Shown one piece after another: positions 1 to 64,000 of a stretch of 64,000 bases of DNA. This DNA comes from Octopus bimaculoides (lineage: Eukaryota). The stretch lies in NCBI RefSeq assembly GCF_001194135.2, contig NC_069003.1:7430744-7494743 (forward strand). The letters run 5' to 3'. The translations under genes were made by a program, and so were the position numbers. The notes beneath the pieces were generated by a model. That model did not search any database. It was not told the origin of the DNA and worked only from the letters and a program-made list of their open reading frames with translations. How positions within the stretch are numbered: position 1 is the first letter of the stretch; the number at the start of each line of letters is the position of its first letter.

Positions 1-13878: not shown

Positions 13879-14970
13879 AGAGAGAGAGAGGTGGGACCAT
13901 TGCCTACAAAACACCTATTTAAATTAAATTCTGTATGAATTTTGNNNNNNNNNNNNNNNNNNNNNNNNNNNNNNNNNNNNNNNNNNNNNNNNNNNNNNNN
14001 NNNNNNNNNNNNNNNNNNNNNNNNNNNNNNNNNNNNNNNNNNNNNNNNNNNNNNNNNNNNNNNNNNNNNNNNNNNNNNNNNNNNNNNNNNNNNNNNNNNN
14101 NNNNNNNNNNNNNNNNNNNNNNNNNNNNNNNNNNNNNNNNNNNNNNNNNNNNNNNNNNNNNNNNNNNNNNNNNNNNNNNNNNNNNNNNNNNNNNNNNNNN
14201 NNNNNNNNNNNNNNNNNNNNNNNNNNNNNNNNNNNNNNNNNNNNNNNNNNNNNNNNNNNNNNNNNNNNNNNNNNNNNNNNNNNNNNNNNNNNNNNNNNNN
14301 NNNNNNNNNNNNNNNNNNNNNNNNNNNNNNNNNNNNNNNNNNNNNNNNNNNNNNNNNNNNNNNNNNNNNNNNNNNNNNNNNNNNNNNNNNNNNNNNNNNN
14401 NNNNNNNNNNNNNNNNNNNNNNNNNNNNNNNNNNNNNNNNNNNNNNNNNNNNNNNNNNNNNNNNNNNNNNNNNNNNNNNNNNNNNNNNNNNNNNNNNNNN
14501 NNNNNNNNNNNNNNNNNNNNNNNNNNNNNNNNNNNNNNNNNNNNNNNNNNNNNNNNNNNNNNNNNNNNNNNNNNNNNNNNNNNNNNNNNNNNNNNNNNNN
14601 NNNNNNNNNNNNNNNNNNNNNNNNNNNNNNNNNNNNNNNNNNNNNNNNNNNNNNNNNNNNNNNNNNNNNNNNNNNNNNNNNNNNNNNNNNNNNNNNNNNN
14701 NNNNNNNNNNNNNNNNNNNNNNNNNNNNNNNNNNNNNNNNNNNNNNNNNNNNNTTATATATATATATATATACATATAAAATAAATAAATAATAATAATA
14801 ATAAATAAAATACTGTCAACTGCTGTAATGTCATTTACTCATAAAACTGTCTATTTATATGTATGTTTGTGTTCCTCTATTACATATACACGTTTCATTC
14901 CACTTTCTAGACAATTTTAGCAGAAAGCAATCAGTGTAGTTTTTTTCCAAAAAGTTTCTAACTAAAAGAA

Positions 14971-15009
<39 letters not shown>

Positions 15010-15276
15010 CATATCTATATATATATATATATATATATATGAAATGCATATATTTACAAGACATGGATAAATGAGACAGAATTAAAATCAATACAAGTCA
15101 AAATAAGTGAAGGAATTACACACACACACACAACTAAATTACATATAAATACATACAAACAAACTAAAGACAGATGTACACACAACTCCAAACTGGTTTT
15201 CATGCTCAGACATATGCATACAAATATCATCATCATCGTTTAACGTCCGTTTTCCATGCTGGCATGGGTTGGACAT

Positions 15277-15340
<64 letters not shown>

Positions 15341-15343
<3 letters not shown>

Positions 15344-15635
15344 GGTGCGGTGAATAAATTGTCGTCTAAATTACGCAAAATAACACTGACATCTTATTTT
15401 AACAGATAGATTTACCAAAATTACATAAAAATATCTTGAAATACTAAAGAGTAAATACATCCAATAAAATCACCATTGGCTTCAGCCATGGCCACCAGAA
15501 GACTTTGGAATCTCCTGCAACTCTTCTGGATGGTCTCCTTGTTTAAGTTGGCGAATGCAGGGTGCAGAGTCCTGTTGCCAGACATAGGGTCTTCCAAACC
15601 TTGTTCCGTCCAAGTACCGTCTTTTCAGATCATTG
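15341..15635 (-). mobile_element. Tc1/mariner DD37D (maT/Bmmar1-like) transposase remnant with terminus
   Basis: Minus strand GRPYVWQQDSAPC joined by a deletion to FANLNKETIQKSCRRFQSLLVAMAEANGDFI; GAGGGTG terminus in a (CA)n tract. Confidence 0.75.
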
Positions 15636-15908
15636 CAATATTATTCGGAAGGAAAAAGGTTAAAAATTATATCAACTGTTTTCTTTGCTTTGAAACCTAT
15701 GCCCGAGGGATCAACAATTTTCCAATTAGATGGGATTCTGTTATCATTAACGAAGTGAAATACTATCTTGATTAAATATAACAATTAAGACCAAAGAAAG
15801 CATTCATTTCTTTCGGTTTTTTTTTTTTTCCATCTTGAAATTCAACAAGACTTTCTTTCCAATGTGATATGTATGTATAAGGCAGTGATCTGGTAGGATC
15901 ATTAGCGC

Positions 15909-16375
15909 CAGGGCTGTGGTGTCAGAGTCATATAGTCGGAAACAGTTAAGGGGTACAAGAATTACTATTTGTAAATCTCACAACAAGAGATATTCAGCAA
16001 CAGTACTTTGGAGTAAAGATTATCTACCAACATAACATGTTATTCTGTGCTGATGAAGGGAAATAACCCAGAAATCGCAATACACAGTTATTGTTTTGAG
16101 TTGAGTGGGGGTGCTAGATTCCCTTGTTCGAAAATATAAGGACACAGATCGTGTCATATAGCCAGCTGGAGACGATGTTTCCTGGGACTAAATTACAGCA
16201 ACATTCATCCTAAATCAGGATTGCCATGTTATGTTGGCAAATAATCTTTACTCGAGTTAAGGGGTGGTTGGAGTCGGTAAAAGAGACCACAATCACTTAA
16301 TTACATAGTGGAGTCGAAGGTGCCAATTGTAGAGGAGTCAGAGTCGAAATTTTTTGTTTTGACTCCACAACTCTG
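15909..16375. mobile_element. hAT-like non-autonomous element with 8-bp TSD splitting a family B SINE
   Basis: Ends CAGGGCTGTGGTGTC / GACTCCACAACTCTG, internal GAGTC repeats; TSD ATTAGCGC (15901-15908) / ATTAGCAC (16376-16383); host SINE continues across. Confidence 0.8.
16045..16087 (+). ncRNA. Minimal type I hammerhead ribozyme motif
   Basis: Stem I CUGUG/CACAG, CUGAUGA, A-GGG(AAAUAA)CCC-A, GAAA, AU(CGCA)AU, AUA cleavage triplet. Confidence 0.6.
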
Positions 16376-16582
16376 ATTAGCACACCAGGCAAAATGCTCA
16401 GCAACATTTTGCCTGTCTTTATGTTAGGAGTTCAAATTCTGCCAAGATTTCTGCCTTTCATCTCTCTGGGGTCAATAAAGTAAGTACCAGTTAAGTACTG
16501 GGGTCAGTATAATTGAGAAGCCCCTTTTAGCCAAAACTGCTGGCCTTGTACCAAAATTTTAAATCACTATATGTGTATGTAT

Positions 16583-16890
16583 GGAGGCACATGCCTAGCA
16601 GTTAGAGCAGCGGACTCGTGGTCAAGGGATCGCAGGTTCGAATCTCAGACCGGGTGATGTTTATGTTTATGAGCGAAACACCTAAGCTCCGAGCAGCTCC
16701 AGCAGAAGGTAACAGCGGAACTTTTGCTGACTCTTTCACCACAAATTTCTCTCACACTTTCCTCCTGAATCTAGCAGCTCACCTGCGACGAACAGGTGTC
16801 CCGTCCAGGTGGGGAACCTATACGCCAGTGACACCAGGAAACTGGCCCTTATGAGCCAAGCATGGCTCGAGAAGGAACAAACAACAACAG
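16583..16890 (+). mobile_element. tRNA-derived SINE, A-related head with V/Meta-like core
   Basis: B box GGTTCGAATCTC; CCTGCGACGAACAGGTGTCCCGTCCAGG core; (AAC)n tail. Confidence 0.75.
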
Positions 16891-16914
16891 CATACATATA
16901 TGTATGTGTGTAGG

Positions 16915-17130
16915 TAGCGAGCTGGTAGAATTATTAGCACACCAGGCAAAATGCTTTGCGACATTTTGTCTGTCCTCCTGTTCTGAGTTCAAACTCTGCT
17001 GAGGTCGACTTTGCTTTCATCATTTTAGTGTCAATAAAACAAGTACCAGTCAAGCATTGGGGTCAATGTAATAGATATAAACCCCTTACATTAAAAATTG
17101 TTGGCTCTGTACCAAAATTTGAAACCAATA
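16915..17130 (+). mobile_element. SINE family B
   Basis: GAGCTGGTAGAA head, GAGTTCAAACTC B box, GTCGACTTTGC core, CCAAAATTTGAAACC end. Confidence 0.8.
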
Positions 17131-17560
17131 CGTGCGTATGTGTGCATGCACGTGTATGTGTGTGAACATGTAGTAACATTATTTTAGAAAAAAAAAAAAA
17201 TACTATTTTTAAAGATATTATCTACTTTACACAGAGTTAAGATATCAGCTACTTCAACTTTGTACAACTTCATCTATGTCAAGCTGTTGCTACATTGTCA
17301 ACCAAAGACCTAAAAATATTTTCTTATAATAAATTGTTTTTTAATCTCTGTGAGTGGCATGGGTGGAGGGCTAAGTCAGAGATTCAAGTTTGATTCTTGT
17401 TTGAGTCATTTCCTATTTATTCCTTGTATATGTAATTCCCTCATGAACCTTGGAACTGGACAGGTTAGCAGATTAAATCAGGGTTTCTCAACCATCTTTT
17501 TTACTTATGGACTCCTTTGATTCCTAAGATTACACACACTGCAGGCTTCTTTTAGTTTCT

Positions 17561-17790
17561 TATTTCTTTATTGCCCACAAGGGGCTAAACATAGAGGGGA
17601 CAAACAAGGACAGACAAAGAGATTAAGTCGATGTAATCAATTCCAGTGCGTAACTGGTACTTAATTTATCGACCCCGAAAGGATGAAAGGCAAAGTCAAC
17701 CTCAGCAGAATTTCAACTCAGAACGTAGCAGCAGATGAAATACCGTTAAGCATTTCGCCCGGCATGCTAACGATTCTGCCAGCTCACCGC
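17561..17790 (-). mobile_element. Young family B SINE nested in family C SINE, 15-bp TSD
   Basis: TSD CTTCTTTTAGTTTCT at 17546-17560 and 17791-17805. Confidence 0.85.
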
Positions 17791-18582
17791 CTTCTTTTAG
17801 TTTCTGTCAACCAAATTCCCTCACAAGGCTTTGATCAACCTAGGGCTACAACAGAACACTCTTATCTAAGGTCCACACAGCGAGCTTCAACCCCCAAACC
17901 ACATGAATGGAAAGCAAACTTCTTAAGTACACAGCCATGCTTGCACCTATTCCAATACTTCTACAATTCACAAAAGCTGATAATACAGCTAATCATTGTC
18001 TCCAAAATGGACTAGCATCCTATCCTAAGAAAGCTTTATCTCTTAACCACTTCATATTATAGAAACCAGAGTCACATTCTGCTTCTGTAATTTATATAAA
18101 AATACATTAAATTCTGATTTCTTGTATCTTTACAACCCACATTAGATACATATATGGCAGCTGTCTGTTTAAATTTACACCTGCTCCCATGTTTTGCTGT
18201 TTTATTTCATGCTCCATCTTTGTTTATTTGAAATGGGAAGATTTCATTTCTCTCGTATGACGCAATTGCTTTGCTTTAATATTTATGCGCTCCGTTTCCT
18301 CTAACATGAAACTCGCATCAACCTTCCTGGTTTGCTTGCTTCCTTCCTCATTCAATAATTACAACAGGTCAGCGTATCGATTGAAGCTGTGCAGATTATT
18401 TACACTTTAGTTCTGATATAGGAAGAAAGAAGCCAACACGTTTGGTGGAACTACTTTAATCTTTTACTTGTTTCACGCACTTGATTGTGGCCATGCTGGG
18501 GCACCGCCTCGAAGGGTTTTAGTCGAATAAATTGACCCCCAGAACTTTTCCCTTTTTTAAGCCTGGTATTTATTCTATCAGT

Positions 18583-18953
18583 GGAGGTGCAATGGCCCAG
18601 TGGTTAGGGCAGCGGACTTGCAGTCATAGGATCACGGTTGGATTCCTAGAACGGCCGTTGTGAGTGTTTATTGAGCGAAAACACCTAAAGCTCCATGAGG
18701 CTCCGGCAGGGGGTGGTGGTGAACCCTGCTGTACTCTTCCACCACAACTTTCTCTCACTATTACTGCCTGTAATTCAAAGGGCCAGCCTTGTCACACTCT
18801 GTGTCACGCTGAATCTCCCCGAGAACTACATTAAGGGTACACGTGTCTGTGGAATGCTCAGCCACTTGCATGTTAATTTCATGAGCAGGCTGTTCCGTTA
18901 ATCGGATCAACTGGAACCCTCGACGTCGTAAGCGAAGGAGTGCCAACAACAAC
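18583..18953 (+). mobile_element. Full-length SINE family A with 15-bp TSD inside a family C 3' domain
   Basis: TSD ATTTATTCTATCAGT at 18568-18582 and 18954-18968; homologous to 869-1258. Confidence 0.9.
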
Positions 18954-20832
18954 ATTTATTCTATCAGTCTATTTTCCTGAACTGCTGAGTTAAGGGGTCG
19001 TAAACACACCAACAGTTTGTCAAACGGTGATGGAGAACAGTGACAGACACAAAGACACGCACACACACACAAATATAGACATATCTCTCTTCACACCTAC
19101 CCACCTCTCCTCTCCTCCTCTGACACCTACTTCCTCTCTTCACTCCTACCCACCTCTTCTCTTCATCGATACCCTTTCCATCCACACCACCACTTCCTAG
19201 CACTGACCACTTCCCAGCACCCACACCACACACCATTATCTGCACACCCACACACCATCATCCGCACACTCACACATTACAGATACACACACTTACACAC
19301 ACACACATCCATGCCTGGCCATGGGACAAATATTACCTCACTTGGAAACAAGCGAGAATTGGCAACAGGCAGGGCCAGCAGATTTTGAGGGTAGAGGGTG
19401 TTCAGTTCCACTGACCCCAGTATTTGACTAATACTTATTTTATTGACCCTAAAAAGATAAAAGGCAAAGTTGGCCGCAGCAGAATTTGAACTCAGAATGT
19501 AAAAACAGAAAAAATGCCACTAAGCGTTTTGTCCAGCATGCTAATGATTCTGCCAGTTCGTTACCTTAATGAGAGTAAGAACCCAAAAAGCAAATATGAT
19601 ACAAGTGGGGTCAACCTTATAAAAGTTAACTTGGAAAATTTAATGGGAATGCTTAAAGAAAAATGGTAAATTTAAACAAAGAATTAATCTGAAATTATTG
19701 CTCTTGAGAAAATTTAAATTCAAATATGAGAAGCTATTTCATTTAGCATNNNNNNNNNNNNNNNNNNNNNNNNNNNNNNNNNNNNNNNNNNNNNNNNNNN
19801 NNNNNNNNNNNNNNNNNNNNNNNNNNNNNNNNNNNNNNNNNNNNNNNNNNNNNNNNNNNNNNNNNNNNNNNNNNNNNNNNNNNNNNNNNNNNNNNNNNNN
19901 NNNNNNNNNNNNNNNNNNNNNNNNNNNNNNNNNNNNNNNNNNNNNNNNNNNNNNNNNNNNNNNNNNNNNNNNNNNNNNNNNNNNNNNNNNNNNNNNNNNN
20001 NNNNNNNNNNNNNNNNNNNNNNNNNNNNNNNNNNNNNNNNNNNNNNNNNNNNNNNNNNNNNNNNNNNNNNNNNNNNNNNNNNNNNNNNNNNNNNNNNNNN
20101 NNNNNNNNNNNNNNNNNNNNNNNNNNNNNNNNNNNNNNNNNNNNNNNNNNNNNNNNNNNNNNNNNNNNNNNNNNNNNNNNNNNNNNNNNNNNNNNNNNNN
20201 NNNNNNNNNNNNNNNNNNNNNNNNNNNNNNNNNNNNNNNNNNNNNNNNNNNNNNNNNNNNNNNNNNNNNNNNNNNNNNNNNNNNNNNNNNNNNNNNNNNN
20301 NNNNNNNNNNNNNNNNNNNNNNNNNNNNNNNNNNNNNNNNNNNNNNNNNNNNNNNNNNNNNNNNNNNNNNNNNNNNNNNNNNNNNNNNNNNNNNNNNNNN
20401 NNNNNNNNNNNNNNNNNNNNNNNNNNNNNNNNNNNNNNNNNNNNNNNNNNNNNNNNNNNNNNNNNNNNNNNNNNNNNNNNNNNNNNNNNNNNNNNNNNNN
20501 NNACTAAAAATTAATGTTAAAATTATTCATAAAAGAATACACAGTGAATTATCAATAATCAGTGAAGAAAGTGAATTCTCTTTTTCTTTCCTTTCCCTTG
20601 TTTAAGTCATTAGACTATGGCCATGCTGGAGCACTTGACAGGTTAAATCGAGCAATTTGACTCTAGTACTTATTTTTTATGTCTGGTAGAACTTATTCTA
20701 CCAGTCTCTTTTGCAGAGATGTTACAGGGATGTAAACAACCCATTACCGTTTGTCATCAGTTGTCAAGTGGCAGCAGTGGACATACATAAAGACACACAC
20801 ACACACACACACACACTCACAAACACATACAT

Positions 20833-21174
20833 ATCATCATCATTTAGCGTCTGCTTTCCATGCTAGCATGGGTTGCACAGTTTGTCTGAGGACTTGCAAG
20901 CCAGGAAGATGCACCAGGCTCCAATCTGATCTGGCAAGGTTTCTACAGCTGGTTGCCCTTCCTAACACCACCCATTCCAAGAGGCATTTCTTCTGAATAG
21001 ATGTGCTCCAAGTTCAAATCCTATTGATTCAATTACATTGCTCAACTGGTACTTGTTTCCTCAACCCCGAAAGGATGAATGGCAAAGTTGATCTTGGTGG
21101 TATTTGAAATCAGAATGTAAAGATGCCACTAAGCATTTTGCTCGTCGTGCTAACAAATTTTCCAGCTCGCCACC

Positions 21175-21220
<46 letters not shown>

Positions 21221-21440
21221 TGATAATAATCCTTTCTATTATAGGCACAAGGCCTGAAATTTGGGGGAGGGGGATAGTCGATTACATCGACCCCAGTACT
21301 CAGCTGGTACTTTATCGACCCCAAAAGGATGAAAGGTAAAGTCGACCTTGGCAGAATTTGAACTAAGAATGTAGCGATGGATGATATATAACACTAAGAA
21401 TTGCATTTAGCGTGCTAACGATTCTGCCAGCTTACCACCT
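20833..21440 (-). mobile_element. RTE tail fragment plus two family B SINEs separated by (AAT)n
   Basis: RTE tail 20833-20990; B copies 21010-21178 and 21230-21440. Confidence 0.75.
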
Positions 21441-22495
21441 TAATAATAATAATAATAATAACTATGATAATAATAACTAATAATAATGATGATAATAACA
21501 ACAATTATGGTAATGATAACAATTTTCCAAAAAAAAAGAAAAGAAAAAAAAAGATAAAAATGCAAAATGAAGTGGTTGCTTTTGTTCAAGTTAATGTCAT
21601 GAGAAAATAAAGGTCAATGATTTGTTTTTCACTTAGTAAATGACATAAAAGTAAAAAGTAAACAAGATTTATATATTTATTTTAATTGTTTTAATCAACT
21701 GTATGTTATTACCATTCCGGTACGAGAGCAAACAACAGACAGAAAATTAAACAAAACCAAAGATTTCAAGATCTGCAATAAGCAACAATGAATCTTCAAC
21801 AGAGTAAATCCCGTCATTTATCAACTGCCTGGCTGACTGTTAGCATTTGAAAAAATGGACACTGAAGAGGCTAAAGTGATTACAGCAAAACTATAACAAA
21901 AATATAGTGATTTTTTTATAATTTTAGGATTTTTAAAAAAAGTTGTTTTTGCAATATTATAGTTTGTCAGATATGTGTATCATATTACATCGTTTGTATG
22001 ACAAGAGTCAAGTTAGCATCTCAAGAGATAAAAACTATTAATGAACCGCAAACATGTCTGTTGTTATCAGAGCCGTATTTGCACGACAGATCATTGTAAA
22101 TTAAACTTCAGTCAATGTTGATAGAAGAGACCAAAGTATGCATTATGATAAGCCGTTTTCAATGTCCCTTGTAAACATGAGATGTTTGCAAAGGTATAAG
22201 ATTAATTCTCTGCTTTGTACATCAAACAAAGGAGAAAAATGAAAAATGATCATCCACCAACGAAGGATGGAAGCCACTACATACAACAATAAACACTCGA
22301 GCTCAAACAATGTATTGAATATATAAATGGATTATAAGTGCATGAGTGATTGTGTGGTAAAGATGTTTGCTTCTCAACTACGTGGCTTTGGGTTCAATCC
22401 CACGGTGTGGCATGTTGGGTAAGTGTCTTCTACTATAACCACTGAACAACCAAAGCCTTGCAAGTAGATTTGGAAGACAGAAACTAAAAGAAGCC

Positions 22496-22727
22496 AGAAA
22501 CTTAAAGGCGGCGATCTGGCGGAAACGTTAGCACGCCAGGCGAAATGCTTAGCGGTATTTCGTCTGTCTTTACGTTCTGAGTTCAAATTCCGCCGAGGTC
22601 GACTTTGCCTTTCATCCTTTCGGGGTCGCTAAATTAAGTACCAGTTATGCAGTGGAGTCAATGTGATCGACTTAATCCCTTTGTCTGTCCCCTCTGTGTT
22701 TAGCCCCTTGTGGGCGCTAAAGAAATA
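22496..22727 (+). mobile_element. Young family B SINE nested in family C SINE, 17-bp TSD
   Basis: TSD AGAAACTAAAAGAAGCC at 22479-22495 and 22728-22744; host head from about 22325. Confidence 0.9.
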
Positions 22728-22787
22728 AGAAACTAAAAGAAGCCCATCATATATATATGTACATACACGCATACATACATATACACA

Positions 22788-22992
22788 TGAGGTGGAGTGC
22801 TGAAAAGTTTCTAGCATTAGGCAAAACAAAAAATACAGGCGGATCAGTTAATTATGATTTTATTCAACATATTCCCCTTCTCGGATTCACACATTTATTG
22901 CAGCGGTCTTTCAGTTTTTCTAAGCCCTGTAAAAGAACTCAGAAGGCCTTTTGTAATACCCTTAAAGTTAGGAACTTTGCAGCCCCACATTG
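22788..22992. mobile_element. Mariner-type MITE in a microsatellite
   Basis: Ends TGAGG..GTGCTGAAAAGTT / AACTTTGCAGCCCC..TG-TA; reverse-complement homologue of 53347-53569. Confidence 0.75.
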
Positions 22993-23149
22993 TACAAGTT
23001 TGTGTGTGTGTGTGTTTCCCTTTCTTTGTCTTGACATCATGTGACTGTTGTGAATGAATGTTATTCATTTCCAATATTCTGGCCTTATTTATCTTGCTTG
23101 GAAACAGGTAAATCTGCCTCAATAAAAACCATCTGACCCATGCAAGCAG

Positions 23150-23345
23150 AGAAAATGGGCATCAAAATGACGACGATGATAATGATGATAATAATTATGA
23201 CAACGATGACAATGATAATGATGCAGACGATGATAGTGAGGCTGACAATGATTGAGAGGACGACAGTGATGGTGATGACAATGGTAATGGTGATGATGAT
23301 GGTGGTGGTGGTGGTGGTGGTGACAGTCATGATGCTTACATTGTT
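23150..23345. repeat. (GAT)n/(GGT)n trinucleotide tract extending an RTE tail
   Basis: Preceded by CCATCTGACCCATGCAAGCA, the RTE terminal motif. Confidence 0.85.
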
Positions 23346-23644
23346 TTGATGCTAAGTGTTCGATTGTTCAGTCAACTAAACTGCTCACTGAATTAGCCTG
23401 TAGAACCATAGTCATTACTCACTATTGAGTACGTCTTGAAAGTATGTCACACTCTTTCACTAATTATGAATTGAAGGGAAAGAGGGTGATGTTCAGAGAT
23501 GGGGAAGACATGGTTGTAGTGAGTGACAGTGAGAGGCAACAGAGTGGCTGGAAGGGAGGGGTATGGAAGATATGTTAAAGCATGGAGAAAGTGTAGATGG
23601 ATTTTTTTTTCTTTCCTATCATTTGTATTATACTTTAGTGTAAA

Positions 23645-23892
23645 ACAAGGGTAACGACCCCCTTCGGTCATGAATGACCGTGGGATTGCAACTAGAAAGT
23701 TTCCCCTCCAAGGCACAAGTCCAGGCAAGATTGTTTGTGGAAGACCAGCAGTCGTTCATCCATGTCTCGACACCACCAATGTTATCCAAGGGAACGGAAA
23801 AGGCCATGAGACAGCTCGACACCAGTGACGTCACAACTCATTTCTACAGCTGAGTGAACTGCAAGAACGTGAAATAAAGTATCTTGCTCAAG
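23645..23892 (-). mobile_element. SINE body with CTTGAGCAAG..CACTCAGCTG core, 5' truncated
   Basis: Core shared with SINEs at 4640, 7075 and 7360 but with a different 3' part. Confidence 0.65.
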
Positions 23893-23994
23893 TGGAAAAC
23901 AAAGTGAAGACTCTACAGTTCTATATTTAAGAGATGAGGAATTATTTACATTATTTACATTTGTCGGATATTTGTCCTCATCTTGTTTGTTGTT

Positions 23995-24040
23995 AACACA
24001 ACGTTTCGGCTGATATACCCTCCAGCCTTCGTCAGGTGTC
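23995..24040 (-). ncRNA. Minimal type I hammerhead ribozyme (best copy of the tRNA-headed family)
   Basis: GACAC CUGACGA A GGCUG(GAGGGUAUAU)CAGCC GAAAC GUU GUGUU; stem I 5 bp, stem II 5 bp, palindromic ACGU stem III. Confidence 0.8.
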
Positions 24041-24059
24041 TTGGGGAAATTTCGAACAA

Positions 24060-24215
24060 CACTGGAAAATACGAAAACTAAAAGAAGCAGCACATATGCT
24101 AGGACACAACAACCTCCTCAGCAGACCGAGCGCAGATATGAATAGCATATGGGAACCAGTATTGAGGAAGGATAGAAAAATAATAGATTTACAAGCCTTA
24201 AAATTCACCCCATAA
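24060..24215 (+). pseudogene. C-terminal 51 codons of a Penelope-like GIY-YIG endonuclease
   Basis: HWKIRKLKEAAHMLGHNNLLSRPSADMNSIWEPVLRKDRKIIDLQALKFTP*, resembling the RK.KEA..I..LNR..G..L..W motif; open frame. Confidence 0.7.
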
Positions 24216-24223
24216 TTGCCCAC

Positions 24224-24296
24224 GGGCATATGGCGTAGTGGTTAAGAGCGCGGGCTACTAACCCCAAGGTTCCGAGTTCGATTCACGGCAGCGACC
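24224..24296 (+). ncRNA. tRNA-like Pol III head inside the Penelope terminal repeat
   Basis: A box TGGCGTAGTGG 24231-24241, B box GAGTTCGATTC 24274-24284; imperfect cloverleaf, not a functional tRNA. Confidence 0.75.
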
Positions 24297-24381
24297 TGAT
24301 TAATAATAGTAATAATAATAATTATAATATAATAATAGTAACATCGTTAGGAATGAGAACCCAGGTTCGAAATTTCCCCAA

Positions 24382-24427
24382 GACACCTGACGAAGGCTGG
24401 AGGGTATATCAGCTGAAACGTTGTGCT
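24382..24427 (+). ncRNA. Minimal hammerhead ribozyme, slightly degenerate copy
   Basis: Same as 23995-24040 with CAGCU closing stem II and one stem I mismatch. Confidence 0.7.
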
Positions 24428-25849
24428 AACAACAAACAAGATGAGGACAAATATCCGACAAATGTAAACAATGTAAATAATGTAAAGTGAAGACTCCTAT
24501 CTACTTGGTGTATTATATATTATTTTGTTATTTTGTTAGAAAAAGAAATCATATTGGATACCAGTCATTCACCATTTCAGGCAAAATGGTCTTAGGTTGT
24601 TGGTTAGCTATGGTACCTGGCTGTATGGTAAAATAATTCTATAGCACAACAAACATTGGTTTTCATCTGCAAGATATCTCTGTCTTAAATGTGAAAGCAG
24701 AATTTGCTTTGCTTTTTCATTTAGTAAATTTCATTGAACAATTAAACTAATCAAATAGACAGATGATGACATCAAGAAGCTGACAACTAATTTTTGTGTT
24801 TTTTTATTTGAAGGATATTAAAATTGACAGAGTGACATCAGCAAAAATTTACCATTTAAAATTCATGAAGATACTTGATGAAGTCAACAGGAAAGTAGAG
24901 GTCTTTCAAGAGGGCAGAGTAAAAAAACCAAAAAAAAAAAAAAAAAAAAAACCAAAAAGAAAAAAAAAAGAGAAGCAAATGAGAGAACTGAAGCAAAAGC
25001 TGCTAAACATCACATCGGCTACAATTTGCAATCAGCTGTTGGCTTTGATAGACTCGTCAAATATTGAACAGCTGCAATACACAATTTGAAACTGATAGCT
25101 TAAAAACTATATTATTGCTGATGACACTGGCATTCTCTTCACTCAGTCTTTTTCTCCCTAACTCTCTCTCTCTCTTACTCACATAACTATAAAACCAATG
25201 CACAGCAACACCACTGTAAGAAAGAAATTGTCTTTTGCTTTTCCGTAGTTCCCTATTGGACTGTCATGTCCAACACAATTTTTTTTAACAATAAACATAT
25301 GACGACGAATTGAAACTACACCTCTGCTCATTCATTACCTCATCTATTCTCTCCATTCATTCTATTATCAAAGATCTTTACCACACAGAACCTCATCTGT
25401 TGGGATGAATTAACCTGGTGAATAAACACTGACATTACTGAACACAACCAACTTGCTAGACCAGAGTATTATTGCCATTGACTATTTCGTTTCATTTCAT
25501 TTTTATATTTTCACCTCTGGTGTTATTTCATTCTTTTACTGGTTTCAGGTATTAGACTACAGTCATGCTGGGGCAGAGTTCCAGTATGGTCGTAACCCAC
25601 TAACTGAAACTAATAAATGGTAAAAGATATGCATTTAATTTTATTCCATAGTTAAGGTTGTATAAAGCGTAACACTTGAAGTTGTTTCAGCATATTAAAG
25701 TTATTTTGATTATATTTTTGATAAGAACATCCAATTACTTGTCACAACAGGCAGAATAATATAGAAGACAGATATGGCTCACAAGGTGCATCAATGAGAT
25801 TAATAAATACAGATAAAAAGGAGGAGGGGAGAAATAATATATATATTAA

Positions 25850-26490
25850 ATTACGGTGTATGTAAACAAAGTTTGCATTTTTAGAAGTGCTGAGATGAAT
25901 TGAAATATATAGATATGGAAATATTTTATTCTCAAATGCATAATAATGATGCTGAATAGCATAAGTAGAATAGAACATTCTTATATTGCAGAAAAATTTG
26001 TTAGCAGCCAGCCATGAGACTCGAACTCACATCTCTGTGAGTGCCAGCCATAGTGCTTTACCTTTAAGCTAAACTGCCTACTAACAAACTCTTCTGCAAT
26101 TTTTGAATTTATAAATATAGCTTTTATAGCCGGATAGAATATCCTTATATTGCAGAAAAATTTGTTAGCTGCCAGCCATGAGACTCGAACTCACATCTCT
26201 GTGAGTGCCAGCCATAGTGCTTTACCTTTAAGCTAAACTGCCTACTAACAAACTCTTTGGCAATTTTTGAATTTATAAATATAGCTTTTATAGACACTAT
26301 ATGTGAAACTACAGTGTATGTAAACAAAATTTGCCTTTTTCAGAAGCGTTGAGATGTATTGAAATATGTAGATATAGAAATATTTTATTCTCAGACGCAT
26401 AATGATTATGCCGAATAGCTGAAATAGGAAAGAGCATCCTTATATTTCAGAAAAATTTGTTAGCAGCCAGCCATGAGACTCGAACTCATA
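25850..26490. repeat. Nested tandem duplication with a 164-bp unit containing a tRNA-like foldback
   Basis: Units start 25985 and 26149, partial third near 26440; 25850-25975 is repeated at 26310-26435. Confidence 0.85.
26007..26078 (-). ncRNA. tRNA-like sequence
   Basis: D arm GCTT/AAGC, T arm GTGAG-TTCGAGT-CTCAT, A/B boxes; irregular anticodon arm. Confidence 0.5.
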
Positions 26491-27504
26491 TTATCTTTAA
26501 GTAGATTTGAACCTTCATAATTTTTGATACCATCCCAACTCAATCTGCCTGAAATTGCCTTTAATATTATAGTACAAACTTCCTGTTTTCAAGTGATCTA
26601 AATTAAGACTTTCCATCAAAATTTCATGTTAATTTATGTTTCAAACTTCCTGTTTTGAAGTAGTATTAGTATTAGTTTTAATGGTATGGGAGCATGCGCT
26701 GTAACAGCGTGTTGTTGCATCTACGATTTGTTGGTGATTCCTTACGACTTTTAGCAGATAACACCCCTGAACCATCTCAGGTGGTAGCCCTCAAACCCAC
26801 GGGTCTGTAAGGGTAGTCATGGCTGGTGAGGGTCTTTATGAGGTCAGAGGGCAATTCCTATCTCAACCTCTTTTAACACAGGAAACGTTGGGTCTGTTCT
26901 ATGACATGCCAGTCCCCCACACAACACTAGAGCAATGTGAAATGAAGTGTTTTGCTTAAGAACAGAACACATTGCCCGGTCTGAGAATTGAACTCATGAT
27001 CTGATGATTATGAGTGTAATACTCTAACCACTAGGCCATGCATGCCTTCACAGCTTCTCATAAAAATTTCATGTTAATTAAAATTTCAAACACAAGATAA
27101 ATAATGATGACAAAGTTATTTTACAATATGTTAAAAATTAATTGAAATGAAGGCAATAATGTTTGAACATAGATGTATGGCAACAGATGCATTTAACCTT
27201 TTTATTACCATATTTCTGTCAAAGATATTGCTGCTATTTTAATTAATTTTGAAAATAATGAAGAATTTAGTGAAACAACTGTCATTACTGAGCTGGTTTT
27301 GAGAATATAAATTAACATGGAATTTTAATGGAAGGTTTAAAATTAGATCATTTTGAAAGAGGAAGCTTATATCACAGAACCTGGGATGGTCACATATGGG
27401 TTGATAAGTACAAATGAAGAGAGGAACAAAAAAATGTATTTTTCTAAACTATAATACAGACTAGTAAACTTCAGCTGGATCCAAGCTCTACTAAAGCCTT
27501 GAAT

Positions 27505-28281
27505 CAATGGTCCTCAACTTGGGTCCATATAACCCCTTGGGGGTCCATACAAAATTTTATTGTTGAAGGTTAGGCGTGGCTGTGTGGTAAGAAGGCGAAC
27601 TGGCAGAAACGTTAGCATGCTGGGTGAAATACTTAGCGGTATTTCGTCTGCCGTTACGTTCTGAGTTCAAATTCCGCCGAGGTCGACTTTGCCTTTCATC
27701 CTTTCGGGGTCGATAAATTAAGTATCAGGTACGCACTGGGGTCGATGTAATCGACTTAATCCCTTTGTCTGTCCTTGTTTGTCCCCTCTGTGTTTAGCCC
27801 CTTGTGGGCAATAAAGAAATAAGAAGCTTACTTCCCAACCACATGATTCTGGGTACTGTCCTACTGTGTGGTACCTTGGGAAAATGTTTTCTACAATAGC
27901 CTCAGACCGACCAAAGCCTTGGTGGTGGATTTGGCAGACAGAAACTGAAAGAAGCCTGTCGTGTGAGTGTGTGTGTGTATGTGTCCCCTCCCCCACTTGG
28001 CAATCAGTGTCGGTGTGTTTACGTCCCTGNNNNNNNNNNGATTCGTTCGACCAAAAATTCTTCAAGGTGGCGCCCCAGCAAAAAATCAAACATAAAATAA
28101 ATCGGTCATACTTCTACGATACACAAAAATATTTTTACAATTTTTCTACACAATTCTTAATGATATTTAATTATAAAAATATAATAGGGATTTTTTTAAA
28201 CACCAAATGGGTATGAGGGTCTAGTAGAGTAAAACAGGAAACAAAAGGGTCCATTAGCAAATAAAGGGTTAAGAACCATTG
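27505..28281. mobile_element. hAT-like MITE interrupted by a family C SINE that itself holds a family B SINE
   Basis: TIR CAATGGTCCTCAACT / GGTTAAGAACCATTG (12/15); C head at 27572; B insert about 27594-27826 flanked by TAAGAAG; no clean TSD. Confidence 0.65.
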
Positions 28282-29497
28282 AACTTGTATAAGCGGTGGC
28301 ATTCATCTGGGATGGGTTGAACCAGCTCTGACCAACGAGCTCACCGAATACATCCAACAGACAGCACTAATGATCCAGCAGGCAAAGTAATGATTTTCTG
28401 TCTGCAGCCCAAAAATTTGGGGTTGCAAATTTGACAAATTGCCACACTGGGGGAACAAGCATATCAGACAGCGTGGACCCCCATAGCCATAGTCATCGTT
28501 CATTGTTGAGGTATGGAGTTCATGCTTGGATTTTCGGGTTGGAATACAATGCCATGTGTGGTCCCCAGTCACATTAAGAGCCATTGCTTTAAACTGAACA
28601 GAAAATTATAATAACTCCTTCCCCCAACCCTGCCAAAGTTTTTTTTAATAAAACAGAGAATGGGGGAGGGATGGAGGTAAAAGTTAACTACTCTACTTGA
28701 AGGAAGGCCATAGAAAATGGATGGAAAATGATGTCATAGAATANNNNNNNNNNNNNNNNNNNNNNNNNNNNNNNNNNNNNNNNNNNNNNNNNNNNNNNNN
28801 NNNNNNNNNNNNNNNNNNNNNNNNNNNNNNNNNNNNNNNNNNNNNNNNNNNNNNNNNNNNNNNNNNNNNNNNNNNNNNNNNNNNNNNNNNNNNNNNNNNN
28901 NNNNNNNNNNNNNNNNNNNNNNNNNNNNNNNNNNNNNNNNNNNNNNNNNNNNNNNNNNNNNNNNNNNNNNNNNNNNNNNNNNNNNNNNNNNNNNNNNNNN
29001 NNNNNNNNNNNNNNNNNNNNNNNNNNNNNNNNNNNNNNNNNNNNNNNNNNNNNNNNNNNNNNNNNNNNNNNNNNNNNNNNNNNNNNNNNNNNNNNNNNNN
29101 NNNNNNNNNNNNNNNNNNNNNNNNNNNNNNNNNNNNNNNNNNNNNNAAAAAGAAGCCTAAAAAAACAAAGGAATTACATTTATCTAACTATGGTATGTAT
29201 AGAAAACATAAATAAAAAAAATCCCAAAATATATGGAAAAAAAACCCCCCAAAAAATAAACTTTAAAGGAAAACTATCTTTTGGAAGTAAATAAGTAGAG
29301 ATAAACAATTTGATGAAAAGCTTCAATTTATGCTTGTTTTCTTCTCATCTGTTAGATAGATGTTTTTTTGCTAGTTTACATGTTTAAATATCTGCTTTGA
29401 AAACTGGAATGGTTTTGTTAAGAGTAACCTAACTACCTCACGCTAGACTGGAAGCTAACTGCAGTCAGTCAGAGAGGAAATTAGAATAAAACAACCG

Positions 29498-29545
<48 letters not shown>

Positions 29546-30434
29546 CAGGAGAATGTTTATTGCAGAGTCAGAAGGCATAACATATGGACCATACTCCTAA
29601 ATTACTTTGTTACTGCTGTTGCTGCTGCCAATGTTAGTTTATTGGTGAATAGTTAGTTATTGGTAGAGCTAGAATGTAGAGGTAGTTGACTAATCAGCAT
29701 TTTAATATGCCCATCCTGTCAATACATATATAGACATATATATTTATATAAGGGCATTACTATATAAGAATGCCTCACACTATGAGGGACTCTAAGGTCA
29801 GACTACCATAAAAAACACATTTTTACTGAACACGAGGAAATGCAACTCTGTAAGCCAGCCCCTTAAAAACGCTAGGTACTTGATAAATTCTTGTAAAAGA
29901 ATTCATCCTATTATTGAATTTATATATATATAATATTTATACAAACATAAACACACACACATATACATACATAGTAGAATAAGAAATGGAAAGTTCTTAG
30001 TAGAGTATTATATATTTGAACAAAAAAAAAAAAAAATGAATAGAATTGGTTTTTCTGATCATTTTTCCACTTTAATAATTGGATGTTTATAAGTTATTAG
30101 GTGAACTTATAAACATCTAATTATTAAAGTGGAAAAATTATCAGAAAAGTCATTTCTATTCATTTTTTCTTCAAATATATATACATACATGTGTAAGCAA
30201 ATATACATATCTATATACACGTGTGTATGCAAATATATCCATATATATATTTACATACATGTATATACATATCTATACATATACATATTTAAATACATAT
30301 ATACATACACAAATATATTTATATACATATATATGCACACACACAAATAAATATACATATATATATACACACACACATGTATATGTATATACATATTACA
30401 TATACATACACATACAGGCATACACATCTACATG

Positions 30435-30486
<52 letters not shown>

Positions 30487-30487
30487 T

Positions 30488-30524
<37 letters not shown>

Positions 30525-30539
30525 TGCATATATACAACA

Positions 30540-30760
30540 CTCCCCCATGAATGGGATGCTTATCCATCACTGGACACCTGACAGTTATAAGTAAATTCCA
30601 GCTGTTACTGGAATTCATTAACAACTGAATGGATTGAAGCAACATGAAATGAAGTATTTCACTGTAGAACACAATACTCAACTCACTCTAGGATTTGAAA
30701 CCACAATCTCGTGATATATTCAAATGTAACACTTTCACCACTAGATCATGTGCCTTCACA
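30540..30760 (-). mobile_element. Old SINE with Meta/V-like core
   Basis: Reverse complement GATGGATAAGCATCCCATTCATGGGGGAGTG plus decayed tRNA head. Confidence 0.55.
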
Positions 30761-30761
30761 G

Positions 30762-30959
30762 GAAAATACAAAATAATGATGGATGGATTGAGAGAAGATA
30801 GGCGTCGTGTTAACATTGCTTTTGTGGGCTGCCTTGAACTAGGCCATGCAGCAGAAAACATTCAAGGAAGGGAACTCTTTTCTAGAGACACCCCAGAGAG
30901 AGGATTTACTTTGAACAAGAAAGAGCAGCCCAGCCTCTTTGATACAATCTTTAAACAAT
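30762..30959 (+). CDS. Candidate phase 1-1 exon, product unknown
   Basis: 198 nt open frame between CCTTCACAG| and |GTAAAT; non-repetitive composition; no recognised homology. Confidence 0.2.
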
Positions 30960-31984
30960 GTAAATGTGTGGTAACTATGGTTATATAATAACCAAACATT
31001 TGCCTGTAATATGCTTTTAACAGTGTATTTTTCACGTGGATAGACAATGGTGTATTGTGACTTCCAAGGTCATTCATATACAGACATACAATTCATTTCT
31101 ATTGACAAAAAAGATCAGAAACAACATCAGTACCACCACCACCACCACTGGCAGCAGCAATAACTGTTTTATCTAAAAACGTGGAGTTTACTCTTTCTCA
31201 ATGAGTAAAATGAACAAACAATATTTGTTTATGGCTAGATAAAATATTAATAAGTTATCTTAAGCATTTCCAACTTTAATAATTCATTCTCATTGTGGAG
31301 GTCTAGCTTTGATTATATAAGTCAATGTATTTGATACCTCAATATTATCTTCGATCAGATTATTAATCGCTGTTTAAGCCTAAGTTTAGTACTGAAAGAT
31401 CTTTTAAATTTTAGAATGATTTATTTAATATTTATGGAGAGGAAGAAAAAAAAAAAATGAGAGTGAAAACAAATAGATTGATAAAACATTGATTCTTTAT
31501 AACATCTTTTCATGTTGCAGACTCTTCTGTCAGTTATTATTTTAGATATAACCAAATATTGGTGTCAGGAAGACAAGTTTCAAAATGGTCTTGAGTTCTA
31601 CTTAAAAGAAATCAATCATTATATTATGTTATATTAAATATATCATATATTTTTATATATAATTATTATACAATTTTTCTCAATCGACCAATGGTCTGAT
31701 TGAATAAACCTATTAATAACAAACCTGTAATGACTACTGGAAACAGCTGTAAGTCAAATTTACTACAGTAAAGAAATATATAATGGCTACTATTTATGCC
31801 TAGTCTTGTAATATTACTCTGTGTAAAAAGTGGTATAACTGGAACACAACCATGGATTTACAATATAGAATGGTAATGAACTATACCCTCAGACCCTGCC
31901 TCCAAAATACGCAGTGTTCTTTACTAATCTAAATGATATTGTTAGCTTGGTGTACTAACAGAGAGCTTATAAAGTATTTTGCTC

Positions 31985-32365
31985 AGATTGGTAATCCCTC
32001 ACTAATAACTAATAACATTAGCACGCCGGGTGAAATGCTTAGCGGTATTTCATCTGTCTTTACATTCCGAGTTCAAATTCCGCCGAGGTCGACTTTGCCT
32101 TTCATCCTTTTGGGGTCGATAAATTAAGTACCAGTTGTGTACTGGGGTCAATCTAATCGACTGCTCCACCTCCCCAAAATTTCGGGCCTTGTGCCTAGAG
32201 TAGAAGAGAATATACAAAGACATGAAGGTGGCGTGCTGGCAGAATCATTAGCACGCTGGGTGAAAAGCTTAGCGGTATTTCGTCTGCCGCTACATTCTGA
32301 GTTCAATGATATAATAACACCCGTCCCTCAGAATTGCTAGCCTTGCAATAAAATTTGAAACCATA
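31985..32365 (+). mobile_element. Two family B SINEs
   Basis: TTAGCACGCCGGGTGAAATGCTTAGCGGTATTTC..GAGTTCAAATTCCGCC. Confidence 0.8.
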
Positions 32366-33754
32366 ACTATTATTAGAAGGGTTTGGATTGGAACAATTGT
32401 TATAGCTTTGGACAAAATCCCACACCCAACCACACACATACAAATGACAGGCTTCCATACAGTTTCTACTAATCAATTCCACTCACAGAGCATTAACTCT
32501 GAGGCTATAGTGAAAGTCACTTACCCAAGGTGCTTTGCAGGTGTCTCTACAATAAATCCAAGGCCAGCTAATATATTGTGAGTGAAATTGTTAAACAGAA
32601 TTTGTATGGAAGTTTGTCATATGAATATACATACATACACACATATATACATAATATACACAATAAATGCTTAATCTTGCTCTAAAGCATTGAAAATGCT
32701 TCAGAAGACAGTATGGGGACTGATATAGTTTCATTATAGCCAAGGCCAATCTCTCAATCAGACAATATATATATATAATCTCTATATAATCACCATTAGG
32801 TAGTACAGATTTGACAATAAGCGTGTGACTCCTAATATACCATACAGTCGAATCACTTGATTCGTGGGTAATAAAAGAGGTTTTATCTAATATAATAGTT
32901 TAAAACAACAAGCTAAGAGAACATCTGAATGACAGTGGCAATAACAAACAAATGACATAGATGCAATTAGTTGACATGGACACAATGGAATAGCATGGAC
33001 ACAAATGACTGGCAGGGATTGTCTGGGAATTAGCTGACATATTTATGCTGTTATATAATGTGTAAAAATTTTGCAAGAAGAGCTGGAGACCACGTGGAAA
33101 AGTGGTGACATGCAGCATGAGAAAACACAAAACAAGTAGGAAATGTCTGTAAGACATGATAGAAGTAAAGAGATGAAAAATAGGAAGTTTGGAAGATAAG
33201 ACTTGGAAATCTTACAGGTTTAGAAAGATGTGTGACAAGTTAAAAGGTATACTCTATGAGCAGCATCAAGGACCTTAATATGAATTTCCTTTAGTGAGAA
33301 TATGAACAGACCAGCTGCAGTTTTGAATTTGACAGGCTCTTCTGTTACATTAAGATGTATTTCTTTGAGAGACAAAGGACATAAAGTTGTTAATATCTGA
33401 AAATGTTGATTCAATAATTGGTAAGCCAACATTCTAATTAAGAAGTTATAACCCTAAGTTCAACTCCTTACATATATATCCATATATAAATATATATACA
33501 TACATTTGCACGCATTCATTCACTCACACACACATCCACAGTGGTGTCACAACATGACCACAGTTCAATGGTTGGAACAAGTAAAAGAACACACACACAG
33601 ACACACACACACACACACAACATGCATAAGCAGTTATACATGCATATACTGATAGGATTATATCAGTACAGAAAATTAAATTAGTAACTACATGCATGAA
33701 CAATGGACATATACACATACATATATACTCTTAAACAAATGAATGAATATGTAC

Positions 33755-33806
<52 letters not shown>

Positions 33807-34042
33807 ATGTATGTATATATATATATATATATATATANNNNNNNNNNNNNNNNNNNNNNNNNNNNNNNNNNNNNNNNNNNNNNNNNNNNNNNNNNNNNNN
33901 NNNNNNNNNNNNNNNNNNNNNNNNNNNNNNNNNNNNNNNNNNNNNNNNNNNNNNNNNNNNNNNNNNNNNNNNNNNNNNNNNNNNNNNNNNNNNNNNNNNN
34001 NNNNNNNNNNNNNNNNNNNNNNNNNNNNNNNNNNNNNNNNNN

Positions 34043-34090
<48 letters not shown>

Positions 34091-35344
34091 CATGCACATA
34101 TATGTACACATAATTGTCAGAAGCAACTTGTACATGCATATATGCTTGTATGCAAATACACATGCATTTACATATTCATACATACATAATGATGATGATG
34201 ACGATGATGGTGGTGGTAGTGGTGTTAGTGATGATGACAATGATGATGATGACTTAATAATGGTGTTGCTGGAATTGGTGATGATGATGATGATGATGGT
34301 GACGATGATGGTGGTGATGATGATAATGATGGCGATAGCAGCTGTAGTGGCAGTGATGGAGTTGTTTATCAGTAGTACATCTAAATCAACAGCAAACGCT
34401 TCTAAAAGACAAGACAAAGAATACACCAAACGGAAGAAACTAAAGACATCAATATATTAGCAGGCAGAGTAGGAATCAAGACAAGACAGCTATTACAATA
34501 TATTAACAGGCAGAGTAGGCATGAAGACAAGACAGCTATTGGAATTGTTTGGCAACAACTTCAAAATTGTTCACACAATTCTCTCTCTCATACTTCTCCT
34601 CATTGACCTAGCACCCTCCACATACATACATACACACAGGCCTCTCCAACAATCTAACTCCAACTTACATACACACACACTCAAACTTAGCTCTCTCTCT
34701 CTCTCTCTCTCTCTTTCACTTTCGCACTCCTACACATACACACATATGTATACTCCTACGCTTTCTCGCACACAGTACAGCTACTCCGGCAACAATGCCA
34801 TTACACAAATCATAAACGAATGAAAAGCCTTGTAGTTTGACAATAATACTTTTAGGTGAAAGTCAATATGGAATATCATTAAAGAGAAGTAACATTTATT
34901 TGGTCATTTCATTATTATTATTATTATTATTATTATTACTAAGGCAGCAAGGTAGCAGAACCATTAGCATTCGGGCAAAAGTTTTGCGGTATTTCATCTG
35001 TCTTTATGTTCTGAGATCAAATTTCACCTTGGTCGACTTTGCTTTGCATCATTTTGAGGTCGATAAAATAAGTATTAGTTGAGGACTGGGGTCGATGTAA
35101 TCGACTTGGCCCCTTCCCCAAACCTGTTGGCCTTATATCAAAATTTGAAACCATCATTATTATTATTATTATTGAGAGAGCAGTGCATGCCATCAAAGTG
35201 GCACGGGGTACAAACATACGAAGCCCAATATGCCCATGTCTAACTGTCTGATAAGGGTACACCAGGCACATGCATTACAACCACATGTGCACAACATGGT
35301 GAATTCATACATTATTTACATTAGACCTCATCTTGTTTGTTGTT

Positions 35345-35390
35345 AACACAACATTTCGGCTGATATACCCTCCAGCCTTCATCAGGTGTC
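35345..35390 (-). ncRNA. Minimal hammerhead ribozyme copy
   Basis: GACAC CUGAUGA A GGCUG..CAGCC GAAAU GUU GUGUU; CpG decay in stem III. Confidence 0.65.
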
Positions 35391-35739
35391 TCGAGAGGAA
35401 TTTTGAACCTGAGTTCTCATTCCTAAGGTATTTTTCGATATTATTATTATTATTATTATTATTATCATCATTATTATTATTATTATTCAGGTCACTGCCC
35501 GGAATCGAACTCGAAATCTTGGGGTAAGTAGCCCACACTCTTAACCACTACGCCATATACCCATGGGCCATATACCCACTACACCATAAGCCCACGGGCA
35601 TATGGCATAGTGGTTCAGAGCATGGGCTATTAACTCGAAGATTCCGAGTTCGATTCCAGGCAGTGACCAGAATAATAATAATAACAACATCGAAAAATAC
35701 CTGGGGAATGAGAGAACCCAGGTTTGAAATTTTCCCCAA

Positions 35740-35785
35740 GACACCTGATGAAGGCTGGAGGGTATATCAGCTGAAATGTTGTATT
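35740..35785 (+). ncRNA. Minimal hammerhead ribozyme copy, degenerate
   Basis: GACAC CUGAUGA A GGCUG..CAGCU GAAAU GUU GUAUU. Confidence 0.55.
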
Positions 35786-35831
35786 AACAACAAACAAGAT
35801 GAGGACAAATATCTGTCAAATGTAAATAATG

Positions 35832-36285
35832 GTATCAGATGTGGTGTGCAAGAGAGAAGATTACACTAGTATGGTCATGTGATGCATATGGATGAAAACA
35901 ACTGCATAAAGAAGTGCTGATGTCTAACTGTGAAAGGAACCTGTGGAAGGAGTAGACCCATGAAGACGTAGGACAAGGTGGTGAAGCATGGTCTTCAGAT
36001 ATTGAGTATCACAGTGGCAATGGCAAGTGACCAAGACTTTTGGTGATTGGCTGCACTGGAGTAGAGAGGTCAAGCTAAATGAAATCATATTTTTGACACA
36101 GTGCTGGTGACACATAACAGGCACCCAGTACACTTTGTAGAATGGTTGGCATTAGGAAGGGCATCCAGCAGTAGAAACGAAGCCAAAACAGACTGGAGCC
36201 TGATGCAGCTCTCTGGTTTACCATTTCCAGTCAAGCCATCCTACTTATGCCATTATGGAAACCAGATGCTAAATGATGATGATGC
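35832..36285 (+). mobile_element. RTE LINE 3' fragment
   Basis: GIRCGVQERRLH.., homologous to 50260-50940, (GAT)n tail. Confidence 0.8.
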
Positions 36286-37150
36286 TTTATTGACTTATAT
36301 AGTTTAGGAATTGACTAAAGAATGGAATATCACAACATACACTGACAGTAACAAATAAAATTGATAATTGTTGTTAAAAATGATAATAATAAAGCCAGAA
36401 ATTAGGTAGTGAAGCCGTCTAAAACAATCCCTCACAAATAATGCAAACCTGAAGAACAAAAACAGAATCGGTGGAACTAAACAAAAGCTCTTAACCATTA
36501 ATGGTAAAAAGATAAATAATTCTAAAATAAAAATTGATTCTAAAAATATTTTCTTTTGTGTGTGTTAGACAGAGAGAGAGAGAGAGAGAGAGAATAAAAT
36601 GTTTTCAATGTAGGAAATGGTTATTAGCAGTGAATCCTGATTTTTTTTTATCTTTTAACTTATTTCAATCATTAGACTGCGGCCAAGCTACAGTACTACC
36701 TTGATGAATTTTTAGTCAAAAGAATTCACCTTAAGTCCTTAATTTTTGCTAGGTCTTGAACCTATTCTATCGGTCTCTTATGTGAAACTGCTAAGTTACA
36801 GGGTTGTAAACAGACACACACATATATAGTAATAATAATAGTAATAATAATAATAATCCGTGGATGGAATTTATAAATATTTTAATGCATCGCTATGCGT
36901 GTTTCCACAAATCACGTTTCTTACAATCACAATCTGTATTCCTGGGAATGATTACAGCACAAATCATCGTATACATGGACATCAGGTGGATCATATACAC
37001 ATTTTCATTTCTTCAGGTGATATGGCATTATATTGAATGAATATCCTTCAATGATACATCCAAATTTATTCTTTCCATCTTGGAGTTGCTTTAAAGTGTG
37101 TGTGTGTGTGTGTGTGTGTGTATACATATATATTATATATATATATATAT

Positions 37151-37208
<58 letters not shown>

Positions 37209-37753
37209 TGGTTAGTTTCGTTGTTTTTTCTTCTTGTTTTGCCTTTGTGAGTTACAAGTGTTGCTATCTGTTGGAGTTTTAGCACTTTAGCTGCTATTTC
37301 TGAACTTCAGTATGTGGTGAAGCAACTGTTGCTGATCCCTAAATTATGTTTATACATATATATATANNNNNNNNNNNNNNNNNNNNNNNNNNNNNNNNNN
37401 NNNNNNNNNNNNNNNNNNNNNNNNNNNNNNNNNNNNNNNNNNNNNNNNNNNNNNNNNNNNNNNNNNNNNNNNNNNNNNNNNNNNNNNNNNNNNNNNNNNN
37501 NNNNNNNNNNNNNNNNNNNNNNNNNNNNNNNNNNNNNNNNNNNNNNNNNNNNNNNNNNNNNNNNNNNNNNNNNNNNNNNNNNNNNNNNNNNNNNNNNNNN
37601 NNNNNNNNNNNNNNNNNNNNNNNNNNNNNNNNNNNNNNNNNNNNNNNNNNNNNNNNNNNNNNNNNNNNNNNNNNNNNNNNNNNNNNNNNNNNNNATATAT
37701 GTCTGATCATAGAGTGACCATAAAACACTATTTACAGGCCTCTTTTAGTTTCT

Positions 37754-37981
37754 CATTTCTTTATTGCCCACAAGGGGCTAAACATAGAGGGGACAAACAA
37801 GGACACACAAAGGTATTAAGTCGATTACATCGACCCCAGTGCTTAACTGGTACTTAATTTATTGATCCCAAAAGGATGAAAGGCAAAGTCGACCTCGGCA
37901 GAATTTGAGCTCAGAACATAGCGGCAGATGAAATACCACTAAGCATTTCGCCCGGCATGCTAACGTTTCTACCAGCTAGCC
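37754..37981 (-). mobile_element. Young family B SINE nested in family C SINE at the same site as 17561 and 22496
   Basis: Flanks GGCCTCTTTTAGTTTCT (37737-37753) and GGCTTCTTTCAGTTTCT (37982-37998). Confidence 0.85.
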
Positions 37982-38599
37982 GGCTTCTTTCAGTTTCTGC
38001 CAACCAAATCCTCTCAGAAGGTTTTGGTTAGCTTGAGGCTATAGTAGAAGATACTTACCCAAAGTGTCATGAAGTGGGACTGAACCTGGAACCATGTGAT
38101 TGAGAAGGAAACTTCTTACCACACAGCTACACTGGCGAATTATTAAATAATTCTTTCTAATTTTGGCACAAAGCCAGTAATTTTATGCAGAGGGGTAAAG
38201 TCGATTACATTGGCTATCGGTACTTGACTAGTACTTTACCTTATCATTAACCCCTGGAAAGGTGACCGTAGCAGGATTTGAACTCAGAACATAAAGAGCT
38301 GGGAGGAATGTCACTTAGTCTTATGTCCGATACATTAGTGATTCAACCAGCTCACCGCATTGTGTTTAACAAATATTTCTTTCTAATTTTGACACAAAGC
38401 TAGCAATTTCTACTAAAGGCATAAGGACTAAAATTTGGGGGGAAGGGCACTAGTCGATTGCATCAACCCCAGTGCGTAACTGGTACTTAATGACCCTGAA
38501 AGAATGAAAGGCAAAGTCAACCCTGGTGACATTTGAACTCAGAAAGTGAAGACAGACGGAATATAATAAATAATAATAATAATAATAGTAGTAATAAAG

Positions 38600-39320
38600 T
38601 TTTCTGTGTGGTAAGTAGCTTGCTTACCAACCACATGGTTCCGAGTTCAGTCCAACTGCGTGGCACCTTGGGCAAGTGTCTTCTACTATAGCCTCGGGCC
38701 GACCAAAGCCTTGTGAGTGGATTTGGTAGACGGAAACTGAAAGAAGCCCGTCGTATATATGTATATATATATATATANNNNNNNNNNNNNNNNNNNNNNN
38801 NNNNNNNNNNNNNNNNNNNNNNNNNNNNNNNNNNNNNNNNNNNNNNNNNNNNNNNNNNNNNNNNNNNNNNNNNNNNNNNNNNNNNNNNNNNNNNNNNNNN
38901 NNNNNNNNNNNNNNNNNNNNNNNNNNNNNNNNNNNNNNNNNNNNNNNNNNNNNNNNNNNNNNNNNNNNNNNNNNNNNNNNNNNNNNNNNNNNNNNNNNNN
39001 NNNNNNNNNNNNNNNNNNNNNNNNNNNNNNNNNNNNNNNNNNNNNNNNNNNNNNNNNNNNNNNNNNNNNNNNNNNNNNNNNNNNNNNNNNNNNNNNNNNN
39101 NNNNNNNNNNNNNNNTGTGTTTGTCCTCCTAGCATTGCTTGACAACCGATGCTGGTGTGTTTATGTCCCCGTCACTTAGCGGTTCGGCAAAAAGAGACCG
39201 ATAGAATAAGTACTAGGCTTACAAAGAATAAGTCCCGGGGTCGATTTGCTCGGCTAAAGGCGGTGCTCCAGCATGGCCGCAGTCAAATGACTGAAACAAG
39301 TGAAAGAGAAAAAGAGTAAA
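38600..39320 (+). mobile_element. Young family C SINE spanning a gap
   Basis: CpG-rich head and 3' domain either side of an N-gap at the internal microsatellite. Confidence 0.85.
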
Positions 39321-41284
39321 AGAAAGTACAAGGCCAGCAATTTCAGGGGAAGGAATAAATCGATTACATTGATCCCCAGTGCATAACTGGTACTTATTTA
39401 ATCGACCCCTGAAAGGATGAAAGGCAAAATTGACCTCAGTGGCATTTGAACTTGGAACATAAAGAGCCGGAAGAAACGCCACTAAGCATTTTGTCCAACA
39501 TGCTAACGATTCCACTAGCTCACCACCTTAATAATAATAATAATAATAATAATGATAATAATAATAATAAAGTTATGAGATGGTTGTAATAGCTTTAAGA
39601 GTTAATCTAATAAAAAAATAAAATAAAAAAATTGGCCACATTCATGTGGGGGGTGGCGAGGGAATGGAGTGGAGTCTTTGAAATCATTTTCCATAATCTG
39701 ATTTGCTTAATTCAGTGAAGCATGCAGAAAATCATTTGGTGTATCATCTTGTATATCGTCCGCTTCTCTCTCTTCTTGGCATATTGTCACTGGTGATTTT
39801 TCTTTGCTTCTTCTCTTATAAATATGTGAATAAAACTGAAGATTAGAAGTATGTATATGAGTGTGTGTGAGTGTGTATGTGGGGGAGGTCTTTGTTTGGT
39901 TTTGGCTTTTTTTGTGTGTTGTGTTGTATTCTTATTTATAACTCGTTGAAAATATAACATCAATAACTGGTTCTCGTTATAGCACAGCTTCCACCACCAC
40001 CACCACCACCACCACCACATCTCTCTCACAATTTATATATAATGTTTAAAAAATATAATGAAGAAAAAACAAACAAATAAATCGATGGATTATGAATAAA
40101 TATACAGTCAAATGCATTTCTCGAAGGCTTGCTCCTCATTGCTGTCGTCTTCATCATCTTATTTTCCTACATCAGACAGCACAAAGTTATCCTAACGCCT
40201 GATCAATTCTTCAACTATTCATACAGATCAAAACTTCTGTTAAATACTTTCCCTGAGATGAAACACTTCTCACTTACATTTGCATCTCGCCATGTTTTAA
40301 CTAGCGGTGTTTTTTTTAAAATTCTACTTTCACTTTCCCATTTTATTTTTGTTATAAGGATTCTACTATTTTTTTTTTGTGCTGTGTGAGTGTTTTACAC
40401 AGAACACTTCAAATTATTGAAATAAAATAAAATAAGGGGGGAGGGAAAAAGAGACAAAGAAACAGTTTAAAACAAAATCGTTAAAATATCAAAAAGGAGA
40501 GAGGGGGAGGAAAACGAGAGTATCAGTTAACGAGCTAATCCATTATTTGTTTATTTGTGATTTCTCACAAATCTGGTCATAAATATTGATTGGTTGTAGT
40601 GAATCTTATTATGAGTAGATTACTTCTGTTCTTTGTCAGAGATTTGAATGTAAACAGAAGCAGATATAGATCACACCTACTTCATAGATGGCATTTTATT
40701 TTAACACAATTACCATAAATTTACTTAAGCAGTCTACAAAGCAGAAAACTTTGAAATAGAAATAAATAAAATATGCACAGAACTTCCCAAAGGAGTTGAA
40801 ATATGCAGCTGCCATAAAGGCATGGAGAATTTCACTTGTGCAAACCATGTTAAATGAAACATAAAATCATCTCTCTATTACAACTTAGGGCTAAATGTTA
40901 TAAAGATATCAAGGATTTTTTTGTTTGGCAGGGATAAATAGCCTCAGTAATGATACTTAAAAGCTCTAATTTGAGTGGATAAAATGTGCAGGAAGCACTC
41001 TAGTGCAATGGATAACCCAGTTGTCTGGACTACAATGAATGCATGCTTCAATGCCCATGAGTGGTTTTATTTATATTTTTTTAAATTCTTTTACTCATTT
41101 CAGTCATTGGACTGTGACCATGCTGGAGCACTGCCTGGAAAGGCTTATTTGCATAAATCAATCCCAGTACTTACTTTAAGTCTAGTATTTATTCTATTGA
41201 TCTCTTTTGTTGGAGCACTAAGTTACAAGGACATTAACAAATCAACACTAGCTGTCAAGTGGAGGAGAATGTAACAAAGCTCTA

Positions 41285-41318
<34 letters not shown>

Positions 41319-41939
41319 TCATCAACATTTGATGTTCATTTTCCATGCTGGCATGGGTTGAATGATTCAACAAGAGCTGATAAGCCAGAAGAATGTGCCA
41401 AGATCTCTTGTCTACTTTGGCATTGTTTCTACAACTGGATACCCTTCCTAACCCTGACACTTGCTAAGCAGATAAGTGACAGAGACATGAACAAACTAAT
41501 GCCAGTTATCAAGCAGTTGTGGTGGGGGGACAAACACAGATCCACACACACATACACATGATGGGCTTCCACACAGTTTCCATGTACCAAATTCACTCAC
41601 AAGGCATTGGTAGGTAAGAGACAATTGTCCAAGGTGCCATACAGTAGGACTGAACCTGAAACCAGGCAGGTGTAAAGCAAGCTTCTTAACCACATGATTG
41701 TGTCTGATATAAAAAAAAACATAACAAAGAAAAAAGTGCGGGGTGGGGGCAGAANNNNNNNNNNGATGTGAAATGCGTGGGTGAATGATACATTTAATTT
41801 AACCATTGCTGTTTTACAAAGAAATAAATTTAAGAATGTTCCAGAATCTGACTAATAATAAGTTCATGGTGAACCCATAAAATTTTTCAGATTTTTTCTT
41901 GTATTATGTATCTAGACCAAAAATTGTGGAAATATTATA

Positions 41940-42238
41940 AGCTAGATAGATAGCTAGATAGATAGCTAGATAGGTAGCTAGATAGCTAGCTAGATAGCTA
42001 GCTAGATAGCTAGCTAGATAGCTAGCTAGATAGCTAGCTAGATAGCTAGCTAGATAGATAGACAGATAGATAGATAGACAGATAGATAGACAGATAGATA
42101 GATAGACAGATAGATAGATAGACAGATAGATAGATAGACAGATAGATAGACAGATAGATAGATAGACAGATAGATAGACAGATAGAGACAGATAGATAGA
42201 TAGATAGATAGACAGATAGACATATAGCTAGCTAGATA
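41940..42238. repeat. (TAGC)n/(GATA)n/(GACA)n tetranucleotide tract
   Basis: Direct inspection. Confidence 0.95.
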
Positions 42239-43170
42239 TCTTTTTATTATAGCCACACAGGGCTAAATACAGAAAATGGACAAATTACAAAGTAGAGCTT
42301 TTCTTGGGGNNNNNNNNNNNNNNNNNNNNNNNNNNNNNNNNNNNNNNNNNNNNNNNNNNNNNNNNNNNNNNNNNNNNNNNNNNNNNNNNNNNNNNNNNNN
42401 NNNNNNNNNNNNNNNNNNNNNNNNNNNNNNNNNNNNNNNNNNNNNNNNNNNNNNNNNNNNNNNNNNNNNNNNNNNNNNNNNNNNNNNNNNNNNNNNNNNN
42501 NNNNNNNNNNNNNNNNNNNNNNNNNNNNNNNNNNNNNNNNNNNNNNNNNNNNNNNNNNNNNNNNNNNNNNNNNNNNNNNNNNNNNNNNNNNNNNNNNNNN
42601 NNNNNNNNNNNNNNNNNNNNNNNNNNNNNNNNNNNNNNNNNNNNNNNNNNNNNNNNNNNNNNNNNNNNNNNNNNNNNNNNNNNNNNNNNNNNNNNNNNNN
42701 NNNNNNNNNNNNNNNNNNNNNNNNNNNNNNNNNNNNNNNNNNNNNNNNNNNNNNNNNNNNNNNNNNNNNNNNNNNNNNNNNNNNNNNNNNNNNNNNNNNN
42801 NNNNNNNNNNNNNNNNNNNNNNNNNNNNNNNNNNNNNNNNNNNNNNNNNNNNNNNNNNNNNAATGGTGTCGTCTTTCATTCTTACCATTCTTGCCACATT
42901 TACCCATTTTTTATTGAAACTTTCATTCGACAACACTTTCCTCTCTATCCTCATCCTCCTTTTCAAGTGGTACTTGAAAAAGTTGACGAGGGACTGACCA
43001 GAGAGGAAAGTGTTTGTTTGTAGACCTTTCAAACGCGTCCACCACACGCATTCTTTTGCCATAGCTATCAGTGTTACAAAAACCGTTTTCCCTTCCCGTT
43101 TAAAGGAAGGTGGCGGAACAATATTCACGATAGACTCGGCTGATAAATGGGCTCGTCCCACACGCCCACT
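42239..43170 (-). mobile_element. 5'-truncated L1/Tx1-like LINE with 16-bp TSD
   Basis: About 100 open codons (..VFVTLIAMAKECVWWTRLKG..LVNFFKYHLKRRMRIERKVL..FNKKWVNV) running into a gap; A-rich 3' end; TSD TATAGCTAGCTAGATA at 42223-42238 and 43171-43186; clade assignment from motif memory. Confidence 0.7.
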
Positions 43171-43207
43171 TATAGCTAGCTAGATAGATAGATAGACAGA
43201 TAGATAA

Positions 43208-43240
<33 letters not shown>

Positions 43241-44189
43241 TAGATAGATAGATAGAGATAGAGAGAGAGAGAGTGAGAGATGGACAGACAAACTGACAGA
43301 GAATTGATTTTCTACAACTGGATGCCCTTCCTGTTGCCAACACTCACCTGTTTCCAAGTAAGCTCATATTTCTTCATGGCTAGACATGCTTTTCATGAAA
43401 GGCTGGAAGCAAAATTCCTAGTATGAAGGAGGAGACACTTGTTTCCAAGAACCAAATGATGTCACAATGAGGAAGCATATATCATACACACACATGCATT
43501 CATACAAATATAAAAGCATACTACATGTACAACTAATGCAACCTTGTCACACCCTCTCCACTACTCCTACACCTCGTACATTTATTCTACTGCTTTCTGC
43601 TCTATTTTCCTTCCTGAACCACCCCTACTACATTTCCTACTTTACCCATCTACATACTGGTATTTCCCATCAACTGCACCCCCATTCTTGTTCATCACCT
43701 CTCTACCCAAACCTCTACCTCCACTCGTTTACTTCCCCCTCACACTCTAATGAAAGCATCCACTCCCTCATCTCCTCACATGATCCACCATCCTTGTCCT
43801 CTCTTACGCTCACCTTCTTGAGTTTGGACTCACACTCCATTGCTACCTCCCTCTTATCTCTTTCAGCCATATATCTCCTCCATAGCAAACCCTGTGATTG
43901 TCTCTCGATCAAATTTTAGCCTTTCAACACCTGATGAAAGCTTTTTACTCCCTTTCTTTTTTTCTGTCTTGCAAGTTACTTGGCAACCCCACTCATGCTG
44001 GTGCCAGGAAAATAGCACTCAGTACACTCTGCTCTGCAAAGTGGTTGGCACTAGGAAGGGCATCCTGCCATAGAAACCTTGCCAAAGATGAGGTTGGACC
44101 TGACGCAGTGCTGCTGCAGTTCAGTAGTACCCTCTTAAAGTGTCCTACCTATGCCGGCCTTGTATGCACACATTAAATGATGATGAAGT

Positions 44190-44211
44190 AAATGAACAGA
44201 GAGAGATAGAT

Positions 44212-44254
<43 letters not shown>

Positions 44255-44690
44255 TGGATGGATAGTGAGACAAATAGATAGCAAGACGAATGGATGGATA
44301 GATGGATGGATAGATAGATAAATGGATGGATTTATAGATGGATAGATAGATAGATAAATGGAGGGATGGATAGATAGATAAATGGAGAGATGGATAGATA
44401 GAAAAGATAGACAGATAGATAGACAGATAGACAGATAGATAGNNNNNNNNNNATAGATAGCAAGACGAATGGATGGATAGATGGATGGATAGATAGATAA
44501 ATGGATGGATTTATAGATGGATAGATAGATAGATAAATGGAGGGATGGATAGATAGATAAATGGAGAGATGGATAGATAGAAAAGATAGACAGATAGATA
44601 GACAGATAGACAGATAGATAGATAGATAGATAGATAGAAAGACAGACAGATAGACAGATATAGATAGATAGATAGTTAGGTAGGTAGGTA
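44190..44690. repeat. (GA)n/(GATA)n/(GGAT)n tract
   Basis: Direct inspection. Confidence 0.9.
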
Positions 44691-44897
44691 CGCACATACA
44701 CACAAACACACATGCACCTCTTTCAGTTTCTATCTACCAAATCCACTCATTAGGTTTTGCTCATCCCAGAGCTATAAAATACATTTCCCAAAGTGCCACA
44801 CACGGGACTGAACATGAAATCATATGGTTGGGAAGCAAGCTTCTTAACCAAACAGCCATATCTGCATCTATATAAAAGAAAAAGGTTTAAATTTCAA

Positions 44898-44928
<31 letters not shown>

Positions 44929-44938
44929 GAAAGAGAGA

Positions 44939-44974
<36 letters not shown>

Positions 44975-45513
44975 AGGTAATTACAAGAGTTAATTTGAAT
45001 GATGAAGAAGAGTTAAAATAATGAGACTAAATGACTTGATGGTGCTGGTGGCAGTAGTGATAGAGGAAGAACATGACCAAGGTGGCTGAAGCAAAAATTG
45101 ATCAAAAGTTGCGTTTTCCTGCAAGTTTGGGTCAACAGTAACGAAAGTCAATGGAACCTATGAACCAACAAAGTCAAATTATGCTGTCACTTGCGATTGG
45201 TATCTTGTAGAGTCAGTGGGGAAAGAGACTTCGTTTTTAATAGCTAAAGTCCATTTTATACTTTAACTAAATGGTACAGGTCATGCTATAAATAGTAGCA
45301 ACACTATATATATACACACACACACACACACATCACATATATATACTCATAAATATATACATACATATATATATATATGGCTCGCCAGCTCCTGTCAAAA
45401 TGTCCAATCCATGCCAGCATAGAAAACAGACATTAAATGACATATATACATGTCGTAAGTATACACACATTTATATATGGATGTATATGTAGGTATATAC
45501 ATGCACTTATATA

Positions 45514-45552
<39 letters not shown>

Positions 45553-47030
45553 NNNNNNNNNNNNNNNNNNNNNNNNNNNNNNNNNNNNNNNNNNNNNNNN
45601 NNNNNNNNNNNNNNNNNNNNNNNNNNNNNNNNNNNNNNNNNNNNNNNNNNNNNNNNNNNNNNNNNNNNNNNNNNNNNNNNNNNNNNNNNNNNNNNNNNNN
45701 NNNNNNNNNNNNNNNNNNNNNNNNNNNNNNNNNNNNNNNNNNNNNNNNNNNNNNNNNNNNNNNNNNNNNNNNNNNNNNNNNNNNNNNNNNNNNNNNNNNN
45801 NNNNNNNNNNNNNNNNNNNNNNNNNNNNNNNNNNNNNNNNNNNNNNNNNNNNNNNNNNNNNNNNNNNNNNNNNNNNNNNNNNNNNNNNNNNNNNNNNNNN
45901 NNNNNNNNNNNNNNNNNNNNNNNNNNNNNNNNNNNNNNNNNNNNNNNNNNNNNNNNNNNNNNNNNNNNNNNNNNNNNNNNNNNNNNNNNNNNNNNNNNNN
46001 NNNNNNNNNNNNNNNNNNNNNNNNNNNNNNNNNNNNNNNNNNNNNNNNNNNNNNNNNNNNNNNNNNNNNNNNNNNNNNNNNNNNNNNNNNNNNNNNNNNN
46101 NNNNNNNNNNNNNNNNNNNNNNNNNNNNNNNNNNNNNNNNNNNNNNNNNNNNNNNNNNNNNNNNAAACAAATAATAAATGAGTATATGCATATATACATA
46201 CAAGTATGTGCATACCTACATCTACCTGTATATATAGATGCATATCTGGGTACAGGACATTGCAAACAAAACGTAGACAAAAAAATAATAATAACCAGAG
46301 TACAGAAAAACACACAGGCCACATAGAGAACATTTTCCTTCATCAGCTGCCCCCATTCTAACACAGGCGTTTCGAAGAGTTATGTGTGTATGCACACATG
46401 CATGCTTGTCTTGTCACTCTCCATTGCTGAATTCAAATACTCTCCTAAGTGTACCTTTCAGACATCTGTAATTACGAGCTAAACAAAAACACAAGACTTG
46501 AAGCTGTGCCCCTGACGTTCATTTCCTGTTTTATGAAAACAATTTTAACCCCTTTATCTCAGCATATTTCTAACATGCAGACTTTCATTTTTTTATATTG
46601 GTTTTATTTTTCAATACAATCAAGATTTTAGAAATGTTTCGTAAAATACCTCTCCTTTTTATTTATATACATTAGATGTGGCTGTGTGGTCGAGAAGTTT
46701 GGTTCCCAACCACATGGTTCTGGGTTCAGTCCCACAGCATAGCACCTTGGGAAAGTGTCTTCTATTAAAGCCCTGGACTGTACAAGGCCTTGAACAGATA
46801 TGATAGATACACACACTATATATACATATATTTTTTTTTTTCAGTCATGTGACTGCGGCCATGCTGGAGCACTGCTTTTAGTCGAACAAATTGACCTCAG
46901 GACTTATTCTTTTGTAAAGCCTAGTACTTATTCTATCGATGCCTTTTGCTGAACTGCTACTGTTATGGGGACGTAAACACACCAACATCAGTTGTCAAGT
47001 GATGGTGGGGGGTACAAACACAGACACACA

Positions 47031-47070
<40 letters not shown>

Positions 47071-47533
47071 AGGCTTCTTTCAGTTTCCATCTACCAAATC
47101 CACTCACAAGGCTTTGGTTGGCCCTAGGCTATAGTAGAAGATACTTGCCCAAGGCCCCACACAGTGGGACTGAACCTTTTTCATTTCAAGATTGCAAAGC
47201 ACGATTTGAAGATGTGGTTATTTCTAGCAGATCAAATGACTACGTAAAGATTCCTTCATTGGATATTAACTATCTGGAACCACATGTTTTAACGAGATTT
47301 TAATTAAAATATGAACACTATCAGTGTCAGTGGTCTCAGGTGGATTCGCATTAGAAAAAATGTTAATCAGCTAAAAATCTAATATCAATAAACGATTTTG
47401 TGATTCCATTCCCATTCCCTATCGCTCGTCAATAACACAATTGGATATACACGAACAGTAGAAGCCATTTCTGATAAAATCTGATCTAGAGACAAACCAG
47501 TGAACATAGGAATATATCAGGAAAAGGGTTTAA

Positions 47534-47879
47534 CCCTTTTGATACCAACCCAGTTGAAACCGTCTCTGGCTTTGTAGTACAAATGTCTTGCTCTCAAGAG
47601 TTCTGAAACCTTAGTCACAATTTATGTATGTTCCTAACACTAGCTTAATTATAACTCTTTGCTCTTTTGCTTGTTTCAGTCATTTGACTGCGGCCATGCT
47701 GGAGCACCGACTTTAGTCGAGAAAATCGACCCCAGGACTTATTCTTTGTAAGCCTAGTACTTATTTTATCGGTCTCTTTTTGCCAAACTGCTAAGTTACG
47801 GGGACGTAAACATACCAGCATCGGTTGTCAAGCGATGGTGGGGAGACAAACACAGACACACAAACACACACACACACAT

Positions 47880-47910
<31 letters not shown>

Positions 47911-48174
47911 CATATATACGACGGGCTTCTTTCAGTTTCCATCTACCAAATTCACTCACAAGGCTTTGGTCAGCCTGAGGCTATAGTAGAAGACACTTGC
48001 CCAAGGTGCCACATGGTGGGACTGAACCCGGAACCATGTGGTTGGTAAGAAAGCTACTTACCACACAGCCACTCCTGCGCCTAAAACTAAATTATTTTAC
48101 TAAGCGCTTTGTTATATTTAAAATTAATTGAAACAAACACAGAGCATCTCAACAGAAATATGGTAACGAAAGGG
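47534..48174. mobile_element. Complete piggyBac-like MITE (TTAA-CCCTTT...AAAGGG-TTAA) split by a SINE
   Basis: TTAA at 47530-47533 and 48175-48178; CCCTTT/AAAGGG termini. Confidence 0.8.
47657..48081 (-). mobile_element. Full-length young family C SINE
   Basis: Head GGCGCAGGAGTGGCTGTGTGG, B box GGGTTCAGTCCC, CCTTGGGCAAG CORE-like block; probable TSD TATAACT/TAAAACT. Confidence 0.9.
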
Positions 48175-48339
48175 TTAAAGAATTATCTTTTGTGTTTCAC
48201 TTGTTTATGTCACTGGGTTGTGGAAATGCTGGGGCACTGCATTGAAGGGTTTAGTTGAACCAATTGATTCCGGTACATATTCTTTTAAGCCTTGCATTCC
48301 TTCTGTTGAACTCCTTTTTTGCTAAACTGCAAAATAATA

Positions 48340-49217
48340 ATAATCCTTTCTATTATAGGCACAAGGCCAGCAATTTCAGGGGAGGGGATAAGTTGATTAG
48401 ATCAACCCCAGTGTTTGGCTGCGCATATTTTGATACCAAAAGGATGAATGGCAAAGTCAACCTCGGTGGCATTTGAATGTAAAGAAGTACAAAATGCCAC
48501 CAAGCATTTTGTCCAGCATGCTAATGACTGTCAGCTCCCTGCCTTAATAAAGGGGTTTCAAATTTTGGGACAGGGCCAGTAATTTTGAGGGAGGGGGTTA
48601 AATTGGATAAGATCGATCCCAGTGCTTAAGTGGCACTTAATTTATCAACCCCAAAAGAATGAAAGGCAAAATTAACCTCAGTAGAATTTGAACTGTAAAC
48701 AAAGACGAACAAAATGCTGTTAAGCATCTTGCCCGGCGTGCTAACGATTCTGCCAGCTCACCACCATAATCTCCTAATATAATAATGAGCACAGTATTTT
48801 TATATATTAAATNNNNNNNNNNNNNNNNNNNNNNNNNNNNNNNNNNNNNNNNNNNNNNNNNNNNNNNNNNNNNNNNNNNNNNNNNNNNNNNNNNNNNNNN
48901 NNNNNNNNNNNNNNNNNNNNNNNNNNNNNNNNNNNNNNNNNNNNNNNNNNNNNNNNNNNNNNNNNNNNNNNNNNNNNNNNNNNNNNNNNNNNNNNNNNNN
49001 NNNNNNNNNNNNNNNNNNNNNNNNNNNNNNNNNNNNNNNNNNNNNNNNNNNNNNNNNNNNNNNNNNNNNNNNNNNNNNNNNNNNNNNNNNNNNNNNNNNN
49101 NNNNNNNNNNNNNNNNNNNNNNNNNNNNNNNNNNNNNNNNNNNNNNNNNNNNNNNNNNNNNNNNNNNNNNNNNNNNNNNNNNNNNNNNNNNNNNNNNNNN
49201 NNNNNNNNNNNNNNNNN

Positions 49218-49248
<31 letters not shown>

Positions 49249-49590
49249 GTGTGTGTGTACAAGGGAAGTATGTGAATGTATGTATGTGTGATTATTACGT
49301 ACCTTATTTATACATAAAATACTACAATTAGTTGTCATTATTGACGGCACGTGGTCAGCTAGTAATAATAATAATAATAGTTTTAAATTTTGCCACAAGG
49401 GCAGCCATTTTGGGGGAGGGGGATGAGTCAATTACATCGACCCCAGTGTTTCACTGGTACTTATTCTATCGACCTAGAAAGGATGAAAAGCAACGTCAAC
49501 CTCAGCAGAATTTGAACTGAAAATATAAAGATGAACAAAATGTTGTTAAGCATTTTGCCAAGCATGCTAATGATTCTGCCAGCTCACCAC
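48340..49590 (-). mobile_element. Array of family B SINEs with (AAT)n spacers, gap inside
   Basis: Copies about 48340-48545, 48550-48765, 49380-49590. Confidence 0.75.
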
Positions 49591-49594
49591 CATG

Positions 49595-49632
<38 letters not shown>

Positions 49633-50027
49633 TGTTTGTATTGTTGTACAGGCATACATTTATAAAAGAAGAATACAAATGATTTAATTGATTTCCAGCA
49701 GTATATTAACTTGTATATATTTTATTAATTGCTACCCCAGAAGAAAAAAAAATAAAAGTTTACCTCCACTAGATTTGAACTCTGAACTTAAAACTGTATA
49801 ACTAAATACTACCAAACACTTAATCCAACCCACTACCACTTCCATCACTCCTTTTACCTTCCATATAATTAAAGACTAATTAATTCATTAATGTAGGAAT
49901 TAACCAATAACAAAGTCTTCTGCTAGCTGGAAGGTTAAGATTTCGTCAATACAAATTCATTGATGTTAATTGTGGTTTGTGACCAAGATGGAATGAACGA
50001 CAAAATAAGAGGTGAGATGTGTGTATA

Positions 50028-50088
<61 letters not shown>

Positions 50089-50100
50089 GCATATATATAT

Positions 50101-50941
50101 ACAAACAGCTAAGATGCATAGCAGTGAAGCATGGGCTATGACAGCCAAGGAGATGCATAGGCTTGAAAGAAATGAGGCCAGTATGCTTCGCTGGATGTGC
50201 AATGTCAGTCTGCATGTTTGACAGAGTGTAACCATCTTGAGAGAAAAGTTGGGCATAAGAGGAATCAGATGTGGTGTGCAAGAGAGACGACTGCGCTGGT
50301 ATGGTCATGTGATGCATATGGACAAAGACAGTTGTGTGAAGAAGTGCTGATCTCTAACTGTGGAGGGAACCTGTGGTAGTGGTAGACCCAGGAAAACACA
50401 TGGGATGAGGTGGTGAAGCATGATCTTAGAATTTTGAGCCTCAAGAGGCAATGATTGGTGACTAAGACCTTTGGCGATGTGCTGTGCTTGAGAGGACCCG
50501 GCAAGCCAAGTTCACCCTTGCTGGTGGCACGTAAAAAACATCTTTTGAACGTTGGGCCTCACGGATGCAAAGTGGCCGAGTTCCTTTTGAGTGTTGGGCC
50601 TCAAGGAGGCAATGACCAAGACCTTTGGCATTACGTTGTGCTTGAGAAGAAGACCCATCAAGCCGAGCAAAATCGCAGTCGTGGCAGATACCAGTGTCAC
50701 GCAAATTGGCACACGTGCCGATGGCACATAAACGTACCCTAGTGTCATGCAAATGGCACCCATGCCAGTGGCATGTAGAGCACCCATTACACTCTCAGAG
50801 TGGCTGGCATTAGGAAGGGCATCCAGCCTTAGAAAACCATGCCAAATCAGACTTGAGTCTGGCGCAGCCTTCCAGCGTGTTAACCCAGTCAAACTGTCCA
50901 ACCCATGCCAGCATGGACAACAGATGTATGATAATGATGAT
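50101..50941 (+). mobile_element. RTE LINE 3' end (ORF2 C-terminus, 3' UTR, GAT tail), decayed
   Basis: HSSEAWAMTAKEMHRLERNEASMLRWMCNV.., then QERRLRWYGHV..GRPRKT-type motifs with frameshifts. Confidence 0.85.
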
Positions 50942-50944
50942 GTG

Positions 50945-50975
<31 letters not shown>

Positions 50976-51989
50976 CCAAAATTAGGGGATGAAGTAGATA
51001 AAATCCAGGCTACATATGTTTCATAACGAGCAGAACATCGGAAGTAGTAAGCTTTTCCAGGTTATCAATCTTCAATATGGGAAAAACTTACAACCTTCTA
51101 CGTCAATAAACCACTATTGTTCCTGAAAGTTGTTTTTTTTATACCTTCTATGGACTGCTTGAAGCTTACTAACTTCCTACACCTTGATCCTTGGATCTTA
51201 CTTTTACTTATTATATATATATATCATCATCGTTTAATGGCCGTCTTCCATGCTAGCATAGGTGGCACGGTTTGACAAGGGCCAGCCAGGCAGAAGCATG
51301 CACCAGACTTCTGTGACTGTTTTGGCAGGATTTTTACAGCTGGATGCCCTTCCTAATACCAACCACTCAGTAGAGTGGACTTAGTGCTTTTTACATGGCA
51401 CAAGCACTGGCAAGGTCAGTTTCGGCAAGGTTTTTACAGCTGGATATCCTTCCAAACACCAACCACTTTACAGTGTGGGCTGAGTGCTTTTAAGTGGCAC
51501 CTGCACTGACAGGGTCACCAAGTACTTGCAAAACAATATATATATATATATAAGAGTTCCAACTCTGTCTGTTTTTTATGTTTTATTTATATTCTTATAA
51601 AATTAATGTGGGATATAGAATATGGAATATATAATATAAATAGTAAAATGAAATGAAGTATTGAATGTCTTATTGAATATATGAAATATTGAGTATTGAA
51701 TATATATANNNNNNNNNNNNNNNNNNNNNNNNNNNNNNNNNNNNNNNNNNNNNNNNNNNNNNNNNNNNNNNNNNNNNNNNNNNNNNNNNNNNNNNNNNNN
51801 NNNNNNNNNNNNNNNNNNNNNNNNNNNNNNNNNNNNNNNNNNNNNNNNNNNNNNNNNNNNNNNNNNNNNNNNNNNNNNNNNNNNNNNNNNNNNNNNNNNN
51901 NNNNNNNNNNNNNNNNNNNNNNNNNNNNNNNNNNNNNNNNNNNNNNNNNNNNNNNATCCATCCAATTGTACCAAGGATTTCACACATTT

Positions 51990-52372
51990 TCCATAGACTG
52001 CGGCTATGCTGGAGCACTGCTTTAAAGAGTTTTAGTCGAACAAATCAACCCCAGGACTTTTTTTTAAGCCTAGTACTTACTATATCAGCTCCTTTTGCCG
52101 AACCGCTAAGTTGCAGAGATGGAACCACACCAACACCAGTTGTCAAGCGGTGATAGGAGTACAAAGAGAGGCACAAAGACACACACACACAAACATATAT
52201 ATATATATATATATACAATGGGCTTCTTTCAGTTTCTGTCTACCATTCACAAGGCTTTGGTCAACCTGAGGTTACAGTAAAAAACACTTGCCCATGTTGC
52301 CATACAGTGGGACTGAACCCGTAACCATGTGGTTGGGAAGTAAGCACTTTACCACACAGCCACTCCTGCACC
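51990..52372 (-). mobile_element. Full-length family C SINE
   Basis: Colinear with 47657-48081. Confidence 0.85.
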
Positions 52373-53035
52373 TGTCTATATTATATATTAGTCTTCAAAG
52401 ACACAAAACCAGTGACAGACTTGCTGTTAGGAGAAATAACAACGACATCACTGCTGTAGATTAAGATTTTTGGAGAAGCAGACGTAATTAAACACACATA
52501 TATATCATCATCATCATCATCATTTTAACATCCATTTTTTCATACTTGCATGGTCATACATACACGCATACATACACGCATACATGTACACACACATATA
52601 CATACACAAATATATACACAAATATATAAACACATACATATACAAACATATAAACACATACATTCATATATACACACAAACACATATATAAACACATATT
52701 CATACACACACACACAAACACATACATTCATATACACACACACACATACAAACATACATTCATATACATACACACACACACATACATATATAAATACATA
52801 CATTCATACACACACACACACACACACANNNNNNNNNNNNNNNNNNNNNNNNNNNNNNNNNNNNNNNNNNNNNNNNNNNNNNNNNNNNNNNNNNNNNNNN
52901 NNNNNNNNNNNNNNNNNNNNNNNNNNNNNNNNNNNNNNNNNNNNNNNNNNNNNNNNNNNNNNNNNNNNNNNNNNNNNNNNNNNNNNNNNNNNNNNNNNNN
53001 NNNNNNNNNNNNNNNNNNNNNNNNNNNNNNNNNNN

Positions 53036-53066
<31 letters not shown>

Positions 53067-53224
53067 AACACACACGTATAGGAACACATACACACACACG
53101 CATATGTGTGCCTATATAGGTTTGACAGAACAAAAATAAAATTGATAAGTGCCAAGCTCGAAACTCTTGGCACTTCAATCACTTTTATAATTTTCTGCCA
53201 ATTAGAATTACAAGTGTGTATATA

Positions 53225-53257
<33 letters not shown>

Positions 53258-53319
53258 GTCTCTACACAGACACACGCACAGAACCCTACATATACATCTA
53301 TCAATAGATATTTTAAAGA

Positions 53320-53346
<27 letters not shown>

Positions 53347-53351
<5 letters not shown>

Positions 53352-53568
53352 GGGTGTGCTGAAAGGTTTCTGGCTTTAAGGGGCTCGCGAAAGGCCTGGC
53401 TGGAAGCCCAGCTTTCAGAGTTCTTTTACAAGCCTTATAAAAAGCTGAAAGGACCGTTGCGATAAGTGTGTGGATATGAGAAAGGGAATAGGTTGAATAA
53501 AATCATAATTAACTGATCTTCCTGTATTTTCTTTTACCCAAAGCCAGGAGCTCTTCAGCACCCCCCTC

Positions 53569-53569
<1 letters not shown>
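53347..53569. mobile_element. Mariner-type MITE with about 30-bp TIRs
   Basis: CGAGAGGGTGTGCTGAAAGGTTTCTGGCTTT / AAAGCCAGGAGCTCTTCAGCACCCCCCTCG; TA on the left, within (TG)n. Confidence 0.85.
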
Positions 53570-53599
<30 letters not shown>

Positions 53600-54171
53600 C
53601 ACACACACCGCGCGCGCGAATAGAGATGCAACTATACACACATCTATGCAAATACATACACACACACGACACACATTTATACAACTATACATACCTACAC
53701 ACACACACACACATATACATCCTATACAGATATACAGATACGCAGACACAAACATGCGTACATAAAATTAAGGTGCATTACGTACCGCTACCTTTACGAT
53801 TACATATACATACATATATATATATATATATATANNNNNNNNNNNNNNNNNNNNNNNNNNNNNNNNNNNNNNNNNNNNNNNNNNNNNNNNNNNNNNNNNN
53901 NNNNNNNNNNNNNNNNNNNNNNNNNNNNNNNNNNNNNNNNNNNNNNNNNNNNNNNNNNNNNNNNNNNNNNNNNNNNNNNNNNNNNAATTAAATGCAGGTA
54001 GCCTTCATGAAATGGTTTGCCGTCTTTTTAAGGAAGCATACATCCAAAATGACGTATGGGTTGGCAACAGATCACAATAAAATCCGTTATCTTTCATAAG
54101 AATTGATGTAATTTAATAAGCAGGACATGCTGCTAGCACTCCTACTAATGACCGACCGCGGGTTATATAAA

Positions 54172-54227
<56 letters not shown>

Positions 54228-54514
54228 GGATAATAATAATAATACGGGTTATAATAATGATTCGGTATAATGCTTGGGTTTTATTTGATTCTTAATTCCC
54301 CTCCCCCCCCTCTATTCCAACCCAGATTGCAGGTGTGTATATATGTGTATGTATAGGTATGTATGTATGTATGTATTTGTAAATATGCGTGCTTGTGAGT
54401 ATATGTATGTTTGTGGTGTGTGGATGTATATATATGCATATGTCAATATGTAGATATACATATAAATTTACCTGTTTTATATATATGAGAGAGAGAGGGA
54501 TGCATGTATGTGTG

Positions 54515-54547
<33 letters not shown>

Positions 54548-55195
54548 TAGATAGAAAGAAAGATAGATAGATCGATCTAGATGCATGTATGTGTGTGTGT
54601 GTATGTATATATATAGGAAAATGTGTGAATTCCTTAGAACAATTCTTTTTACATATATATATATATAGTGTGTGTGTATAAATATGTGGATGTCAACATG
54701 CAGATGTGTGTCTGTGTGTAGATATATCTAGATGCTTGTATGTATGTGTGTGTATACGCGCGTGTGTGTGTATATGTGTAATTGTGTACGTCGATGTGCA
54801 GACATGTGTATGTCTGTTTGCGTGTACGTTAATATGCATGTATATAATTACACACACATACGTGTATGTGTGTGTGTGTGTGTGTGTGTTTCCTTGTGCT
54901 TTTCTTTCGACTTCGTGAAGGATATAAAACTATATTGTCATTCATGTGTTGTTGTTCGTCGAGGATCCTTTGCTAGTTTGAGGAAGGAATATGAGAAGCA
55001 ACAATTAGATTTCGGTTTGCTGGAGGGAGAGAGAGAGAGAAACGTTTGCTTTGTAATATATAATAATGTAGCTACAAGAACAGGTACTGGCTTACTGACA
55101 TTTCTGACATTAACATCATAAATAAATAAGGTGAGAGAAAGAGCGACGAAAACAACGAAGTAAACAGCCAGGTCTAAGGATATAAACAAAACACT

Positions 55196-55243
<48 letters not shown>

Positions 55244-55549
55244 ACAGACAGACACTCACATGTAGATGAGCATGCATATATACACCCACATACATGGTAT
55301 ATAAATAAACATATATGTGTATAATTTATAACTGTGTTTTTGTTGTTCTTTTTGTTTGTTCTTTTTCGTTAATAACACTAAATTAAGATAAATTACGGTA
55401 CACACTGGTCATGAGTCTTAAATATATATATATATATATACATATATACATACAAACGTACACACACAAATATATATAAACATACATATACACACCTATA
55501 TATACATACACACATACCTATATATACATACACACACACAGACATACAT

Positions 55550-55601
<52 letters not shown>

Positions 55602-55987
55602 GTACACACAAACATATATAAACATACATATACACATACCTGTATATACATATACACATACCTATATATACATCCACACACAGACATACCTATACATACA
55701 TATATATAGATATATAGATACAGACACATATATATATGCATACATTCGCACACATATTTATGTACGAACACACAAACATAACTGGAGAAATGGTTGTATT
55801 GTTTACACACACACATACATACACACACGAGCACGTATATACACCAACATACAGTATGTATGTATGTATGTATATATGATTTGTATATCTAAACAGATTT
55901 GAGCCTTTTAGTGAATAACACGAGAGATTAAAACGAATTAAGATGCACTGTTGCATCTCCCATACACACATACACTAGATTAATAGA

Positions 55988-56018
<31 letters not shown>

Positions 56019-56019
56019 C

Positions 56020-56051
<32 letters not shown>

Positions 56052-56327
56052 CAGACAGACATAGATAGATGGATAGATAGACATATAGATAGATAGGTAG
56101 ATAGATAGATAGAGATGTATGTATGTATATATGTATGCGATGAATGTATTATTATATTAAAAAGCGGTTTTTATGAAAGAAGTCGGGAGGAATGTAAGGT
56201 GGATTTTTTTAATATTCATTGAACGAGGGCGGGGTCCACACTCAAACACAAACCACCACAAAAATAAATGTCCAATGTGTATAGTGTTTTCATTTACAAA
56301 ACCCAAAAAAAACTACGTAAAACTTAC

Positions 56328-56357
56328 CAGCAGTAAAGGTTGTAACGTGTTGGACAT
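56328..56357 (-). CDS. Candidate first coding exon (MSNTLQPLLL) of an unidentified gene
   Basis: GGAAAAC-ATG context, donor CTG|GTAAGT, phase 0; no upstream ATG up to the Inr-like site. Confidence 0.45.
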
Positions 56358-56423
56358 GTTTTCCGATAGTAGTAAGTCAAATGACAAGACAGAATGTTCC
56401 GCCTGCCTTCCTTCAACAACAAC

Positions 56424-56430
56424 AGACTGA
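56424..56430 (-). promoter_or_regulatory. Initiator-like motif TCAGTC
   Basis: Matches TCA(G/T)T(C/T), about 70 nt upstream of the candidate ATG. Confidence 0.3.
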
Positions 56431-56459
56431 GTACTCGACAACAAGCTCTTCGGTAATGC

Positions 56460-57560
56460 CTGTCAGTCTGTCTGTCTTTTTCTTCTTATCTTTTCTTCTC
56501 TCCCCAATCATTCATACATTCATTCTATCTCTATTATAATCTCTCTTTCTCTCTCTCTCTCACCAAATAAATTTTGCCTCGCTTGTTTCTCTCAAAAGCG
56601 ACAACGCTTTTCACATGCCTTTTCTTTCAACCTCTGTAAGTGCTCGCTTTCTCTCTCTCTCTCTCTCTCTCTCGTTCTGATTCTTCTCCTTCTCTCTGTA
56701 ATTGGTTCTCTTTCACTATTTCCAGCTTTTCCAATTTCTCTCTCTCTCTAATCTTCTGTTCGTTCTCCTCTCTTTAATCGAATCTCTCTCACCCTTTCAC
56801 GCTTCTCTAGCCCTGTCCCAATCTCTCCCTTTCTCTCTGCCTTTTCTCCTCTTACACATACCTCTTACATTGACCATCCTCTGTCCTTCATTTCTTTTAT
56901 CTCCGGTTCATACTTATACCTCATTTTCTTCTTTTCTCTTTCTCTCCTTCTCAGTCTTACTGTCACGCACTGTTTCACTCTCTTTTCTCTTTCACACTCT
57001 TTCTTTCTCTCTCTTTCTCTTTATTTTTCTCCCTCTCTTTTCTCTCACTGTTTTTCACTCATTTCTCTGTCACTATTTCTCTCTATCACTTTTACTCTTT
57101 CGCTTTGCCCTCTCTTTCTTTTTTGCTTTCCAATTCTATCGTTTCTCCTCCCTCTCTATCTCTTACTCCTCTTTTTCGTTTCTTTCTCTCTCCCCTTCTC
57201 TCTATCTTTCTTATTCTATCTTTTCCTTTCTCTCTCTATCCCTCACGATGCTTCTCTTTCCCTCTCTCTTACTTTCTCCCCTTTCTCTATCTCTTTTTCT
57301 AGCTTTCGCCCTGTCCGTCTTTCATCCTTTCCCTATCTCTCTCTGACTGTTTCTCTTTCTTTCCCTTTCTCTCTTTTTATCTTTTACTCCTTCTCTCTAT
57401 ATTTCTCTCTCTCTCTCTCCCTTTCTCCCCATCTCTTTCACATTATCCCACATTATCAATTATTTAAGCTTTCTCTTTCTCAATAACCATCACTTTTCTC
57501 TCTCACTTTCTCTTTTCCCTCCAATTTTCCTTAATCTCTAAGTTCCCCCTTTTCTCTTTT
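56460..57560. repeat. About 1.1-kb polypyrimidine (CT-rich) tract
   Basis: Direct inspection; second tract at about 58490-58800. Confidence 0.9.
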
Positions 57561-58908
57561 ATAGGCGGTTTTTTTAATTAATCCCTCTAAATCCCATTTG
57601 TTTAAGCCGTATTTTTCACCACCTTACGATCGAAGTCTCTCTGTCTCTATCTATCTATCTATCTGTCTTTAGCTCCCATGCACAAACACATTTATGTAAT
57701 TCACCAACATTAAATTGGCATTCCCAGTCCTCTTATAGCGTACTTTTAGTACGCTATAAATACGATTAATATGTTTGTGTGTATTTACACGCAAACATAG
57801 AAACACACATCCACAGACACACAGCCTTATAAGGCATTTTAGTTGGTTTGTGACCACAAGTTGGAATTGGAAATACTAATACTATAAATTTTGGCAACGT
57901 TCAGATAATGTTCAATACGCATTCTTATCTTCTTTTTCTTTTTCTTTTTTTTTTTTCTTCAAAAATTATTTTGGAATCATATGGTTTCGACAACAGAGTT
58001 CCTGGTTTTACAGAAAGGAAAAGAAAAACAAATAAAAGATTGTTTTCAAATTTCTAACCCAACCCCACCTCCACCTCTATTTCATCCCCATTTCACTCGA
58101 CAAAAAAAAAACCAAAAAAAAACCAACACAAATCTGGTTTTAGCTGAGGATATTTTTGGGTCAGTGGGAATTTCCATGTTTAAAAATACAGAGATTATAA
58201 TTCTGAAGAAGAAAAAAAAACCAGAATTTTTCTTTTAAAAAATTTCAATGCTTATGTAATTTTCCAATTTTGATTTTCAGTCACAGACCGAAAGGAATCG
58301 TGTGTGTGTGTGTGTGTGTGTGTGTGTCTATTATAAATTTGCAAAAAGTTCATGTGTGTGTTTTTTACTTGATCACCCCCTTTTGTTTGTGACAATTACC
58401 TGTACTTTGCTGCCACCACAGTGCTGAATTTTACTATTCAACTCTTTTCTCCTGCTCCTCATTGAAAGCTTTGTCACTTCCAGCAACTCCCCCTCTTTCT
58501 CTCTCCCTCACTCTCTCTGTCTCCTGTATATGCTTTCTTTTCTCTTGTTTTTAATTCCTCTCCACATCTGTTGCTCAAATACTATCAACACCACTTTGAC
58601 TTCTATTTCATTTTCTCTTTTTCTCTCGATGCTTTTAATTCCTTTTCTTATCTCACTCTTCCTTTATTCTAATGTCTTCAACTTTCCTTTTTCTCTCTCT
58701 CTCTCAGTCTCTCTTATATTATTATCATCTTTCTTCCTATCACTTGCCCCTCTCTTTCTTCCATTCATTATTCTTTTTTTCTCTCTTATCTCATATTTTA
58801 CTAATTTCAGTCAGAAGACAGAGGCCATCCTGGGGCACAGCCTTGAAGAACTTTAGTTGAACAAATCAACCCCAGTACTATAATTTTTTTTAAAGCCTGG
58901 TACTTATT

Positions 58909-59143
58909 CTTATTTCTTTATTGCCCACAAGGGGCTAAAACATGGAGGGGACAAACAAGGACAGACAAAGGGATTAAGTCGATTACATCAACCCCAGTGC
59001 GTAACTGGTACTTAATTTATCAACCCCAAAAGGATGAAAAGCAAAGTCGACCTTGGCGGAATTTGAACTCAGAACGTTACGGCAGATGAAATACCGCTAA
59101 GCATTTCGCATGGCCTGCTAACGTTTCTGCCAGCTCGCTACCT
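58909..59143 (-). mobile_element. Young family B SINE nested in a family C 3' domain
   Basis: ACTTATTCT on both sides; host continues as ATCGATCTCTTGCTGAA. Confidence 0.8.
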
Positions 59144-59554
59144 TGCACTTATTCTATCGATCTCTTGCTGAATCGCTAAGATCCATTTGACTTACCCTCT
59201 CCTAAAAATTGCGGGCCTTGTGCCAAAATTTGAAACCATCGTTATTATTATAACTTAAGCATCAAGCTGGCAGAAGCATTAGCAAGCCAGGCTGAGGTCA
59301 AAGTTTTTTTTTTTTTTCCTCTTATCTCTCTTTGGTTATTCATGAGTCACACCCATCTGTGGGGGACAAGATTATTCAATTGGTGTAAAATGGTGTGAGT
59401 CAATGGATTTGGTAAACAGAGCTTTTGTAGAGCCCTTCCCAAAGAAGCATCCACACTAGAAATGGAGCCAAAAAAGTATTCAAATACTTAATTATAGAGA
59501 GTAATCTTAAATAAAATCATATGAATATGAAAACTCATAACCTAATTATGGTGT

Positions 59555-59870
59555 CATCATCATCATCATCATCATCGTTTAACGTCCGCTTTCCATGCTA
59601 GCATGGGTTGGACGATTTGACTCAGGACTGGTGAAGCAGATGGCTACACCAGGCTCCAATCTGATTTGGCAGAATTTCTACAGCTGGATGCCCTTCCTAA
59701 CGCCAACCACTCTGAGAGTGTAGTGGGTGATTTTACGTGCCACCGGCACAAAGGCCAGTCGGGTGGTACTGGCAACAGCCACGCTCGAAATGGTGTATTT
59801 TACATGCCACCTGCACAGGAGCCAGTCCAGGGGCACTGGCAACGAACTCGCTCGAATGTCTTTTCACGTG
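59555..59870 (-). mobile_element. Young RTE 3' tail with (CAT)n
   Basis: CATCATCGTTTAACGTCCGCTTTCCATGCTAGCATGGGTTGGACG with CpGs intact. Confidence 0.85.
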
Positions 59871-60011
59871 CCAGGAGGGCGACGCTGGTGTACGATGTAA
59901 AAACATGTATTGTCATTATATATGTATGCATGTATGTATTTTTTTTTGTTCATTCCCGTCTGGGCTATGAAAGGTCTTTGTATTTTTGTTGGTCGTAATT
60001 ATTCATACCAG

Positions 60012-60110
60012 TACGTAATTCCTGATGAAGAATCTAATTTATATTTCATGAAGAGTTTTCAGTTTTTGTCTTTGGAATTAATTAGACTCTGAAACAATTT
60101 GTAGAATGTA
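60012..60110 (+). ncRNA. Type I hammerhead ribozyme with long stem II
   Basis: AUUC-CUGAUGA (60022-28), stem II AGAAUCUAAUU/AAUUAGACUCU (10/11), GAAA 60091-94, ACA(AUU)UGU, GUA, GAAU. Confidence 0.75.
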
Positions 60111-60271
60111 TATTGGATCTGTACCAACCTGGATTACGAATTAAAGAATGTCTACACCTACTATTTTTCCTCTCGTTATACTTCATTTATTGTAAAGAAT
60201 AAAAAGTTTTGAATGGTACAACAATGCACTATAAAACAAAAAATGGACTATATACCTGTTGTAATTTAGTT

Positions 60272-60326
60272 ATCTATAGTCTGGTGATATTTCGGAATAC
60301 AATTCCTTCTTCAGATATTCTTAGAT
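60272..60326 (-). ncRNA. Minimal hammerhead core with weak stem I
   Basis: CUGAAGA A GGAAU(UGU)AUUCC GAAAU AUC with palindromic AUAU; stem I only 1 proximal bp plus distal AUCUA/UAGAU. Confidence 0.5.
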
Positions 60327-61218
60327 GGAGTCTCTGCTATAATCTGTTTTCCAACGGTTTTCCTTTTTTTTCCGGAAGCATCTCAGCAGTGGTCTCACGA
60401 AGCTCCTTCTGGAATTCCTCATGAGAATCGCGTGAGGTCGGCTATGTCTCAATCTTGTGTGTGTTGGTACATCTGTAGAGCTACTTCTAAGTTATGTGTT
60501 ATACGTGCAGCTTCTCTTTTTTTTTCCTTTTTTTTGTTATAAACAATACATGAGCATGTTATTAAGAATGAACCTATTATTTTTACAAATACTGAATATA
60601 TATTTTTTTAATATATATTCTTTATTTGGGCTGTACCGGTGGACTTGGATATTGGACGTCCTTTTGAAGGATTTCGGTCCTCACCTCTTTTATATTTACA
60701 TATAATTAATATACAGGCATGGTGATGCAGACAGGAAAAATAAAACTCAAAATATGAGTATATTTAGCAAAGGCAGCAGACTGACTCATGAGCTGAGAGT
60801 TGAGTCTTAATTCCCAGCTCTCGAGTCACTCTATTGCTTCTGCTAAATATCAATGTGTGTGTGTGTGTGGTTGTGTAATAATATAACTGTAATATTGGTT
60901 TCAAATTTTGTCACTAGGCCAGCGATTTTAGGGGAGGGCATAAGTCAATTACATCGACTCCAGTGTTCAACTGGTACTTATTTTCTCAACCCTGAAAGAA
61001 CGAAAGATCGAGTCAGCCTAAGAGCAATTTGAATTCAGAATGTAAAGACGGATGAAATACCACTAGGCATATTGCCTGGTGTGGTTAACAGCTTCACCAT
61101 CTCACCGCCTTTATATAATTCTTTACATAAAGGAGTCAAACTAAATAATGATATTTTGAAAGCATTTAATATGAACATTCCAGATTTTATGAAATATTTA
61201 ATTGGAAATATTTTGGAA

Positions 61219-61300
61219 CATATTAACTGAAGAAGGTCTTTGCATAAGGAGACGTGTTTTCTATTACATATTACACAAGATCTGAAACCTGTACAAAATG
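61219..61300 (+). ncRNA. Hammerhead core with 7-bp stem II and degenerate stem I
   Basis: CUGAAGA 61227-33, AGGUCUU/AAGAUCU, GAAAC CU GUA 61284-93. Confidence 0.55.
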
Positions 61301-61508
61301 CTTTCAAAATATCATTATTTGGTTTTCAATTCATTTTTACAACTAATATAACTTGATGCAAGTGGAAACTAGCAACTCCTGACACCATTTACAAAGATTT
61401 TCTAACCAGGATTTGGAATAGTTTGTTGTGTTTGGCTAGAGCCAAAAATTCTGCTGCCACATATTGCTTCTAAGCAAAACACAAAATGTGTGTACAATAT
61501 ATATGCAT

Positions 61509-61542
<34 letters not shown>

Positions 61543-61829
61543 GTGTGTGTCTGTATGTATGTATGTATTTATGTAGGTATGTATGTAGGTAGGTATGTAT
61601 GTATATATATATTTCAAAACAAGAGTGAAAGAAAGCTAAACTTCCTTATCCAGTTTCAACATGCTTCTGCCTGGTGGCAAATTCAAATACACATCTATAA
61701 AAAGAGAAGGAGATAGAAACGATTATTTCCTTGCATGAAAAGTAGATACTGTAATGAAACATCTATAATTCACCCTGATATTAAAAAAAAAGCTATCAAT
61801 GGGCGAGATGAACAGAATTATTTTTTTAA

Positions 61830-61934
61830 ATAGTGTACTATAGTTTCGGGTTTAACTTCCAAATTAAATAAATTAATTTTTAAAAAAAATTAATTAAATT
61901 TAAATTTGTTAAGTATGACCTTCTTCAGCACTAT
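61830..61934 (-). ncRNA. Type I hammerhead ribozyme
   Basis: Stem I AUAGUG/CACUAU (6 bp), CUGAAGA, stem II GGU/ACC plus UUAAC/GUUAA with AT-rich hairpin, GAAAC UAUA GUA with palindromic ACUAUAGU. Confidence 0.75.
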
Positions 61935-62052
61935 CCCTCCATATTTACGAAAAATATGAATCATTTAAAAAATATTACCTTATTCATCAACAGCCATTGG
62001 AATTTCAAGGTATAAAATTATTTCAGTATATATATATATATATATATATATA

Positions 62053-62250
62053 TGGGAAAATTTACAAAAAAAAAACAACAGATGAAGACAGGTGGTGTAA
62101 ACAACAAATGGATGTATTAGTTTAACACTCAGGAATACAGAAGGTCTTTGACATTTCGAGCTACGCTCTTCAACTGAAAGGAACACGGAATGAAATAAGG
62201 AGAGAAACAAGGAGAAAAAAAATATATAAATGTAGTGGTCAGCGATCTAT
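62053..62250 (-). mobile_element. Probable Penelope-type terminal fragment between TA microsatellites, with dead hammerhead
   Basis: CUUU CAGUUGA A GAGC(GUA)GCUC GAAAUGUC AAAG at 62146-62180: same architecture, two core substitutions. Confidence 0.45.
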
Positions 62251-62252
62251 CA

Positions 62253-62293
<41 letters not shown>

Positions 62294-62296
62294 GTG

Positions 62297-62327
<31 letters not shown>

Positions 62328-62516
62328 ATGTGTGTGTGTGTGTGTGTATACATGTGTGTGTATATGTTATGCAGGTATAAGGTAGTGGTGTTTAAAGCCT
62401 CTAAGGGAAAGATATATCCAAAGGCACTCCTGGTAATTACCTCAGTAAGTATAGTCCTTGGTAAAAGGTATACGTCAGCAGGTAATTCGGTGGGTAAACC
62501 ATAGTTTAATTCATGT

Positions 62517-62661
62517 AGACGATAAGAAAATGGAGGAAAAATAACAATAAGAAGTGTGTCTTTTAGGCTAGGAAGCCATTATTTAATTAACTAATTAGAT
62601 AATGGCTTCCTAGCGCAAAAGACACTCTTCTTATTGTTATTTTTCCTCCATTTTCTTATTG

Positions 62662-62664
<3 letters not shown>
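62517..62664. repeat. 148-bp near-perfect palindrome
   Basis: 73-bp arms, 2-nt loop, 68 Watson-Crick pairs, 2 G-U, 3 mismatches. Confidence 0.95.
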
Positions 62665-62708
<44 letters not shown>

Positions 62709-62709
62709 G

Positions 62710-63350
62710 AGACGTACAGTCTTGTTGATGTTGGTTGCAGTGAGCTGCTGGAGTCTATCTGCCTTTGTCATGCCTGCCCGCCAGGTGTTGCTCTCTTCCA
62801 CCAGAGTCAATCCTTGGGGACTTGAGGTTGCCCTCCTCTGCTTACTTTGCTATTGGGGTCTTGATTGAGGTCAGGAGAAGTGTCAAGAACAACAACAGCC
62901 TGTAATGTTCATCTTCTGGGATCATCAACAAAGAAAGCCTTTGACAAGGTCCCCTGTCCTGCAATGTGGGCCATCCTTGTTCGGTTTGGATGTCCAGAGG
63001 ACTTCATTGCCTGGTCCATTCCCTTTATGACAGCATGGTGGGTTAGGGCATGCCATAAAAATGCCCTCACAGACCTGTTTCCCATCACTGGGTGTCTTAA
63101 GTAAAGATGCATCCTGGCACCAATCTGTTTCTTTTTGTACATGACCACCATGTTCAACAAAAGCCCACTTGACTTGCCTTCCATCAACACATGCTTTCAC
63201 TTGGATGGTGGACTCTTCAGTCTCACACATTTCCACACAACAATGAGGACCTCCACCATCTCAGTCTGTAGGATGCAGTATGATGATCCACAACAATGCT
63301 ACACTGAGCTGGAGTGCAAATGATCTACAAAGGATGGCCAATCTTTACAA
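62710..63350 (-). mobile_element. RTE (BovB-like) LINE fragment with 5' inversion, decayed
   Basis: Plus strand 62870-63350 RT core (KAFDKV..WAILVRFGCPEDFI..CILAP); minus strand 62710-62870 C-terminus (SRGGQ..KD..ESNTWRAGM). Confidence 0.65.
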
Positions 63351-63966
63351 CGCAGCTTATGAATGCTTTGGGATGCAGGTAAACATATTAAAGACCAAGA
63401 CCCTGATCCAATAAAAGATGAAAGGAAGAATGGGAAAGGAATGGGAACTGAGATAAAAGTATACATAATATGCAAAATATTTCAATACATGAATGATACA
63501 GTCCTTTTGATACACAAAAGCCCTCTAAAAAAAAAAAAGGGCCAATCAAGGAACCTCACAAAATAAATCAATCTGACCACCAAGGGCACAAGCCCTCACC
63601 CAAATGTTGTTCCCCAATCAACAGGCATATGCCAGCCAAGAGTAGCTTCATTCATCCTAACCATCTTCGCCACAGTCACCTAACTCGCACTGGCTTATCT
63701 CCAGCAACATGTTTACAATATGAGTATGGCCTAGCAGTCCGTCTATTTATCTTTTTGTCTTTCTACCTTATGTGTCTCAAATGCCTAACTGTCTCCGTCA
63801 TGTCATCTGACAAAACTCTTATTGTCTGTTACAGTATTTTCAGATTTTTTTTTTTGATGTGTCTCATCATTTAATTTAATATCAGTCTCTCATGCATGAC
63901 ATGACTTAAGCAGACTAATACAAATGGAATTATATATTATACATCACCTAATGACAATTGACCTCT

Positions 63967-64000
<34 letters not shown>

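What the first reader, a model, noticed from the sequence alone, without database searches (positions are those of the whole stretch)
23914..24483. Penelope-like element whose terminal repeat is a tRNA-like Pol III head + (AAT)n + hammerhead ribozyme
Seen: one TSD-bounded insertion holds an inverted about 120-bp terminal copy with a 30-nt extension, a GIY-YIG-like C-terminus, and right after the stop a tRNA-like head with A/B boxes, an AAT spacer and a minimal type I hammerhead (CUGACGA/GAAA/GUU, palindromic ACGU stem III). Known: Penelope-like elements carry minimal hammerheads in their pseudo-LTRs and often integrate with inverted terminal copies. Inferred: here the pseudo-LTR has an internal Pol III promoter, which could make a short self-cleaving RNA independently of the ORF. 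I do not know this combination as a described family. An old SINE head captured in the repeat is an alternative explanation.
Basis: partly seen in the sequence, partly recalled or inferred. Interest (0 to 1): 0.85.

Follow-up and report, generated by a model that had tools for sequence, protein, structure and literature searches.

The report
Penelope retroelement with built-in SINE-like tail
This is a truncated copy of a Penelope-like jumping gene whose non-coding tail carries, between the gene's stop codon and its hammerhead ribozyme, a tRNA-like promoter module conserved in relatives from at least three other sources, so the tail may be able to copy itself as a small parasite of its own parent element.

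Summary
Window 23914-24483 is one 570-bp insertion between perfect 13-bp target-site duplications. It contains a 27-nt extension, a 117-nt inverted tail copy, the last 52 codons of a Penelope-like element (PLE) ORF, a tRNA-related head with A and B boxes, an (AAT)n spacer, and a tail with a minimal type I hammerhead that meets the published PLE min-HHR criteria.

In this copy only the hammerhead tail is repeated, not the head. The head is nevertheless not a chance SINE insertion. In 9 of 9 related PLE 3' ends from four sources, an A/B-box module lies between the stop codon and the hammerhead. In 3 of 3 PLEs of other lineages it is absent.

ORF-less head-to-tail units exist (window 35311-35833 and an inverted copy in L005). 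They begin at a small covarying hairpin that ends 2 nt before the A box.

Best reading: a PLE clade whose 3' UTR/pseudo-LTR is itself a SINE-like unit, probably transcribed by Pol III and mobilised by the parent element. Pol III transcription and self-cleavage are inferred, not shown. I found no paper describing this layout. Verdict: new variant of a known kind, moderately high interest.

The parts
23901..23913 (.). left target-site duplication AAAGTGAAGACTC
   Evidence: 13/13 identical to 24484-24496
23914..23940 (-). 27-nt PLE 'tail extension', present at this end only. It contains UCCUCAUCU, which pairs with AGAUGAGGA of the tail to close a terminal hairpin.
   Evidence: Fold. A homologous stretch lies at the end of the L005 tail. 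One-sided 30-40 bp extensions are a described PLE feature (PMC8557442).
23941..24057 (-). inverted 5'-truncated copy of the element's 3' tail, including a hammerhead on the minus strand
   Evidence: 117 nt, 97% complementary to 24365-24481. 4-nt microhomology GAAC at the inner junction, 24054-24057.
23995..24040 (-). minimal type I hammerhead, the better-preserved copy: GACAC|CUGACGA|A|GGCUG-loop-CAGCC|GAAA|CG|UU^GUGUU. Helix I 5 bp, helix II 5 bp, all three CpGs intact.
   Evidence: descriptor hit, core alignment, pair counts
24058..24215 (+). last 52 codons plus the TAA stop of the PLE ORF (C-terminal end of the RT-EN protein)
24217..24228 (+). 5-bp hairpin TGCCCacGGGCA that ends 2 nt before the A box and starts 2 nt after the stop codon. 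It marks the 5' boundary of the SINE-like unit.
   Evidence: Covarying equivalents in L005, L006, L010, L001 and L014. ORF-less units start here.
24218..24296 (+). tRNA-related head with A box (24231-24241) and B box (24275-24285)
24297..24343 (+). (AAT)n-like microsatellite spacer whose length varies between copies
24344..24483 (+). linker plus 3' tail (HHR and AAGATGAGGACAA box), ending without the 27-nt extension
24382..24427 (+). minimal type I hammerhead, right copy. Predicted cleavage lies between 24422 and 24423. It has one CpG-to-TpG change (G10.1-C11.1 becomes G-U) and one helix I mismatch.
24484..24496 (.). right target-site duplication
35311..35571 (-). ORF-less head-(AAT)n-HHR-tail unit, older copy, left arm of a head-to-head inverted pair
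35581..35833 (+). ORF-less head-(AAT)n-HHR-tail unit, right arm. The two heads meet at the palindrome GCCCACGGGC.

Best explanation
Window 23914-24483 is a young, 5'-truncated insertion of a canonical (C-terminal endonuclease) Penelope-like element. It was made by PLE-type target-primed reverse transcription, which leaves a 13-bp TSD, an inverted partial copy of the tail and a one-sided 27-nt extension.

The element belongs to a PLE clade whose 3' UTR has a fixed order. In tandem copies this region is the inter-ORF pseudo-LTR. The order is: stop codon, small hairpin, tRNA-related head with A and B boxes, spacer, minimal dimer-type hammerhead, then a tail with a terminal hairpin.

I propose that this 3' module is a SINE nested inside its own autonomous partner. 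TFIIIC/Pol III would start at the hairpin, about 13-17 nt upstream of the A box, and read through the ribozyme and tail into flanking DNA. The resulting RNA of about 260-330 nt carries the same 3' tail that the PLE RT/EN uses, so it can be copied in trans. This would give the ORF-less units. On this view any truncated PLE copy that keeps its last ~270 nt stays a potential source gene.

As in other PLEs, the hammerhead lacks a stable helix III and should cut only when two copies pair through the ACGU palindrome, in tandem or in trans. A lone SINE RNA would therefore stay mostly intact.

Shown: the anatomy, the homology, the conservation and the covariation. Inferred: Pol III transcription, trans-mobilisation and cleavage.
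For: Anatomy, TSD and inverted arm.

PLE hallmarks match the description in PMC8557442.

[quoted passage not shown] It is found only at this insertion and in 0 of 100 shuffles. Across 13 sequences helix II is 93.8% paired with 3 of 5 pairs compensatory. The covariation score is 0.279 against 0.150 in shuffles (0 of 500 reach it), and slid controls pair at 12-52% against 85%.

The head is part of the element:
- Independent copies in sample ERZ21867824 align continuously from the ORF end through head and HHR to the tail. L006 and L010 are 90.6% identical over 734 nt; L005 and L008 are 84% identical.
- An A+B box pair lies between stop and HHR in winA, L001, L005, L006, L007, L008, L009 and L010 and in L014. 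These come from four sources.
- No such pair is found in 3 of 3 PLEs of other lineages (L011 Leptinotarsa, L012, L013), where the HHR follows the stop after 15-230 nt.
- The chance of such a pair in 300 random nt is 1.5e-4 to 2.4e-3.
- Invariant columns of the head alignment cluster in the A and B boxes, while the rest is barely alignable.

A discrete unit:
- ORF-less units at window 35311-35833 and the inverted unit L005:3225-3510 begin at a hairpin that ends 2 nt before the A box.
- Its stem differs between lineages but stays paired: TGCCC/GGGCA, TGTCCT/AGGACA, TGTCC/GGACA, GTGGC/GCCAC.
- 7 of 10 modules have no T4 run on the sense strand.

L014 shows a real head-to-tail tandem with the module between two ORFs.
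Against: - No transcript, Pol III occupancy or cleavage data were available.
- The heads are poor tRNAs. Standard ARAGORN calls none. Rfam tRNA scores 14.3 bits against a cut-off of 29 for the window head. It gives no tRNA hit at E<=1 over the whole of L009 or at E<=10 around the L014 head. The MFE folds are no better than shuffles.
- T4 depletion on the sense strand is weak: 3 runs seen against about 7 expected (my estimate from base composition, on the counts).
- Only two ORF-less occurrences were seen. Both are inverted copies next to another copy, so they could be by-products of PLE integration rather than of a separate Pol III RNA.
- No TSD was found around the 35311-35833 pair.
- Copy numbers in the source genome could not be measured, and two metagenome scans found nothing.
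- Helix I of the HHR is only 3 bp in several lineages.
- The host genomes are rich in tRNA-type SINE heads, so an ancient capture needs no special explanation.
Confidence: 0.55

Rival explanations
1. Passive relic. A tRNA-type SINE, or a tRNA, was captured once in the 3' UTR of an ancestral PLE and has been carried along since, with no promoter activity. The ORF-less units are ordinary 5'-truncated PLE copies.
For: - SINE heads are abundant in these genomes.
- The heads are degenerate.
- T4 avoidance is not significant.
- Only two ORF-less cases were seen, both next to another copy.
Against: - The A and B boxes are the most conserved columns across lineages whose heads are otherwise barely alignable.
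- The module is kept in 9 of 9 related copies from four sources.
- The 5' ends of the ORF-less units coincide with a covarying hairpin in two species. Random truncation would rarely give that.
Confidence: 0.22
2. The module acts at the RNA or chromatin level rather than as a promoter. It could be a tRNA-like fold in the PLE mRNA 3' UTR used for RNase P/Z-type end processing, RT recognition or export. Alternatively it could be a TFIIIC-binding site that acts as an insulator or targeting element for the element.
For: - The A and B boxes coincide with the D- and T-loop nucleotides that form the tRNA elbow.
- The T arm keeps 3-4 of 5 pairs by my hand inspection of the sequences.
- A covarying hairpin sits where the 5' acceptor strand would be.
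- A terminal hairpin suggests RNA-level recognition.
Against: - No acceptor stem is present, and no cloverleaf is found by ARAGORN, Rfam or MFE folding.
- Stems are less conserved than the box sequences.
Confidence: 0.18
3. Chance nesting. An independent SINE happened to insert just after a PLE fragment at this locus, and the two are unrelated.
For: The genome is SINE-rich. The head and AAT spacer occur only once in the insertion.
Against: - A single TSD pair bounds the whole 570 bp.
- The same order is seen in every related PLE copy examined, including other organisms.
- The head starts 2-3 nt after the stop codon.
Confidence: 0.03

Closest known systems
Canonical EN+ Penelope-like elements (Penelope/Poseidon/Neptune type) with min-HHR in the pseudo-LTR
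   Same: - RT plus a C-terminal GIY-YIG EN ORF in relatives.
- 5' truncation, inverted or tandem partial copies, and a one-sided 30-40 bp tail extension.
- A minimal dimer-type type I hammerhead with an extra nucleotide after A9 and a palindromic 15.2-16.2 (PMC8557442, PMC4209133).
   Different: A tRNA-related A/B-box head and a 5' hairpin sit between the stop codon and the hammerhead. Three PLEs of other lineages checked here lack them. None of the PLE papers I searched mentions such a module.
Sm-alpha / Sj-alpha SINE-like elements of schistosomes
   Same: Short non-coding retroposons that appear to be Pol III-transcribed and carry a hammerhead ribozyme. The ribozyme acts on multimeric transcripts (review PMC6765202).
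   Different: Those elements are free-standing and carry a canonical hammerhead with loop-loop contacts. Here the unit is nested in the 3' UTR of the autonomous element, the ribozyme is the minimal PLE type, and the partner is explicit. Sequence relatedness was not tested.
Metazoan non-LTR retrozymes
   Same: Non-autonomous hammerhead-bearing elements proposed to derive from and depend on PLEs (PMC7229834; bioRxiv 10.64898/2026.07.22.740005).
   Different: Retrozymes are direct tandem repeats of 170-400 nt expressed as circRNAs, and no tRNA or Pol III head is described for them. Here no direct tandem of the short unit is seen, and a Pol III-type head is present.
Classical tRNA-SINE / LINE partnerships (tail sharing)
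   Same: A tRNA-related head with A and B boxes plus a 3' tail identical to that of the autonomous partner.
   Different: The partner is a PLE, not a LINE, and the whole SINE body, not just the tail, is contained in the partner's 3' UTR.

Membership tests
Penelope-like element (EN+) insertion | ORF homologous to the PLE RT-EN protein | tested here: met
   Only the last 52 codons are present. They match PLE ORF ends (E=1.2e-10; 80% nt identity to L005/L008). Relatives carry RVT_1 (P0007) and PF01541. The RT itself is absent from this truncated copy.
Penelope-like element (EN+) insertion | GIY-YIG catalytic motifs | tested here: not met
   The fragment starts downstream of the motifs, and Pfam finds nothing on it. 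The motifs are seen, in decayed form, in the relative L001 and in the aligned relatives.
Penelope-like element (EN+) insertion | Inverted or tandem partial copy (pseudo-LTR) plus a one-sided 30-40 bp tail extension, with a TSD | tested here: met
   117-nt inverted arm, 27-nt extension and 13-bp TSD. The same layout occurs in L005, L006, L007 and L010.
PLE minimal type I hammerhead | Conserved core CUGANGA ... GAAA ... UH with helices I and II | tested here: met
   Helix II has compensatory changes. Helix I has only 3-5 bp.
PLE minimal type I hammerhead | Extra nucleotide between 9 and 10.1, G10.1-C11.1 pair, palindromic 15.2-16.2 (PMC4209133) | tested here: met
   The extra nucleotide is A. 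The pair is G-C in the left copy and G-U in the right copy. Positions 15.2-16.2 are CG.
PLE minimal type I hammerhead | Self-cleavage, as a dimer | not testable with these tools
   RNAcofold gives a dimer with intermolecular helix I, but this says nothing about catalysis.
Rfam hammerhead families | Score at or above the gathering threshold | tested here: not met
   No hammerhead hit even at E<=10. This is expected for variants without helix III.
tRNA-derived SINE (SINE2) | Internal A and B boxes at tRNA-like spacing | tested here: met
   Mismatches 0 and 2, spacing 33 nt. Chance about 0.002.
tRNA-derived SINE (SINE2) | Recognisable tRNA ancestry of the head | tested here: inconclusive
   Rfam tRNA scores 14.3 bits against a cut-off of 29. 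ARAGORN calls it only at a relaxed threshold, against 0 of 300 shuffles. No call is made for the L loci.
tRNA-derived SINE (SINE2) | ORF-less copies with a discrete 5' end and the partner's 3' tail | tested here: inconclusive
   Two cases were found, window 35311-35833 and L005:3225-3510, both starting at the hairpin. Both are inverted copies beside another copy, and no genome-wide census was possible.
tRNA-derived SINE (SINE2) | Pol III transcription | not testable with these tools
   The only indirect sign is that 7 of 10 modules lack a sense-strand T4 run.
Metazoan non-LTR retrozyme | Direct tandem repeats of a short HHR unit, expressed as circRNA | tested here: not met
   No direct tandem of the unit is present in the window; only inverted pairs are seen. 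circRNA is not testable here.

The most novel reading that the evidence does not exclude
A clade of Penelope-like elements, present in several animal genomes, carries a complete Pol III-driven, hammerhead-bearing SINE inside its own 3' UTR/pseudo-LTR. Every truncated copy would then remain a live small-RNA gene and a source of non-autonomous copies. This would give a concrete origin for hammerhead SINEs (Sm-alpha-like) and for the thousands of dispersed min-HHRs. It would also be the first explicit SINE-PLE partnership, and it would suggest how PLE-derived ribozyme RNAs get transcribed.
Probability: 0.4. Interest if true: 0.8.

Novelty: new variant of a known kind. Interest (0 to 1): 0.66.

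Why it matters
PLEs are the least understood class of retrotransposons. The role of their hammerheads is unknown, and so are the source of transcription for their short derivatives (retrozymes, dispersed min-HHRs) and the reason for their inverted and tandem insertions.

A conserved Pol III-type head with a defined, hairpin-marked 5' end, placed directly upstream of the ribozyme, gives a testable model for three things:
- how short ribozyme RNAs are made independently of the ORF;
- how SINE-like elements can be born from, and serviced by, a PLE;
- how a 5'-terminal palindrome could seed the head-to-head inverted copies.

It also matters for annotation. Such units would be split into 'SINE' and 'Penelope' pieces by standard pipelines in SINE-rich genomes.

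Tried and rejected
- Rfam at gathering and E-value thresholds gave no hammerhead hit and only a sub-threshold tRNA hit.
- Standard ARAGORN called no tRNA in any head.
- ARAGORN at -ps70 was rejected as evidence, because 6-30% of shuffles also score.
- Pfam found nothing on the 53-aa peptide or on a 149-aa composite from L001.
- The MFE fold of the heads is not better than shuffles.
- Sense-strand T4 depletion as a Pol III signature is too weak to use.
- No TSD was found for the 35311-35833 pair.
- An empty-site paralogue for the insertion was not found. The flank repeat copies stop short of the site.
- Two scans of JGI metagenome contigs, for the family-specific and the clade-level HHR+tail patterns, gave 0 hits. 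The pattern was shown to work on the window and on L007.
- The source organisms could not be identified.
- L003 (Logan) has a related ORF end and tail but no A/B pair at my threshold. This could be decay or true absence; I cannot tell which.
- A first HHR covariation test with 12 closely related sequences was not significant. It became clear only after adding L014 and two outgroup PLE hammerheads.
Full report
**1. What is at the coordinates**

The window is AT-rich, gap-ridden eukaryotic DNA full of microsatellites and SINE heads.

Positions 23914-24483 form one 570-bp insertion between perfect 13-bp direct repeats, AAAGTGAAGACTC at 23901-23913 and 24484-24496. From left to right it contains:
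- a 27-nt stretch (23914-23940);
- a 117-nt inverted copy (23941-24057) of the right-hand tail (24365-24481), 97% complementary;
- 158 nt of open reading frame ending in TAA at 24213-24215;
- a tRNA-like head (24218-24296);
- an (AAT)n-like spacer (24297-24343);
- a 21-nt linker, then the tail (24365-24483).

The inner junction of the inverted arm shares 4 nt (GAAC, 24054-24057) with the ORF sequence, as judged from homologues. The two arms differ at 3 of 117 positions, so the insertion is young.

**2. The ORF fragment**

The 52 codons (EQHWKIRKLKEAAHMLGHNNLLSRPSADMNSIWEPVLRK...) have no Pfam hit of their own.
- They match one database protein at E=1.2e-10 (P0001). On its contig this protein is the end of a decayed PLE endonuclease region with the CxC/GIY-YIG-type motifs.
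- A full HMMER scan from a neighbouring fragment found 1342 PLE-type proteins.
- In an alignment of their C-terminal regions, the window peptide sits at the extreme C-terminus.
- Relatives carry RVT_1. Several carry PF01541 or are named GIY-YIG endonucleases by their source.
- At the DNA level the fragment is 80% identical to the ORF ends in L005 and L008.

So it is the tail end of a PLE ORF. Calling it 'GIY-YIG-like' is correct only by homology to longer relatives.

**3. The hammerhead**

The better-preserved copy, on the minus strand at 23995-24040, reads GACAC CUGACGA A GGCUG GAGGGUAUAU CAGCC GAAA CG U U ^ GUGUU. The plus-strand copy (24382-24427) has one CpG-to-TpG change and one helix I mismatch.

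This meets the four features that Cervera and de la Pena list as typical of PLE min-HHRs (PMC4209133):
- a G10.1-C11.1 pair;
- a palindromic 15.2-16.2;
- a short helix I.

A descriptor encoding these rules hits only these two sites in 64 kb and nothing in 100 shuffles. Rfam's hammerhead models do not match, as expected for a motif without helix III.

Covariation was tested across 13 related and outgroup PLE hammerheads:
- helix II is 93.8% paired, with compensatory changes at 3 of 5 pairs;
- the overall score is 0.279, against 0.150 in shuffles (0 of 500 reach it);
- slid registers pair at only 12-52%;
- helix I is conserved for only 3 bp.

The ACGU palindrome can form helix III only between two copies, which is the dimer mode described for PLE ribozymes. 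Cleavage itself is not testable here.

**4. The head**

- The A box TGGCGTAGTGG fits TRGYNNARNGG exactly. The B box AGTTCGATTCA has two mismatches to GGTTCRANNCC. They lie 33 nt apart.
- Such a pair arises in about 0.2% of random 300-mers.
- Rfam's tRNA model aligns positions 8-63 at 14.3 bits, below its cut-off of 29.
- Standard ARAGORN is silent. At a relaxed threshold it calls the window heads, while 0 of 300 shuffles are called.
- The MFE fold is no better than chance.

The head is therefore tRNA-related in its promoter-like boxes and partial arms, but it is not a tRNA gene.

**5. Is the head part of the element?**

The answer is that the head belongs to the element.

- Contigs carrying the closest ORF relatives all show the same order: stop codon, head, spacer, hammerhead, tail. 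The loci are L001, L005, L006, L007, L008 and L010 from ENA sample ERZ21867824, L009 from ERZ23491260 and L014 from ERZ23491188.
- Within ERZ21867824, independent copies align continuously across the whole stretch. L006 and L010 are 90.6% identical over 734 nt, and L005 and L008 are 84% identical. The head therefore belongs to the family consensus.
- An A+B box pair lies between stop and hammerhead in all eight related copies scanned and in L014.
- It is absent from three PLEs of other lineages: L011 from the beetle Leptinotarsa, L012 and L013. There the hammerhead follows the stop after 15-230 nt.
- L003 has a related ORF end and tail but no A/B pair at my threshold, so one further relative does not show the module.
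- In the head alignment the invariant columns are those of the A and B boxes, while the rest is barely alignable.
- L014 is a true head-to-tail tandem. The module lies between the end of one ORF and the N-terminus of the next, which is the pseudo-LTR-equivalent region.

**6. A discrete short unit**

- The window holds a second locus (35311-35833) with two ORF-less head-(AAT)n-HHR-tail units in head-to-head orientation. They are old: 87% identical to each other, with CpG decay in the ribozyme core.
- In L005 the inverted copy next to the PLE is likewise a complete head-to-tail unit.
- In both cases the unit begins at a small hairpin that ends 2 nt before the A box. In the window insertion this hairpin starts 2 nt after the stop codon.
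- The hairpin recurs in most lineages with different but paired stems: TGCCC/GGGCA, TGTCCT/AGGACA, TGTCC/GGACA, TGTC/GACA and GTGGC/GCCAC.
- At 35311-35833 the two inverted heads meet at this palindrome.
- A start 13-17 nt upstream of the A box is where a type 2 Pol III promoter would initiate (textbook knowledge).
- Seven of ten modules have no T4 run on the sense strand. The depletion is not significant, at 3 runs seen against about 7 expected, which is my own estimate from base composition applied to the counts.

**7. The tail end**

- The 27-nt 'extension' is homologous to the end of the L005 tail.
- It supplies UCCUCAUCU, which pairs with the conserved AGAUGAGGA box to close a 9-bp terminal hairpin.
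- It is thus the true 3' end of the element. It is missing from the right end of this insertion, which matches the one-sided tail of PLE insertions described by Craig et al. (PMC8557442).

**8. Mechanism proposed**

- Shown: a PLE clade with a conserved hairpin, A/B-box head, min-HHR and terminal-hairpin 3' module, plus ORF-less units that begin at the hairpin.
- Inferred: the head is an internal Pol III promoter. It would make a ~260-330-nt RNA that contains the ribozyme and the RT-recognised tail, in effect a SINE nested in its autonomous partner.
- Inferred: the ribozyme cuts only when two copies pair.
- Inferred: the 5' palindrome may favour fold-back priming and hence head-to-head copies.
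- Rivals: a passive relic; an RNA- or chromatin-level role for the tRNA-like element; chance nesting, which contradicts.

**9. Comparison with what is known**

- PLE hammerheads, inverted and tandem insertions and tail extensions are known (PMC4209133, PMC8557442).
- SINE-like elements that appear Pol III-transcribed and carry hammerheads are known in schistosomes (PMC6765202).
- Non-LTR retrozymes have been proposed to be non-autonomous PLE derivatives (PMC7229834; bioRxiv 10.64898/2026.07.22.740005). Neither paper mentions tRNA heads or Pol III.
- Six full-text searches and the cephalopod repeat papers gave no description of a tRNA-type head inside a PLE 3' UTR.
- Repbase and Dfam could not be consulted, so prior curation cannot be excluded.

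I rate it a new variant of a known kind.

**10. Limits**

- The source organisms are unidentified.
- There was no genome-wide copy census.
- There are no expression or biochemical data.
- Two metagenome scans were empty.
- I did not build any full-length element consensus. Only 3' ends were compared.

Noticed in passing
window 25970-26293 (minus strand): Two copies of a 164-bp tandem unit, 96% identical. Each holds a tRNA-Ala(GGC)-like gene (26006-26078 and 26170-26242; Rfam 35.9 and 37.8 bits) followed by a T5 run. GGC is an unusual anticodon for a eukaryotic Ala tRNA.
   Followed up: partly
window 24217-24228; L005:4727-4740; L006:4812-4825; L014 about 915-927: A short hairpin that ends 2 nt before the A box, with lineage-specific but complementary stems. 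It occupies the place of the 5' acceptor strand and marks the 5' end of the ORF-less units.
   Followed up: partly
window 23914-23990 (minus strand); L005:4974-5040: A terminal hairpin, AGAUGAGGA ... UCCUCAUCU, that forms only when the 27-nt extension is present. The sequence is conserved between species, so there is no covariation to test.
   Followed up: partly
window 24363-24373; L006 about 5017-5027; L010 about 7004-7014: A second B-box-like motif (GGTTCGAAATT / GAGTTCGACAA) lies directly 5' of the hammerhead in the window and ERZ21867824 lineages. It is not present in L009 or L014.
   Followed up: no
L014:1047-1514: About 60 nt after the tail, a second PLE ORF begins, with an N-terminal region similar to those of P0055 and P0092. 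This is a genuine head-to-tail PLE tandem, with head, HHR and tail as the whole inter-ORF region.
   Followed up: partly
window 23834-23892, 7083-7141, 4645-4690, 7365-7412: The left flank of the insertion is itself a dispersed repeat with 79-92% identical copies elsewhere in the window. The PLE therefore landed in or next to an older repeat.
   Followed up: no
window 38086-38129, 48028-48071, 52319-52362 (minus); 46679-46733 (plus); also 881, 4564, 18593, 30701, 41001: Many other A/B-box heads are present. They include a four-copy family, T[GA]GCTGTGTGG ... GGTTCAGTCCC. None has a min-HHR by my descriptor.
   Followed up: no
window 42247-43161 (minus strand): An ORF interrupted by an N-gap. 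To my eye its end (..KECVWWTRLKGL..FFKYHLKRRMRIERK..) looks like the C-terminal part of a non-LTR retrotransposon protein. No search was run on it.
   Followed up: no
proteins P0157, P0160, P0170, P0021 (sample ERZ21867824): Called 'proteins' that begin with ..STTFRLICPPAFFRCLSN.., which is the translation of an inverted hammerhead tail, and then run into the PLE ORF. The inverted-tail plus truncated-ORF layout of the window insertion therefore recurs at several loci in that sample.
   Followed up: partly
L002, L003, L004 (Logan runs SRR6517992, ERR4031017, SRR21372859): The same decayed PLE 3' end with a related tail (..AACAACAAAGATGAGGACAAT) was assembled from three different sequencing runs. 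No A/B pair was detected between ORF and tail.
   Followed up: partly
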